From positions 2,118 through 66,117 of the forward strand of contig CAMAPK010000005.1 in assembly GCA_945860135.1 (NCBI GenBank): a stretch of DNA of 64,000 bases. Reading direction: 5' to 3'. Source of the DNA: Nitrosovibrio sp. Nv4. Lineage in GTDB: Bacteria; Pseudomonadota; Gammaproteobacteria; Burkholderiales; Nitrosomonadaceae. This document shows, piece after piece, positions 1 to 64,000 of this stretch (positions within the stretch are counted from its first letter, which is position 1; every line of letters begins with the position of its first letter). Both the position numbers and the translations under genes were made by a program. The notes below the pieces were generated by a model that was not told the DNA's origin, searched no databases, and worked only from the letters and a program-made list of their open reading frames with translations.

Positions 1-1244
1 TCCATGCGGAAGCGGATTTCGGTTTTGGCATTGCCCGGATAGGGTTCGACATGAATGTCGGAAGCCCCCATGTTATAGGCATCAACAATAATCTTGTTGA
101 CCAGTTTCACCAGTTCGTTGTCGGATACGGAAGAGACATCTTCAGTTACAGCCTCGATTTCGTCGGTATTATCCAGCGTAGAAAGCATGTCGCCTATGCT
201 GCCGGCGTTTGTCTCCCCCAGGCTGGCGTCGCCATAAAACAGATCCAGGATCGCTTTGAATTCGCGGCCGGAGCAGACTTTGTAGATAATTCTATGTTTG
301 GGGAAAACATTATCGACGATGTGCAGCGCCTTGATTTTATCGGGGTCGGGTGTCAGCACCACCAGCCCGTCTTTGGTTTCGTCTATCGGCAACCAGAGAT
401 TTTTTTCGACATAATCGCGCTTCAGGTTTTTGAGGAGTTTCACCGGCCTGATCCGGTCGGCCTTGAAAGGCTCGTACCCCACCCCGAAAAACAGGGACAA
501 CGATTTGCCCAGAGACGGGGGTTTGATCTGAAACTCGTCGATCAGCAGCGCTTCCAGATCGAGTCCCTTTTTGCGCGCAGAACGCGCGGCCAAGTCCATT
601 TGTTCCGCCGAAATAAGCCCCTCAGCGACCAGATTGTCATATTTGGATTTGCTGAGTTTCTGCGGTTTCTGGTGTTGCTTGAAAGCAATGGTCAGTATCT
701 GGCAAAGCTCGCTTACCCCGTCTACCGTCATCTGCGGGAAAGGCTTGCCGCTGCCGCAATTGATTATTTGCACCGCACCCACCAGTTCATTGATGCCGGT
801 GTCCAGTATCGGCGCCACCAGCATCTGCTTGGTGCGATACCCGGTGCGCTTGTCCACTTCGCGTAAGAAACGCAATTTTGGACTCAGTGCTTTCAGTTCA
901 TTCTCGTCATAAACGTCCTTGATGTTAACGATTTTCTTGCTGAGACTGACGAAGCCAACGATGTCCTGATCGCCAATGGACGTTCTCAATTCCCTGGATG
1001 AATTGGGTCCGGTGCGCACCTTGGAAATAACAGAAGTCCTATCCTCACCCATCGAATAGATAATCAGGCGGTCTGCATTGAACAGCGAGCAAATGTCCTT
1101 GCTCACTTCCAGCATGATCTCGTCGATACTGCTGGCGGCGTGTATCCGGTTGGCAACGGTTTGCAGGTTTTTGGAGAAGTTCGGCTTGACGCTGCTATCG
1201 ACAGGGTTCGCCCGGGCTGAATCTGGTGCAGGAATTGTACTCAT
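1..1244 (-). CDS. GAF-domain GspE/PilB-family secretion ATPase, N-terminal ~414 codons (3' end runs off the window edge)
   Basis: Not in the ORF track because no stop lies inside the window. Own translation of the minus strand from ATG 1244-1242 gives MSTIPAPDSARANPVDSS..., a GAF-like block, a T2SSE_N-like block (LVAEGLISAEQMDLAARSARKKGLDLEALL), then ELVKLVNKIIVDAYNMGASDIHVEPYPGNAKTEIRFRM, the usual entry into the GspE/PilB ATPase core. The + ORFs 51..866 and 571..912 are antisense shadows. Confidence 0.7.
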   Translation of the reverse strand, partial: MSTIPAPDSARANPVDSSVKPNFSKNLQTVANRIHAASSIDEIMLEVSKDICSLFNADRLIIYSMGEDRTSVISKVRTGPNSSRELRTSIGDQDIVGFVSLSKKIVNIKDVYDENELKALSPKLRFLREVDKRTGYRTKQMLVAPILDTGINELVGAVQIINCGSGKPFPQMTVDGVSELCQILTIAFKQHQKPQKLSKSKYDNLVAEGLISAEQMDLAARSARKKGLDLEALLIDEFQIKPPSLGKSLSLFFGVGYEPFKADRIRPVKLLKNLKRDYVEKNLWLPIDETKDGLVVLTPDPDKIKALHIVDNVFPKHRIIYKVCSGREFKAILDLFYGDASLGETNAGSIGDMLSTLDNTDEIEAVTEDVSSVSDNELVKLVNKIIVDAYNMGASDIHVEPYPGNAKTEIRFRM

Positions 1245-1270
1245 GGCATCCCCCTATTCAATCTTGATCT

Positions 1271-1696
1271 TCATTTTACCAGCAGGACCGGCACTGTCGA
1301 AAGCTGCATCACCTTGCTGGCGACAGAGCCTAGCAGCAAGCCTTTCACCGCCCCCAGTCCGCGCGGGCCAATGACGATCTGGCCGCATTGTTTTTCAGCG
1401 GCACAGCGCACGATCATCTCTGCCGGGTCGCCCACCAGGATATGGAACTGACAGTCGATGCCGGCCTGCTGCAGTAAATCGCGCGCGGCCTGCAATCCTC
1501 CCAAGCCTTCTTCCTGATGATATTGTTTAATGTTTTCCTTGTCGATGAATCTGGAAACATTTCCATGTAACGGAGGCTGGACATTGAGCAAGTGAATTTC
1601 CGGCATTTCCCGGTACCAATCGAGCAGTTTGATGAAATCTGCAACTGCTTTGTTGGAAGTGTCGGAACCGTCTACTGGCAACAGAATTTTTAGCAT
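1271..1696 (-). CDS. universal stress protein (UspA family)
   Basis: 141 aa. MLKILLPVDGSDTSNKAV... start and C-terminal GPRGLGAVKGLLLGSVASKV...PVLLVK ATP-binding-type motif are typical of the Usp domain. Confidence 0.85.
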   Translation of the reverse strand: MLKILLPVDGSDTSNKAVADFIKLLDWYREMPEIHLLNVQPPLHGNVSRFIDKENIKQYHQEEGLGGLQAARDLLQQAGIDCQFHILVGDPAEMIVRCAAEKQCGQIVIGPRGLGAVKGLLLGSVASKVMQLSTVPVLLVK

Positions 1697-1705
1697 GATT
1701 TCCCC

Positions 1706-2449
1706 TTATGGATGTGGCGGACGCTGCTCGTTGTCTGCTAAATCAATTATTGGCGCAGCTTTTGCTGCCATTCGTGCTGCTGCCTGGGCCGCCAGCCACT
1801 TGCCGAGAATGACGACCAGCAATGCGCCGGCTGCCGGGGCAAGCCAATGCAGCAATGGCATGCTGCTCTGGGTCCATTCCTTGGTGGCAGCATCGGTCAC
1901 CGTCATATCGCCCGCGATCCAGCCGAGCAGTCCGGCACCGATGACAATGGTCAAGGGAAAGCGATCCATCAGCTTCATCACCAGCTTGCTGCCCCAGACG
2001 ATGATGGGTACGCTCACCAATAAGCCGAAAATAACCAGGCCGATACTGTCCTTGGCGGCGCCTGCAATGGCAATGACGTTGTCCAGGCTCATCACCGCAT
2101 CAGCAACGATGATGGTCTTGATCGCGCCCAGCAGCGTGGTGCTGGCGTCGATCTCATGTGCGCCATCTTCGGGCTCGGGTTGCAGCAGCTTCACCCCGAT
2201 CCATAGCAGCAGTAATGCGCCGACAATTTTCAGAAAAGGAATTGCCAGCAGAGACAGGGCGAAAAAAATCAACACCACGCGCAGGCCGATGGCGCCGAAC
2301 ACGCCCCAGAAAATCGCCTGGTTGCGCTGTTTTTCCGGCAAGCGCCGGCTGGCGAGTGCAATCACGACCGCATTGTCGCCGCCCAGCACAATATCAATTG
2401 CGATAATTTGCACCACCGCAACCCAGAATTCCGGGCTGGAAATGTCCAT
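1706..2449 (-). CDS. TerC/YjbE-family integral membrane protein
   Basis: 247 aa polytopic protein with the duplicated LGGDNAVVIAL / MSLDNVIAIAG motifs characteristic of the TerC family. Confidence 0.85.
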   Translation of the reverse strand: MDISSPEFWVAVVQIIAIDIVLGGDNAVVIALASRRLPEKQRNQAIFWGVFGAIGLRVVLIFFALSLLAIPFLKIVGALLLLWIGVKLLQPEPEDGAHEIDASTTLLGAIKTIIVADAVMSLDNVIAIAGAAKDSIGLVIFGLLVSVPIIVWGSKLVMKLMDRFPLTIVIGAGLLGWIAGDMTVTDAATKEWTQSSMPLLHWLAPAAGALLVVILGKWLAAQAAARMAAKAAPIIDLADNEQRPPHP

Positions 2450-2548
2450 ATAATAGTCTCTGAAGGTGTTGCAGTCTGGTGGAGTACAGCCATCCCGGCT
2501 GGTTTGTTTTTGACGGAATTTCTGTCGCAGGATTATATCAGTGCCGGT

Positions 2549-3712
2549 TTAGTCTTTTTTATCAACTCCGAGAAACTGCAATATTTCCGCTGCGTGCGGC
2601 ATTGTATCCTGGTAGCCCAGCTTGATCAGCGCCCGGCAGAACGATTCCTCAAACAGGACATAACTCAATAGCGCAGAACCGTCGCGACCCATCGCGCCAA
2701 TCGCACGGTAAAAAAGACGTATGGTGCGCGGCAGAGTATGGGCATGCTGTTCTGCGATCCTGTTGATTTCCACACTGGGGAAAATCACCATCGATTCCAC
2801 CCGGCGTAGCGGAATGTTGCTACTCTCCAGTTGTTCTTGCGGAATCAACTGGATGGTCTTGTTGATACGTTGCAGCCGCTCCAGATCCACGTCAAGGCTG
2901 TCGAGAAAAATACTGCTCATGACATGGCCCGCAATCTGTGCTGGCGGTGGATAGCTTTCCACTTTTACGCGATCAGGCTGCGCTTCATCAGCTTTGCGTA
3001 CGCCTATCACCAGTACCCGGTCTGCGCCCAGATGCAGTGCCGAGCTGATGGGCGCGAGCTGGCGCATGGAGCCGTCACCAAAATATTCACGGTGTAATTT
3101 TATTGCCGGGAAAAGAAATGGGATGGCGGAAGACGCCAGCAGGTGCTCGACACCAATATGCGAGGCAATGCCGACACGGCGCGCCCGTTTCCAGGGAGCT
3201 ATGCTATCTGCGCCTTGATAAAACGTGACCGATTGTCCGGAGGTATAGCCCCATGCGGTAATGCCCAGGGCATGCAAGGCGCCAACCTGGATATTCTTCT
3301 GGATCGCGCGCAGCGGCATGCTACGCTCCAGCAGTTGAGCAAACGGTGAATTGTCCAGCATGGAAACTGCGCTACGCTTGCCTAATCCACTGAACAGCAG
3401 TGAAGCCAACCAGCGTGCGCTGTTGCCAAATACGCCGATGGGGTCGGAGCGATAAACCTGGTCGACATGGGAATTCTCCCACACTGCCGACAGCCGCCCA
3501 ACTCCTTCATGAAAGTTCCTGGCCGAGACTGCGAGGCCGGCAGCATTGATGGCGCCGGCGGAAGTGCCGCAAATGACGGGGAACGGATTGCGCGTACCCT
3601 CCGGCAGCATCGCGGCGATTGCCTGCAATACTCCAACCTGATAAGCGGCACGCGCACCGCCCCCGGTCAGAACAAGACCGACTCTAGGCGGTGCTGGCAG
3701 CGCTAAACTCAT
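2549..3712 (-). CDS. patatin-like phospholipase
   Basis: 387 aa. Oxyanion GGGARAAYQVGVL and nucleophile GTSAGAINA motifs, DGS catalytic Asp region. Confidence 0.85.
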   Translation of the reverse strand: MSLALPAPPRVGLVLTGGGARAAYQVGVLQAIAAMLPEGTRNPFPVICGTSAGAINAAGLAVSARNFHEGVGRLSAVWENSHVDQVYRSDPIGVFGNSARWLASLLFSGLGKRSAVSMLDNSPFAQLLERSMPLRAIQKNIQVGALHALGITAWGYTSGQSVTFYQGADSIAPWKRARRVGIASHIGVEHLLASSAIPFLFPAIKLHREYFGDGSMRQLAPISSALHLGADRVLVIGVRKADEAQPDRVKVESYPPPAQIAGHVMSSIFLDSLDVDLERLQRINKTIQLIPQEQLESSNIPLRRVESMVIFPSVEINRIAEQHAHTLPRTIRLFYRAIGAMGRDGSALLSYVLFEESFCRALIKLGYQDTMPHAAEILQFLGVDKKD

Positions 3713-3963
3713 TCACTGACGGTCAGCTCTGCCCTCACCTTATCCAGCGCATCGCGCAAGGTGTCTTCGGACAGGTCATTCAAACAGTTGGACAGCATCT
3801 CCGCCGCTTCATAAGCATCCTCTGGCAGAGTGCCGCTGTCCAGATTGGCGATAAACACGGCCGCTGCACCGGTAGTCTTGAGCAGACTCTGACGTTCTTT
3901 CATCAGCATCTCAATTTCGGTGCGCAACATGGAAATTTCCTGTTCTTTCAACACATGGGGCAT
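3709..3963 (-). CDS. hypothetical small helical protein, translationally coupled to the patatin gene
   Basis: 84 aa ORF. Its stop overlaps the patatin ATG by 4 nt (ATGA). No recognisable motif. Confidence 0.4.
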   Translation of the reverse strand: MPHVLKEQEISMLRTEIEMLMKERQSLLKTTGAAAVFIANLDSGTLPEDAYEAAEMLSNCLNDLSEDTLRDALDKVRAELTVSE

Positions 3964-4108
3964 GGGCCTGTCCTCGTCATGCTAATGTAGAGTGTGCAAT
4001 ATACCAGAATCAATGTGTGCGCAAAGCACGAACTCAAGCCTGTTTGTCATCCTTTTCATCGCTCTGGTAACTGGTAAACTGCGGATGTATAAAGGCCCCC
4101 AGGCAGTC

Positions 4109-5071
4109 ATGAACGATAATTTGCGTACCGAGCTATTCCCAGCAATCGAGCCTTATGCCAGCGGCATGTTAGTGCTGGATGATCTGCACACAATGTATTG
4201 GGAGCAGTCGGGTAACGCCGCTGGTGTGCCAGTGGTGTTCCTCCATGGTGGGCCGGGCGCCGGATCATCCCCCAATCATCGCCGGTTTTTTGACCCAGCT
4301 TATTACCGCATCGTGATATTCGATCAGCGCGGCGCGGGCCGTTCCACTCCATTGGGGGAAACGCGTGACAACACTACGCCGCATCTCATCAATGATATCG
4401 AAACTTTGCGGCAGCATCTCGGCATTGCAGAATGGCTGATATTTGGCGGCTCGTGGGGCAGCACGCTGGCGCTAGCCTATGGCGAAGCCCATCCGCAACG
4501 TTGTCTGGGTTTCATCCTGCGCGGGATTTTTCTTTGCCGCAAAAGTGAGATTGACTGGTTTCTCTACGGCCTGAGAAATCTTTTTCCAGAGGCATGGCAT
4601 GCTTTCGTCGCGCCATTGTCACCAGCGGAACGCAGCGACATTCTCACTGCCTATCGCCAGCGCCTGATGCATCCGGACCCCGCAGTGCACATGCCTGCTG
4701 CCCGCGCCTGGAGCATCTACGAAGGTTCATGCTCGACATTGTTGCCCAACCTCGAAACGGTCGGCTACTTTTCCGGCGATACCGTTGCGCTGGGACTCGC
4801 CCGCATGGAGGCGCACTACTTCAGCCACGATATATTTCTGCCGGAAAATTCGCTGCTGGATGGCATAGGCAAACTTCGTTCGATTCCCGCCATCATTGTG
4901 CAAGGCCGTTATGATGCGGTCTGTCCCATCGTCAGCGCTGATGATCTGCATCGGGCGTGGCCGCAAGCGCGTTACGTGATCGTCAATGACGCAGGCCATT
5001 CGGTGTGGGAGCCGGGAATCCGGGCGGAACTGATGCAAGCGCTGGAGAGGTTCAAAAGCGGCGGGTTATGA
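4109..5071 (+). CDS. pip: prolyl aminopeptidase (proline iminopeptidase)
   Basis: ORF 3992..5071. The likely start is the internal ATG at 4109 (MNDNLRTELFPAIEPY...). VVFLHGGPGAG and GGSWGSTLAL alpha/beta-hydrolase motifs are typical of Pip. Confidence 0.9.
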   Translation: MNDNLRTELFPAIEPYASGMLVLDDLHTMYWEQSGNAAGVPVVFLHGGPGAGSSPNHRRFFDPAYYRIVIFDQRGAGRSTPLGETRDNTTPHLINDIETLRQHLGIAEWLIFGGSWGSTLALAYGEAHPQRCLGFILRGIFLCRKSEIDWFLYGLRNLFPEAWHAFVAPLSPAERSDILTAYRQRLMHPDPAVHMPAARAWSIYEGSCSTLLPNLETVGYFSGDTVALGLARMEAHYFSHDIFLPENSLLDGIGKLRSIPAIIVQGRYDAVCPIVSADDLHRAWPQARYVIVNDAGHSVWEPGIRAELMQALERFKSGGL

Positions 5072-5078
5072 CCCTGCT

Positions 5079-6467
5079 TTATTTGTTTCCTACCATGTTT
5101 TCTGGCTTTACCCACATTTCGAACTGCTCTGCGGTGACATGGCCGGATGCAAGCGCCGCTGCCCTTAGCGTGACACCTTCGCAGTATGCTTGCTTGGCAA
5201 TTTCCGCTGCCTTGTCGTAGCCGATGTGGGGATTGAGCGCGGTCACCAGCATCAGCGAGTTGCGCATCAAATCATCAATATGCGCTACATCGGCGGTGAT
5301 GCCCACTGCGCAGTTATCATTGAAACTGACTGCGCCATCCGCAAGCAAGCGCACGCTTTGCAGGAAATTGTGGATGATCAGCGGTTTCATCACATTGAGT
5401 TCGAAATTACCCAGCGCTCCACCCATATTGATCGCCACATCGTTGCCCATCACTTGGCAGCACAGCATGATCATGGCTTCCGACTGAGTCGGATTGACCT
5501 TGCCCGGCATGATGGAACTGCCCGGTTCATTTGCCGGAATTCTCAATTCACCGATGCCGCAGCGAGGACCGCAAGCCAGCCAGCGGATGTCATTGGCAAT
5601 CTTCAGCAAGGATGCCGCCAGTGTCTTCAGTGCGCCATGCGCATGAACCAGCGCATCGTTTGCAGCCAGCGCTTCGAATTTATTGGGTGCGGTGACGAAT
5701 GGCAGACCGGTCAGTTTTGCCAGTTCTGCTGCGGTACGCGCGGCGAACTCCGGATGAGTATTCAGGCCAGTACCGACGGCGGTGCCGCCCAGCGCCAGCT
5801 CGCACAGATGTGGGAGCGCCGCCTCTACATGCGCCAGGCCATGATCCAGTTGCGAAACATAACCCGAGAACTCCTGCCCCAGGGTCAGTGGGGTTGCATC
5901 CTGTAAATGGGTGCGGCCGGTCTTGACGATATCGGCAAACTGTTCGGCCTTGGCGGCAAGAGTCTGGCGCAATGCACGAAGCGCGGGCTTTAATTGATGG
6001 TGGAGGGCATGTACCGCCGCCACGTGCATTGCTGACGGAAACACGTCGTTGGACGACTGCCCCATGTTCACATCATCGTTGGGGTGAATTTTGCGTCCTT
6101 CGCCGCGCCCGCCGCCAAGCAACTCGGAAGCGCGGTTTGCCAGCACTTCGTTCATGTTCATGTTGGTCTGGGTGCCGGAGCCGGTCTGCCACACCACCAG
6201 CGGGAACTCGGCCTCATGGCGACCCTCGATCACTTCATCGGCAGCATGAATGATGGCGGTGGCATTGGCTGTGTCGAGCAGATGCAGATCATGGTTTACG
6301 CTCGCGGCCGCACGCTTTACCAGAGCAAGTGCGCGTAGCAATACGAATGGCATGCGCTCGCCGGAAATCTTGAAATTCTGCAAGGAACGTTGTGTTTGTG
6401 CGCCCCACAACGCGGCAGCAGGTACTTGCATCGTACCCATGGTGTCTTGTTCTTCACGGTAGCTCAT
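5079..6467 (-). CDS. fumC: class II fumarate hydratase
   Basis: 462 aa with the [16 protein letters not shown] signature of the fumarase/aspartase family and full-length FumC-like sequence. Confidence 0.95.
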
Positions 6468-6666
6468 GCAAATCTCCAGCTAAAGAAACAGGTGAGGCCG
6501 CTCATATTTAGAGCTTTCGCAGGGCCAGACCAAATGGCTGAGCTGCAGACTGGGTTGGCACCTGGGGATAGGCTGTGGTTATAACGGACTGCGTCTATTG
6601 TGGGGCTTTCGGGAAAGTGCGCTGCCTATCGAACAAACCACACCAGATCAGCAACTGTTTAGTTAA

Positions 6667-6951
6667 TCAGTTTTCAAGACGAAACGATTCTTCACCCGGT
6701 TCCCCTGTTTCGGGATCAATCCAGCCGGACATGCCGATCTCATCTTCCGCCTGTTCCAGGGTTTCTCCCGGTTCATAATCCGATTCAGCGGTGTACTCCA
6801 TGTCCTGAATCGCTTCAAGCAGGGTAGCAAAAGGACCGAACACTTTTTCGCTGGCATTCTCATAATGCCAATAGAAGCCATCGGGACGTTCGATAACGCG
6901 CGTATTGTCGTAGTCGCGCGATGCTTGTGGAATCTTGGTAGTCATAACCAC
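6667..6951 (-). CDS. hypothetical small acidic protein
   Basis: 94 aa ORF with an acidic C-terminal half. No family recognised. Coding status rests on length and position only. Confidence 0.4.
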   Translation of the reverse strand: MVMTTKIPQASRDYDNTRVIERPDGFYWHYENASEKVFGPFATLLEAIQDMEYTAESDYEPGETLEQAEDEIGMSGWIDPETGEPGEESFRLEN

Positions 6952-7079
6952 CTCACTACATTTCTATAGGGTTGAACGAATCTTCATGTTAATCCTGTTC
7001 GCCGAGTTTTGCTAGCATAGATATTTATCGAGTATGTAATTTTCCGAGAGGATTTCCAACAAACTTGAGACCCCTATTT

Positions 7080-7691
7080 CTACTGTCCAGACTCCTCTTT
7101 CTTAGCCAAGCGGATGCTGCGAAACCACCCTCCTGCCAGCACCGGTACATCTGTTTCCAGCTTCAATCCGGGGACGCCTGCCAGCACCTCTTCAAACACC
7201 ACATCCAGCCGCGTGACCGTATGCTGCGCCAGCAGATTAAGTGTCCGTCTGATCCACGCAGTCTCGCCCGGTTTGAGAAATTTGTCGAGTATCAATACGC
7301 TCCCGCCTGGTTTCAGCACACGCGCAGTTTCCCGCAAACAGGCGAGCGGGTCGGGGACTACCGCAAGAATCAGGTGCAGCACCGCATGGTCGAAGCACTC
7401 GCTGGCAAACGGCAGCGCCATGCTGTTGCCTTGCACGAGATCGAGGTGTAGTCCGCCGCTGCGGGGTTTTGTCCGTTTGAGCATGGCGGTGGTGAGATCC
7501 AGGCCAGCATAATAATGGCATGGCGGAAGGTGGGGCAGATCCAGCCCGGTACCGATGCCGTTGATGAGAATATTGAGATCGCCTTGCTGCGGCAATTGCC
7601 GCAGACTGGTAGCGCGTACATTTTTGGATGCTGCCGCGATGAAGGAATCGTAAAGTGGGGCGAGCAGGGTGTAGGTGTGGCGCAAGGACAT
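7080..7691 (-). CDS. class I SAM-dependent methyltransferase
   Basis: ORF 7080..7784 trimmed to the internal ATG 7691 (MSLRHTYTLLAPLYD...) so that it no longer overlaps lgt. ILINGIGTGLDL SAM-binding motif I and VLKPGGSVLILD motif. Confidence 0.7.
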   Translation of the reverse strand: MSLRHTYTLLAPLYDSFIAAASKNVRATSLRQLPQQGDLNILINGIGTGLDLPHLPPCHYYAGLDLTTAMLKRTKPRSGGLHLDLVQGNSMALPFASECFDHAVLHLILAVVPDPLACLRETARVLKPGGSVLILDKFLKPGETAWIRRTLNLLAQHTVTRLDVVFEEVLAGVPGLKLETDVPVLAGGWFRSIRLAKKEESGQ

Positions 7692-7701
7692 GAGGATGTC
7701 C

Positions 7702-8520
7702 CTATTTGCGATCCCGTTTGCCTGCTTTGACTGGTTTGTCTGACTCGCGATTAGCCCAGACCAACATTCCGATACCCACTGCAATCATCGGCAGTGACAA
7801 CCATTGACCCATGCTGATACCCAGTGTCAGCACGCCGATGAAACCATCTCCCGGTTCGCGAAAGAATTCGGCCAACGAGCGGAATACGCCATAGCCGAGC
7901 AGGAACATGCCCGAGACCGCTCCCACTGGTCTTGGCCTGGATGAATAAATCCACAACAAGGCAAAAAATGCCAGACCTTCCAGCGCAAATTCATAGAGCT
8001 GGGAGGGATGTCGCGGCAATGCATCCACGTGTGGGAAGATCATGCCCCAAGCCACGTCCGTGGGACGCCCCCACAGTTCGGCATTGATGAAGTTGCCTAT
8101 GCGACCGGCACCCAGTCCCAGCGGCACCAGCGGTGCAATAAAATCCGTCACGACCAGCCAGCGTAATTTATATTTGCGCGCCAGCAGCGCCATCGCCGTT
8201 ATTACGCCAAGAAAGCCGCCGTGAAACGCCATGCCGCCTTGCCACACCGCAAAAGTTTCCAGCGGGTGCTGCAAATAATAGCCAAGATTATAAAACAGCA
8301 CATAGCCCAGACGGCCACCCACTATCACCCCAAGCACACCATAAAACAGCATGTCATCCAGCATGGCGTTGGTGAATGCCGCCTGTGGGCGGCGCCGGAT
8401 GCAATAGCGCCCCAACAGAATGAACAACGCGAACCCCAGCAGATACATGAGCCCGTACCAGCGAATGGCGAGGGGTCCAAGATAGATGGCGACAGGGTCG
8501 AACTGCGGGTGAACGAACAT
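7702..8520 (-). CDS. lgt: prolipoprotein diacylglyceryl transferase
   Basis: ORF 7702..8562. The likely start is Met15 ([27 protein letters not shown]...). Conserved [16 protein letters not shown] and HPSQLYE Lgt motifs. Confidence 0.9.
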
Positions 8521-8638
8521 CGGTATCAACTTCTTTTGCGGTAAAATTGAATTATACGGCAAGCGCGTTCACCGCAATGTTATGAGCATCGGGAATGTCC
8601 CTACAGCTACGGATTTCTAACGTTTCCCAGGAGTAATC

Positions 8639-10318
8639 ATGCCATATAACAAATGCAGCCAGGCTATCACCCAAGGCGCGCAGCGCTCTCCCAGCCGTGC
8701 CATGCTGCGAGCGGTGGGTTTCAGTGACACGGATTTCGACAAGCCCATCGTCGGCGTCGCCAATGGTTTTTCCACCATCACGCCCTGCAATATGGGACTG
8801 AATGAACTGGCCATAAATGCCGAGAGTGCATTGAAGCAGGCCGGGGCGATGCCGCAGATGTTTGGCACCATCACTGTGTCCGATGGCATTTCCATGGGCA
8901 CTGAAGGCATGAAGTATTCGCTGGTGTCGCGCGAAGTGATCGCGGATTCGATTGAAACCGCGGTGCGGGGTGAAAGCATGGACGGGGTGATCGCGATAGG
9001 TGGCTGCGACAAGAACATGCCAGGCGCGATGATTGCGATGGCGCGGATGAATGTCCCGGCTATTTTTGTTTATGGCGGCACCATCAAGCCGGGCCACTAC
9101 AAAGGGCAGGACCTGACCATCGTCAGTTCGTTCGAAGCGGTCGGACAATATGCCGCGCATAAGATAGACGAACAGGAGCTGCTGGCAGTGGAGCGCCATG
9201 CCTGTCCTGGCGCGGGCTCCTGCGGCGGCATGTTTACTGCCAACACCATGTCGTCGGCATTTGAAGCGATGGGCATGAGCCTGCCCTACTCTTCGACGAT
9301 GGCGGCGGAGGATGACGAGAAGCGCGTGAGCGCGGCCCGTTCGGCCGAGGCGCTGGTTGACGCAATCAAGCAGCAGATCCGCCCGCGCGACATCATCACC
9401 CGGAAATCCATCGAGAATGCGATCGCCGTGATCATGGCGGTGGGCGGCTCAACCAACGCAGTGCTGCACTTCCTTGCGATTGCCCATGCGGCTGAAGTGG
9501 AACTCAGCATCGACGATTTTGAGCGCATGCGCGGCAAGGTGCCGGTATTGTGCAATCTGAAACCATCCGGACGTTACGTTGCCACTGATCTGCACCAGGC
9601 AGGAGGCGTTCCGCAGGTGATGAAAATGCTGCTTGAGCACGGACTGCTGCACGGCGATTGCATGACCATCAGCGGTCAGACGGTCGCGGAAATACTGCGG
9701 GATATTCCCGCAACCCCGCGCAAAGACCAGGATGTGATCCGGCAATGGGAGAACCCGATGTATGCGCAGGGCCATCTTGCCATCCTCAAGGGCAATCTCT
9801 CCACCGAAGGCTGCGTGGCTAAAATCAGCGGGGTGAAAAATCCAAAGATTACCGGTCCGGCGCGAGTATTCGAATCGGAAGAAACCTGCATGGCGGCGAT
9901 ACTCGCACGCGAAATCCAGCCTGGCGATGTAGTGGTGATACGCTATGAAGGTCCCAAAGGAGGACCCGGCATGCGGGAAATGCTCTCACCCACTTCCGCT
10001 CTCATTGGCGAGGGTTTGGGAGATTCGGTGGGGCTCATCACCGATGGCCGTTTTTCCGGTGGCACCTACGGCATGGTGGTTGGTCATGTTGCGCCGGAAG
10101 CATTTGTCGGTGGCACCATCGCGCTGGTGCATGAAGGCGACTCCATCACCATAGACGCGGAACAGCGGTTGCTGCAACTCAATGTCGTGGAGGAAGAACT
10201 TGCCCGGCGCCGTGCCGCATGGCAGCCGCCTGCGCCGCGCTATACGCGTGGCGTTCTGGCGAAATATGCAAAACTGGTTTCCAGCGCCAGCCGCGGCGCA
10301 ATAACCGACGGGTCATAA
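8639..10318 (+). CDS. ilvD: dihydroxy-acid dehydratase
   Basis: 559 aa. CDKNMPG and [15 protein letters not shown] Fe-S cluster motifs. Full-length IlvD/Edd-family sequence of the short IlvD type. Confidence 0.95.
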
Positions 10319-10336
10319 GCGGAAAGACTGTCGCGC

Positions 10337-12400
10337 ATGCCCAATCATCTTGCGGGTGAAACCAGCCCTTATCTTCTGCAGCATGCCGACAATCCGGTGG
10401 ATTGGCACCCCTGGGGCGAGGAGGCGCTGGCGCTGGCGCGCACACAGAATAAACCCATACTGCTTTCCATCGGCTACTCCGCCTGCCACTGGTGTCATGT
10501 CATGGCGCACGAGTCGTTTGAGGACGCAGGAGTCGCCGCAGCGATGAACCGGCACTTCATCAGCATCAAGGTGGATCGTGAAGAGCGCCCCGATCTTGAC
10601 CAGATTTATCAGGCTGCTCTCTACATACTGACTCAGCGCAACGGCGGCTGGCCGTTGACCATGTTCCTGACCCCTGAGCAGAAACCATTCTTTGGCGGCA
10701 CTTATTTCCCCAAGCTGCCGCGGCACGGCATGCCGGGTCTCCTCGATTTATTGCCGCGCGTCGCCGAGGCTTATTACGCCCGTGGCCCGGAAATTGAACA
10801 GCAGAGCAGCGCATTACTGGAATCGCTGGCGAGTACGCTGCCGTCAAGAAACTCAGAGATGCCCGTATTCTCGGAGCAGCCGCTGGCCAACGCGTTGGTG
10901 GAATTAAAAGACAGATTTGATGCTGTGCACGGTGGTTTTGGCGGGGCGCCGAAATTTTTGCATCCTACCGAGCTTGAATTCTGTCTGCGACATTATGCGA
11001 CAACCAGAGACCCAGAAGTTCTGCGAATCACTTCTTATTCCATGGAAAAGATGGCAAAAGGTGGCATCTACGACCATTTGGGGGGTGGCTTCTGCCGTTA
11101 CAGCACCGATCAGCACTGGAGTATTCCGCATTTTGAAAAGATGTTATACGACAATGGGCCGCTACTGCGGCTCTATGCCGATGCCTGGCTGGTAACGGGT
11201 GATTCTCTGTTCAAGCGGATTGTGGACGAGACTGCCGCGTGGGGAATGCGCGAAATGCAGGCGCCGACGGGGGGCTATTACTCGACCATTGACGCCGATT
11301 CGGAACACGAAGAAGGCAAGTTCTACGTCTGGGGACGCGATCAGGTGGAGAGAGTGCTGTTGCCGGAAGAATACGCCGTGGTTGCACCCTATTACGGCCT
11401 CACGCGCTCCCCCAACTTCGAGCACCAGCATTGGAATCTGGAAATCGTGCAACCGCTGGCAGAAGTGGCCCAGGCTATTGGTATCAGTCAGGAGGAAGCG
11501 CAGCAAAGACTGGCGGCCGCACGCGTAAAACTGTTCAGCGAGCGCGAATCGCGTGTGCATCCAGGACGCGATGAAAAGATTCTTACCAGCTGGAATGGGT
11601 TGATGATCAAAGGCATGGCGCGCGCAGGCCGTATTTTCGGGCGCGGCGAGTGGGTACATTCAGCGGCTCTGGCAGTGGATTTTATTCGCTCCACGTTGTG
11701 GCAAGATGGCCGCCTGCTGGCGACCTGCAAGGATGGCAAGGCGCATCTCAACGCCTACCTTGACGATTACGCTTTCTTGTTGGATGGTCTGTTGGAACTG
11801 ATGCAGGCGGAGTTCCGCCAGGCTGATCTGGATTTTGCTGTGGCGCTGGCCGAGGTATTATTGGAACAGTTTGAGGACAAACAGGCGGGAGGTTTTTTCT
11901 TCACCAGCCACGAGCATGAGGAGCTCATCCATCGCCCCAAGCCCGGTTATGACAATGCCACGCCTTCAGGTAACGGGGTGGCGGCCTACAGCCTGCAACG
12001 CCTTGGCCGCCTGCTTGGCGAGTTGCGCTACTTACAGGCAGCGGAGCGCACCCTGAGCTTGTTTTATCCCGCATTATCCCGTCATGCCAGCTCCGGTTGC
12101 AGCCTGCTGACGGTATTGGAGGAAACGCTTACTCCGCGCCAAACCGTTATCCTTCGTGGGGGGGCAGAAGATCTTGCAGAGTGGCGAGATGCATTGCTAC
12201 CCATTGCACCTTATGCCATGGTGCTTGCCTTACCAGCGGAACTTGTCGGCTTGCCGGTGAGTCTGAGTAAACATGTGCCGCCAAGTAAGGCTGTCAACGC
12301 TTGGGTCTGTCAAGGCGTTAGGTGCTTACCCGAAATTTCTGACTTGCAGGAATTGCTGCGCGTCTGCGAAGTTCAAGGTAGAATAAAGTTTCCTCGATAA
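10337..12400 (+). CDS. thioredoxin-domain protein (YyaL/DUF255 family)
   Basis: 687 aa. N-terminal [22 protein letters not shown]...[12 protein letters not shown] thioredoxin-like module followed by an (alpha/alpha)6 epimerase-like region. Confidence 0.85.
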
Positions 12401-12424
12401 CTTTAACGGATAAAAGGAGTAAAA

Positions 12425-12736
12425 ATGAAAACTGTCTGGATGGGAATGATTGCAGCATCAGCCTTGTTGATGGTAGGCACTGCGCAAGCAAGTCAGGAGC
12501 TGGCCCAAGGCAGCGGTTGCATGAACTGTCACATGCTCGACAAGAAAATGGTCGGACCCGGTCTCAAGGATATCGCCGCCAAGTACAAAGGTGATGCCGG
12601 TGCCGCAGCCAAGTTGACCGAGAAGATAGTCAAAGGCAGCAATGGGGTGTGGGGGCCGATCCCGATGCCGCCGAATGCCGGCGTCAGCGAAGCCAATGCC
12701 AAGACCTTGGCGCAGTGGATTTTGTCGCTCAAGTAA
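12425..12736 (+). CDS. class I c-type cytochrome (c-551/c-552 family)
   Basis: 103 aa with a signal peptide, CMNCH haem motif and VGPGLKDIAAKY...GVWGPIPMPPN...LAQWILSLK, closely resembling remembered c-551/c-552 sequences. Confidence 0.85.
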   Translation: MKTVWMGMIAASALLMVGTAQASQELAQGSGCMNCHMLDKKMVGPGLKDIAAKYKGDAGAAAKLTEKIVKGSNGVWGPIPMPPNAGVSEANAKTLAQWILSLK

Positions 12737-12754
12737 CCTGAGTTTATCGCATAG

Positions 12755-12791
12755 AAAAAGCCGACGCAGTTATGCGTCGGCTTTTTATTTT
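12755..12791 (+). terminator. rho-independent terminator after the cytochrome c gene
   Basis: AAAAAGCCGACGCA-GTTA-TGCGTCGGCTTTTT followed by ATTTTG. Perfect GC-rich stem plus T-tract 19 nt after the stop. Confidence 0.75.
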
Positions 12792-12838
12792 GTGTCAGAA
12801 GTCTACAAATCTGGATCACGGGAGACTGAGCGAAGATC

Positions 12839-13600
12839 ATGGGCTGGTTTGCGACTAATCTGCTGAGCGCTTTTCTGCTGCCGCCACTAAATCTTATCCT
12901 GCTGGGTTTGCTGGGAGTGCTATTGCTCAGGCGCCACCCGCGGCTGGGTAAGCTTCTGGTTGCCAGTACATTGATTCTGCTTTATCTGCTGTCTACTCCT
13001 TTTGTTGCCGGGACTATGCTGCAGAAGCTGGAAACACCGTTTGTTCCCGATTTCGCCGACAGTGCGGCACAGGCCATCGTGGTGCTGGGTGGTGGGACTT
13101 ATTTCAACGCGGTCGAATATGGCGGCGATACGGTAAGCCGCTACAGCCTGGAACGCATTCGTTATGCCGCCCGCTTGCATCGGCTTACGGGCAAGCCGAT
13201 ACTGGCGACTGGCGGTGCTCCGCTCGGCAACGCTTCTTCCGAAGCAGCACAGATGAAAGCGGCGCTGGAAAAGGATTTCCAGGTCTCGGTCAGGTGGATC
13301 GAGGAAGCTTCAAATAACACACGTGAAAACGCCTACAAGAGTTTTGCCATGCTGAAGAAAAACGGGATCACGCACATCATGCTGGTTACCCATGCCTGGC
13401 ATATGCCAAGGGCAGTGCAGGAGTTCGAGCAGGCGGGGTTCAAGGTTACCCCTGCCGCCACTGTATTCACTACTCGTTACCGGACAGATACGCTGGCATT
13501 TATCCCCACCGCCGGTGCGCTACAGCAAAGCGGATTATTTATGCATGAAATAATAGGGATGCTGTGGTATCGGTTATTTCCAGCCCCTGACCAAGCTTGA
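12839..13600 (+). CDS. YdcF/ElyC-family (DUF218) protein
   Basis: 253 aa. N-terminal TM helices, then AIVVLGGG...RIRYAARL...TGG...E...TRENA and LVTHAWHMPRA motifs of DUF218. Confidence 0.8.
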   Translation: MGWFATNLLSAFLLPPLNLILLGLLGVLLLRRHPRLGKLLVASTLILLYLLSTPFVAGTMLQKLETPFVPDFADSAAQAIVVLGGGTYFNAVEYGGDTVSRYSLERIRYAARLHRLTGKPILATGGAPLGNASSEAAQMKAALEKDFQVSVRWIEEASNNTRENAYKSFAMLKKNGITHIMLVTHAWHMPRAVQEFEQAGFKVTPAATVFTTRYRTDTLAFIPTAGALQQSGLFMHEIIGMLWYRLFPAPDQA

Positions 13601-13642
13601 AGTCATTAGAATGGTACCCAAAAATATTTAAAAAGGATAGAC

Positions 13643-14059
13643 ATGAAAGCGCGTATCAAGTGGAAGGATGGAATGAGTTTCCTGGGTGAGTCCGGCAGCG
13701 GCCATGCAGTGCTGATGGACGGCCCGCCAGAGGCAGGCGGCAGAAATCTGGGTCTGCGCCCGATGGAAATGCTGTTGCTGGGAACCGGCGGCTGCGCCGC
13801 TTTCGACGTGATGCTGATCCTGAAAAAGGGCCGTCAGGCGGTCAGCGATTGCGTGGTGGAAATTGAAGCGCAACGGGCAGCGCAAGATCCCAAGGTGTTC
13901 ACCCACATCCACTTTCATTTCATTCTGACCGGGAAAAACCTGCAGCCGCAGCAAATTGAGCGGGCGATCAGTCTATCCGCTGAAAAATACTGTTCGGCCT
14001 CGATCATGCTGGGAAAAACGGCAGAGATGACACACGATTTTGAACTCGTGGAGGAGTAG
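13643..14059 (+). CDS. OsmC-family peroxiredoxin-like protein
   Basis: 138 aa. RPMEMLLLGTGGCAAFDV and SAEKYCSASIML, the two conserved Cys regions of OsmC/Ohr. Confidence 0.85.
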   Translation: MKARIKWKDGMSFLGESGSGHAVLMDGPPEAGGRNLGLRPMEMLLLGTGGCAAFDVMLILKKGRQAVSDCVVEIEAQRAAQDPKVFTHIHFHFILTGKNLQPQQIERAISLSAEKYCSASIMLGKTAEMTHDFELVEE

Positions 14060-14082
14060 AGTTTTCCGTTCGAAGCTTTGCG

Positions 14083-14709
14083 TCAGACCCAATACGCTGT
14101 TCGCGTCATCACTTTTGATCCCAGTTGCATTGCCAGCTTTACCGGTGTCGGCAGCTCTGCGCCGCCATAAGACATGGCCGTAGTGGCATGGCCTGCTTCG
14201 TCGACTTGCATCTGCGCGACGATGGCCCGACTTTTCCCATCATGTTGCGGTAAGCGCTGCAAATGTCCGGCTAGATGAGTCTCCACCTGGCGCTCGGTTT
14301 CCGCAAGAAACCCCAGGTTCCATTTGTCGCCGAGCATGCCCGCGAATGCACCGATGGCGAATGATCCGCCGTACCACAACGGATTCAGCAAACTCTTGCG
14401 CCCGCCCAGCTCCGCAATACGCCGTTCGGTCCAGGCGAGATGTTCCGTTTCTTCACGCGCTGCATGTGTCAAGGCTTGCTGTACCTCGGCATCCCGCGCA
14501 GTGAGCGCTTGTCCCTGGTATAGCGCCTGCGCACAGATCTCACCGACATGGTTGACGCGCATTAGTGCGGTAGTTTCATTTTTTTCCGCGTCGGTCAACT
14601 CGACTTCCGGCAATCCGGTTCCGGGAACCGGGCGTAGAGTCTGCGCTGGCGTCAGCAACGTACGCAACGCATTGTCAAAACCGATGATAAACTTGTCAAT
14701 ATTCGCCAT
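14083..14709 (-). CDS. coq7: demethoxyubiquinone hydroxylase (Coq7-type di-iron)
   Basis: 208 aa. Paired EExxH di-iron motifs ([15 protein letters not shown]) and [15 protein letters not shown], typical of bacterial Coq7. Confidence 0.85.
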
Positions 14710-14730
14710 GGACTTTCCTGAATAATGGAA

Positions 14731-16035
14731 TTAAGGCGGCATGCCCATCTGCCGTGCCAGCAGTGTTACCGGATGCAGCACCTCAATTTTTGATCCCGCC
14801 TGCCGCAATGCACCGGCCAGATGCAGTGCACAGCCGATGTTGGCAGTGGCAAGATAATGCCCCCCGCTTTCGTTCACTGCAATCATTTTATCACCCAGCA
14901 GAGCCTTTGCCATCTCCGGCTGATCGAGAAAATATGTCCCAGCTGCGCCGCAGCACTGATCATTGCCGGCGAGCGGAGCAATGCACGCGCCGGGAATGCG
15001 CGCCAGCAACGCATAGGGATGAGCTGCGCCGCGCAGTACATTACGCAGGCTGCAGGGCTCATGCACTGCAATTTTGTGTGGCAGCGGTGAGATTTTCACG
15101 TCATTCCATCCTTCGGCCTGCTGCAGAAAGGCGCTAATGTCGACAACCTCGGCGGAGAAACCAAAGGGGGTCTCCGCAAGCTGCACACCACAGCCTGATG
15201 CAGTGCTGATGATTGCGTGCAGGTTCAACCCCACAAAAGCCGCCGCGTTTTCTCGCGCTAGTTGCGCTGCCGTATGCAGATCGCCGCCATGTCGCTGTAG
15301 TGCGCCGCAGCAGGTTTGCGCAGGTGGTACATGCACCGTGTAACCCAGGCGATTGAGTACAAATATGGCGGCATTCAACGTTGCGACATCCGCCAGTCTC
15401 GCTACACAGCCGAGGAACAGACCGACTTCGCCGCGCACATCGCCGCTTGCGGGATAGACTGTTTGCCATGATGTGGCTGTCTTGTGGGAAGTGGAGCAGG
15501 GTATGCCGATAAGTGACAACTGTGCCTCCAGCACGGCAAGTTTCGATTTCCCCAGCACACCTGATTTTCGCACCCAAGCCTGCAGGCCGCTGGTCTGGTA
15601 AAGACGCAAGAGCGGGCGCAGCGCATCGAAGCGTGCAGGTTTGGCGATGAATTCCTTCTCCGCCAGGACTCGCAATGCGGATTTTTGCATTCCTGTGCCT
15701 TGTCCGGGCTGGTCGGATGATGACTGTGTCATGGCCGCGCGAGCACTGTCAACCAGCTGCCCGTAAGCCACATGGTTGGGGCAGACAGCTTCACAGGCGC
15801 GGCAGGTGAGGCAGCGGTCCATGTGCAAGGCAAAGCGTGCATTCATCGGAATGCGTCCGCTGGCAACACCGCTGATCAGGGCGATGCGTCCACGCGGCGA
15901 ATCGGCTTCCGACAGGGTTATGCGGTAGGTTGGGCAATGCGGCAGACACAGGCCGCAAGCAACACAGCGGTTGGCTTCGGCGAGCAGTGAAGCGGAAGAA
16001 AAATCAGGCGGAAGATCGGCTAGTTTCGTGATCAT
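14731..16035 (-). CDS. (Fe-S)-binding protein, GlcF / heterodisulfide-reductase-like
   Basis: 434 aa. Two 4Fe-4S ferredoxin motifs (CVACGLCLPHCP, CLTCRACEAVCP) and two CCG domains. No glcD/glcE is adjacent, so the substrate is unassigned. Confidence 0.75.
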   Translation of the reverse strand: MITKLADLPPDFSSASLLAEANRCVACGLCLPHCPTYRITLSEADSPRGRIALISGVASGRIPMNARFALHMDRCLTCRACEAVCPNHVAYGQLVDSARAAMTQSSSDQPGQGTGMQKSALRVLAEKEFIAKPARFDALRPLLRLYQTSGLQAWVRKSGVLGKSKLAVLEAQLSLIGIPCSTSHKTATSWQTVYPASGDVRGEVGLFLGCVARLADVATLNAAIFVLNRLGYTVHVPPAQTCCGALQRHGGDLHTAAQLARENAAAFVGLNLHAIISTASGCGVQLAETPFGFSAEVVDISAFLQQAEGWNDVKISPLPHKIAVHEPCSLRNVLRGAAHPYALLARIPGACIAPLAGNDQCCGAAGTYFLDQPEMAKALLGDKMIAVNESGGHYLATANIGCALHLAGALRQAGSKIEVLHPVTLLARQMGMPP

Positions 16036-16300
16036 CTCCGGTGTAGAAGGCTGGAAGAAAATTTTGCTGGAATGGTAGGCACGGGCAGAGTCTACCCGCT
16101 AAAAGACGGGAAGGGTAGAGGAGTCGCCACTGCCATTCCTGAATGGAAACCCGGCATTATATGTAACGGTCTCAGGCATGTTTACCCAGTCGCCGCAGTG
16201 GGAAGTCACCCTTGACGAACAAGATAAGCCTATCTACCATTCATATTGGAGACCAAGTAGTTTCCCTGCATGTTTCCTCAATCATTCAAAGGAGTTGATT

Positions 16301-16894
16301 ATGCTACAGCATCTATTTTTCCGGAAAACACTGCTAGGCGGCATGGCCCCGTTACTGCTGTCCGGCATGTTGATTACTCAGGTTGCACCAGTCAGTGCGT
16401 CGGAACATGGGCATCACAAAGCCCATGCCAAATTCAATCAGGCGGGAGAGCTGGCCCGGCCGGCAAATATCAAGGAATGGATTTCCATCGGTGCATCGGT
16501 GACCCCGAAAGACATGAACAACGGCAAGCCGGCATTTCCCGAGTTTCATTATGTCTATATTGACCACGCAAGCTGGTCTCACTGGAAAAAAACGGGCGAG
16601 TTTCGCGAAGGTGCCATGATTGCCAAAGAGCTGGTCAGCGTAGGTTCCAAGTCGGCAGCCAGCGGCAGCGGATATTTTGCCGGTGAGTATGTCGGCCCCG
16701 TGGCGGTTTCGGTCAAGGACAGCAAGCGTTTTGCCAAGTCAAACAACTGGGGTTATTTTGTTTTTGGCGACGATAAAGCGCAAAATGCGGCAGCTGATGA
16801 AAGCTGTGTAGCTTGCCACAAAGCCAATGCTGCGCAAGATATGGTCTTCACCCAGTACTGGGCACCATTGCGCGCAGTCAGTCCTAAAAAATAA
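16301..16894 (+). CDS. cytL: cytochrome P460
   Basis: ORF 16178..16894 trimmed to ATG 16301, preceded by AAAGGAG and followed by a signal peptide. HWKKTGEFREGAMIAKELVSVG, SVKDSKRFA and C-terminal CVACHKANAAQDMVFTQYW match the remembered Nitrosomonas P460 sequence closely. Confidence 0.85.
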   Translation: MLQHLFFRKTLLGGMAPLLLSGMLITQVAPVSASEHGHHKAHAKFNQAGELARPANIKEWISIGASVTPKDMNNGKPAFPEFHYVYIDHASWSHWKKTGEFREGAMIAKELVSVGSKSAASGSGYFAGEYVGPVAVSVKDSKRFAKSNNWGYFVFGDDKAQNAAADESCVACHKANAAQDMVFTQYWAPLRAVSPKK

Positions 16895-16974
16895 ATCAAT
16901 CGGCAACGGCAAGTCGGGGTAGCGGTACCACAGAGCGCGCCCTTACTTGTCGTTGCATTCATATCGAATCCGGG

Positions 16975-17550
16975 ATGACAAAAATAATGACACATGATTA
17001 TGCAAGTTTGGCCCCGGAACTGCAAATATCGGATTGGCTGAATACACCGCAGCCGCTTACACTTGCCGCGCTGCGCGGCAAGGTGGTGGTGTTGCATGCC
17101 TTTCAAATGCTCTGTCCAGGCTGCGTGCAAGTCGGCATTCCGCAGGCGCAGCGGATTTACGAGGAATTTGACCCGAAGCGGATCGCGGTAATCGGTCTGC
17201 ATACCGTGTTTGAACACCATGAAGTGATGGGACCTGATGCGCTGGAGGTATTCGCTTATGAATACCGGTTACGCTTTCCGATCGGCATCGACAAGTACGA
17301 AGGCGGGCAGCGCCAAGGTCTGCCACTGACCATGGGCGCGTACCAGATGCAGGGAACTCCGACGCTGATTCTGATCGACAAGGCTGGCCGTGTTCGTTTG
17401 CACAAATTTGGCCATGTGAACGACCTTATGCTTGGGTTTTCGATAGGTGCGCTGCTTTCTGAAGAGATTGGTGGTGTGGCAGAGGATGCGGCAGCAACGC
17501 AGGAAAGTGCCGCAAATACTGCTTGTGATGCGGATGGGTGCAGCGTCTGA
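16975..17550 (+). CDS. redoxin / TlpA-like thiol-disulfide oxidoreductase
   Basis: 191 aa. VVVLHAFQMLCPGCV CxxC motif in a thioredoxin-fold context. Confidence 0.7.
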   Translation: MTKIMTHDYASLAPELQISDWLNTPQPLTLAALRGKVVVLHAFQMLCPGCVQVGIPQAQRIYEEFDPKRIAVIGLHTVFEHHEVMGPDALEVFAYEYRLRFPIGIDKYEGGQRQGLPLTMGAYQMQGTPTLILIDKAGRVRLHKFGHVNDLMLGFSIGALLSEEIGGVAEDAAATQESAANTACDADGCSV

Positions 17551-17566
17551 TCAGGGGTTTATTCTT

Positions 17567-19006
17567 TCAGCGTCCATACACATCCTCAAAACGCACAATA
17601 TCATCTTCGCCCAGATACGAGCCCGATTGCACCTCTATCATCTCGAGCGGTACACAGCCAGGATTCTCCAGACGGTGGCGGGTGCCGAGCGGGATGAAGG
17701 TCGATTCATTTTCGGATACCAGATAGCTGGTGTCACCACGCGTCACTTGCGCCGTGCCACGCACTACGATCCAGTGTTCAGCCCGATGGTGATGCATTTG
17801 CAGGGATAGCGCGGCCCCCGGCTTGACGACAATGCGCTTCACCTGGAAGCGTTCACCGGCATCCACGCCGTCGTACCAGCCCCACGGGCGGAATACCTTG
17901 CGATGCAGCCGCCCTTCCGGCCTGCCTTCACGCTTGAGGCTGTCGACAATTTTTTTCACATCCTGTGTCTTGTTCTTGTGGACGACCAGGATGGCATCTG
18001 GTGTTTCGACCACCACCACATCTTCTACTCCCACGCAAGCCACCAGGCGGCCTCCCGACATGACCAGCGTGTTGCGGCAGTCATGCAACATTACATCACC
18101 CTGTGACACATTGCCTTCAGCGTCTTTGGGCAGCACCTGCCACAGGGAATCCCACGCACCGACATCGGACCAGCCAGCCGCGAGTGGAATCACTACTCCA
18201 GGCGGCAACGCGTTGTCACCGGCGGCAATGCGTTCCATCACTGCGTAGTCGATCGAATCGCTTGGGCACTGCGCAAACGCTTCTTTGCCTACGCGCAAAA
18301 ACTCGCCATCGGCCGAACCCTGATCCCAGGCTGCACGGCAAGCCGCCAGGATATCCCTGCGACAGACGGCAATGGCCGCCAGCCACACTGAAGCGCGCAG
18401 CATGAACAGGCCGCTGTTCCACAGGTAACTGCCGTCATCCAGATAGGCTTGCGCTGTGGCGAGATCCGGTTTTTCCACAAAACGTGCGATATGGTAAGCC
18501 TCGCCTTCGCCAAATGCCGCACCGGACTGGATATAGCCAAAGCCCGTTTCCGGCGAATCTGGCGTGATGCCAAAAGTAACGACCGCACCTTCTGTCGCTA
18601 ACGCCATACCCTTGCGCACTACTGTTTGAAAGGCCGCAGTATCCAGAATTACATGATCTGCCGGCATCACCAGCAGGATCGGGTCGCCCCCCTCACGCAT
18701 CGCCGCCAGCGCAGCCAGAGTGAGTGCTGGCGCCGTATTACGCCCGACCGGCTCGAGCAGGATCGTGCCCGCTATGTTCATCAATCGCAGCTGTTCTGCG
18801 ATCACGAAACGGTATTCCTCATTGCAAACCACCATCGGTGCTTCGAGCCGTATGCCTGCCAGTCCCTCGATACGGCGGATGGTGGCCTGCAACAGGGAAT
18901 CTTCACCGATCAGCGGCAATAGTTGTTTGGGATACTTCTCGCGTGAAAGTGGCCACAAACGGGTACCGGAACCACCGGAGAGGACGACAGGAAGCAGTAT
19001 TTGCAT
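17567..19006 (-). CDS. mannose-1-phosphate guanylyltransferase / mannose-6-phosphate isomerase
   Basis: 479 aa. N-terminal LSGGSGTRLWPLSR nucleotidyltransferase motif and a C-terminal cupin (HHHRAEHWIVVRGTA...IPLGTRHRLENPG). Confidence 0.9.
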   Translation of the reverse strand: MQILLPVVLSGGSGTRLWPLSREKYPKQLLPLIGEDSLLQATIRRIEGLAGIRLEAPMVVCNEEYRFVIAEQLRLMNIAGTILLEPVGRNTAPALTLAALAAMREGGDPILLVMPADHVILDTAAFQTVVRKGMALATEGAVVTFGITPDSPETGFGYIQSGAAFGEGEAYHIARFVEKPDLATAQAYLDDGSYLWNSGLFMLRASVWLAAIAVCRRDILAACRAAWDQGSADGEFLRVGKEAFAQCPSDSIDYAVMERIAAGDNALPPGVVIPLAAGWSDVGAWDSLWQVLPKDAEGNVSQGDVMLHDCRNTLVMSGGRLVACVGVEDVVVVETPDAILVVHKNKTQDVKKIVDSLKREGRPEGRLHRKVFRPWGWYDGVDAGERFQVKRIVVKPGAALSLQMHHHRAEHWIVVRGTAQVTRGDTSYLVSENESTFIPLGTRHRLENPGCVPLEMIEVQSGSYLGEDDIVRFEDVYGR

Positions 19007-19250
19007 GGGTTCCCTAACGTGAGAGATAAATCATATCTGTTCTAACCAGCAGCTTAATCAGGCTTCAGTGGGCGAAATTCTACCATTGTAGTATCACAGC
19101 AAGGTCATTCGCTTAACTCTCTTTGAGGCAATTGGAGCATCCTTCCACATGTTCCAATGAATTTGGTGCTGTGTTAGAATTGCGCGCTCCCAATTGGCTG
19201 GCGTATAGGCAGCCCTGTTGTGTATGCAAGGATGCGACAGCTTCACAAAA

Positions 19251-19326
<76 letters not shown>

Positions 19327-19498
19327 TTATCCATGTGGATTTCCGAGATTTTTCGATTTACGGATTTTCTACAGTAGCGGAGAAGTTCCCGCAATCTTTC
19401 GGAAGACTTGCAACGCCTCTCATTGATAGTATTCACGCTGTTGTAATACTATAATCAACGGATTTCGGATTATTCACCAGTTGCTTACACCATCTTCC

Positions 19499-20752
19499 AT
19501 GCAGTTATTTGCCTTCGGCATCAACCATCAAACCGCGCCACTGGACGTGCGTGAGCAGGTTGCATTCCCGGAAGATGCAATGGAGGGTGCGCTGCATGAT
19601 CTGGTGCAGCATCATCCAGTGGGGGAGGCAGCGATTGTCTCCACCTGCAATCGCACCGAGGTTTATTGCAGCACCGATAAACCCGAGGCGGCAACGCACT
19701 GGCTGGCGGACTACCATCATCTGCAGGCGCGGGAGCTGGAACCCTATCTGTACAAGCTGCCGCGCGAACAGGCGGTGAAGCATGCTTTTCGCGTCGCCAG
19801 CGGTTTGGATTCGATGGTGCTGGGCGAGCCGCAGATACTCGGCCAGTTGAAGGATGCAGTGAAATCTGCCGAACACGCCGGCACATTGGGGATGCTGCTG
19901 CACAAGCTGTTCCAGCGTACCTTTTTTGTCGCCAAGGAGGTTCGTACTTCCACTGAAATCGGCACCAATTCCGTTTCCATGGCTGCCGCTGCCACCCGGC
20001 TGGCAGAGCGGATTTTCGGCGACATCAGTGAACAGCGCGTACTGTTTATCGGTGCAGGTGAAATGATAGAGTTATGCGCCAGTCATTTCGCCGCACGCCA
20101 TCCAAAACACATCACTGTCGCCAATCGCACAATCGAGCGCGCACAGTTGCTGGCGCAGCGTTTCAATGCACAGGCCATTACGTTGAACGAGCTTCCCGAA
20201 CAACTGGCGCTACACGATATTGTGGTGAGCTGCACCGCCAGTCCCTTGCCCATACTCGGCAAGGGTATGGTGGAGCGCGCCATCAAAGTGCGCAAGCATC
20301 GTCCGATTTTTATGGTGGACCTGGCTGTGCCGCGAGATGTTGAGCCGGAAGTGGCAGAACTGGACGATGTATTTCTTTATTCCGTGGATGATCTGGCCGA
20401 TATCGTCAAAGAGGGGCTGGATCTGCGCCAGGGTGCGGTGGCGCAAGCCGAGGCCATCATCGATTCCAATGTGATCAACTTCATGCACTGGCTGGAATCG
20501 CGCGAGTTGGTACCTACCATTCGTGCGTTGCGTGACCAGGCCGAACGTTATCGGCGGCATGAACTCGAACGGGCCATGAAGCTTCTGGCCAAGGGTGAAG
20601 ACCCGCAGAAAATCCTGGAATTACTGAGTAACGGCCTCACCAATAAATTCCTGCATATCCCCTCCGAAGCGCTCAATCATGCCACAGCCGATGAGCGTGA
20701 CGACCTGGTCGGGCTGGTCAACCGCTTGTATCAACTCCACCGCCCGGAATGA
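19499..20752 (+). CDS. hemA: glutamyl-tRNA reductase
   Basis: ORF 19481 (TTG) trimmed to ATG 19499 ([14 protein letters not shown]...). STCNRTEVY active-site motif, GAGEM NADPH motif. Confidence 0.95.
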
Positions 20753-21825
20753 ACAATAGCATCGCTGCCAAGCTCACGCAGCTCAGCGTGCGCCTGGAGG
20801 AATTAACCCGTCTGCTAAGCAGTGAGACCATCACTGCCAATCTGGATAACTACCGCAAGCTGACACGCGAACGTGCCGAGATTACCCCGGTGGTCGAGCT
20901 TTATCACGCCTACCAGCAGAGTGAGCGCGACATCCAGACTGCGCAGGAAATGAGCGCCGACCTGGAAATGCGCGAATTTGCCGATGCCGAGATACGCGAA
21001 GGTAAAGAGAAGCTCGTGCAAATCGAAGCAGAGCTGCAGAAACAGTTATTGCCCAAGGATCCCAACGACGAGCGCAATATTTTTCTGGAAATCCGTGCCG
21101 GCACGGGCGGCGACGAATCCGCATTGTTCGCAGGCGACTTGTTCCGCATGTATGCACGCTTCGCCGAGCGCCAGCGCTGGCAGGTGGAAGTGATTTCACA
21201 AAGCCCATCGGAAGCGGGCGGCTACAAGGAAATTATCGCCAAGATCATTGGCCAGGGAGCTTACTCCAAGCTCAAATTTGAATCCGGCGGCCACCGGGTG
21301 CAGCGCGTGCCGGCCACCGAGACCCAGGGGCGCATCCATACTTCCGCCTGCACCGTAGCGGTGATGCCGGAGGCGGATGAAATCGACGATGTGACGTTGA
21401 ATCCGGCTGAGTTGCGTATTGATACATTTCGTGCCTCTGGCGCAGGCGGTCAGCATATTAATAAAACCGATTCGGCAGTACGCATCACGCATTTGCCGAC
21501 GGGCATTGTGGTTGAATGCCAGGATGGACGCTCACAGCACAAGAATAAGGCACAGGCCATGAGCGTTCTGGTGGCACGAATCCGCGACAAACAGACACGC
21601 GAGCAGCAGGCCAGGCAAGCGGCTACCCGTAAGTCGCTGATAGGCAGCGGCGATCGCTCGGAGCGAATTCGCACCTACAATTTTCCGCAGGGGCGTATTA
21701 CCGACCACCGCATCAACCTTACGCTTTATAAAATAGACCAGATCATGGACGGGGACTTGAACGAGCTTTGTTCTGCGCTGATGTCCGAACACCAGACGGA
21801 ACAGTTGGCGGCGATGGCGGATTAG
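20749..21825 (+). CDS. prfA: peptide chain release factor 1
   Basis: 358 aa with PAT tripeptide region, [19 protein letters not shown] motif. Start overlaps the hemA stop by 4 nt. Confidence 0.95.
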
Positions 21826-21833
21826 AGTTGGGC

Positions 21834-22748
21834 ATGTCACGTTTACCAACAGACCCGGACTATTTGTTGCGGCACGACAACTCCAGCATGAGTCCTCCGC
21901 TACCGCAGACCACCATTGCACAAGCGCTGCAGCAAACACGGCCGGATATCGCTGTTACCGATGCGCGCATGCTGCTACAGAGCGTGCTCAATGTGAGTCA
22001 CGCCCATCTCATCGCTCATCCCAGCCAGGAGCTTGCACCCGAGCAGGCGCAGCAATTTTATTCATTGGCAGCGCGCCGCGCCGCTGGCGAACCGGTTGCT
22101 TATCTTGTTGGCGAACGCGAGTTTTACAGCTTGAACTTCAAAGTGACCCCCGCCGTGCTGATTCCTCGCCCGGAAACTGAGCTGCTGGTGGATCTGGCGT
22201 TGGGGCGAGTTTCCACAGAGCGCCCTTGCAAAGTGCTGGACTTGGGAACCGGTAGTGGCGCAGTGGCAATAGCCATTGCCAAACATCGTCCGCTAGCCAG
22301 CATTACTGCAGTGGATTCCTCGGAGACTGCCATAGTAATCGCCAGAATGAATGCCAAACATCTCGTTGCAACCAATGTGCGCATGCTCGCAGGCGACTGG
22401 TTCAGTGGAGTAGCCGGAGAAGAATTCGATCTCATCGTTTCCAACCCGCCCTATGTTGCCGACGGTGATCCTCATCTCGAGCAAGGGGATCTGCGCTTTG
22501 AGCCACACACGGCACTGGCGGCAGGCAGCGATGGGCTGGATTGTATTCGTTGCATCATTACTTCTGCCATGGTTCATCTCTCCACGGGTGGCTGGCTGCT
22601 ACTGGAACACGGCTACGACCAGGCAGCAGCGTGTCGCCAATTGTTAAGCAAGGCGGGGTTTAGCGAGGTATTTTCTCATCCTGATCTGGCCGGCACAATG
22701 CGGGTCAGTGGCGGGAAGCGTCAAAATTCTCCAGCACAAAGCTGTTAA
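21834..22748 (+). CDS. prmC: release-factor glutamine N5-methyltransferase
   Basis: ORF 21768..22748. First ATG after the prfA stop is 21834 (21888 is an alternative). LDLGTGSGAVAIA SAM motif and VSNPPY catalytic motif. Confidence 0.9.
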   Translation: MSRLPTDPDYLLRHDNSSMSPPLPQTTIAQALQQTRPDIAVTDARMLLQSVLNVSHAHLIAHPSQELAPEQAQQFYSLAARRAAGEPVAYLVGEREFYSLNFKVTPAVLIPRPETELLVDLALGRVSTERPCKVLDLGTGSGAVAIAIAKHRPLASITAVDSSETAIVIARMNAKHLVATNVRMLAGDWFSGVAGEEFDLIVSNPPYVADGDPHLEQGDLRFEPHTALAAGSDGLDCIRCIITSAMVHLSTGGWLLLEHGYDQAAACRQLLSKAGFSEVFSHPDLAGTMRVSGGKRQNSPAQSC

Positions 22749-22856
22749 AATATGTGCCTTGGGTGCTTTGGCTAAGATGAAGAGAGTCTCTTGAAAGCGG
22801 TGTGACTTCCCCATAAGTAGATTTTCAGATTGATTAAATTTGACGAGGAACTGGAT

Positions 22857-23165
22857 ATGGATACGCAAGAAACCATCAAGCAGCAGGTTAGCGCTCATCC
22901 CGTGGTGTTGTATATGAAAGGTACGCCGGAGTTTCCGCAATGCGGCTTTTCCGCCAATGCGGTAAAGATACTCAAGGTGTGTGGAGTGGATGATCTCTTC
23001 GCCGTGGACGTACTCGCCGACCCGGAAATCCGGCAGGGCATCAAGGAATATTCGAACTGGCCGACTATCCCCCAGCTTTATATCAATGGCGAATTCATTG
23101 GCGGCTCAGACATCGTAACGGAGATGTTTCAGAGCGGTGAGTTACAGAAGCTGCTGCAGAAATAA
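22857..23165 (+). CDS. grxD: monothiol glutaredoxin (Grx4 family)
   Basis: ATG 22857 preceded by GAGGAA. VVLYMKGTPEFPQCGFS CGFS active site, WPTIPQLYINGEFIGG. Confidence 0.9.
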   Translation: MDTQETIKQQVSAHPVVLYMKGTPEFPQCGFSANAVKILKVCGVDDLFAVDVLADPEIRQGIKEYSNWPTIPQLYINGEFIGGSDIVTEMFQSGELQKLLQK

Positions 23166-23190
23166 AGAATTTGATTGAGCTGGACTGCAG

Positions 23191-23220
23191 CGAACAAGCC
23201 GGCATCTGCCGGCTTGTTCG
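23191..23220. terminator. 14-bp perfect hairpin between convergent grxD and yqaA-like genes
   Basis: CGAACAAGCCGGCA-TC-TGCCGGCTTGTTCG. It could terminate both convergent transcripts. T-tract is weak (TTGAG). Confidence 0.6.
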
Positions 23221-23239
23221 TTGAGTAGACTGAGAGCTA

Positions 23240-23659
23240 TCAGCTGATAGCTGCCGCGATCATCCAGTAGCGTGCAAATTTCCCTACAGCCATGAACAAC
23301 ATGGCCCATAACCAGTTTAACCGCAGCCATCCCGCTGCAACACACAACAGATCGCCGATCAGCGGCACCCACGCCAGCAGTAGCGCCGGGCTGCCGTGCT
23401 TACGCACCCACTCCAGCCCGTGCATATTGCCGCCAGATTTTTTCAGCAGTGCTTTTTCATCGGGCAACAGCCGCCCGATAGCATACGAACTCATGCCGCC
23501 CAAGGTATTGCCCAACGTGGCAATCCCCAGAGCGGGCCAGTAAAGCTGGGGGTGAGTGGTTAAAACGCCAAACAGCACTGCTTCCGAGCCACCGGGAAGC
23601 AGCGTGGCGGCAAGGAAGCTGCTGGTGAACAGCACCAGCAGGCTCGATTGCTCATCCAT
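23240..23659 (-). CDS. YqaA/DedA-like small membrane protein
   Basis: 139 aa, 4 predicted TM helices. ...LPGGSEAVL... and PLIGDLLCVAAGW motifs typical of the YqaA (SNARE-associated) family. Confidence 0.7.
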   Translation of the reverse strand: MDEQSSLLVLFTSSFLAATLLPGGSEAVLFGVLTTHPQLYWPALGIATLGNTLGGMSSYAIGRLLPDEKALLKKSGGNMHGLEWVRKHGSPALLLAWVPLIGDLLCVAAGWLRLNWLWAMLFMAVGKFARYWMIAAAIS

Positions 23660-23849
23660 AAAATTGTCCAGAAATGAATTAAACTGCAGTGTAGCCGCTA
23701 ATTGGCTGGCGATGGAACGGGAATTGTCGGTTTTATGAGCGTGCCCGCTCTTTGTTGGTCAGAATGGCATCTACCAAAATTTGACTTGGCGATATTATTT
23801 GGCGATGATACGCTTACCAATCACCCATCTCTGTTCAAGAGGAAAAACC

Positions 23850-24593
23850 ATGACGACCAATGCAACGCTCAAGCAAAAGATCGACTCCATCATCGCTGCG
23901 CGGAGTCTGCTCAAGCATCCTTTCTATGTAGCCTGGACCCAGGGCAAGCTGTCCAAGGAACAATTGCGTCAATACGCGGAACAATATTTCCATAACGTGC
24001 TGGCCGAGCCGACTTATCTGAGCGCAGTGCACTTCAACACGCCGCACATGCATACCGAGAACAACAGTGGCGACATCAGCGTGCGGCAGGAAGTATTGAA
24101 GAATCTGATCAGCGAAGAGCATGGCGAGAAGAACCATCCCGCGTTGTGGAAGACATTTGCGCTGGCGCTGGGCTCCAGCGACAAAAGCCTGGCCGCAGCG
24201 GCCGCATTGCCGAGCACAACCGAACTGGTCGAGACATTCCGGGATATCTGTCTGAACCAGCCGTTTTATGCGGGGCTGGCAGCGCTACATGCGTTTGAAT
24301 CACAGGTACCGGAGATTGCTGCGGTAAAGATAGACGGGCTGTCCAGGTTTTATGGCATGAACGATCCCGATAGCTACGAATTCTTCACGGTGCACCAGGA
24401 AGCCGACGTGTACCACTCACAGGCGGAATGGGCGTTGATCAAGCGTTTTGCCGATACCCCGGAGAAGCAGGCCGAGGTGCTGGCTGCGACTGCCCGGGCT
24501 TGTGATGCGCTGTGGGGATTCCTGGATGGGGTCTACGAGAACTACTGCGCAGAGCTCGATTGTGAACGTGCGGAACCGGTGACGTTGCACTGA
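23850..24593 (+). CDS. CADD/PqqC-like haem-oxygenase-fold di-iron protein (candidate self-sacrificing p-aminobenzoate synthase)
   Basis: ORF 23781 trimmed to ATG 23850 (AGAGGAAAA RBS). LLKHPFYVAWTQGKLSKEQLRQYAEQYFHNV and EEHGEKNHPALW...HQEADVYH resemble the CADD/TenA/PqqC fold. The function call rests on remembered work on Chlamydia CADD and a Nitrosomonas homolog. Confidence 0.65.
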   Translation: MTTNATLKQKIDSIIAARSLLKHPFYVAWTQGKLSKEQLRQYAEQYFHNVLAEPTYLSAVHFNTPHMHTENNSGDISVRQEVLKNLISEEHGEKNHPALWKTFALALGSSDKSLAAAAALPSTTELVETFRDICLNQPFYAGLAALHAFESQVPEIAAVKIDGLSRFYGMNDPDSYEFFTVHQEADVYHSQAEWALIKRFADTPEKQAEVLAATARACDALWGFLDGVYENYCAELDCERAEPVTLH

Positions 24594-24630
24594 GTATGGA
24601 GGGGGCGGAGCTTGCTACAAGTGCTTGATT

Positions 24631-27270
24631 TCAGTCCGCCGACTGTACTTGGGTAGTTGCATCTGCAGTCTGCAAAATTTTCAATAACTCTGTTTCCAGG
24701 TGAATCAGAGTTTTTTCTTCGCTCAAGATCTTCCCCGTAACCAGAAAGGTATCTTCGGCACGTTCCCCCATGGTGCTGATCCGGGCGCTGTGGACATTTA
24801 CGCCGAAATGCACAAGTGCTTGCGCGATACGCGACAGCAACCCTGGGCGATCCCCGGCAACAATTGACAGAACGTGGTAGACGCCCTTTTCGTCGGGTTC
24901 GATATCGACCGCGGGTGTGATTGGGAAATGCTTGAGGTGGCGGCTCAAGCGTCTAGGTAACGGGGATTCCAGCGGAGTCGGTTGCTTTAGTTGCTGTGTC
25001 AGCTCCCGCTCCACCAAACTGATCACACCGTTGCATTGCTCCATCGCATTCGCTGGAACCAGCACCAGAAAGCTGTCGAGTGCGTAGCCATGGCGAGTGG
25101 TGTGGATTTTTGCTTCGACAATGCCATAGTTGATACGCTCAAAAAAACTGCAAATGCGCGCAAACAAATCTTTCTGGTCAGGAACATAGATCATCACCTG
25201 AATCCCAGTTTCAGCCGGAGCAACACGCGCTTTTACCACGGGCATGGGTGATTCCAGCCGGTCATGCAGGTGGTGCATATGCCAGGCGATTTCCTGTGAG
25301 TCATGTTGCAGCAGATAAGTCGTATCCAGTTCTGCCCACAGCCGTTCATATGCACCAGCAGGGGTGGCATCGAGTTGCAACAGCTTCAGCACTTCCTCCC
25401 GTCGCTGCTCCAGCGTGCCGCCGACATGGGCCGATATACCACTCAGTTGCTGCCGCGTCGCCCAGAACAAGTCTTCCAGCAACTTGCCTTTCCATGCATT
25501 CCATACTTTCGGGCTGGTGCCACGGATGTCGGCAACGGTAAGCAGATAAAGTGCAATCAGGCGGCGCTCATTGCCAACACGTTTGGCAAAGCTTGCGATT
25601 ACGCTCACATCGGATAAATCCCGTTTTTGTGCCGTGGCCGACATTACCAGATGGTTTTCCACCAGCCACACGACTAGCTCCATATCTTCCGCCAGCAGTT
25701 GATGCCGCCTGCAGAATTGCCTGGCGTCGGCTTTACCAAGCAGCGAGTGATCGCCGTTGCGCCCTTTGGCGATGTCGTGGAACAGTCCGGCAAGATAGAG
25801 CACTTCCGGTCGCTCAAACTCACTGATGAGGCGGCTGCATAGCGGATATTCGTGGGCGAACTCGGGCGCCTTGAAACGGCGTAGGTTTCTCACCACCATC
25901 AGGATATGTTCATCCACGGTGTAGGTGTGAAACAGGTCATGCTGCATCTGGCCGACGATGCGCCCGAATGCCGGGATATAGCGACCCAGTACGCCATAGC
26001 GGTTCATCAGGCGCAACTCACGCGTGAGTCCGCGCGGTTGACGCAGGATTTCCATAAACAGCGCGCAATTGTGCGGATCGCGCCGGAATGCTGCATTGAT
26101 GAGGGGCGTGGCGCGCCATAGCGCCCGCAGAGTGGCTGCACTACGGGCGGTTAATTCAGGATGTTGTTGCAGCAGCAGTGTACTTTCCAGAATTGTGCCC
26201 GGATCCTGCCGCAGAATATTTTCGTTGCGCGCTTCCAATAACTCGCCACGTTTCTGGAAACGCTCATTGATGATGACCGGGGCTGCGACTGCATCAGGAA
26301 AGATTTCTGTTCGCAGCGTGAGCAACAGGATGGTGTTGATCTGTGTCACCGCCCTGGCAGCACGGTAGTAACGCTGCATCAACATTTCACCGGCACGGCG
26401 CGGCAGTTTGTCGGCGATGTTGTATTCTTCGGCGAGCTGGGTCTGATAGTCAAATAGCAGCCGGTCTTCACGCTGTTCCGCAAGATAATGCAGCCGGATG
26501 CGCAGGTCCTGCAGGATGGTTTGGTGGCGCTGCGCAAGACGGGCTTCCTGGCGGGTAATGAATCCGCCTTTGGCGAGACTCGTCCAGGATTTTCCCAGCC
26601 CGGCAGCGCGGCTGACCCACAGAATATTTTGCAGATCCCGCAGGCCGCCGGGGCTTTCTTTCAGATTGGGCTCAAGATTGTAAGCCGTATCATGATAGCG
26701 GCCGTGACGCTGCTGCTGCTCCAGCTGTTTGGCGTTGAAGAATGCACGGGAGTCAAGCGCAGTCCGCATGGCGCGGGAGAATTCGTTGACCAACTGACGG
26801 CTTCCGGCGAGGTGACGTGCTTCCAGCAGGCTGGTTTGCACCGTGATGTCCTTGGCTGATTCTTCTGCGCATTCAGCGAGCGTACGGACGCTATGCCCCA
26901 CTTCCAGTCCCATATCCCACAGCAGTCCTACCCATTGTTCCAGCCGGGATTTGATCGTCCCATCCGTCACATTTACACTGTTGACTCCAGCAGGAAACAG
27001 TACCAGCAGATCTACGTCGGAACCCGGGAAAAGCTGGCCGCGGCCGTAACCACCTACTGCCAGCAGCGCGATGGAAGCGGGCAGCATCGTTTCGCGCCAT
27101 GCTTGACGCAGCAGGCCGTCCACCAGCCGGCAATGGTTACGCAACAGGGCCGTGCCGTTATTGTTCTCGCGATAGCGCTGGTGTAATAGTTTGCGGCCCT
27201 GCAGCAGCACCCTCTTGCCTGCCGCAGCGCTTAGCAGCTCTGGCAGAGGTTCCGCGCCAAGGTCATGCAT
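24631..27270 (-). CDS. glnD: [protein-PII] uridylyltransferase / uridylyl-removing enzyme
   Basis: ORF 24631..27309 trimmed to ATG 27270, just after the map stop. Nucleotidyltransferase GGYGRGQLFPGSDVDLL, HD domain (LFHDIAKG), two C-terminal ACT domains. Confidence 0.9.
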   Translation of the reverse strand: MHDLGAEPLPELLSAAAGKRVLLQGRKLLHQRYRENNNGTALLRNHCRLVDGLLRQAWRETMLPASIALLAVGGYGRGQLFPGSDVDLLVLFPAGVNSVNVTDGTIKSRLEQWVGLLWDMGLEVGHSVRTLAECAEESAKDITVQTSLLEARHLAGSRQLVNEFSRAMRTALDSRAFFNAKQLEQQQRHGRYHDTAYNLEPNLKESPGGLRDLQNILWVSRAAGLGKSWTSLAKGGFITRQEARLAQRHQTILQDLRIRLHYLAEQREDRLLFDYQTQLAEEYNIADKLPRRAGEMLMQRYYRAARAVTQINTILLLTLRTEIFPDAVAAPVIINERFQKRGELLEARNENILRQDPGTILESTLLLQQHPELTARSAATLRALWRATPLINAAFRRDPHNCALFMEILRQPRGLTRELRLMNRYGVLGRYIPAFGRIVGQMQHDLFHTYTVDEHILMVVRNLRRFKAPEFAHEYPLCSRLISEFERPEVLYLAGLFHDIAKGRNGDHSLLGKADARQFCRRHQLLAEDMELVVWLVENHLVMSATAQKRDLSDVSVIASFAKRVGNERRLIALYLLTVADIRGTSPKVWNAWKGKLLEDLFWATRQQLSGISAHVGGTLEQRREEVLKLLQLDATPAGAYERLWAELDTTYLLQHDSQEIAWHMHHLHDRLESPMPVVKARVAPAETGIQVMIYVPDQKDLFARICSFFERINYGIVEAKIHTTRHGYALDSFLVLVPANAMEQCNGVISLVERELTQQLKQPTPLESPLPRRLSRHLKHFPITPAVDIEPDEKGVYHVLSIVAGDRPGLLSRIAQALVHFGVNVHSARISTMGERAEDTFLVTGKILSEEKTLIHLETELLKILQTADATTQVQSAD

Positions 27271-27277
27271 GCGGGGG

Positions 27278-28078
27278 TCAGGAACTGAATGCGGGTTTCG
27301 GTGGCGCACCGGCAGACAGCGTCAGTACTTCGTATCCGGCTGCGGTGACCAGCACGGTATGCTCCCACTGCGCCGACAGGCTGTGGTCTTTGGTGACGAT
27401 GGTCCAGCCATCAGCCAGTTGGCGTATCGATGCCTTGCCTGCATTGATCATCGGTTCAACCGTAAAAATCATGCCAGCTTTGAGTTGTAGTCCCGTTCCG
27501 GCACGACCATAGTGAAGTACCTGCGGCTCCTCATGGAATTTTGCACCGATGCCATGACCGCAGAATTCCCTGACTATGCTGCATCCCCGACTTTCAGCGA
27601 AGCTTTGAATGGCGTGACCGATATCACCCAGATATTTTCCGGGTTTGATTTCATCGATGCCGCGCCACATCGATTCGTAAGTGATTTCACACAGACGCTT
27701 GGCTTGGATGGGCGGGTCGCCCACATAATACATGCGGCTGGTATCGCCATGGTAGTCGTTCTTGATGACGGTCACGTCTATGTTGACGATATCGCCGGCC
27801 TTCAGTTTTTTCTCGCCCGGCACACCATGGCACACTTGATGGTTGACCGAAGTGCAAATTGATTTCGGATACGGCGCATATCCCGGCGGCGCGTAATTGA
27901 GTGGTGCTGGAATGGTTTTCTGCACATTGACCATGTAATCATGGCACAGCGTATCGAGTTCGGCGGTGGTAATCCCGGGCCTGACAAAAGGCGCAATGTA
28001 ATCCAGCACTTCCGAGGCGAGCCTGCCCGCGACCCGCATTTTCTCGATTTCCTGTGGAGATTTGGGATGCACCGTCAT
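27278..28078 (-). CDS. map: type I methionine aminopeptidase
   Basis: 266 aa. VCHGVPG, DIVNIDVT, FCGHGIG and WTIVTKD...SAQWEHTV metal-ligand motifs. Confidence 0.95.
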   Translation of the reverse strand: MTVHPKSPQEIEKMRVAGRLASEVLDYIAPFVRPGITTAELDTLCHDYMVNVQKTIPAPLNYAPPGYAPYPKSICTSVNHQVCHGVPGEKKLKAGDIVNIDVTVIKNDYHGDTSRMYYVGDPPIQAKRLCEITYESMWRGIDEIKPGKYLGDIGHAIQSFAESRGCSIVREFCGHGIGAKFHEEPQVLHYGRAGTGLQLKAGMIFTVEPMINAGKASIRQLADGWTIVTKDHSLSAQWEHTVLVTAAGYEVLTLSAGAPPKPAFSS

Positions 28079-28171
28079 AAAGGTTTCCAGTTAATCAAAT
28101 AGACGCATAATGGGGGTTGCAGCAATGCTTTGCAAGGCTGGCAGCAAGCGCAAAGGGTTGGCGGGCGGCCA

Positions 28172-28807
28172 TCAAAGTGATGGCGCAGCAACTTCACACC
28201 CACTCGCTTTCAGTTCGCTCCCAGGGAACTCCTGTTGCAGGCGGATCATTTTCTCGATGACATCTTCCGTTGGTCTAGGTAGCACGAATGCCATCTGTTT
28301 CAGGCTGCGTTCACCCATGATTGCCGATCGGATGCCCTTGCTCCTCATTTCCGCTAAAAACTTCCGAGCTGTTTCTTCGCTACGAAAAATATCCAGTGAG
28401 ATGGCATTATTCCACTCACTGTTGTCCTGAATGTGAAAATAACTGGTCACACCCAGTTTTTTCAGCTCCTCAATTTTTTTTGCAGCGTCGTACTTGGTCT
28501 TCAACGGTGGAATATGCACCCAATAGGCTGGGACTTCGCCCACCATATGCCGGTTCAGACTGTCACCCAATTGTAGTTTGGCAATGGCTGTCTCGGCCCG
28601 CTGCAAGTCGGTACCGATAAAACTCCCCCACTCCAGACAGGCCGCCGCCGCAAGCGCGGGCGTGGGCGTGGCAGCGGGCAGCAATCTAATTTTTTCCGGG
28701 TGCAGCTCTGCGGGTAATGATGAGCCGCTACTGGAGCCAACTCCAGATTGAACATAGATTGCAAAGGCGACGTTGGCAAATAACAACAGAAAAAATAGTG
28801 CTTTCAT
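28172..28807 (-). CDS. hypothetical signal-anchored protein with SPOR-like C-terminal domain
   Basis: ORF 28172..28834 trimmed to Met10 (MKALFFLLLFANVAFAIYV). The C-terminal ~75 aa resemble a SPOR repeat only weakly. Confidence 0.45.
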   Translation of the reverse strand: MKALFFLLLFANVAFAIYVQSGVGSSSGSSLPAELHPEKIRLLPAATPTPALAAAACLEWGSFIGTDLQRAETAIAKLQLGDSLNRHMVGEVPAYWVHIPPLKTKYDAAKKIEELKKLGVTSYFHIQDNSEWNNAISLDIFRSEETARKFLAEMRSKGIRSAIMGERSLKQMAFVLPRPTEDVIEKMIRLQQEFPGSELKASGCEVAAPSL

Positions 28808-28896
28808 TTGTTGGCGGTTTGTTGTTGTTAACAAGACCTTATCTTGTTAGAATTCGGCACCAACCGCATGAATATCATTTTTCGGGAGTCTCAGGA

Positions 28897-29541
28897 ATGC
28901 AAGGCATGAAAGTAGCATCAAACATGGCAATGTTGGCTATGCTGGCAGTGTCCACGCAAATTTTTGCTGAAACTGCCGCCAAAGGTGATGCAGCCAAAGG
29001 TCAGCAGATAGCCACTCAAGTTTGCGCAGGCTGTCACAACGCCGATGGCAACAGCGTTATCCCGACCAATCCAAGCCTGGCTGGACAGCATGCCGAGTAT
29101 ACCACCAAGCAGCTGACGGATTTCAAGGCGCAAGACGGCAAGCCCGCAGCGCGCAACAGTCCGGTCATGGGTGCAATGGTCATGGTGCTGTCACCGGAGG
29201 ACATGAAGAATCTCGGCGCTTATTATGCCCAGCAGACTCCCAAGCTCAGAGGGGCCAAGGACAAGTCAATGGCAGCGCTGGGCGAGAAAGTTTATCGCGG
29301 CGGCAACATTGAGGCCAGCGTGCCGGCGTGCGCCAGTTGCCACTCTCCCAATGGCGCAGGCATTCCACCGGTCTATCCGCGCCTTGCCGGGCAACATGCC
29401 GAATATACCCTGGCACAACTACGGGCGTTCCGCAAAGAGGAGCGCACCAACGATAACAATCAGGTGATGTATATGATTGCCAACCACATGAGTGAGAAGG
29501 AAATGCAGGCAGTAGCGGAGTTCATTTCTGGCCTGCGCTAA
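28897..29541 (+). CDS. dihaem cytochrome c4
   Basis: ORF 28717 trimmed to ATG 28897 (28906 also possible), followed by a signal peptide. Two CxxCH motifs (CAGCH, CASCH), each followed by P.LAGQHAEY, the cytochrome c4 hallmark. Confidence 0.85.
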   Translation: MQGMKVASNMAMLAMLAVSTQIFAETAAKGDAAKGQQIATQVCAGCHNADGNSVIPTNPSLAGQHAEYTTKQLTDFKAQDGKPAARNSPVMGAMVMVLSPEDMKNLGAYYAQQTPKLRGAKDKSMAALGEKVYRGGNIEASVPACASCHSPNGAGIPPVYPRLAGQHAEYTLAQLRAFRKEERTNDNNQVMYMIANHMSEKEMQAVAEFISGLR

Positions 29542-29560
29542 ACTTGAGCCCAGCGATTCT

Positions 29561-29586
29561 ACAAAGGCGGCCTCGGCCGCCTTTGT
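29561..29586. terminator. 12-bp perfect hairpin between convergent cytochrome c4 and hemL
   Basis: ACAAAGGCGGCC-TC-GGCCGCCTTTGT followed by TATTT. It abuts the hemL stop codon. Confidence 0.6.
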
Positions 29587-30869
29587 TATTTCCAGGCACC
29601 AAATATGCGTTCGGCTGCAGCCAGTGTTTTGCCGATATCCTTCGCGTCATGTGCAGCAGAAACAAACCCGGCTTCGAATGCTGACGGCGCGAAATAAATG
29701 CCCTCGCCCAGCATGGCATGGAAGAAGCGGTTGAAAGCTTCCTTGTCGCATTCCATCACTTCGGCATAACTGGTCGGCGGGCTTGCTCTGAAATAGAGAC
29801 CGAACATGCCACCCACTGCCTGTGCACAAAAAACGATAGCGTGTTTTTTTGCGGCGGCAGTGAGACCCTCGGTAAGTTGCCGGGTGCTGGCAGCAAGTTT
29901 TTCATAGAATCCCGCTGTTTGCACCAGGTGCAAGGTAGCAAGCCCTGCGGCCACTGCAACCGGATTGCCGGAAAGAGTGCCGGCCTGGTATACCGGCCCC
30001 AGCGGAGCCAGACATTGCATGATGTCACGCCTGCCGCCAAAGGCTGCCATCGGCATGCCGCCGCCAATCACCTTGCCAAGCGTAGTAAGGTCGGGCTTGA
30101 TGCCGTAAAGCCCTTGAGCGCAGCTTGCGCCAACGCGGAAGCCGGTCATCACTTCATCAAAAATCAGCACACTGCCGTGTTGCGTGCACAACGTGCGCAG
30201 AGCCGCCAGAAAACCGGGATTCGGCGCCACCAGATTCATGTTGCCTGCCACCGGTTCGACGATGACTGCGGCAATTTCCTTGCCGGATTGAGCGAAGGCC
30301 TTTTCCACACCGGCCAGATCGTTGTAATCCAGCACCATGGTATGGGCAGCGGTTTCTGCAGGAACCCCGGCGGAACTGGGATGGCCGAAAGTGAGTGCAC
30401 CGGAACCTGCTTTTACCAGCAGTGCGTCATCATGGCCGTGATAACAGCCCTCGAATTTGATAATGCGGCTTCTGCCGGTATAGCCTCGCGCCAGACGAAT
30501 GGCGCTCATGGTGGCTTCAGTCCCGGAACTCACCAGTCGCACCTGCTCGATCGAGGGCACCAGTTTGCACAGTAGTTGCGCTATTTCCAGTTCCGCTTCG
30601 GTGGGCGCGCCGAAAGTCAGACCGTTCTGCGCCGCTGCCTGCACCGCCTTGATCACCTCCGGGTGAGCATGCCCCAGGATTAACGGCCCCCATGAGCCTA
30701 CGTAGTCCAGATAGGATTTGTCATCTGCGTCCCACATGTAAGCTCCTTGCCCGCGGCGGAAAAATATCGGTACCCCGCCCACCGACTTGAAGGCACGCAC
30801 TGGCGAATTGACGCCGCCAGGAATATATTTCTGCGAAAGTTCGAACAATTGCTGATTACGTGAAGTCAT
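29586..30869 (-). CDS. hemL: glutamate-1-semialdehyde 2,1-aminomutase
   Basis: ORF 29586..30989 trimmed to ATG 30869 ([27 protein letters not shown]). PLP-lysine region GKVIGGGMP. Confidence 0.95.
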
Positions 30870-31530
30870 GGGATGGCTCATAAGTGTGGTGGATAGGATG
30901 CCGGGTTTGCTTGAATAATCGGGAAAAGTTCTCGGCTGCAGACTGAATGTCAGGGGCGCCAAACAGGGCATTGCTGGCGGCGATCGCATCAGCTCCCTGG
31001 CGTATCAACCCCACGGCATGATGCGGGGTGATGCCGCCGATAGCAACCACTGGAACATGCAGTTTCTGTTTTGCCTGGAGCAGCAGGTCGATGGATGCAG
31101 TCACCGCGCCAGGCTTAGTGGCGGAGACAAAAAATGCACCAAAAGCGACATAATCCGCCCCTTGTCGTTCGGCTTCAACGGCAGACTCCAATTGGTTGTA
31201 ACAGGAAACCCCGATTATTTTTCCAGGCCCGAATCTGCGCCGTGCTGCGGTTATGGAAGTATCTTCCTGCCCCACATGCACTCCTGCTGCGCCGACTTCA
31301 GCAGCGAGATCAAGATGATCGTTGATAATGAGAGGTGTGTTGTATTTGCGGCAAAGGTTAACCAGTGCCTGCGCTTGCTCCAGACGCAGCGCGGCATCCG
31401 CCGTTTTATTGCGGTACTGCACCAGGCGTGCTCCGCCTGCCAGCACCTGTTGTGTCATCGTCACCAGATCAGCCGTATTAGCCACATCTGGCGTGATTGC
31501 ATACAAACCTTCAATTCTTGGCAGCAGCAT
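30856..31530 (-). CDS. thiE: thiamine-phosphate synthase
   Basis: ORF 30856..31563, likely start Met12 ([15 protein letters not shown]). [15 protein letters not shown] and AIGGI motifs. Confidence 0.9.
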
Positions 31531-32365
31531 ACGTTTTATCCTTGTTCTCGGCATCGGTCGCATCGTAAGCCCAGAACAACCGGTCCGGTATGTGTTGTCC
31601 CATTCCCGGACGGAAGCCGGCTTTCAGCGCGCGCCAAGTGTACTCTTGCGCTTCATACACGCCTTCGGCAATGGGCAGCCCATTGGCGATAGCGGCAGCA
31701 ATGGCAGAGGCCAGCGTGCAGCCTGATCCGTGATAGGAGCCGACCAGCCGCTGCCACGCATCTGCACGCACCACCCCATCTGCTGCATACAGGGTATTTA
31801 TCACTTGCGGCGTATTTTCATGAGTGCCGGTGATGAGTACGTATTCACAGCCCATATGCAGCAACCGCTCTGCGCACTGGCGCAAATCCGGCGCATCCTG
31901 GTCATCCTCCTCATCCTGCGCCAGCCGCCGTGCTTCCATGCTGTTGGGGATGATAATGGTGGCTTGGGGCAACAGTAGCTCACGCATGGTTGCCACCATA
32001 TCTTCGTTGGCGAGTTCGTCACCGCGGCCGGAGGCGAGTATCGGGTCCAGTACCAGCGGGATGTCGGGGTAATCGGAGATCACCTCGGCAATGGCCATGA
32101 TGATTTCGGCGCTGCCCAGCATCCCGATCTTGAAAACGTGCACCGGCATGTCTTCCAGCACCGCACGGGCTTGATCTGCCACCCACTCCGGATCCAGGGC
32201 CATGACCTCATCCACGCCAGCGGTATCCTGCACGGTAATGGCCGTGATCACCGACAGCGGGTGGCAGCCCATGCTGGCAAGAGTCAGAATGTCGGCCTGG
32301 ATACCGGCACCGCCGCTAGGGTCGCTGGCAGCAAAAGAAAGTACGATGGGGGGTGGCTGAGACAT
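31511..32365 (-). CDS. thiD: hydroxymethylpyrimidine / phosphomethylpyrimidine kinase
   Basis: 284 aa. [20 protein letters not shown] and [12 protein letters not shown] motifs of ThiD. Confidence 0.9.
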
Positions 32366-32410
32366 GGGCTAATATCGTAAAATATTATTTTAACCTAAAT
32401 CATTCTTACC

Positions 32411-32596
32411 ATGCCCACTACTGGAACTCCTTATCGCTGCTACATGTGCCTGATTTGCGGCTTCATCTACGATGAAGCCGAAGGATCACCGGAAGAAGGC
32501 ATACTCCCCGGCACACGCTGGGAAGACGTGCCGATGAACTGGACTTGCCCGGAATGCGGCGCACGCAAAGAAGATTTTGAGATGATAGAAATCTAG
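32411..32596 (+). CDS. rubredoxin
   Basis: 61 aa. [10 protein letters not shown] ... [14 protein letters not shown], the two CxxCG knuckles. Confidence 0.9.
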
Positions 32597-32986
32597 ATGC
32601 GCATCCTGCACACCATGCTGCGAGTGGGTGATCTGGAAAAATCCATTATTTTTTACACTGAAATATTGGGGATGAAAGTGTTGCGCCGCAGGGATTATCC
32701 CGAAGGAAAATTCACCCTGGCGTTTGTCGGTTATCAGGATGAAGCAGATGGTGCGGTGCTGGAGTTGACGCACAACTGGGGGGTGGAAAGATATGATCTG
32801 GGTGCGGGTTACGGCCATATCGCCATCGAAGTGGACGACGCCTACCGGGTCTGCGAGGAAGTAAAAAAGCGCGGCGGCAAGATCACGCGCGAAGCGGGGC
32901 CGATGAAACATGGCACCACCGTGATCGCCTTTGCGGAAGATCCGGACGGTTACAAAATAGAGTTCATCCAGAAAAAAATCGTATAA
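32597..32986 (+). CDS. gloA: lactoylglutathione lyase (glyoxalase I)
   Basis: 129 aa. [26 protein letters not shown]...ELTHNWG...[11 protein letters not shown]..., the classic Ni-type GloA sequence. Confidence 0.9.
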
Positions 32987-33255
32987 GCGCACCGAGGATA
33001 AGCATGACCGAGAGGGATGCGTAACCCTCGCCCCGCTTTCTTGCTACTCGTTTTTCCTCCTGTTCCGACAAGTGTGTTTTTTATTTTCAAGCTGGGGTGA
33101 ATGGCTCGCTGCTGCCGCACTAGGAACGATCATTTCTTCTCCATTGACCAGGGAAGGGAATCATCATGATGCAGAGCAATTTGCTGTGTCACTTCATCAA
33201 GGCGGCGCTTGGCGTGTAGCCGGGGCAGAACTTGCAAGGCTACGGGAAGCGGTTT

Positions 33256-34020
33256 ATGTCAAATGATATGCTGAGCGCCTTCGACGAATACTTCGAAGTC
33301 ATCACTGCCGATACTCCGGAATTGCTGGAACAGGCATTTCGCTTGCGCTACGCAGTGCTGTGCACTGAAGCGCGTCTCCCAGGATTCGAGGCTGCACGCT
33401 ATCCCAACGGGATGGAGACAGACGGCTATGACCGCCACGCTCACCATCTTCTGTTAAAGCATCGTCCCTCGGGTGATTTCATCGGCGGAGCGCGCTTGAT
33501 CTTCCCTGATCCCTCGGACCCGGAAAAGCTTTTTCCTGTCGAGCAGCATACCCAGATCGATCCCGCACTGATCGACATCAGCAAACTGTCGAGGCAGCAT
33601 ATCGCAGAGATCTCACGTTTTATCCTGGTCGGCAGATACTCCAGGCGCAGGGAACAGCGGCGCAGATCGGAAAAGTCGGCAGCGAGTGAAAAGCGTGAGC
33701 CGCTAGATCGGCGACATTTCCCCCATCCGGTGCTGGCAATTGCTGTTGGCATCATCCGTCTGTGTGCCCGCCAAGGCATCACCCACTGGCTCTCGGCGAT
33801 GGAGCCCGCCATGAACAGATTGCTGGGCCACCATGAGCTGCAGCTCGATCCCGTCGGACCACTAATCGATTATCACGGCCCGCGCCGGCCCTATTATGCC
33901 GAGATAGGCAAGGTGCTGGACAGGGCGCACATAAACAATCTCCCAATCTGGGAATTGGTTACCGACCAAGGCAGAATCCTGCCGCCTCCTCCAGTTTACA
34001 CGCCGGATCAAGCGCTGTGA
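33256..34020 (+). CDS. LuxI/GNAT-fold acyltransferase, paralog 1 (PEP-CTERM/exosortase-associated acyltransferase family; candidate long-chain N-acyl amino acid synthase)
   Basis: ORF 33232 trimmed to ATG 33256 (GGGAAG RBS; MSNDMLSAFDEYFEV). LRYAVLC.E, ETDGYDRHAHHLL, AEISRFIL and the basic insert SRRREQRRRSEKS fit my memory of TIGR03694-type proteins. Needs HMM confirmation. Confidence 0.65.
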   Translation: MSNDMLSAFDEYFEVITADTPELLEQAFRLRYAVLCTEARLPGFEAARYPNGMETDGYDRHAHHLLLKHRPSGDFIGGARLIFPDPSDPEKLFPVEQHTQIDPALIDISKLSRQHIAEISRFILVGRYSRRREQRRRSEKSAASEKREPLDRRHFPHPVLAIAVGIIRLCARQGITHWLSAMEPAMNRLLGHHELQLDPVGPLIDYHGPRRPYYAEIGKVLDRAHINNLPIWELVTDQGRILPPPPVYTPDQAL

Positions 34021-34503
34021 CGTCAACGTAGCTGCCGAACCCGGAAAGCGGTTCAGGCAAGAATATTGTCAGTAGACCAGGAGCAGGGGGTAGCCTGCCC
34101 GCATAAAAATTATGACAATAGTTTTCAAACTTGAATCTCCGTTCCCGTTTCTGGCAAATGCAATTTGGAAAAAGGGGTGGTTTGCCCCGCAGTTCTTCAC
34201 TTGGAAATTTCCCCGGATGGTTAAACTGAATCCACAAGAGCCCGCGACTGGAGCAGGTTTTCTGCAAATCACCTTAAAGTTTTAGTGCGGGTGTCCGAAA
34301 AATAGGGAGCAGTAGAATGAGCCTCGATCAGGTTCTTCACCAGAATTCATGGACGCATAAGTTTAATCGTACATGGGCCATCCTGGTGCGAATCCGGACT
34401 TGCACGACTTGGAAGACGGGCTTGCGGAGGGTGTTCAATTGATCGGCGATTTCCCGGGATTCACGGTCAGACAGATTCCGTCCGCATATTTTTGTCCTCT
34501 CAT

Positions 34504-34559
34504 ATTCCTACAGAAGAATAAGCAAATTCCTACAGCAGAACATGGACCCATCCAGCACA
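34504..34559 (+). promoter_or_regulatory. direct-repeat box, copy A (ATTCCTACA-N13-ATTCCTACA-N15-ATCCAGCACA), 172 nt upstream of paralog 2
   Basis: ATTCCTACAGAAGAATAAGCAAATTCCTACAGCAGAACATGGACCCATCCAGCACA. Near-identical boxes at 50176 and 50811. The function is inferred, not demonstrated. Confidence 0.6.
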
Positions 34560-34731
34560 ATCACTCCTCGAATTGTTGTTAAGCAAGTGGAGACAGGAAT
34601 GGCGCAGTCAAGCCCCAAAATTACTGCAGGTGGATTGACTAGAATGTTGAGTCGGTATGATCTGAATGGCGCACTCTGGTGCGAACTCCGCGCTGGTTCA
34701 AAGGTTATTCAAGGTTAGTGGGAGAAAATAT

Positions 34732-35586
34732 ATGCCAAATGATATGCTGAACGCTTTCGACGAATATTTCGAAGTCGTCATTGCCGATACCCCGGAATTA
34801 TTGGAACAAGCATTCCGCCTGCGCTACACAGTGCTGTGTATTGAAGAGCGTGCTCCAGGGTTTGAAGCTGCACGCTACCCCGACGGGCTGGAAACAGACG
34901 AGTATGACCGTCATGCTCACCATCTTTTGTTAAAGCATCGTCCAACCGATACCTTCATAGGTGGCGCGCGCTTGGTATTTCCTGACCCATCAAATCCCGG
35001 AAAGCCATTTCCTGTCGAGCAGCATACTCAGATCGATCCCGCATTGATCGACATCAGCAAACTGCCGAGGCAGCATACCGTAGAAATCTCACGTTTTATC
35101 CTGGTAGGCAAATATTCCAGACGCAGAGAAGAGCGGCGCAGAGCCGAGTCTCGGGCCGCTGGCGAAAAGCGCGACCCAGGCAACCGGCGGCGTTTCCCCC
35201 ATCCGATGCTGGCGATTTCTGTTGGCATCATACGCATGTGTATCCGCCAAGGTATCACTCACTGGTTCTCAATAATGGAGCCTTCCTTGAATAGATTGCT
35301 GGGTTTCTACGAACTGCAGCTTAACCCTATCGGACCACTAGTCGATTGTCACGGACCGCGCCGGCCCTATTATGCTGAGATAAGCAAAGTGCTGGACAGG
35401 TTGTACGCAAGCAATCACCCAATCTGGGAGCTGGTTACCGACCAAGGTAGAGTCCGGCCGCTTTCCCCAATTTGCTCCCCCGATCAAACGCTTAATGCAA
35501 GCATGGTCGCCGAATCCGGAAAAAGCAGTGCATTGAGCAATCTGTTCCGGCCCCAGATGCAAGTAGAAGAAAGCATAGGTAAATAG
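34732..35586 (+). CDS. LuxI/GNAT-fold acyltransferase, paralog 2 (same family as 33256..34020)
   Basis: ORF 34666 trimmed to ATG 34732 (GGGAGAAAATAT-ATG; MPNDMLNAFDEYFEV). Roughly three quarters identical to paralog 1 by eye, plus a ~30-aa C-terminal extension. Confidence 0.65.
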   Translation: MPNDMLNAFDEYFEVVIADTPELLEQAFRLRYTVLCIEERAPGFEAARYPDGLETDEYDRHAHHLLLKHRPTDTFIGGARLVFPDPSNPGKPFPVEQHTQIDPALIDISKLPRQHTVEISRFILVGKYSRRREERRRAESRAAGEKRDPGNRRRFPHPMLAISVGIIRMCIRQGITHWFSIMEPSLNRLLGFYELQLNPIGPLVDCHGPRRPYYAEISKVLDRLYASNHPIWELVTDQGRVRPLSPICSPDQTLNASMVAESGKSSALSNLFRPQMQVEESIGK

Positions 35587-36050
35587 TGACATTGCCAACC
35601 AAAAAAATGATTAGTCGCAGTTGCCGCTTTGTCCTGTCGCTGACCCTACTGCTCGGGATGCTATCTGCTATTGGGGTGGCGCGGGCACACGAGCATTATG
35701 AGGTCGTGGTTAACAGCAGTGTCACTACGCGCAGCCTTCCCGTCAATTCCGTGCGTGCCATTTTCGGCATGCGCCAGCAGGCCTGGCCGGACGGCACACC
35801 GATAAAAGTCTTCGTGCTGGCCGACGACGCGCCGTTGCACGATTCCTTCTGCAAAGAAAAGCTGAGTGCCTTTCCCTACCAGTTACGTCAGGCCTGGGAC
35901 CGGCTGGTTTTTTCCGGTACCGGCCAGGCGCCGATTAGAGTGTCTTCGAGCGAGGAAATGTTTAGCAGAGTTGCCAGCACACCCGGGGCGATCGGTTATT
36001 TAGAAAAATCAAAAATCAGTGAGCGTATCAATGTCCTCCAGATCAAATAG
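35586..36050 (+). CDS. small periplasmic PstS/PBP-like protein
   Basis: 154 aa. GTG 35586 overlaps the upstream TAG by 1 nt (ATG 35607 is an alternative). Signal peptide, then ...STPGAIGYLEKSKI..., the C-terminal hallmark of phosphate-binding-protein-like domains. Only about half the length of a full PBP. Confidence 0.55.
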   Translation: MTLPTKKMISRSCRFVLSLTLLLGMLSAIGVARAHEHYEVVVNSSVTTRSLPVNSVRAIFGMRQQAWPDGTPIKVFVLADDAPLHDSFCKEKLSAFPYQLRQAWDRLVFSGTGQAPIRVSSSEEMFSRVASTPGAIGYLEKSKISERINVLQIK

Positions 36051-37338
36051 CCGCGCGAATAACCCGCGCACCAAGGTAGCCAAACTGATCGCTATGTTGG
36101 CCATGGCGTGGAACTTGCCTGCACAATCTCAAGTGCTGCCCGACACTATAAAAATCCCCGATTTTTTAAGCGCGACCGCAGCGCGGATGAGCGCACTGAA
36201 ACTGCCCGACACCGTGCAGGTCCATGGTTTTGCCACCCAGGGTTATTTGAACTCCACGGGGAATAATAATGTCTTTGGAAACAGTAACCAGGATAGCGGC
36301 AGCTTTGGTTTCAGGGAAGTGGGGCTCAACGCTTCGATACAGCTAAGGCCCAACCTGCTGATCTCGGCGCAGGGACTCCATCGCCATGCCGGCGTGGGCA
36401 GCCAGGATATTCGTCTCGATTACGGAGTGGTCGATTACAAGGCATATTCCGGCGAAAACAGCCAATTCGGCATACGCCTGGGCAGGATAAAAAATCCGCT
36501 CGGTTTCTACAACGAGACGCGCGATGTCGCACATACGCGGCCGAGCATCATGTTGCCCCAATCGATTTACTTTGATCGCACCCGCAACCTGGCGATGGCA
36601 GCAGACGGCGGCCATGTCTATGGCGAGACGCGTACCAGCAAGGGAGATTTTTTCTATCAGTTCGGCGTAGTCATGCCATATGTTAGTGGCGTAACTACCG
36701 AGGCGGCCATATTTGGCAGTGATCGAGCAGGGCACTTGACCTCGCAAGTGTCGTATATCGGACGCGGGATATATGAGTATGATGGCGGGCGTGTCCGTTT
36801 GGCAGTCAGCGGAGCGCAGACGAATGTAGGTTATGATCGGGGAGCCGACCCTGCGCTACGTTCGGGCCAAGTTCAATTCACACCTATTATTTTCTCCGCG
36901 CAATATAATGCCGAGCGCTGGAGCCTCACTTCCGAATACGCCATCCGCCACACTGTATCTAACAACTTTGGCCCGGGCTCACCTAATTCGGCAATTACCG
37001 GCGAGAGCTACTACTTCCAGGGTATCTATCGCTTTACCCCAAAGTGGGAAGGCGTGATACGCTACGATGCGCTGTATTCAAACAGAGATGACCGTCACGG
37101 AAGTGCGTGGGCCTCTGCAAGTCCCGCCACACGTGATTCACATAGCCGCTTTGCCAAGGACATAACTACAGGTATCCGCTGGAATGTTACCCAGTCGTTC
37201 ATGCTGGCCGCAGAGCATCACTATGTCAACGGTACTGCCTGGCTCGCGCCGCTGGATAACCCCGGTGCCAGTAGCCCCGCAGGCCATCACGCCCAGCACT
37301 GGCATCTGTTCGCGGTGCAGGGTTCCTTCCGATTTTAA
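36031..37338 (+). CDS. outer-membrane beta-barrel (porin-like) protein
   Basis: ORF 36019 (GTG) trimmed to ATG 36031. Signal peptide ...AMAWNLPAQSQ, alternating-residue strands throughout, and terminal ...AVQGSFRF with a C-terminal Phe, typical of OMPs. Overlaps the previous gene by 20 nt. Confidence 0.55.
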   Translation: MSSRSNSRANNPRTKVAKLIAMLAMAWNLPAQSQVLPDTIKIPDFLSATAARMSALKLPDTVQVHGFATQGYLNSTGNNNVFGNSNQDSGSFGFREVGLNASIQLRPNLLISAQGLHRHAGVGSQDIRLDYGVVDYKAYSGENSQFGIRLGRIKNPLGFYNETRDVAHTRPSIMLPQSIYFDRTRNLAMAADGGHVYGETRTSKGDFFYQFGVVMPYVSGVTTEAAIFGSDRAGHLTSQVSYIGRGIYEYDGGRVRLAVSGAQTNVGYDRGADPALRSGQVQFTPIIFSAQYNAERWSLTSEYAIRHTVSNNFGPGSPNSAITGESYYFQGIYRFTPKWEGVIRYDALYSNRDDRHGSAWASASPATRDSHSRFAKDITTGIRWNVTQSFMLAAEHHYVNGTAWLAPLDNPGASSPAGHHAQHWHLFAVQGSFRF

Positions 37339-40287
37339 ATGGCCATCCTGATAGAACACGACTCTCAGGAAGGCACGGTTCCATCCAAGGGCGCTCGCTT
37401 CGGGCTGCACAAATTTCTAGGCTTGAAATGGAAAGTCTTGCTGCTGAGCAGCTTGATTCTGTTTGCCATCGTAACTTTATTTACCGTAATCAGTTACCGG
37501 ATTCTAATAACCAATTTCGAAAGTCAAAGCGAGGCGCAATACCAGCGCTATATCAAGGAAGTTGAAGGCCTGATTGGACAGACCTCGCAGAATCTGCATC
37601 AGCTTGCCGGCTTGACTCCTTTCCTGAAGGGCATGGACAGCGGGCTGCTCGCAAGTGACGGAATAAGCATCACCAATGCATTCGACCTGCATTGGGCATC
37701 ATTGCAGTTGCATAACGGCATCCATCTGGTGCGCTTTTACGACAAGTCAAACCAGCGCATGGCAAGCTGGGGGGCCACTGAATTCAATCGTCACAAGGAA
37801 GATGAGATACTGGCATGGGTTAAAGAGGTCAATAGCCGGGAACAGCCTATCAGCCCGCTGAGCTGTGCCGAAAACTGCGTGCAATACGCCGTTGAACCCC
37901 TGCTGGTAGAGGGTAGAAGTGTTGGTGTCATAGTTATCGGAGCTTCCCTGGTTGACGCGGTGCTGGGCTTTGAGAATATCGCAGGTGCTGATATCGGCCT
38001 GCTTGTCAGGGAACAAAGCGGCACACCGGCGGATATTGGTAACGGCATGCGAATTCCGGGCTGGAATGCGCGCATAGCGGCACTTACCAATAGCACAGCA
38101 AATCTTCCCCTTCTCAAGCAAGCGGCAGCGAAACACTCAAGCCTTGATGAGCTGGGAAAAGGTGTTGAACTCACCTGGGAGGATCGTCACTACCAACTAA
38201 GGCAGTTGCCGCTGCGAGGGATAGCTGCATCCTCCGGGGCACGGTTGGTAGCTATCACTGATACCACCACTACGGTCGACGCCATTCGCAATTCGACCCA
38301 GCAGAATGTGGTGATAGGCCTGCTGGGCTTGCTGCTCTCGGAATTCCTGTTATTTGTCATTCTTACCAAGCCGCTGTCACGGCTGAAACACATAGTCTTC
38401 AGCTTGCCGCTCCTGGCTCAAAGCGATTTCAAGAACTTCCGCAGCGCACTTCTTTCCGCCGATCAGAAACAGTGGCTGAAAGATGAAATAGACCTGCTGG
38501 ATGAGACGGCAGCAGCGCTGTCTTATCAACTTGAGACACTTGAGGGCCAGATTGCTGACCGGACAGAGGCATTGGCCAGGCAGATGAGCGAGCTGAGCAA
38601 GGAAAGAGACTTTGTTGCACACTTGCTCGATATGGCGCAGGTGATTGTGATTACACAAAATGCCAGTGCCGAAATCATCTCGCTCAATGCCCATGGCGAA
38701 AAGATTATTCAATATGCGGAAAAGGACTTGAAGGGCAGGCCTTTCATTGATCTGCTGGTGCTGGAAGACGATCTGCATGATCTGCCTCCCCGGCTCGAGG
38801 AAATATGCCTGGAACAAAGGGAGCAGTTGCGGCATGAGACCACCACCCAGTGTAAAGATGGCACGGTACGGCATATCGTCTGGCTGCATTCCCGTCTTAA
38901 CCGGCACTCCCCAAACGACCCGGCAGTATTATCGGTAGGCCTTGATATCACCGAACACAAGCAAGCGGAAGGCCGCCTGGCCTGGCTGGCGGACCATGAT
39001 CCGCTGACCCATTTATTCAACCGCCGCCGCTTTCAGGAAGAACTGGAACGGATACTCAACCTGGCGACGCGTTATCAGCGCCCAGGCGCGCTGCTTTTCT
39101 TCGATCTGGATCAGTTCAAATATATTAACGATACCAGCGGACACCAGGCAGGCGATACTCTGCTCAAGACGGTTGCAACCATGCTGTTACGCGCCGTGCG
39201 CAATGTCGATATAATCGGACGCTTGGGCGGGGACGAATTTGCAGTGCTGCTGCCTGAAACCTCGGCGGCAGGAGCGATTACGGTAACAAAATCCATTCTC
39301 GAGCTATTGGGCGAGGCGCGGCTGACCGTGGACGACCGGACTCACAAGGCCTCCGCCAGCATCGGCATCGCACTCTTTCCGGAGCATGGCAATGATGTGC
39401 ATGAGCTGTTGGCTGCAGCAGATCTGGCCATGTACCAGGCCAAGGAAGCAGGGCGCGGCGGCTATCACCTATACTCCGAAGAGGACAAGAGTCGCGAGCG
39501 CATGCATAACCTGGTCCACTGGAAAGAAAAGATTGAGCATGCTCTCCTCAATGATCGCTTCGTCCTCTACTTCCAGCCTATTATGCATGTTCAGAGCAGC
39601 ACCCTCAGTCATTGCGAGGCACTGCTGCGCATGCTTGACGACGATGGAACGGTGCTTGCACCGGCTGCCTTCATCTCCGCGGCAGAGCGTACCGGTCTTA
39701 TTCACGAGATTGACCATATGGTGTTGCGTAAAGTCATCGCCCAGGCCGCTAGCGTCAATCTCAACCATAATGGGCAGCGGATTAATTTCTCGATCAACTT
39801 GTCCGCGCATGCGTTTAATGACCCGAGGCTATTGCAGACTCTGGATGAGGCGCTTGCGGAGAATGCGGCAGACCCCACGGATTTCCTGTTTGAAATAACC
39901 GAGACGGCGGCATTGGAAGACATGCCCGCAGCACGCAAACTCATAGAGACAATCAGAGCGCTGGGGTGCCGTTTTGCACTGGATGATTTTGGCGTCGGTT
40001 TCTCTTCTTTTGGTTACATCAAACAACTTCCCATCGATGTGGTGAAGATCGACGGGTCATTTATTAAGAACCTGGCCACCAGTCCCGATGACCGGATTCT
40101 GGTAAAGGCCTTGTGTGATGTGGCGCGAGGATTTGGCAAGAAAACCACGGCCGAGTTTGTAGAGAATGCAGAGACCCTCTCCTTGCTGGGGGAACTGCAG
40201 GTAGATTATGCGCAGGGCTATTTTGTCGGCAAGCCCGTGCCGGCGGGCGAGTCGTTCTTTAAGCATCTGCTAAAAACCAGCAGCTGA
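37339..40287 (+). CDS. membrane sensor diguanylate cyclase/phosphodiesterase (periplasmic domain-HAMP/coiled coil-PAS-GGDEF-EAL)
   Basis: 982 aa. The ATG directly follows the OMP TAA. Two TM helices flank a ~270-aa periplasmic region. PAS block, RNVD I-site plus RLGGDEFAVLL, then an EAL domain (YFQPI, CEALLRM, FEITE, DDFGVG). Confidence 0.9.
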   Translation: MAILIEHDSQEGTVPSKGARFGLHKFLGLKWKVLLLSSLILFAIVTLFTVISYRILITNFESQSEAQYQRYIKEVEGLIGQTSQNLHQLAGLTPFLKGMDSGLLASDGISITNAFDLHWASLQLHNGIHLVRFYDKSNQRMASWGATEFNRHKEDEILAWVKEVNSREQPISPLSCAENCVQYAVEPLLVEGRSVGVIVIGASLVDAVLGFENIAGADIGLLVREQSGTPADIGNGMRIPGWNARIAALTNSTANLPLLKQAAAKHSSLDELGKGVELTWEDRHYQLRQLPLRGIAASSGARLVAITDTTTTVDAIRNSTQQNVVIGLLGLLLSEFLLFVILTKPLSRLKHIVFSLPLLAQSDFKNFRSALLSADQKQWLKDEIDLLDETAAALSYQLETLEGQIADRTEALARQMSELSKERDFVAHLLDMAQVIVITQNASAEIISLNAHGEKIIQYAEKDLKGRPFIDLLVLEDDLHDLPPRLEEICLEQREQLRHETTTQCKDGTVRHIVWLHSRLNRHSPNDPAVLSVGLDITEHKQAEGRLAWLADHDPLTHLFNRRRFQEELERILNLATRYQRPGALLFFDLDQFKYINDTSGHQAGDTLLKTVATMLLRAVRNVDIIGRLGGDEFAVLLPETSAAGAITVTKSILELLGEARLTVDDRTHKASASIGIALFPEHGNDVHELLAAADLAMYQAKEAGRGGYHLYSEEDKSRERMHNLVHWKEKIEHALLNDRFVLYFQPIMHVQSSTLSHCEALLRMLDDDGTVLAPAAFISAAERTGLIHEIDHMVLRKVIAQAASVNLNHNGQRINFSINLSAHAFNDPRLLQTLDEALAENAADPTDFLFEITETAALEDMPAARKLIETIRALGCRFALDDFGVGFSSFGYIKQLPIDVVKIDGSFIKNLATSPDDRILVKALCDVARGFGKKTTAEFVENAETLSLLGELQVDYAQGYFVGKPVPAGESFFKHLLKTSS

Positions 40288-40322
40288 TTTATTTCAGAGC
40301 CTTAGGCAGTGGTTTTGAAATC

Positions 40323-41603
40323 TCAGATGGTTTTGCCGAGCAACCGCACTTCCCGCTGCGGGAAAGGAATTTCGATGCTGTTGTTCTGAAATTCCCGCCA
40401 GATTTCCATATTGATGGCGGAACGCAAGCCAATTTGCCCTTCCTCCGGGTCGCTGATCCAGAAACCCAGTTCGAGATTGATACCGTTGTCGGCAAATTCC
40501 TTCAGAAATGTCATTGGCTCCGGATCGGCGAGCACACGCGGCTGCTTGCGCGCCGCTTCCTGCATGATATGCATGGCTGCTTCCAGCGGGCTGCCGTAGC
40601 TTATCTGCACGGTCAGCGCCAAGCGCACCCGATTGTTGGTATGTGTCTGCTTGACCACGGTGGAAGTGATGAAGGTGTCGTTGGGAACGATGGACTCGAC
40701 GCCGTCAAGACCATGCAGCACCACATAACGGTTGGTGAGATCGACGACTTTGCCGGTACGGTTGTCTACCGTCACCACATCGCCCAGCCGCAGCGAGTGA
40801 TCCAGCAGAATAATGAAGCCGCTGACATAGTTGCTGGCGATTTTTTGCAGGCCGAGTCCCAGGCCTACGCCGAGCGCACCGCCGAATACCGACAGTACCG
40901 TGACATCCACTCCGATCAGCGGCAGCGTGATCAGTACACTCAACAGAATAAGCATGGTGCGGGCGACTTTCGACAACATCACCCGCTGGTTCATATCCAG
41001 CGCTGCGATACTCATGACGCGTGACTCCAGCGAACTGGCGAGCCATAATGCCAGCAGCATGCTAACCGTGAATGCCACAATTCCCTGCAGGATCAGCAGT
41101 ACTGAGAGTCGTTGCTGGCCAACGTGAAAGGCAACAGCATCCAGCATGCCCAGTATTTCCGGCAGCACGCCGAGGATATGCAGCGCCAGCACGGTCCATA
41201 TGCTCCAGCCGATGGTGCGTTCCCACGGATGCAGCCACTGCTGGTCGTGAAAAACCCGGCGCAATATGTAGATGGCGATGCGAATCAGCGCGAGCGCAAA
41301 CAGCAACGGGATGGCGATATTAAGCAGATGCGTCGGATGCCAGTGCTGGAGCGCCCATCTGCCGAGAACAACCAGGACCAGTGCAAACAGGGGGAACATG
41401 AGCCGGCTCAAGTTGCTTGCGCTGATAATGGGGGCGCGATCGGCGCCCACCTGTGAGGTGACGCGTCCGGCGAGTTGTCTTTGCAGCAGCCAGGCAACCC
41501 CCAGACTTGCGAGCAGCACAGCGAACTGCCACAGGGCGCTGATTTCCTGCAGGTCAGTAATCAGATTGCTTAGTAGACTCTGGAATTCGTTATTGAGTTG
41601 CAT
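40323..41603 (-). CDS. mechanosensitive ion channel (MscS family)
   Basis: 426 aa. Multiple N-terminal TM helices, then SNYVSGFIILLD..LRLGDVV...G.VV.L..R..VL, the MscS pore/beta-domain signature. Confidence 0.85.
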   Translation of the reverse strand: MQLNNEFQSLLSNLITDLQEISALWQFAVLLASLGVAWLLQRQLAGRVTSQVGADRAPIISASNLSRLMFPLFALVLVVLGRWALQHWHPTHLLNIAIPLLFALALIRIAIYILRRVFHDQQWLHPWERTIGWSIWTVLALHILGVLPEILGMLDAVAFHVGQQRLSVLLILQGIVAFTVSMLLALWLASSLESRVMSIAALDMNQRVMLSKVARTMLILLSVLITLPLIGVDVTVLSVFGGALGVGLGLGLQKIASNYVSGFIILLDHSLRLGDVVTVDNRTGKVVDLTNRYVVLHGLDGVESIVPNDTFITSTVVKQTHTNNRVRLALTVQISYGSPLEAAMHIMQEAARKQPRVLADPEPMTFLKEFADNGINLELGFWISDPEEGQIGLRSAINMEIWREFQNNSIEIPFPQREVRLLGKTI

Positions 41604-41696
41604 GGCAATGTGCTGGAACGGGAATTAATTCTAACATGTGCAGTGATGCAAACGTAGGGTCCCATGTTTGTTGCAACAGAGCCGCATGGCGCGTGG

Positions 41697-42269
41697 TTAG
41701 CGGTAAGGCTGCGAATGCTCGTAGTGCTGTTGCCAGTTTTTTAGATAAAGCTCGGTAAGTGCCGCGTTGCCGCGTAGCACCAGCACATTCTCTGCATTTT
41801 TGTGCTGCGCGGCCTGGGTGAAGTTGAAGCTGCCGGTCACCAGCGCTGTTTCCGGACTGCCGGCGTCGATTACCATCACCTTGTTGTGGGCGCTGGTGTG
41901 ATCGGCGTCGAGGAAAACCGGCACGCCTGCAGCTGCGATTCGTGCGATCAAGCTGGTGGGGATTTTTTCGGTCTGCTCCTTGTCGGCAATCACTTTCACA
42001 TCCACGCCACGGCGTTTGGCGGCGATCAGTGCTTCGGCGATTTCGCGATGGGTGAAACTGAACGCTTGCACCAGCACCTGGCGGTGTGCGCCGTTGATAG
42101 CGTTCGCGATCAGCTTGCCGGCATCGTCTCCCGGCGTGAAGGCAATCTGTATCGTACCGGTGGCGGGGAGGGCGACGGGCTTGCCGCCGTGACCGGAAGC
42201 TGGCTCGAAAGCTGCTGCGGGGGCGGCAAACAGGACTGCCAGGCAAGCTGCGATAACAGCAGTACGCAT
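41697..42269 (-). CDS. secreted phospholipase D-family protein (Nuc-like endonuclease type)
   Basis: ORF 41697..42623 trimmed to ATG 42269 (MRTAVIAACLAVLFAAPAAA signal peptide), 2 nt after the rsmB stop. Single HKD motif (TSAHNKVMVIDAGS...TGSFNFT), size ~190 aa as in Nuc. Confidence 0.8.
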   Translation of the reverse strand: MRTAVIAACLAVLFAAPAAAFEPASGHGGKPVALPATGTIQIAFTPGDDAGKLIANAINGAHRQVLVQAFSFTHREIAEALIAAKRRGVDVKVIADKEQTEKIPTSLIARIAAAGVPVFLDADHTSAHNKVMVIDAGSPETALVTGSFNFTQAAQHKNAENVLVLRGNAALTELYLKNWQQHYEHSQPYR

Positions 42270-42271
42270 GT

Positions 42272-43531
42272 TTACTTTCCCGCAAATTCCAATGCGGCGG
42301 CAAAAAAACCGTCGGTGCCGTGCAGGCTGGGCGACAGTTGCAGGAATTTGCCGGTGTCGAGCGGGATCTTTTGCTGTGCCAACAGTTCGGCGCAATTCAG
42401 CAACGTGTAGCGGGGATGAGCGGCGAGAAAATGTTCGATGATTTCCTGGTTTTCCTCCGGCAGAAAGCTGCACGTGGCATAGACCAGCCTGCCGCCGGGT
42501 TTGAGCAGGTTGGCTGCGGACGACAGAATTGCGGTCTGCTTGCGCTTGAGTCCTTCGATGCTGTGCGGAGACTGCCGCCATTTCAAATCCGGATTGCGGC
42601 GCAGCGTGCCCAACCCGCTGCACGGCGCATCCACCAGAACCCGGTCGATCTTTCCGCTCAGACGCTTCACCTTGATGTCGTTTTCATTGGCGATGCGCTG
42701 CGGATGCAGGTTGGACAGGCCCGAGCGCTTGAGGCGCGGTTTCAGATTGTTCAGCCGTTTCTCGGAAATATCGAAAGCGTAAACGCGGCCTTGCGAGTGC
42801 ATCAATGCGCCCAGCATCAGCGTCTTGCCGCCGGCGCCCGCGCAGAAATCCACCACCATGTCGCTGCGCTTCGGCGCCAGCAGATAGCCCAGCAACTGGC
42901 TGCCTTCGTCCTGCACTTCCACCTTGCCGGCCAAGAACAGTGCATGGCGATTGATTGCGGGCTTGCCGACCAGACGGATGCCGCTGGGCGAGTAAGGGGT
43001 GGCGCTGCCTTCGATGCCGTCCTTGATCAGCGCCGCCAGTATTTCGTCACGGCTGGCAAGCAGGGTATTGACGCGCAGATCCAGTGAGGCAGTCTGTTGC
43101 AGTGAGCGCCCCAGATTGAGAATATCGGCCTCCGTCATGCAACTGCGCAGTTTTTCCACCAGCCATTCGGGAAACTCGGCCTGGATGGCAAGCGGCTGCG
43201 ATTCTGGCGTTGCTGCCTTGATCCCTGTAAGCCATTTGGCCTCAGTTTCGCTGACGAGCGGCGTCAATTCGCGCAGGTTCATGCCCTGGAATTTAACCAG
43301 GTAGGCAAGCAACAGCGGACGCGGGGCAGTGGTATCGGCGGCGCGCTCAAGGAAAAATCGATGACGCAAAATACCGAACACTATTTCGGTGATGAATGCC
43401 CGATCGTTTACGCCGAGTTCGGGGCTGTCACGGAAAAAGTGCCGCAGGATTGCGTCAGCAGGGTGTTCCAGCGGCAGCACGGCGCGCAGTGCTGCGACAG
43501 CCATGTCCAGGTGAGCAGGGGTGAGACGCAT
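42272..43531 (-). CDS. rsmB: 16S rRNA (cytosine967-C5)-methyltransferase
   Basis: 419 aa. NusB-like N-terminus, DFCAGAGGKT SAM motif, DAPCSGLGTLRRNPD and YATCS catalytic Cys motifs. Confidence 0.9.
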   Translation of the reverse strand: MRLTPAHLDMAVAALRAVLPLEHPADAILRHFFRDSPELGVNDRAFITEIVFGILRHRFFLERAADTTAPRPLLLAYLVKFQGMNLRELTPLVSETEAKWLTGIKAATPESQPLAIQAEFPEWLVEKLRSCMTEADILNLGRSLQQTASLDLRVNTLLASRDEILAALIKDGIEGSATPYSPSGIRLVGKPAINRHALFLAGKVEVQDEGSQLLGYLLAPKRSDMVVDFCAGAGGKTLMLGALMHSQGRVYAFDISEKRLNNLKPRLKRSGLSNLHPQRIANENDIKVKRLSGKIDRVLVDAPCSGLGTLRRNPDLKWRQSPHSIEGLKRKQTAILSSAANLLKPGGRLVYATCSFLPEENQEIIEHFLAAHPRYTLLNCAELLAQQKIPLDTGKFLQLSPSLHGTDGFFAAALEFAGK

Positions 43532-43639
43532 CTATTGTTGATCCTACAAAGATGTGGAGAGAGTGAATGTCTTGCTTATTGGCACGACAGATATTGTAAG
43601 TGTCGGCACGGGCGTACATGGGCCCATGCCTGCAGCCGG

Positions 43640-44374
43640 TTATGGCAGCAGTTCCAGTTCCAGACGCAGCGCACTGGCGTCAGCGTAGCTTATTTTTGTG
43701 ATCATCTGGTCCAGTAACAGACCGCTTTCAGTAGCGACGATGCGCACTGGCAACATGTAATAGGCAGGGGCAAGCCAGACTTTGCGCTCGAGCTTGTCAT
43801 CCCCCTCCATCTGTTTTGTCAGCACAATGGTGTCGAGTTTGCCTAGCGGCGTGTCCAGTGCTTCCTTGTCCACGGTGTAGCGTACCAGCTTGAGGCTGCG
43901 GCCATCGGTCTCATGTATGTTCACGACTCCGTCGGGAGATGGGGAGAATGCGAAGCTGTATAACAGGCTCAATCGATCCTGGGTGCCCGCAGGCAAGGGG
44001 GTTTGCTGCTCATTGCCCCGGTTGTTGATGGTCAGCAGACTCTTTTCCCAATCGAAAATGGCTATTCTGGGCAACTTGTCGCGGCGCTGATCGGAAAAGC
44101 GGCGAGGTTGCAATCCCTGTTCGGTGATGCTGCCCACGCTATCACGCAGGACATTGCCTGACTGTACCAGCGCCAACAGACCGATAGCGCGGACTGCACT
44201 GCTGATTGCATAATTGCGCACACCGTTTTCCTGCCTGATCTCGAGGGTGTCGTTCGCCTCTCCTTCCAGGGCGCCGGATCGGATCGAATAGCTGATGTCG
44301 ATGCGGGTAGGGAGATCGTCAGCCAGGGTAGAGAAACTCAGTCCCCAAATCAAGGCAACAGCCAGGAGTCTCAT
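43640..44374 (-). CDS. DUF3108-family periplasmic protein
   Basis: 244 aa with a signal peptide. All-beta composition, and the position downstream of purN (4-nt overlap) is as commonly seen for DUF3108 in betaproteobacteria. Confidence 0.65.
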   Translation of the reverse strand: MRLLAVALIWGLSFSTLADDLPTRIDISYSIRSGALEGEANDTLEIRQENGVRNYAISSAVRAIGLLALVQSGNVLRDSVGSITEQGLQPRRFSDQRRDKLPRIAIFDWEKSLLTINNRGNEQQTPLPAGTQDRLSLLYSFAFSPSPDGVVNIHETDGRSLKLVRYTVDKEALDTPLGKLDTIVLTKQMEGDDKLERKVWLAPAYYMLPVRIVATESGLLLDQMITKISYADASALRLELELLP

Positions 44375-45009
44375 TTGTGTAATCCCGGCGAATATAAAAC
44401 CGCATCATCAGTTGCGGCGTTGCTTACCTCAACACGGTTATGGGAGAGTTGCAGTCGTTTTTCCAGAAACCAGCGTACAGCCTCGGGGTAAATGCGGTGT
44501 TCTTGCTGCAGCACCCGTGCTGCAAGGGTTACTGCGGTATCGTCCGGCAGCACTGGGACTGCAGCCTGAACAATGATCGGGCCATGATCGACCTGTGGTG
44601 TAACAAAATGTACGGTGCAGCCGTGAATTTTTACACCTTCCTGCAACGCGCGCGTGTGCGTATCGAGGCCGGGGAAAGCCGGCAACAACGACGGATGAAC
44701 GTTAATCAGCCTGCCGTGGTAACGATTGACGAAGACGTCGCCGAGTATGCGCATGAAACCGGCAAGCGCCACCAGGTCAGGCTGATAGGAATCAATTTTT
44801 TCCGCCAGTGCAGCATCGAATGCTACGCGGTCGGGATAAGCCAGTTGATCCACCACCTGTGTTTCGATCCCGTACATTTTTGCGATTCCCAGTCCCTCGG
44901 CCCCCGGTTTGTTGCTGATGACCGCAGCAACCCTACCTGGCAGGCTGGCTTCGATCAGCGCCTGCATGTTGCTGCCGCGACCGGAGATGAGAATGACAAG
45001 GGATTTCAT
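44371..45009 (-). CDS. purN: phosphoribosylglycinamide formyltransferase
   Basis: 212 aa. ISGRGSNMQALI, GFMRIL, NVHPSLLP and the HxV..D catalytic region. Confidence 0.95.
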   Translation of the reverse strand: MKSLVILISGRGSNMQALIEASLPGRVAAVISNKPGAEGLGIAKMYGIETQVVDQLAYPDRVAFDAALAEKIDSYQPDLVALAGFMRILGDVFVNRYHGRLINVHPSLLPAFPGLDTHTRALQEGVKIHGCTVHFVTPQVDHGPIIVQAAVPVLPDDTAVTLAARVLQQEHRIYPEAVRWFLEKRLQLSHNRVEVSNAATDDAVLYSPGLHK

Positions 45010-45042
45010 GGTGCTGTTAGCAGGATGGGCTCGCTTCGCCGT

Positions 45043-46101
45043 TCACTCAACTATCGTTTGCGCTTCATCTGCGCCGCGCTGACGGATAGTGCCGATGCGC
45101 CACACAGTCTCGCCTGCAGACTGCAGCATCCGCAGTGCTGCATCGGCATGTTCCGGCGCAATCACCAGCGCCATGCCGATGCCGCAATTGAAGACGCGGT
45201 GCATTTCACTGTCAGCGACATTACCTTGTTGTTGCAGCCAGCGGAACAGTGGCGGCATCTCCCACGCGCTTTTCTGCAGTACAGCAGTGACGCCTTCAGG
45301 TAAAACGCGCGGGATATTTTCCACCAGTCCGCCGCCAGTAATGTGCGCCATGCCTTTTACCGGCAGATGCCGCATCAATTCCAGCAACGGTTTCACATAT
45401 ATCCGGGTCGGCGCCATGATCACATCGCTTAACGCAGTACCGTTGAAGTCGGCGGACAAGTCTGTGCGGCTTTTCTCGATGATCTTTCGGATCAGCGAGT
45501 AGCCGTTGGAATGTGCGCCGCTGGAGGCCAGTCCCAGCACGACATCGCCTTCCTGGATAGTGAGGCCGGTGATGATATGGTCTTTCTCCACCACGCCCAC
45601 GGCAAAACCCGCGAGATCATATTCGCCTTCCGGGTACATGCCCGGCATTTCCGCAGTCTCACCACCGATCAAGGCGCAGCCCGACTGCTCACAGCCTGCG
45701 GCAATGCCCTTGACGACGCGGGTGGCGGTATCGACATCCAGTCTGCCGCAGGCGAAATAATCCAGGAAGAACAGCGGCTCTGCTCCTTGCACCAGAATGT
45801 CGTTGACGCTCATTGCCACTAGGTCTATGCCGACACTGTCGTGTCTGCCGAGCTCGAAAGCGAGTTTCAATTTGGTGCCGACACCGTCGGTGCCTGATAC
45901 CAACACCGGGTTACGGTATTTTTTGGAAATTTCAAACAGCGCGCCAAAACCGCCGATGCCGGCAAGCACTTCCGGGCGCATGGTGCGTTTGGCATAGGGT
46001 TTGATATTTTCCACCAGACGATCGCCGGCAGCAATGTCAACACCGGCGTCGCGGTAGGACAGATGGGTTGGGTGCGGATTTGCCGAATTGGATGCAGTCA
46101 A
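45043..46101 (-). CDS. purM: phosphoribosylformylglycinamidine cyclo-ligase
   Basis: 352 aa. [22 protein letters not shown] and [11 protein letters not shown] motifs. Confidence 0.95.
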
Positions 46102-46266
46102 GGGGGCCTCTGGAAGTTCAAAGCTCTAAGCAGACTCATTTGCTGGTTGAGAGTGCGAACGACATAGTGTTGCAACGGAATCTAAATTTTTGCAGGTACC
46201 CGTAAGTTGAGTTCTCATCCCATTGCAGATAGAGTGCCACTTTCAAGAAATGTGATTTTACCGTAA

Positions 46267-47328
46267 ATGGATCCCAAACACTCCGACGATCTGCATTATC
46301 TATGGTGGCTGGCGCTGGCCACCGTCGCCGGGGTGCTAGTTTATCTGTTAAGCCCGATACTCACGCCATTTCTGCTGGCTGGGATCATTGCCTATATCTG
46401 CAATCCACTGATGACGCGACTGGCGGCGGGAAGAATTTCGCGCACCTTCGGCGCCCTGCTGGTGATGGTACTGTTGCTGGGCGTATTTGTGGCATTGCTG
46501 CTGATCATGCTGCCGTTGTTCGAACAAGAAGTCTCCCGTCTGATTGAGCGGGCACCGGCTTATCTTGAAACAATCAAAGGCAACCTGATTCCATGGCTGG
46601 AAGCGCATCTGGGTATCAGCTTGCAACTGGATATTGCCACGCTCAAGCAGTTGCTGGCGCAGCATTGGCAAAGCGCGGGCGGGGCAGCGGCGAAGCTGCT
46701 GCCGTCGCTCACCAGCGGTGGCATGGCGGTGGTGGAGTTTTTCGTGAACCTGCTGCTGGTGCCGGTAGTGCTGTTCTATTTGCTGCGCGACTGGGATAGG
46801 CTGGTCAGGCGGGTCGATGAAATGATTCCGCGCCGCTGGCATGAACAGGCGCATACGCTTGCACGTGAAACCGATCGTGTGCTGGCGGAATTTCTGCGCG
46901 GACAGCTTGCGGTGATGCTGTTAATGAGCGTCTGTTACGTGACCGGGCTGTGGCTGGTGGGCCTGGAATTTGCATTGCCGATCGGGTTGCTGGCCGGACT
47001 GCTGGTGTTCGTGCCTTATCTGGGTGCGGCGGTCGGCCTGATCCTTGCGACCCTGGCAGCATTGATGCAGTTCCAGGGGTGGAGCGGCCTGCTGCCTGTA
47101 TGGGCGATATTTGCTGTTGGCCAGTTGCTGGAAGGGATGGTGGTAACGCCTTGGTTGGTCGGTGATCGCATCGGCCTGCACCCGGTGATGGTGATTTTCG
47201 CGCTGCTTGCATTCGGCCAGTTGTTCGGTTTCTTCGGCCTGTTGCTGGCGCTGCCGCTGAGCGCTGCATTGCTGGTATGGCTGCGTCATGCACGCGCACA
47301 GTATCTGCAAAGCGAGCTTTACAAATAA
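46267..47328 (+). CDS. AI-2E family transporter (PerM/YhhT-like)
   Basis: 353 aa polytopic protein. FVPYLGA and ...P.LVGDRIGLHP... motifs typical of UPF0118/AI-2E. Confidence 0.85.
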   Translation: MDPKHSDDLHYLWWLALATVAGVLVYLLSPILTPFLLAGIIAYICNPLMTRLAAGRISRTFGALLVMVLLLGVFVALLLIMLPLFEQEVSRLIERAPAYLETIKGNLIPWLEAHLGISLQLDIATLKQLLAQHWQSAGGAAAKLLPSLTSGGMAVVEFFVNLLLVPVVLFYLLRDWDRLVRRVDEMIPRRWHEQAHTLARETDRVLAEFLRGQLAVMLLMSVCYVTGLWLVGLEFALPIGLLAGLLVFVPYLGAAVGLILATLAALMQFQGWSGLLPVWAIFAVGQLLEGMVVTPWLVGDRIGLHPVMVIFALLAFGQLFGFFGLLLALPLSAALLVWLRHARAQYLQSELYK

Positions 47329-48012
47329 ATGAAACAACTGCTGCTGGATATCGCCCCACTGCCACCGCCCACACTGGCCAATTTCGTGCCGGGACGCAAC
47401 CGCGAACTGCTGCAGACTCTGGACGATATGCTGGCGGGGAAAGAACGGTTTGTTTATCTGTGGGGTGCAGCGGGTTGTGGCAGGAGCCATCTGTTGCAGG
47501 CAGTAGTTGTTGCAGCTACGCGCAACCAACTGAACGCGGTATATGTTAAGTGCGACAGTGCCGACAATATGAACACCGCGTTTGCTGCAGCCAGTGCCGC
47601 CGACTGCGCGGCAGTGGATAACGTGGAGCATCTCAGTGCCGACGCGCAAATCGATCTGTTCAACCTGTATAACCGCATGCGCGACGAAGGCCATGCACGG
47701 CTGCTGGTAAGCGGGCCGGTCGCGCCGGCACAACTGGGGCTGCGCGAGGATCTGGTCACGCGCCTGGGATGGGGACTGGTTTATCAGGTACATGAATTAA
47801 CCGATGAGGAAAAAGTACAGGCCATGCAAAGTCACGCTGCCAGCCGCGGTTTCGATCTGCCGCAGGAAGTGAGCGACTACCTGCTGCGGCATGGGCGACG
47901 CGATATGCCGTCATTGATCGCCATGCTCGATGCGCTGGACCGCTATTCGCTTGCAAGCCAACGTCAGATTACTGTGCCACTGCTGCGTGAATTATTGCGG
48001 GGGGCGCCATGA
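47329..48012 (+). CDS. hda: DnaA regulatory inactivator
   Basis: 227 aa. LWGAAGCGRSHLLQA Walker A, ...LVTRLGWGLVYQVHELTDEEK... and a DnaA domain III-like sequence. Confidence 0.85.
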   Translation: MKQLLLDIAPLPPPTLANFVPGRNRELLQTLDDMLAGKERFVYLWGAAGCGRSHLLQAVVVAATRNQLNAVYVKCDSADNMNTAFAAASAADCAAVDNVEHLSADAQIDLFNLYNRMRDEGHARLLVSGPVAPAQLGLREDLVTRLGWGLVYQVHELTDEEKVQAMQSHAASRGFDLPQEVSDYLLRHGRRDMPSLIAMLDALDRYSLASQRQITVPLLRELLRGAP

Positions 48013-48106
48013 CTCGTTACCGTGGAGCGGCCGTTTGCGGGAATGGCGCCCTGCCCCCCGTTTCTGCTTCTGATCCAGTTTTGCTTGCTGCATTGCGGTG
48101 GGAGCC

Positions 48107-48769
48107 ATGAATCTGGCGCTGTTTGATCTCGACAATACGCTGCTGGCAGGCGACAGCGATTTCGAGTGGGCGCAATTCCTGATCGAGCAGCGCGTGCTCG
48201 ACCGTGAAGTGTATGAAGCGCGCAATCTGGAATTCTACGAACAGTACAAAGCCGGCACCCTCGATATTCACGCGTTTCTCGATTTCCAGTTGAAACCATT
48301 GTCGCGTCACCCGCGCAGCCAGCTTGATACCTGGCACAGTGAATTCATGGCGAAAAAGATCAAACAGTTGATCGCGCCCGGTGCGCGCAAACTGATCGAG
48401 CAGCACATGCTCAACGGCGATTTGTGCGCCATCATCACCGCTACCAATAGCTTCGTGACTGCACCAATCGCGCAGGCGCTGGGCATCAGCCACCTGATTG
48501 CCACCGAACCGGAACAACAAGATGGCGAGTTCACTGGCCGGGTGTCAGGGACGCCCTGTTTCAGAGAAGGTAAAATCGCCCGGCTGGAAAGCTGGCTGGA
48601 CGAGCACAACCTCACCTGGCTATCGTTCCTCGAAAGCTGGTTCTACAGCGATTCGCTGAATGATCTGCCGCTGCTCATCAAAGTCACCCACCCGGTGGCG
48701 GTGGACCCCGATCCGACGCTGCGGAGTCATGCGGAGAAGAACGGCTGGCCCATCATCAGCCTGCGTTAG
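48107..48769 (+). CDS. HAD-IB family hydrolase
   Basis: ORF 48098 (GTG) trimmed to ATG 48107 (MNLALFDLDNTLL, the DxDxT motif). ITATN, then GK...R and YSDSLNDLPLL motifs. Confidence 0.8.
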   Translation: MNLALFDLDNTLLAGDSDFEWAQFLIEQRVLDREVYEARNLEFYEQYKAGTLDIHAFLDFQLKPLSRHPRSQLDTWHSEFMAKKIKQLIAPGARKLIEQHMLNGDLCAIITATNSFVTAPIAQALGISHLIATEPEQQDGEFTGRVSGTPCFREGKIARLESWLDEHNLTWLSFLESWFYSDSLNDLPLLIKVTHPVAVDPDPTLRSHAEKNGWPIISLR

Positions 48770-48861
48770 TATCCGGATAAGAAAGAAAACGCTGGTGGTT
48801 AAAAACGGCCAGCCGCGGCGCCGTCCAAACGTGATTCACCTGAGGGCAGAGGGAGGTTGCG

Positions 48862-49437
48862 GTGCGTACCCAGTCGTCCGTTGTTCAGACCCTAGTCATC
48901 ATCACCATAGTCGTATTCCTGTGGGAGTCCGATGCCGCCGGCCTGATGGTGAGCGCTTTCGCCCTGTGGCCGCTGCAAGCCGGGTTCATGCCTTGGCAAC
49001 TCGTGACCTATGCATTCTTGCACGCCAGCATCCTGCACCTCGCATTCAACATGTACGGCTTGTGGCTATTCGGCCGGGAACTAGAGAACTTGCTGGGGCG
49101 GCGCGCGCTGCTCCAGTTGTATTTCGCCAGTATCCTGTCGGCCGGGGTCACGCAACTGCTGTTTACGCACCTGACCGGGGATGTTTATCCAACGGTGGGC
49201 GCATCTGGCGGCGTATTCGGGATACTGCTCGCCTACGGGATATTCTTTCCGAACCGGGTCTTGATGCTCCTGTTCCCGCCCATTCCACTGCCGGCATGGC
49301 TGTTTGTGACCCTTTACGCAGGTATCGAACTGACCCTTGGCGTGACCGGGACCCAGGCTGGAGTGGCGCATTTTGCTCATCTCGGCGGCATGGCGGGTGG
49401 GTACCTGGTCATCCGCCGCTGGCGCCGCCGAAGCTGA
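48862..49437 (+). CDS. rhomboid-family intramembrane serine protease
   Basis: 191 aa. HLAFNM (TM2), GASGGVFG catalytic Ser and AHLGG catalytic His motifs. Confidence 0.85.
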   Translation: MRTQSSVVQTLVIITIVVFLWESDAAGLMVSAFALWPLQAGFMPWQLVTYAFLHASILHLAFNMYGLWLFGRELENLLGRRALLQLYFASILSAGVTQLLFTHLTGDVYPTVGASGGVFGILLAYGIFFPNRVLMLLFPPIPLPAWLFVTLYAGIELTLGVTGTQAGVAHFAHLGGMAGGYLVIRRWRRRS

Positions 49438-49688
49438 TGGGGTTGTATCCTGGCGTTCTATTGAACGGCTTGAGTGTTAGACCGAAAGGCCGTTGAGTGT
49501 CAGGAGGTGATCAGGCTTCAGCTCCACAGTTGCCATTCGTATAAATACGCGAATGCGTGCTGGCGGGCAGACCGGTTGCAGAGCAGTAGCAACTATTTGA
49601 ACGTTAATGATGAAATAAGGCATCAAGCATGTTTTGTGTGTAGAATTCCACCACTGGCTCATTTCATTGCGGATAGCGCATTTATCGA

Positions 49689-50063
49689 ATGGCTATAGAA
49701 AACCGGGAACCTCGACGTCGTGTCGTACATTGGCGAATCGCCATCGTTTTCGATGAGGCGGAGAAGAGGCCATCCATCCATGCTCATACGCATGACCTGT
49801 CGCTCAGCGGCGCTTCCGTACACACCGATCATAACGTGGCCACGAACACGCTGGTCACGGTCCTGTTGTCTCCTCCGGTAGCGTATGAGGGGGAGCGGCA
49901 GAAAGTGATCGAAATCAGAGCGAAACTGGTCTACTCGGTATATTCAGGCAGTAATTTTTGTTTCCGTATCGGTTTGAATTTCATCAAATTCAAGAACGAG
50001 GGCCTACAAATTCTCAAGGATATGCTCGACAATCAGTTGGATTCTCCAGGGTATATTCGATAA
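49689..50063 (+). CDS. single-domain PilZ protein, paralog 1
   Basis: 124 aa. REPRR (RxxxR) at residues 6-10 and DLSLSGAS (DxSxxG) about 26 residues later, the two c-di-GMP-contact motifs of PilZ. Confidence 0.7.
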   Translation: MAIENREPRRRVVHWRIAIVFDEAEKRPSIHAHTHDLSLSGASVHTDHNVATNTLVTVLLSPPVAYEGERQKVIEIRAKLVYSVYSGSNFCFRIGLNFIKFKNEGLQILKDMLDNQLDSPGYIR

Positions 50064-50175
50064 CCAGACTCGCGTGATTTCGATCAATAGATGCGCCAAG
50101 ATCACGCATCCAGGACACCTCTGCTGAGATCGCCTGCGACTTGTGTCAGGCAGACTTTCCACTCATGCTTCCTCT

Positions 50176-50231
50176 ATTCCTACAGAAAAATAGGCGGATT
50201 CCTACATTGGAATGTTGGCCTATCCAGCACA
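50176..50231 (+). promoter_or_regulatory. direct-repeat box, copy B, 107 nt upstream of PilZ paralog 2
   Basis: ATTCCTACAGAAAAATAGGCGGATTCCTACATTGGAATGTTGGCCTATCCAGCACA. Same phasing as copy A. Confidence 0.6.
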
Positions 50232-50338
50232 CTTTCCCGGTCTTAGTAGTCGAGGGCGCTAATGATAAGACTATGCAACAATATATGTTGCGCGTAGAAC
50301 TCCTGCCTTCACCTTGTCGCACATAGTGCAATCATCAA

Positions 50339-50723
50339 ATGAGTATTGAAAACCGGGAATTTTCGCGTCATTACGCGCGCTGGCGGATCGCCATCGTTTT
50401 CGATGAGTCAGAAAGCAAGCCGACCATCCATGGCCATACGCATGACGTGTCGCTCAGGGGCGCCTCCGTATACACCGAACATAATGTGGTTTCCAACACG
50501 CCGGTCACGGTTCTGCTGTCCCCCCCCATTGGCGCATGAGGGGGAGCGGCAGAAAATAATCGAAATCAGAACGCAACTAGCTTATTCGGTATATGCAGGC
50601 AGCAATTATTGCTTCCGCATCGGTCTGAATTTCATCAAATTCAAGAATGATGGTCTGCGAGTTCTCAAGGACAAGCTTGATAACCAGATTCTCTTGAGTT
50701 CGATAGGGGTAAAACCTGCGTGA
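50339..50723 (+). pseudogene. single-domain PilZ protein, paralog 2, split by a +1 frameshift in a C8 tract (50520-50527)
   Basis: ORF 50339..50539 carries REFSR and DVSLRGAS and ends ...LLSPPIGA*. ORF 50346..50723 continues ...PPLAHEGERQKIIEIRTQLAYSVYAGSNYCFRIGLNFIKFKND... Removing one C restores a 127-aa protein colinear with paralogs 1 and 3. Confidence 0.7.
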
Positions 50724-50810
50724 GCGGCCACCTGCTTCGTGCTTCGGAGCGTTATGAGAAATTGTACCTAAGGCCCAATCAGGTTCCTGCTGCATATTCT
50801 GTCCTCCCAA

Positions 50811-50867
50811 ATTCCTACAGAAGAATCGGCGGATTCCTACATCGAAATGTCGCGGCTATCCAGCACA
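50811..50867 (+). promoter_or_regulatory. direct-repeat box, copy C, 93 nt upstream of PilZ paralog 3
   Basis: ATTCCTACAGAAGAATCGGCGGATTCCTACATCGAAATGTCGCGGCTATCCAGCACA. One extra nt before the third element. Confidence 0.6.
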
Positions 50868-50960
50868 ATTGCTTACATCCCAAGCTCCCAAGTCAAAGCT
50901 GCAACCGGGGATGGGAATGGGGCGGTTAAATCATAAAATCAACCTAGCTCGAGACTAAAT

Positions 50961-51374
50961 ATGGCCATAGAAGATAAACGAGCGGCTCCACGCTATCGTG
51001 CGCACTGGAAAATCTCTATCATTTTCGATGCGACGGAGAAAAAGCCCATCATTCATAGTTATACCAATGACCTGTCGCTCAGCGGCACGGCAGTAAACAC
51101 CGACCTTAACGTAGCCTCCACAAAACCGGTCACGGTCCTGCTATTCCCGCCATTGAAGTATGGAGAGGATAAGCAGAAAACAATCGAAATCAGATCGAAT
51201 CTGGTCTATACAATATATTCAGGTAGTGATTCTTGCTTCCGCATCGGTCTGCATTTCATCAGCTTCAAGGACAATGGCCTGAAATTCCTCAAGGATATAC
51301 TCGATCGCCAGTTTTCTGTGGGTTCGAGAGATGAAAAACTTCCGGGAATGCCGGCAGGCGGGGTTTTTGGCTGA
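50961..51374 (+). CDS. single-domain PilZ protein, paralog 3
   Basis: 137 aa. RAAPR (RxxxR), DLSLSGTA (DxSxxG). C-terminal half (CFRIGLHFISFKDNGLKFLKDILD) is colinear with paralogs 1 and 2. Confidence 0.7.
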   Translation: MAIEDKRAAPRYRAHWKISIIFDATEKKPIIHSYTNDLSLSGTAVNTDLNVASTKPVTVLLFPPLKYGEDKQKTIEIRSNLVYTIYSGSDSCFRIGLHFISFKDNGLKFLKDILDRQFSVGSRDEKLPGMPAGGVFG

Positions 51375-51494
51375 AAGACTCTTGGGCCGCATTCTGCGTT
51401 TTCACTAGTTTTACAGTGATTCAGCGTCCCGCCACAGCCCAACAGCCCATCTATTGAGAGAGGGTATCTGTGAGCGTATCGCAAGGAGCGCTTA

Positions 51495-54236
51495 ATGCAA
51501 CATGCCAATCCTCGCTACCTTCCTTCATTTTCTTGTGGTCACACGCAATCCGGCCAGATCATTCTGCGCGACGGAACAACAGCGGCGATTCGTCCCTCCG
51601 TACCAACAGACCAAACCGCCTTGCAGAATTTCATGGAGCGGCTTGCACCCGAATCCAGGAGGCATCGCTTTTTTTCCGCAACTTCGCCGACTGGCGAAAT
51701 TGTCGCATCGCTGTGCGATTCGACAGACCCCTGCACCCGCCTGACCCTGGTAGTAACCCGTGTCTGGGATGGGGCGCTGCGGATTATCGCGGCAGGCTCG
51801 TATTTGGCGCGAGATGAACGCACAGCCGAGGTCGCCATGGCGGTGGACGATGCCTTCCATGGGAAAGGGCTGGGTACGCTCCTGCTTGAGCGGTTGGCGA
51901 TGTCGGCCATCCAGCACGGCTTTGTCCGCTTGTGGGCGGTCACACACACGGATAATCTGGCGATGCGTGAAGTCTTTCGGGAATCCGGCTTCGACATGCA
52001 GGAAAGCTGCGAAGGCGGAGAGGTCGAAGTCGAGCTGTCTCTGATCCCCACAGAAACCACCCTGGCCCATTCTGAGTTGCGGGACCGCATTGCCACTACC
52101 GCTTCGCTGCATCCATTCTTTCACCCGCGGGCAGTAGCGGTCATCGGTGCCTCGCGCGATCCGCGCAGTATCGGTTACCGATTGGTCGAGGCCTTGACCG
52201 GCAATCGCTTTCATGGCGCCACTTACCCGGTGAATCCACGGGCGACGGAGATTGCCGGCCTGCAGGCGTATCCGTCGCTCGCAGCCGTACCCGGCAGCGT
52301 CGATCTGGCCATCATTGCCGTGCCGCGCGATCTGGTCCTGACTGTGGTCGACGAGTGCGCGGCCAAGGGAGTGCGGGCCATAGTCGTGATTACTGCCGGG
52401 TTTGCCGAGACTGGTGAGCAAGGCAAGCAACTGCAGGATCGTCTGGTCGAGAAAGTACGCCAGCAAGGCATGCGCATGATCGGCCCGAATTGTTTCGGTC
52501 TACTGAATACCGATCCGGCGGTCTGTCTCAATGCAACCTTCACCACTACGTTTCCGCCGCCGGGGCGGGTCGCGATGTCATCCCAGAGCGGCGCACTGGG
52601 AATAGCCATTCTTGCTGCGGCGCAGCGGCTGCAACTGGGGATCTCGTCTTTTGTCAGCGTCGGTAACAAGGGCGATGTGTCCGGCAACGACCTTTTGCAA
52701 TACTGGGAAGAGGACCCCGCAACCCATGTCATCCTGCTGTATCTGGAATCATTCGGCAACCCGCGCCGCTTTGCGCGCATTGCGAGACGAGTGAGCCAGC
52801 GTAAGCCTATCATTGCGGTGAAAGCAGGCCGGAGCCAGTCTGGATGCCGTGCCGCCGGTTCCCACACTGCTGCGCTGGCGGCAAGCGACGTGGGAGTGGA
52901 AGCATTGTTCCACCAGACCGGAGTGATACGCGCCGAGACATTGGAAGAGATGTTCGCGCTGGCGGCGGGCTTGTCGGCCCAGCCACTGCCGGCAGGCCGA
53001 CGGGTCGGGATCATCACCAACGCAGGCGGGCCGGCGATACTCTGTACCGATGCGTGCGAGGCCAGCGGCTTGACGGTGCCAGAGCTGTCAGCCTCGACCA
53101 GGGCCGCACTCGCCGCATTTCTGCCGTCCGCCGCTGCGCTCAACAATCCGGTGGATCTGATCGCCTCTGCCACCCCGGAACAGTACGCCCATGCAATCGA
53201 AGCCGTGTTGAAAGCAGATGAGGTCGATGCGCTGATCATATTGTACGTCTCGCTGATGGCTGCTGACGTGTCCCCGATCGCAGACGGCATTCTGGCAGGA
53301 CTCGCCGCCGCACAGGAAGCAGACATGCCGAAGAAACCGGTGTTCATCTGCTGGATGGCGGAAGGGGACCCGAATCGCTCCTTTACCTTGTCGGGCGAAA
53401 CGATCCCCGTTTATCGCATGCCGGAAGTTCCGGCGCGGGTGCTGGGCAAGGCTGCTAGCTATACCGAATGGAGAGCGCGGCCGTGCGGCGCGATCCCGGA
53501 TTTTGCCGACATGGATCTGCCGCTGGCGCGCGAAATTTGTGACAAAGCCCTCGCGCAGCGCGGCAGCGGCTGGCTGACCACGCAAGAGACCAGTGCGCTG
53601 CTGACGGCAGCCCGGTTGCCGCTGCTGCCGGGGGACATCGCCACGACCGCCGATGCCGCAGTTGCTCTGGCACGAACCATCGGTTTTCCGGTTGCAGTAA
53701 AACTGGCCTCGCATACTCTCGTGCACAAAACCGAGATCGGCGGAGTCCATCTGAATCTGGCTGACGAGACCGCCGTGCGGGAAGCATTCGAGGCAATTCG
53801 CGCGCGGCTGGCGCAGGATCATAACCTGGCTGCGATGGAAGGGGTGTTGGTGCAGCCGATGATGCCGGACGGCGTCGAATTGATGATCGGGGTCACGCAC
53901 AACTCGCTGTTCGGTCCGCTGATTGCGTTCGGCCTGGGCGGCATCCATGTGGAAATCCTCGGTGACGTGTGCTTTCGCATCACTCCTCTCAGCGACTGCA
54001 ATGCTGCCGAAATGGTGCGCGAGATCAAAGGCTACCGGTTGCTTACCGGTTACCGCGGTCACCCGCCGGCGGATGTGGCGGCAATTGAACAGGTACTGTT
54101 GCGTATCTCGCGTCTGGTGGAAGAAATTCCCGCGATCAGGGAGCTCGATCTAAACCCGGTTCTGGCCCTGCCGCCTGGTCAGGGCTGCCGCATCGTGGAC
54201 GCGAGGATACGCATTGACGCGAACGTGCCGGGATGA
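51495..54236 (+). CDS. Pat-like fusion: N-terminal GNAT acetyltransferase + ADP-forming acyl-CoA synthetase (CoA-binding, ligase-CoA, ATP-grasp) domains
   Basis: 913 aa. N-terminus IRPSVPTDQTALQNFMERLAPESRRHRFF matches the Pat-type GNAT motif. It is followed by AVIGASRDPRSIGY (CoA-binding), ITAGF, MIGPNCFG, SQSGAL and a C-terminal ATP-grasp (GFPVAVKL...HKTEIGGV). Confidence 0.8.
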   Translation: MQHANPRYLPSFSCGHTQSGQIILRDGTTAAIRPSVPTDQTALQNFMERLAPESRRHRFFSATSPTGEIVASLCDSTDPCTRLTLVVTRVWDGALRIIAAGSYLARDERTAEVAMAVDDAFHGKGLGTLLLERLAMSAIQHGFVRLWAVTHTDNLAMREVFRESGFDMQESCEGGEVEVELSLIPTETTLAHSELRDRIATTASLHPFFHPRAVAVIGASRDPRSIGYRLVEALTGNRFHGATYPVNPRATEIAGLQAYPSLAAVPGSVDLAIIAVPRDLVLTVVDECAAKGVRAIVVITAGFAETGEQGKQLQDRLVEKVRQQGMRMIGPNCFGLLNTDPAVCLNATFTTTFPPPGRVAMSSQSGALGIAILAAAQRLQLGISSFVSVGNKGDVSGNDLLQYWEEDPATHVILLYLESFGNPRRFARIARRVSQRKPIIAVKAGRSQSGCRAAGSHTAALAASDVGVEALFHQTGVIRAETLEEMFALAAGLSAQPLPAGRRVGIITNAGGPAILCTDACEASGLTVPELSASTRAALAAFLPSAAALNNPVDLIASATPEQYAHAIEAVLKADEVDALIILYVSLMAADVSPIADGILAGLAAAQEADMPKKPVFICWMAEGDPNRSFTLSGETIPVYRMPEVPARVLGKAASYTEWRARPCGAIPDFADMDLPLAREICDKALAQRGSGWLTTQETSALLTAARLPLLPGDIATTADAAVALARTIGFPVAVKLASHTLVHKTEIGGVHLNLADETAVREAFEAIRARLAQDHNLAAMEGVLVQPMMPDGVELMIGVTHNSLFGPLIAFGLGGIHVEILGDVCFRITPLSDCNAAEMVREIKGYRLLTGYRGHPPADVAAIEQVLLRISRLVEEIPAIRELDLNPVLALPPGQGCRIVDARIRIDANVPG

Positions 54237-54309
54237 GCAGTTCAGAAATATAGTAAAGATGTTCAAAGATGCCGGATTCTGCTAATTTGCAGTCCGGCAC
54301 ATTGATCCC

Positions 54310-55308
54310 TTGCGTAACCGCGTGACTTCTTCCAGACACCCCTTGCCATACCTGTTCCTCTTTCTGCTGCTTGCGGCAGGCAGCCTGTTTGCCGGATTGC
54401 TGTTCGGCAGCGTGAATCTCCCTATTTCGGGAGTTGCCCAGGCGCTGCTGTCACCGGCTGATGACACTAGCAGCCAGATTGTCTGGCAGTTGCGTCTGCC
54501 ACGCGTGCTGGCGGCGTTTGCCTGCGGTGGTCTGCTGGCGCTGGCGGGGGCGTTGTTGCAGGTGCTGCTGCGCAATCCGCTGGCCGATCCCTATATTCTC
54601 GGGGTGTCGGGGGGCGCAGCGGTGGGCGCGCTCACCGCTATGCTGCTGGGATGGGGGTTGGTATTGGTCAATCTGACATCGCTGGCAGGTGCGCTGGCCG
54701 CGATTGCCATTGTGTTTGGTTTGAGCTTTCGCAGTGGCGACTGGAATCTCTACCGGCTGTTGCTGACCGGAGTGGTGCTGTCCGCCGGTTGCGCTGCGCT
54801 GACCACCCTGATTCTGACCTTGGCGCCAGCCAGCGACGTGAAAGGCATGCTGTTCTGGTTGATGGGCGATATGTCGCGTGCGGTTGGCGGAGAAGGGTTG
54901 TCGTCTGCATGGGTGGCGCTGGTCATTGTGGCCGCCATCAGCATGATTTTTTCCGGTAGCCTCAATGTCCTCAGCCTCGGCCAGATGAAGGCGAAAACCC
55001 TTGGTGTGGCGGTGCTGCCACTGCAAGTAGGAATCTACTTCGGCGCCGCCTTGGCTACCGTGGCGGCGCTGATGCTGGCGGGTGTCATCGGCTTCGTTGG
55101 CTTGATTATCCCCCACGTCATCCGCTTGCTGGGGATCAACGACTATCGCTGGCTACTGCCCTTGGCCATGCTGCTGGGGGGCAGTTTCCTCACATTGGCG
55201 GATACGCTGGCGCGGACCCTGTGGGCACCCCAGCAATTGCCGGTGGGGGTGTTGACTGCGCTGCTGGGCGTGCCGCTGTTATTGTTGCTGCTGTCGAGAA
55301 AACGTTGA
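54310..55308 (+). CDS. FecCD-family ABC transporter permease (iron-siderophore/cobalamin type)
   Basis: 332 aa, ~9 TM helices. RLPRVLAAFACGGLLALAGALLQ..LRNPLADPYILGVSGGA and IGFVGLIIPH motifs. Start uncertain (TTG 54310 or GTG 54322). Confidence 0.85.
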   Translation: MRNRVTSSRHPLPYLFLFLLLAAGSLFAGLLFGSVNLPISGVAQALLSPADDTSSQIVWQLRLPRVLAAFACGGLLALAGALLQVLLRNPLADPYILGVSGGAAVGALTAMLLGWGLVLVNLTSLAGALAAIAIVFGLSFRSGDWNLYRLLLTGVVLSAGCAALTTLILTLAPASDVKGMLFWLMGDMSRAVGGEGLSSAWVALVIVAAISMIFSGSLNVLSLGQMKAKTLGVAVLPLQVGIYFGAALATVAALMLAGVIGFVGLIIPHVIRLLGINDYRWLLPLAMLLGGSFLTLADTLARTLWAPQQLPVGVLTALLGVPLLLLLLSRKR

Positions 55309-55518
55309 TCAAAAACCCGCAAGCGAACAGAGTGTAATTCTGACTGGTGAAATTCTGATCCTGGTAATCGTGAGGGGTAACCTGAACCACCTGAACCAAT
55401 AATGCGTCAGCAACGACACGATAGATCACTCGCCAGATAGAGCCTCATCGTGAAACCCTAGTAGGCGGGCCATAGCGACGTTTAGCGGAGTTAGTGATTC
55501 TCGCGGAGTAGCTTATCG

Positions 55519-55546
55519 ATAAATCGAGTCTGGCCCCATTTCTGCC
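55519..55546 (-). repeat. R-family repeat, copy R1 (degenerate)
   Basis: + strand text ATAAATCGAGTCTGGCCCCATTTCTGCC. Matches the central AAGTCGAGTCTGCCCCTATTTCTG part of R2. Confidence 0.4.
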
Positions 55547-55596
55547 ATTTCTGCTTATGGATGGGTTGGGCATCGTTAATCGAAAGACACGGCGTA

Positions 55597-55890
55597 CTAT
55601 TTCTGTTGCGCCCAGTAGCCAGGACGCCGCCTGTGATGTGCCACGGCGAGAATTCGAAGCTCTTCTGTGGTGACCTGATAAATGATGCTATATGGGAATC
55701 GGCGGAGGATATATCGTCGACGAGTGCTACGAAACATAGCGCCGAGCAGAGGGTTGTCCAGTACGAGATAGGCCGCTCGTTCAAACTCAGCCACAAACGC
55801 GAGACCAAGCTCGACATTCGCTTTCAGCGTATAAAACGCTGCCGCGTCGTGCAGTTCGGCGAGCGCCGGTGGAGTAACGACGAGTTTCAC
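55597..55890 (-). CDS. ParE/RelE-family type II toxin
   Basis: 97 aa. ...RYILRRFPYSIIYQVTTEELRILAVAHHRRRP..., the typical ParE-like C-terminal region. Overlaps its antitoxin by 4 nt. Confidence 0.8.
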   Translation of the reverse strand: MKLVVTPPALAELHDAAAFYTLKANVELGLAFVAEFERAAYLVLDNPLLGAMFRSTRRRYILRRFPYSIIYQVTTEELRILAVAHHRRRPGYWAQQK

Positions 55891-56111
55891 TTCAGTGCTG
55901 CACGAACCTGGGCCAGAGCGTCAGCAATCGGAATGACTTGTACCGCTCCACTTTCGATGTCAGCAATTCTGCGCTCGGTTTCGGCGGCCCACGCTTCCTC
56001 AATCTCGGTATCTTCGTCGAGACTAGCGAGCAATAGCTGGGCGAAAGCGGCACGCTCACCAGCAGTTAGTTTCAGGGCTTCGGCTTCGAGCAATTCGAGT
56101 TGATTTCCCAT
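55887..56111 (-). CDS. addiction-module antitoxin (TIGR02574-like)
   Basis: ORF 55887..56204 trimmed to ATG 56111 (MGNQLELLEAEALKLTAGERAAFAQLLLASLDED...EEAWAAETERRI...). Confidence 0.75.
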   Translation of the reverse strand: MGNQLELLEAEALKLTAGERAAFAQLLLASLDEDTEIEEAWAAETERRIADIESGAVQVIPIADALAQVRAALK

Positions 56112-56199
56112 GGCTAATGCCTCCGTAAAAATAATAAGAATTGTACCGCGAGTTTGGTGCCGAGTGATGAGGAGATGCCCAACGAATGAAATGGACTCT

Positions 56200-56242
56200 C
56201 CCACCCCGAATATATAAGTCGAGTCTGCCCCTATTTCTGTAG
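56200..56242 (-). repeat. R-family repeat, copy R2
   Basis: + strand text CCCACCCCGAATATATAAGTCGAGTCTGCCCCTATTTCTGTAG. Differs from R4 at about 7 positions over 43 nt. Confidence 0.6.
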
Positions 56243-56307
56243 ACCTTTCTGTACTGCTTGGTCAAAAACAAACTTCTATGCCGGATAGGCCGCGACCTCA
56301 TGAATGA

Positions 56308-56355
56308 CTAAAACGTGTTGCATGCGAGCTCCAATTGCGGGTTGCTGAGTTAGCG
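56308..56355 (-). repeat. possible degenerate attC-like site (E3)
   Basis: Minus strand reads CGCTAAC-TCAGCAACCCGCAATTGGAGCTCGCATGCAACAC-GTTTTAG starting 8 nt after the cupin stop. It shares the ...CAC|GTT end with E1/E2, but it is short and I could not draw a convincing hairpin. Confidence 0.25.
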
Positions 56356-56363
56356 CAAACTTT

Positions 56364-56843
56364 TTAATATGGCGAACCGTTTTTATGTGCAAATTGCCAT
56401 TTTCCATCGACGAGAAGTGCCTGCAAGTCGTCATCAGGGTACACGGCGGAATCTCCTGCGCTGCGGTCACCCACTTCAAGGTAACTTACTGCTTCACTTG
56501 TGCGATTAACCAACTGGTGCGCGTTTCCCGTGCCAGCCTTGAATCCCGCGCACATGCCAGGAGAGAGTTGCGTTTCCCCGGCATCGGTAAGCAGCATGGG
56601 ATGGCTGTGCAATATGTAGATGAACTCGTCCTGCTTGGAATGCGCGTGACGTAAAGCTGAACTGGCGCCAGGCAAAAGCCGGGTTAGATTTACCCCGAAG
56701 TTTGAAATGCCAAATAAATTGCCGAGTAGGCGCTTCTCTCGACCTTCCATACGTGAGACGAATGGTTCTGGATAGTTTGAGAGTTTCGTACGCGGCGCAA
56801 CTTGTGTTGCCACCACAGCGATGGGAACGTCTTGATCGTTCAT
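56364..56843 (-). CDS. cupin-domain protein
   Basis: 159 aa. G.N..RL.PG..S..RHAHSKQDEFIYIL...G...GF..G.GNAHQL.N, the two cupin motifs. Confidence 0.8.
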   Translation of the reverse strand: MNDQDVPIAVVATQVAPRTKLSNYPEPFVSRMEGREKRLLGNLFGISNFGVNLTRLLPGASSALRHAHSKQDEFIYILHSHPMLLTDAGETQLSPGMCAGFKAGTGNAHQLVNRTSEAVSYLEVGDRSAGDSAVYPDDDLQALLVDGKWQFAHKNGSPY

Positions 56844-57418
56844 AGTGATTCCTGGTGTACTGGGCGCACGTCAGGCGTGCCCCGCTTGGCCGTCATGTCA
56901 GGCCGCTTTTCCAGGACCTCGATTTTGAGATCATCATGTTTCGGAGTGCCAGCGCCTGCCAACAGCGAATAATCCATTACGGAGCCTGTTCGCCGATAGC
57001 CACGCCGCAGATAGAAGGAAATAAGTTCACTTCTTGAGGATACAACGACGAGAATGAATTTCTCGGCGCCGAAATTTTCGCTTGCGTACCACTCGGCATG
57101 GGTGAGCAACTGTTTTCCTATCCCCATCCCTTGAAGAATTGGATCAACTGCGAACAATCCAATATAGCTATTACTGGCGGCTTTTTCGATGTGAACACAA
57201 GCCGCAATCTCAGAGTCTTTGAGGCCAACAAGAATAATGGAATCCGGCTTTGACATTATTTCCGTAACTTGATTGATGTTTATTCTGTTTCCAGACACCA
57301 AATCGGATTCGTGCGTCCAGCCGGACGCACCTGGTTCTGGGCGATATGCCTTGTTGACGAGATTGGCTATTGCCTCGGCATCTGGCTTATTGGCTGCGCG
57401 GAATATATCAATGTTCAT
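56840..57418 (-). CDS. GNAT-family N-acetyltransferase
   Basis: ORF 56840..57481 trimmed to Met22 (MNIDIFRAANKPDAEAI). LFAVDPILQGMGIGKQLL acetyl-CoA motif A. The stop overlaps the cupin ATG by 4 nt. Confidence 0.8.
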   Translation of the reverse strand: MNIDIFRAANKPDAEAIANLVNKAYRPEPGASGWTHESDLVSGNRININQVTEIMSKPDSIILVGLKDSEIAACVHIEKAASNSYIGLFAVDPILQGMGIGKQLLTHAEWYASENFGAEKFILVVVSSRSELISFYLRRGYRRTGSVMDYSLLAGAGTPKHDDLKIEVLEKRPDMTAKRGTPDVRPVHQESL

Positions 57419-57431
57419 GTCTGGGGTCGAA

Positions 57432-57479
57432 GCCGAACGAGGTTGTATATGTAAGCCGTGTCTGACCTTATTTCTGCTC
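57432..57479 (-). repeat. R-family repeat, copy R3 (carries a GTTCGGC core on the minus strand)
   Basis: + strand text GCCGAACGAGGTTGTATATGTAAGCCGTGTCTGACCTTATTTCTGCTC. The heptamer GCCGAAC is identical to the one at the attI-like junction (58916-58922) and lies a similar distance upstream of a start codon. Confidence 0.5.
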
Positions 57480-57547
57480 ATAACGTGGAGCTAAGGGGCT
57501 GTGCGCTTTTGCGCAGTCCCGCTTGTGAGCGTGGGGTCAGGTTCTGG
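57478..57547 (-). repeat. attC-like imperfect palindrome E1
   Basis: Minus strand: CCAGAAC-CTGACCCCACGCTCACAAGC-GGGACTGCGC-AAAA-GCGCACAGCCCC-TTAGCTCCAC-GTTATGA. It starts inside the toxin stop region, has a central bulged hairpin and xxxxAAC / GTTxxxx ends. Confidence 0.5.
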
Positions 57548-57833
57548 CCAGCCAAATGGCGGGGTCTCTGCTGCCATGGAATACTGCCAAGACAACGATG
57601 CGATGTTTCTCTGCGCGGAAATAAACGCTGTATGGAAAACGATTAGCGACGACACGCCGAATGTCTTCACGAACAACGGCAAACTGGAGGGGGTGTTCAG
57701 ATGCCAGCGATACGCAACGGTCAATCTCGGCCATAAACTCAATAGCAAGACCAACTCGCTTGGTCTCATACCACGCACTTGCTTCGATGAACTCTGCACT
57801 GGCGGCACGATGAAAAGTAACGGGCAGGCTCAT
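57537..57833 (-). CDS. ParE/RelE-family type II toxin
   Basis: 98 aa. ...IRRVVANRFPYSVYFRAEKHRIVVLAVFHGSRDP... Overlaps its antitoxin by 4 nt. Confidence 0.8.
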   Translation of the reverse strand: MSLPVTFHRAASAEFIEASAWYETKRVGLAIEFMAEIDRCVSLASEHPLQFAVVREDIRRVVANRFPYSVYFRAEKHRIVVLAVFHGSRDPAIWLART

Positions 57834-58057
57834 TGCCTGATTTTGGCAAGAGCAGCAGCCTTTACTTCACTCCATGGAACGACATCGTCAGGGTTGGCCA
57901 GATGGTCGGCGAGGCGGCGGTCAAGTTCCAATTTCTGCGCCTCTGTCAACGGCGGGACAGCGCCGCGACTGACGATACCGTCCCAGATGGCCTCAACCAG
58001 CTCGATCTGCTCGTCAATGTCGAGCACACTTGCTTGCTGCAAGAGTCGTGTGTTCAT
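57830..58057 (-). CDS. addiction-module antitoxin (TIGR02574-like)
   Basis: ORF 57830..58081 trimmed to ATG 58057 (MNTRLLQQASVLDIDEQIELVEAIWDGIV...LTEAQKLELDRRLADH). Confidence 0.75.
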   Translation of the reverse strand: MNTRLLQQASVLDIDEQIELVEAIWDGIVSRGAVPPLTEAQKLELDRRLADHLANPDDVVPWSEVKAAALAKIRQ

Positions 58058-58123
58058 GATCTGGACTCCATTTAAAACCAACGAAGTAATTCTAGCGCGC
58101 TTCGTACCCTATGTCGAACGTAT

Positions 58124-58192
58124 GCCTAACGTGGAGGTCACCGGCGCCGCGCGGCTTTATCGCGCAGTGTCCCTTGGAATGATGGGTTCGAC
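58124..58192 (-). repeat. attC-like imperfect palindrome E2
   Basis: Minus strand: GTCGAAC-CCATCATTCCAAGGGACACTGCGCG-ATAAAGC-CGCGCGGCGCCGGTGACCTCCAC-GTTAGGC. GTTAGGC is a perfect GTTRRRY. It shares GAACC, GGGAC..TGCGC and CTCCACGTTA with E1. A perfect 7-bp inverted repeat GTCGAAC/GTTCGAC (58113-58119 / 58186-58192) also brackets it. Confidence 0.5.
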
Positions 58193-58283
58193 CTACCCGG
58201 CAATTTCATTGAGACGTTCCTCTGTGGATCTCCATGCCTCGGGTATTCGGTCGGTAGTGCCGGCTGCCTGGAAAATTAAAGGG

Positions 58284-58326
58284 CCCACCCCGAATATATA
58301 AGTCGTATCTGACCCTATTTCTACTA
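58284..58326 (-). repeat. R-family repeat, copy R4
   Basis: + strand text CCCACCCCGAATATATAAGTCGTATCTGACCCTATTTCTACTA. Ends 3 nt from the stop of the 58329..58901 gene. Confidence 0.6.
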
Positions 58327-58328
58327 TC

Positions 58329-58901
58329 TTAAGAGGCAGCAACATTTGATAGCACAAACCCAATTGCCCAGAAGACGATTGCCGCAATCAACGTGGGGAT
58401 TCGATCGTCCAAACCGAGGATACGGAAGTGCCCCGGGAATACAGTTGCAGCCCCGAGAAGGTATCCGAGGTTCGCAAATCCGTAGCCAAGAATGAGGATG
58501 GGAGAAGCGGGAGTCTCGGTCATAGACAGAATTGCTATCACCGGATAAAGCAACGCAAGCAGACTCAGGTACGGAAAACCGTGTCGCGGCAACAACTCTC
58601 GGTGCGTCTCGATAAAATGCTGCTGAGACGCCTCGATCTGATCTTCGCGGGCGTAGAGCTTGAGCGTTCGACCCAAGCTCGGAACGGGTAGCAGGAACGG
58701 GCCAGTAAACTCCGATCCGGGCGCGGACTCAGACCCTTGAAGCACGACCCACGCTGGATCCTTCGAAATATACTCGAGCGCCTTTTCGGGGAACCTTGCG
58801 GCGAGCTTCCAGAAGGATAGTTTCCCGAGCTTGCCATAGAACAGCGCCAGTCCTCCCAGAGAAGCAATGAAGAAAATCAGTGCGACGATTGCGTTGCTCA
58901 T
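58329..58901 (-). CDS. hypothetical membrane protein (first cassette)
   Basis: 190 aa with at least 4 hydrophobic helices and no recognisable motif. The ATG lies 15 nt downstream (minus strand) of the GTTCGGC junction. Confidence 0.5.
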   Translation of the reverse strand: MSNAIVALIFFIASLGGLALFYGKLGKLSFWKLAARFPEKALEYISKDPAWVVLQGSESAPGSEFTGPFLLPVPSLGRTLKLYAREDQIEASQQHFIETHRELLPRHGFPYLSLLALLYPVIAILSMTETPASPILILGYGFANLGYLLGAATVFPGHFRILGLDDRIPTLIAAIVFWAIGFVLSNVAAS

Positions 58902-59037
58902 AGGTGCCCTATGCTGCCGAACGTGATATATACGACATCAATTGTTCAATAATCCACTGCATGTGTCGCATAATCTCAATTGAAATAGACTATCTTGTTG
59001 CCTGGACTGACCAAAGGGTAAAGTAAAAGGACAAGTC

Positions 59038-59146
59038 ATGCAAACAAGCGACATCAGCGCCAGGCAGGAAATTACTGGATCAGGTGCGCGACAAGATACG
59101 TTTCAAACACTATAGCTTAAGCACGGAAAACGTCGGTTTACTCTGA
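59038..59146 (+). pseudogene. intI: relic of an integron-type tyrosine recombinase (N-terminal SAM-like region only, frameshifted and truncated)
   Basis: The frame starting at 59072 reads LLDQVRDKIRFKHYSLSTENVGLL*. Compare remembered IntI1 [23 protein letters not shown] (12 of 19 identical). The only nearby ATG (59038) is in another frame, and the catalytic domain is entirely absent. Confidence 0.55.
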
Positions 59147-59205
59147 AAAGAGATTCAGCCGCGCCAGGTTATGCGGCATAATTCTTCCTTTTTCATTCCG
59201 ACGCG

Positions 59206-59751
59206 ATGAATGCTGCCCGGCTGGCTTGGTCTCCTGCACCGTCTTCCATTACACCGCGCGCCCGTGACTGGCTGCAGAACCGTGGCTCCCTTACCCGCCT
59301 GATTCAGCAGCGCTGCAGCAATTTTCGCGTCAAGCCGGTATCCCAGTCGCTGGCGACGGTATGCGGGGACGAGCTTGCCGTCATGGGTCTGCGCCGCAGC
59401 GAGTTGGCGCTGGTGCGGGAGGTGTATCTATATTGCGGCAACACGCCGGTGGTTTTTGCGCATTCGGTTGTGGCCAGGAAAAATCTGCGTGGCGCTTGGC
59501 GCGGATTGAGCGGCCTCGGCAACCGCTCGCTGGGTACGGTGCTGTTTACCAATCCGGTGGTCAAACGCACGCCGCTGCGTTTCAAGAAACTGAATGCGGG
59601 CCATCCGCTTTTCCGCCGCGCTTGCAGAGGCTTGCCGGCGACGACAGAAGTGCCGTCCAGTCTGTGGGCGCGCCGCTCCCTGTTCACTTTGCACGGACAG
59701 TCCATCCTGGTTACCGAAGTGTTTCTTCCCGCCATTTTGGATTTAACCTAG
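59206..59751 (+). CDS. ubiC: chorismate pyruvate-lyase
   Basis: 181 aa. [16 protein letters not shown] and LVTEVFLP motifs of UbiC. Immediately upstream of ubiA. Confidence 0.85.
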
Positions 59752-60623
59752 TGATTCTCGCGCAACGCCTCGACCATTACCGCAAACTGATGCGGCTGGA
59801 TAAGCCCATCGGCATCCTGCTGCTGCTGTGGCCGACATTGTGGGGCTTGTGGCTGGCCGCCGGGGGGGTGCCCGCCATCAACATCCTGGTGATATTCGTG
59901 CTGGGTACGGTGCTGATGCGCTCCGCCGGTTGCGTGGTCAACGACTATGCCGACCGCAAAATCGACCCGCATGTCGCGCGCACCAAGAACCGTCCGCTGG
60001 CAACCGGGGTGGTGAGCAGCAAAGAGGCGCTGCTGCTGGCAGCGGGTCTGAGTCTGTGCGCGTTTCTGCTGATACTGCCGCTGAACCGGCTCACGCTCGT
60101 GCTGGCGGTGTTTGCACTGTTTCTTGCCGCCAGCTATCCGTTTACCAAGCGCTTCTTCGCCATGCCACAAGCCTATCTGGGCGTTGCCTTCAGTTTCGGC
60201 ATCCCGATGGCATTCGCCGCACAGACCGGTGAATTGCCGTTGATCGTCTGGCTGCTGATGGCGGCGAACCTGCTGTGGGTGGTCGCTTACGACACCGAGT
60301 ATGCGATGGTGGATAGGGCCGACGACCTCAAGATAGGCATCAAGACTTCCGCGATTACGTTCGGGCGGTTCGATGTGGCCGGGATCATGCTGTGCCATGC
60401 GAGTTTTCTCGGTATCATGGTCGGCATCGGGCTGATGCAGAAACTGGGCATCGCGTATTATGCCGGTCTGATTGCAGCAGCGGGTTTGATTGCTTACCAG
60501 TATCGGCTGATACACGAGCGTGATCCGGCGTGCTGTTTCAAGGCTTTTTTACACAACAACTGGGTGGGCGCGGTGGTGTTTGCCGGCATTGCGCTCGATT
60601 ACCTGCTAGGGACAACTTCATAA
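59751..60623 (+). CDS. ubiA: 4-hydroxybenzoate polyprenyltransferase
   Basis: ORF 59361..60623 trimmed to GTG 59751, which overlaps the ubiC TAG by 1 nt ([34 protein letters not shown]). NDYADRKID and [13 protein letters not shown] Asp-rich motifs. Confidence 0.9.
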
Positions 60624-60636
60624 GTGCGCCATTGCC

Positions 60637-62100
60637 ATGAAATATAAAGACCTGCGGGATTTTATCGCGCAACTGGAAAGCCAGGGCGAGCTGAAGCGCA
60701 TCACCACCGAGATCGACCCGCGTCTGGAGATGACCGAAATCTGCGACCGGGTGCTGAAGGCTGGCGGTCCTGCCATCCTGTTCGAGCATCCCAAGGGGCA
60801 TACCATACCCGTGCTCGGAAATTTGTTCGGCACGCCGCGGCGGGTGGCGATGGGCATGGGACAGGAATCGGTGGCAGCGTTGCGGGGAGTGGGCGAGCTG
60901 CTCGCTGCGCTGAAAGAGCCCGAGCCGCCCAAGGGTCTGAAAGACGCATGGGACAAATTTCCGGTGCTGAAGCAAGTGCTCAACATGGCACCCAAAGTGG
61001 TTTCGAGCGCGCCGTGCCAGGAAATCGTGTGGGAAGGCAAGGACGTGGATCTTGGCAGGCTGCCGATCCAGACCTGCTGGCCGGGAGATGCCGGCCCGCT
61101 GATTACCTGGGGATTGACCGTCACCCGCGGGCCGCACAAGACCCGGCAGAATCTGGGCATATACCGGCAGCAAGTGATTGCGCCCAACAAAATCATCATG
61201 CGCTGGTTGGCCCATCGTGGTGGGGCGCTGGATTTTCGTGATTTCTGTCTCACCCATCCGGGACAGCCTTATCCGCTGGCAGTAGCGCTGGGAGCAGACC
61301 CGGCGACCATACTCGGCGCGGTCACCCCGGTGCCGGACAGTCTCAGCGAATACCAGTTTGCCGGTCTGCTGCGCGGTGCCAAAACCGAAATCATCAAGTG
61401 CCTGAGCCATGACCTGCAGGTTCCGGCAAGCGCGGAAATCGTGCTGGAAGGCTATATTTATCCGGACGAAACGGCGCTCGAAGGCCCGTTCGGTGATCAC
61501 ACCGGTTATTACAATGAGCAGGAGACCTTTCCGGTATTCACGATTGAGCGCATCACCATGCGGCGCAACCCGATTTTTCATTCCACTTACACCGGCAAGC
61601 CGCCGGACGAGCCGGCGATACTCGGCGTGGCGCTGAACGAGGTGTTCGTGCCGCTGCTGCAAAAACAGTTTCCCGAGATCGCCGATTTTTACTTGCCGCC
61701 GGAAGGCTGTTCCTATCGCATGGCGGTGGTGAGCATGAAAAAGCAGTATGCCGGGCATGCCAAGCGCGTAATGTTCGGCGTGTGGAGTTTCCTGCGACAG
61801 TTCATGTACACCAAATTCATCATCGTCACCGACGACGACGTGAATATCCGCGACTGGAAGGAAGTGATCTGGGCCGTCACCACGCGCGTCGATCCTGCGC
61901 GCGATACGCTGATCGTGGAAAACACGCCGATAGATTATCTCGATTTCGCCAGCCCAGTATCGGGTCTGGGCGGGAAAATGGGTCTGGACGCCACCAACAA
62001 ATGGCCGGGAGAAACCAGCCGCGCCTGGGGTACGCCGATTGCGATGGATGCAGCGGTGAAAGCGCGCGTGGATGAAATCTGGCGGGACCTGGGGCTTTAA
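60637..62100 (+). CDS. ubiD: 4-hydroxy-3-polyprenylbenzoate decarboxylase
   Basis: 487 aa. [22 protein letters not shown] start and full-length UbiD-like sequence ([16 protein letters not shown]). Confidence 0.95.
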
Positions 62101-62141
62101 CCACCAGCTCTCTATTCTTGCTTTAGTTGGAATCCCTGGAA

Positions 62142-63989
62142 CTACTCGACCGTCACTGATTTCGCCAGATTGCGCGGCTTGTCCACGTCGGTATTTTTTT
62201 GCAGGGCGACGTGGTAGGCCAGCAGTTGCAGCGGGATGGTGTGGAGGATGGGGCTGAGCAATCCCGCATGCTCCGGCAGGCTGATGACGTGCATGCCCTC
62301 GCTTTGCTGAATGGTCGAATCGGCGTCAACGAAAACGTAGAGCTCGCCGCCGCGCGCGCGTACTTCCTGCAAATTGGATTTGAGTTTTTCCAGCAGCGCG
62401 TTGTTGGGAGCGATCGCGACCACCGGCATGTCTTCGTCCACCAGTGCCAGCGGCCCGTGCTTCAATTCGCCGGCAGCGTAGGCTTCGGCATGAATGTAGG
62501 AAATCTCCTTGAGCTTGAGCGCGCCTTCCATGGCGATGGGGTAGTGCATGCCGCGCCCGAGAAACAGGGCGTGGCGTTTCTGCGCAAATCGCTCGGCCCA
62601 GACCTTGACCTGGGGTTCCACTTGCAGCGCGTGCTGCAGTGCGACCGGCAGATGCCGCAGTGCGGTGATCACTTCGCGTTCGCGCTCGCTCGATAATTTT
62701 CCGCGCAGTTTCGCCAGCGTCACGGCAAGCAGCATCAGTGCCGCCAGTTGCGTGGTGAATGCCTTGGTCGAGGCCACGCCGATTTCCGGTCCGGCGCGGG
62801 TAAGGAAGCGCAGCTCGGTCTGTCGCACCAGCGCGCTTTCCGGCACGTTGCAGACGGCCAGGCTGTGCCGGTGTCCCAGCGACTTGGCATAGCCGAGTGC
62901 GGCCAGCGTATCGGCAGTTTCCCCCGATTGGGAGATCGCCACCACCAGTGTGGTGGGACTGGCTACCGGGTCGCGGTAGCGGTATTCGCTCGCAATCTCG
63001 ACATTGCAGGCCAATCCCGCCATGGACTCGAGCCAGTAGCGGGCGACCAGGCCGGCGTGGTAGCTGGTGCCGCAGGCGAGTATCAGCACGCTGTCGGTAT
63101 GCTGGAAAATATTTTCCGCTGCGCTGCCAAACAGTTGCGGAGAAATGGAGCGGGCATTGAGCACCATTTCCAGCGTATTCGCCACCACGCCCGGCTGCTC
63201 GAATATTTCCTTCTGCATGAAATGGGCATAGGGTCCCAGTTCCACTGCAGCATCAGTCAGCTCACTTTCGTGTACAGCGCGCGTTACTTCCTGGCCTGAG
63301 CTATCAGCAAGGCAATTGACGATGCGATAGCCGTCGTAACGCAATTCGGCTACATCACCTTCTTCCAGGTAGATCATGTGCCTGGTTACCTGCAGCAGCG
63401 CAGAAGCATCGGAGGCGGCGTAATTGCCATGCTCGCTCAGCCCCAGCAACAACGGTGCGCCATTGCGGGCAACAACGATGCGCTCGGGCCGCGCCTCTTC
63501 CATCACGGCGATGGCGTAAGCGCCTTGCAATTCGGCAAGGGAGCAGCACACTGCAGCAAACAGATCGGGAGTTTGCTTGAGGTTGAACGTGATGAGATGG
63601 GCGATGACTTCGGTGTCGGTGTCGGACAGAAACTCGAAACCCGCAGTCTGCAGGCGCTGGCGCAGCGCTTCATGATTTTCGATGATGCCGTTATGCACCA
63701 CTGCAACTTTTGTTGCTCCAGCGGAAAAATGCGGGTGAGCATTGCGTTCGGAAGGTGCGCCATGTGTGGCCCAGCGGGTGTGGGCGATACCGACCTCACC
63801 GTGAAACTGCTGCTCGTCTGCGAGCTTGCTGAGTTCCGCCACCCGCCCGGTGGTGCGCAATCTGCGCAATCCGCCATCCACCAGCGCGATTCCGGCAGAA
63901 TCGTAGCCGCGGTATTCGAGGCGACGCAGACCTTCCAGCAGGGCGGGGACAACATCATGTCTGGCAACCGCGCCGACTATGCCGCACAT
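62142..63989 (-). CDS. glmS: glutamine--fructose-6-phosphate aminotransferase (isomerising)
   Basis: ORF 62142..63995 (TTG) trimmed to ATG 63989 so that the protein begins MCGIVGA (the catalytic Cys follows Met). Two SIS domains, C-terminal ...[13 protein letters not shown]. Confidence 0.95.
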
Positions 63990-64000
63990 AGGCAAATCCT

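Follow-up and report, generated by a model that had tools for sequence, protein, structure and literature searches.

The window, by which we mean the whole 64,000-nt stretch of DNA that was analysed, contains three intergenic boxes built on two copies of the 9-mer ATTCCTACA. Box A precedes an operon of four genes, in which an acyltransferase that is N-acyl-amino-acid-synthase-like comes first and a GGDEF-EAL protein comes last. Boxes B and C are found upstream of two PilZ genes. The features are as follows, with site centres and transcription starts as predicted from the sequence:

34493-34578, + strand: box A module (its two sites, a weak -35, the -10 and the predicted start), with zero substitutions relative to two diverged Nitrosospira relatives
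34497-34510, + strand: box A site 1, left arm CTCTCAT and right arm ATTCCTA (9-mer at 34504-34512), predicted centre at about -64.5
34504-34559, + strand: box A, intergenic, upstream of ATG 34732
34519-34532, + strand: box A site 2, left arm TAAGCAA and right arm ATTCCTA (9-mer at 34526-34534), predicted centre at about -42.5, abutting the -35 region
34556-34561, + strand: box A -10-like hexamer CACAAT, predicted transcription start near 34568
34732-40287, + strand: box A target operon, four genes, overlapping or abutting
34732-35586, + strand: PEP-CTERM/exosortase-associated acyltransferase (TIGR03694, 266 bits)
35586-36050 and 36019-37338, + strand: two ORFs of the box A operon with no family match
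37339-40287, + strand: dCache-PAS-GGDEF-EAL protein, last gene of the box A operon
50169-50204, + strand: box B sites 1 and 2; site 1 has arms TTCCTCT and ATTCCTA (9-mer at 50176-50184), site 2 has arms TAGGCGG and ATTCCTA (9-mer at 50198-50206)
50176-50231, + strand: box B, intergenic, upstream of ATG 50339
50228-50233, + strand: box B -10-like hexamer CACACT, predicted start near 50240
50339-50723, + strand: PilZ2, downstream of box B, frameshifted in the window
50804-50839, + strand: box C sites 1 and 2; site 1 has arms CTCCCAA and ATTCCTA (9-mer at 50811-50819), site 2 has arms TCGGCGG and ATTCCTA (9-mer at 50833-50841)
50811-50867, + strand: box C, intergenic, upstream of ATG 50961
50864-50869, + strand: box C -10-like hexamer CACAAT, at +31 from the second 9-mer, predicted start near 50876
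50961-51374, + strand: PilZ3, downstream of box C

The 64-kb window holds six exact copies of ATTCCTACA, all of them on the + strand and inside boxes A, B and C, with a chance expectation of 0.01 for an intergenic, co-oriented set phased by 22 nt. When the pair ATTCCTACA-N13-ATTCCTACA was searched with up to 3 mismatches, the three boxes were the sole matches in the window; in the shuffle control 0.01 were expected, and none of 100 shuffles reached three sites. The spacing between the 9-mers is exactly 22 nt in boxes A, B and C and in all the related loci. A preliminary description of this DNA had given the coordinates and sequences of the three boxes, together with their distances of 93-172 nt to the start codons at 34732, 50339 and 50961, and we recovered all of these values. 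It had also noted that acyltransferase paralog 1 and PilZ1 have no box upstream, in agreement with our pattern search, where the weak match ATTCCACCA at 49646 stands alone. The upstream extension GCATATT..TGTCCTC.CA that it had reported as common to A and C is real, and the orthologous loci carry it too.

We compared the window with a Nitrosospira MAG (loci L038 and L098), with which it shares 93-96% identity. The frameshift in PilZ2 falls at a C8 run, where the 95%-identical MAG reads C7 and its gene is intact. Outside the window, a fourth box in the MAG (L093) fronts an HDOD-domain gene. Boxes B and C are tandem paralogues that front tandem PilZ duplicates, and A, C and L093 are similar to one another over about 100 nt, so the three copies of the window are not fully independent by descent. 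Sideroxydans and other Nitrosomonadaceae have kept boxes upstream of their orthologues of the acyltransferase and PilZ genes; at one Sideroxydans locus (L091), the box is followed by the acyltransferase and two ORFs, in the order of the box A operon. The box had been considered unlike a dispersed REP-type element, and what we found agrees with this: the 64 kb hold three copies and a representative, near-identical Nitrosospira MAG four exact ones, all of them intergenic and co-oriented with a gene that starts 50-230 nt downstream. That a synthase, a GGDEF-EAL sensor and PilZ receptors form a box-fronted gene set is likewise supported, with the HDOD gene of the MAG as an additional member.

To place the 9-mer among known operators, we turned to published sites. 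For BvgA, TAAGAAATTTCCTA in Pfha is the optimal site; BvgA dimers are 22 bp apart on centre, with the proximal dimer abutting the -35 (PMC7250471). The RcsAB box is TaAGaatatTCcta, with its right half reported as the RcsB site (PMC4325325), and the GacA UAS is TGTAAG-N6-CTTACA, found at -75 and -196 and driving sRNA genes (PMC4950607). For EvgA, we read the boxes directly from E. coli K-12: TTCTTACA-GC-TGTAGGCA in the safA-ydeO promoter and TTCTTACG-CC-TGTAGGAT in the emrK-evgA region, which confirms the half-site TTCYTACA in EvgA-regulated promoters. Searching the literature, we found nothing usable on the motif as such, on a consensus for EvgA or on VpsT sites.

All six copies of ATTCCTACA in the window contain the heptad (A/T)TTC(C/T)TA with its optional CA. 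Box A site 2 (TAAGCAAATTCCTA) matches the BvgA primary site of Pfha, TAAGAAATTTCCTA, at 12 of 14 positions, and is the sole 14-mer in the window that reaches 13/14 to the combined consensus TARGAAWWTTCYTA; the 14-mer scan found no strong single dimer site elsewhere in the window. At box A site 1 the right arm is perfect and the left arm degenerate, and the left arms of the five sites other than box A site 2 match at 4 of 7 positions or fewer. The 9-mer contains the half-site known for NarL/FixJ (LuxR-type HTH) regulators of the GacA/BvgA/EvgA/RcsB clade, and is one arm of the 18-bp palindrome TGTARG-N6-CYTACA that NarL/FixJ regulators use. Taken by itself, the window shows, strictly speaking, direct repeats and not palindromes.

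The exact 9-N13-9 pair was then scanned in 185,579 species genomes. It was present in Nitrosospira, other Nitrosomonadaceae and Sideroxydans before orthologous PilZ and acyltransferase genes. Further copies, whose spacers are unrelated, came among others from Methylotenera, from Sedimenticolaceae and Thiohalomonadaceae, from several gammaproteobacterial lineages and from a Burkholderiales MAG. In 40 sites belonging to 20 independent groups we searched the 7 nt located 5' of ATTCCTA for the inverted heptad TAGGAAT. It was found with at least 5 of 7 positions in 9 of the 40 sites, against 2% under the null (P = 1e-7), and the consensus of the site-2 left arm across independent groups was TAAGAAA. 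The palindrome is complete in L073 (18 bp, TGTAGGAATATTCCTACA), in L221 (TGTAAGAATATTCCTACA, with two such sites 22 bp apart) and in L017 and L229 (both TGTAGGAAAATTCCTACA), and in L201 three exact sites, with an incomplete fourth copy upstream of them, follow one another in 22-bp steps. The frame read in L073, L221 and L201 is TGTARG-N6-CCTACA. The gammaproteobacterial boxes, which front a short, conserved ORF that encodes about 70 aa, include the literal RcsAB consensus TAAGAATATTCCTA. A NarL-like 7-2-7 arrangement (ATTCCTA-CA-nnnGAAT), seen in the window, was unsupported in independent loci and was discarded. A metagenome scan gave, among the matches listed, mostly unrelated 22-nt and 11-nt tandem repeats, and about ten loci were useful.

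Counted from where the second 9-mer starts, a -10-like hexamer lies exactly at +30 in 7 of the 20 independent groups, against a background of 5.7% (P = 7e-5), and in 10-12 of 25 proteobacterial sites; in the orthologue L014, a TATAAT is found at the equivalent place, one nt closer (+29). The preliminary description had counted ATCCAGCA as a third related element of the repeat. This does not hold, as the element is 24-25 nt away, off the 22-nt phase, and overlaps the -10-like hexamer; its sequence and position indicate the -10 region instead. A -10 at +30 puts the predicted dimer centres near -42.5 and -64.5, with the proximal site abutting a poor -35. No consensus sigma-70 -35/-10 promoter was called in the three intergenic regions with boxes, which fits activator dependence. 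The -10 hexamers of the window are weak (CACAAT, CACACT) and the transcription starts derived from them are predictions. An RNA element or sRNA was rejected as the function of these regions: there was no Rfam match in the leaders at E<=1, and the gammaproteobacterial boxes precede the ~70-aa ORF instead of an sRNA.

Regarding conservation, box A shows zero differences with L166 over 34493-34578 (86 nt), in an intergenic region that is about 16% diverged, and zero differences with L038 over 34464-34578. The substitution-free 86-nt block spans both sites, the -10 and the predicted start. Box B differs from L098 by four substitutions and box C has a few, in both cases outside the 9-mers and the -10. 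The conservation of box B is no higher than that of its flanks, yet its 9-mers and -10 are intact. The module is a real cis-regulatory element and is maintained by selection.

We also searched for the regulator. The preliminary description had found no candidate regulator gene in the window, and a phmmer search with EvgA and a second response regulator gave no ORF match in the window at E<=1e-3, for response regulators of any family; NarL-type and EpsA-type ORFs were likewise absent from the window and from all the Nitrosomonadaceae loci that we retrieved. In other organisms, EvgA-like NarL-type regulator genes were found at six of about 220 box-bearing loci, each of them 52-317 nt from the box, and in L097 and L221 the gene order is HisKA_3 kinase, NarL-type response regulator, box and target gene. 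Among 119 ORFs from 25 loci, the top Pfam families within 2.5 kb of the boxes were Response_reg (7) and GerE (5), and GerE/LuxR was the only DNA-binding domain that recurred; LytTR, with a possible single occurrence, Trans_reg_C and sigma-54 activators were not recurrent in this set. At the Methylotenera locus L088, a box lies 68 nt upstream of a NarL-type response regulator gene. Methylophilaceae orthologues of this regulator with 63% and 53% identity keep the box as CCTCCTACA- or CTTCCTACA-N13-ATTCCTACA, with a -10-like hexamer at +30, and the most diverged orthologue examined (L238, 44% identical) is without it. As judged by this comparison, the box kept upstream of the Methylophilaceae gene shows a pattern typical of autoregulation. 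Homologues of the Methylotenera regulator were found in Methylophilaceae only, and none in Nitrosomonadaceae. The box-adjacent response regulators and EvgA have in common a T-V-S-x-[YFH]-[KR] recognition-helix pattern; as whole proteins, these regulators are of the generic NarL/FixJ type, with their best scores against the UvrY/SirA/GacA family and falling under every equivalog cutoff.

Taken together, these results suggest that the boxes are probably tandem sites for a NarL/FixJ (LuxR/GerE HTH) activator of the GacA/BvgA/EvgA/RcsB type, acting at sigma-70-type promoters of a Nitrosospira ammonia oxidiser. The preliminary description had proposed a multi-site operator for one regulator of the LytTR or OmpR/PhoB family. 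The operator part of that proposal is supported and the family is not: the 9-mer corresponds to a NarL/FixJ half-site and the partner heptads are enriched, and the evidence from sequence indicates that the assignment should change to a BvgA/GacA/RcsB/EvgA-type NarL/FixJ regulator. Each box would offer two sites, 22 bp apart, to a dimeric response regulator, with ATTCCTACA as the well-conserved right arm of the 18-bp palindrome TGTARG-N6-CYTACA, and the 22-bp spacing would put both dimers on the same face of the helix. Cooperative binding is probable, since the left arms in the window are weak at every site but box A site 2. At about -42.5, the proximal dimer would abut the poor -35 and recruit RNA polymerase, with the distal dimer near -64.5. 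The half-site identity, the geometry, the conservation and the link to NarL-type response regulator genes in other organisms can be read from the DNA; we infer binding, activation rather than repression, the transcription starts and which kind of regulator Nitrosospira has. Such a regulator, encoded outside the window, would co-activate the acyltransferase/GGDEF-EAL operon, the two PilZ genes and the HDOD gene located elsewhere in the genome.

One could argue that the repeats belong to another family of regulators. LytTR operators are made of 9-bp direct repeats with a 12-13 bp spacer and with the downstream repeat beside the -35. A LytTR-type regulator (AgrA/ComE/AlgR class) binding the two 9-bp direct repeats across their 13-bp spacer would agree with that spacing, and also with the direct, non-palindromic look of the repeats in the window. 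However, the consensus sequences of AgrA (ACAGTTAAG) and AlgR (CCGTTCGTC) do not resemble ATTCCTACA, which matches NarL/FixJ half-sites instead; the inverted partner heptads are significantly enriched; LytTR does not recur in the 119 ORFs near the boxes, where GerE appears five times; and the window has no response regulator. We consider a LytTR regulator quite unlikely. OmpR/PhoB-type winged-helix regulators also bind phased direct repeats near the -35, which would suit the boxes, but the usual repeat period of their sites is 10-11 bp, Trans_reg_C does not recur around the boxes and the half-site matches the other family, leaving this option highly improbable. As the binder, a LuxR-type HTH protein other than a response regulator would share its HTH superfamily with the NarL/FixJ explanation. 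The main candidate is EpsA (TIGR03020), from the PEP-CTERM/exosortase EPS loci: the target of box A is a PEP-CTERM-associated acyltransferase, and in Methylotenera L004 a box located about 600 nt downstream of an epsA gene (223.7 bits, cutoff 170) directly precedes PEP-CTERM EPS export and chain-length genes. Nevertheless, this adjacency failed to generalise to the three other epsA loci. The Methylophilus ones (EpsA 80% identical, syntenic EPS operon) have no box at up to 2 mismatches, and neither has a more diverged locus. Moreover, the recognition helix of EpsA, TVKNHLKR, is unlike the EvgA-like pattern of the box-adjacent response regulators, and there is no EpsA-like ORF in the window or in the box loci other than L004. 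We rejected EpsA as the binder, a role that seems unlikely for it, and the EPS operon of L004 is more likely a target of the box regulator.

The boxes could also be copies of a duplicated or mobile promoter-leader cassette, similar because of recent common descent rather than selection. In favor of this, the similarity of A, C, L093 and the Sideroxydans copy extends over about 100-150 nt, flanks and some of the leader included, A and C have a common leader block (34596-34621 and 50914-50939), and B and C lie within a tandem PilZ duplication. Such duplication accounts in part for the likeness of A, C and L093, but not for the footprint between strains, where only 34493-34578 is free of substitutions and the shared leader block varies, nor for the features found across lineages, as unrelated Proteobacteria have just the 9-mers, the partner heptad and the place of the -10 in common, with quite different spacers. 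With four copies per genome, always co-oriented with genes, and with terminal repeats and transposase absent, a cassette is a very improbable explanation of the boxes. The association with a PEP-CTERM family brings up the PrsR enhancer as well, whose motif 1 is a 17-nt sequence with TTTACA at its end and a -24 GG/-12 GC promoter about 63 nt downstream of it (Haft 2006). The boxes end in CCTACA, and box A has a TGGCGC 65 nt after its second 9-mer. Yet no GG-N10-GC was found downstream of any box (the best matches, 7-8 of 12, equal the background median), the -10 is of sigma-70 type with a constant position at +30, and no sigma-54 activator is recurrent near the boxes. With no -24/-12 promoter after any box, an enhancer of the PrsR/sigma-54 kind is essentially refuted.

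Under the NarL/FixJ activator that we favor, co-activation by one regulator would join the synthase, the c-di-GMP turnover sensor, the PilZ receptors and the HDOD protein. In Methylotenera, a box-type site fronts a PEP-CTERM EPS export operon, which suggests a biofilm or floc programme. A far more speculative extension, which we deem rather unlikely as a whole, is that a single orphan NarL-type regulator controls a small regulon kept from Nitrosospira to Sideroxydans, in which the PEP-CTERM-linked synthase operon with its periplasmic dCache-GGDEF-EAL sensor is switched on together with the stand-alone PilZ and HDOD proteins. This would constitute a circuit from lipid signal to c-di-GMP, possibly self-reinforcing, through which ammonia and iron oxidisers control the formation of flocs or biofilms, with the box-less synthase paralogue providing a basal signal. 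The regulation of biofilms and flocs in nitrifiers is poorly understood, and so is the role of the PEP-CTERM-associated N-acyl amino acid synthase. The putative operator ties this synthase transcriptionally to genes for c-di-GMP turnover and reception, and, once defined, serves as a handle for bait-based work and for PWM-based prediction of the regulon. It also suggests that TGTARG-N6-CYTACA, in a BvgA-like 22-bp tandem geometry, is in use well beyond the pathogens where it was first defined.

Comparison with known systems shows partial likeness in each case. The operators of LytTR regulators (AgrA, ComE, AlgR) resemble the boxes in their 9-bp repeats, 12-13-bp spacer and promoter-proximal position, and differ in having another consensus and no inverted partner; LytTR genes are not recurrent near the boxes. 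PrsR motif 1 (Haft 2006) is associated with PEP-CTERM-linked genes in Betaproteobacteria, ends in YYTACA and is sometimes repeated, as in our case, but the boxes lack its sigma-54 promoter and have a different promoter spacing. The RcsAB box's right half, i.e. the RcsB site, is ATTCCTA, gammaproteobacterial boxes hold TAAGAATATTCCTA, and both systems are linked to exopolysaccharide and biofilm genes; unlike the boxes, the RcsAB box is a single site for an RcsA-RcsB heterodimer, with no 22-bp tandem. The EvgA box of E. coli, TTCYTACA-N2-TGTARGAA, has an 8-nt half-site that is identical to that of the boxes, including the terminal CA, whereas its arms are reversed, with the TACA ends at the centre of a single 18-bp site.

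The GacA/UvrY UAS has the 18-bp palindrome frame that is common to L073, L221 and L201, and the box-adjacent response regulators score best to UvrY/SirA/GacA. In contrast to this UAS, which lies farther upstream and serves sRNA genes, the boxes are tandem, promoter-proximal and placed before protein-coding genes. The BvgA promoters of Bordetella (Pfha, Pptx and Pfim3) have three to six sites instead of two, and belong to another organism and another regulon, with no BvgAS-like genes identified for the boxes; the right arms of the boxes are perfect and extended by CA, and their left arms are mostly degenerate. As in the boxes, the BvgA heptad is TTTCCTA/ATTCCTA, in a head-to-head arrangement (TAAGAAATTTCCTA compared with TAAGCAAATTCCTA) and spaced 22 bp on centre along one helix face, and both systems mix strong and weak sites and have the proximal dimer, predicted in our case, abutting a poor -35.

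Several elements lie within or close to the units preceded by boxes A and C, the paired 9-mers with 22-nt phasing found upstream of the acyltransferase operon and of PilZ3, respectively:

34596-34621 and 50914-50939: leader block GGAATGGSGCRGTYAA..AAAAT, common to the box A and box C transcript leaders
35586-37338: translationally coupled ORF pair (154 and 439 aa), with the acyltransferase gene on its 5' side and the dCache-GGDEF-EAL gene on its 3' side
50780-50789: dyad CAGGTTCCTG, approximately 26 bp 5' of the midpoint of site 1 in box C, a predicted dimer site for a NarL/FixJ-type regulator
51495-54236: fusion of GNAT and ADP-forming acyl-CoA synthetase (913 aa), with a Pat-like protein acetyltransferase architecture

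The dyad is conserved, reading GCAGGTTCCTGC in orthologues L014 and L090, and is not in 22-bp phase with the box C sites; a second factor may bind there. Regarding the leader block, it differs from strain to strain, and hence looks like what remains of a duplicated promoter-leader cassette, not like an element under constraint. The 154- and 439-aa ORFs gave no match in Pfam or NCBIfam, and the same pair is found in Sideroxydans (L091 2113-3868), again 3' of the acyltransferase. The fusion gene starts 120 nt past PilZ3, with which it may be co-transcribed from the predicted box C promoter.

Directly 3' of box B, a C8 homopolymer (50520-50527) produces a frameshift in PilZ2. In the 95% identical Nitrosospira MAG (L098) the same tract is C7 and PilZ2 is intact, with 127 aa. 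The C8 tract could be a sequencing error, a mark of a pseudogene or a phase-variable tract.

Outside the window, most of the non-proteobacterial matches to the exact 9-mer-N13-9-mer pair were tandem repeats with a period of 22 bp and the pattern ATGATTCCTACAATCATnnnnn, present in L013, L020, L023, L057 and other Bacteroides loci. We also detected a multi-copy element made of three direct (A/T)TTCCTACA heptads in 11-bp steps and, after them, one copy in inverted orientation (TTCCTACA-N4-TGTAGGAA), with at least five copies on a single 46-kb contig (L039, L046, L061, L070 and L092) and further copies in many Kiritimatiellia/Lentisphaerae loci. The metagenomic contig L201 carries, at 9400-9520, three exact TGTAAGnnn|ATTCCTACA-type sites in 22-bp steps with a partial fourth copy upstream; this array adjoins a run of large ORFs, all in one orientation and of putatively phage-like appearance.

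Among one group of uncultured Gammaproteobacteria, a conserved small ORF of around 70 aa (...EQESDQLLQEIIQLELEIDKVMALNGNRE...) lies 3' of the box in all six loci (L009, L034, L045, L049, L056 and L084), and in three of them (L045, L056 and L084) the box adjoins thrS. In Methylotenera (L004), a small ORF (3668-3982) is located between the box and epsA, the gene for a LuxR-type regulator of PEP-CTERM/exosortase EPS loci. The C-terminal end of this small ORF reads SEP...hydrophobic stretch...NRRSV, which resembles a PEP-CTERM sorting signal.
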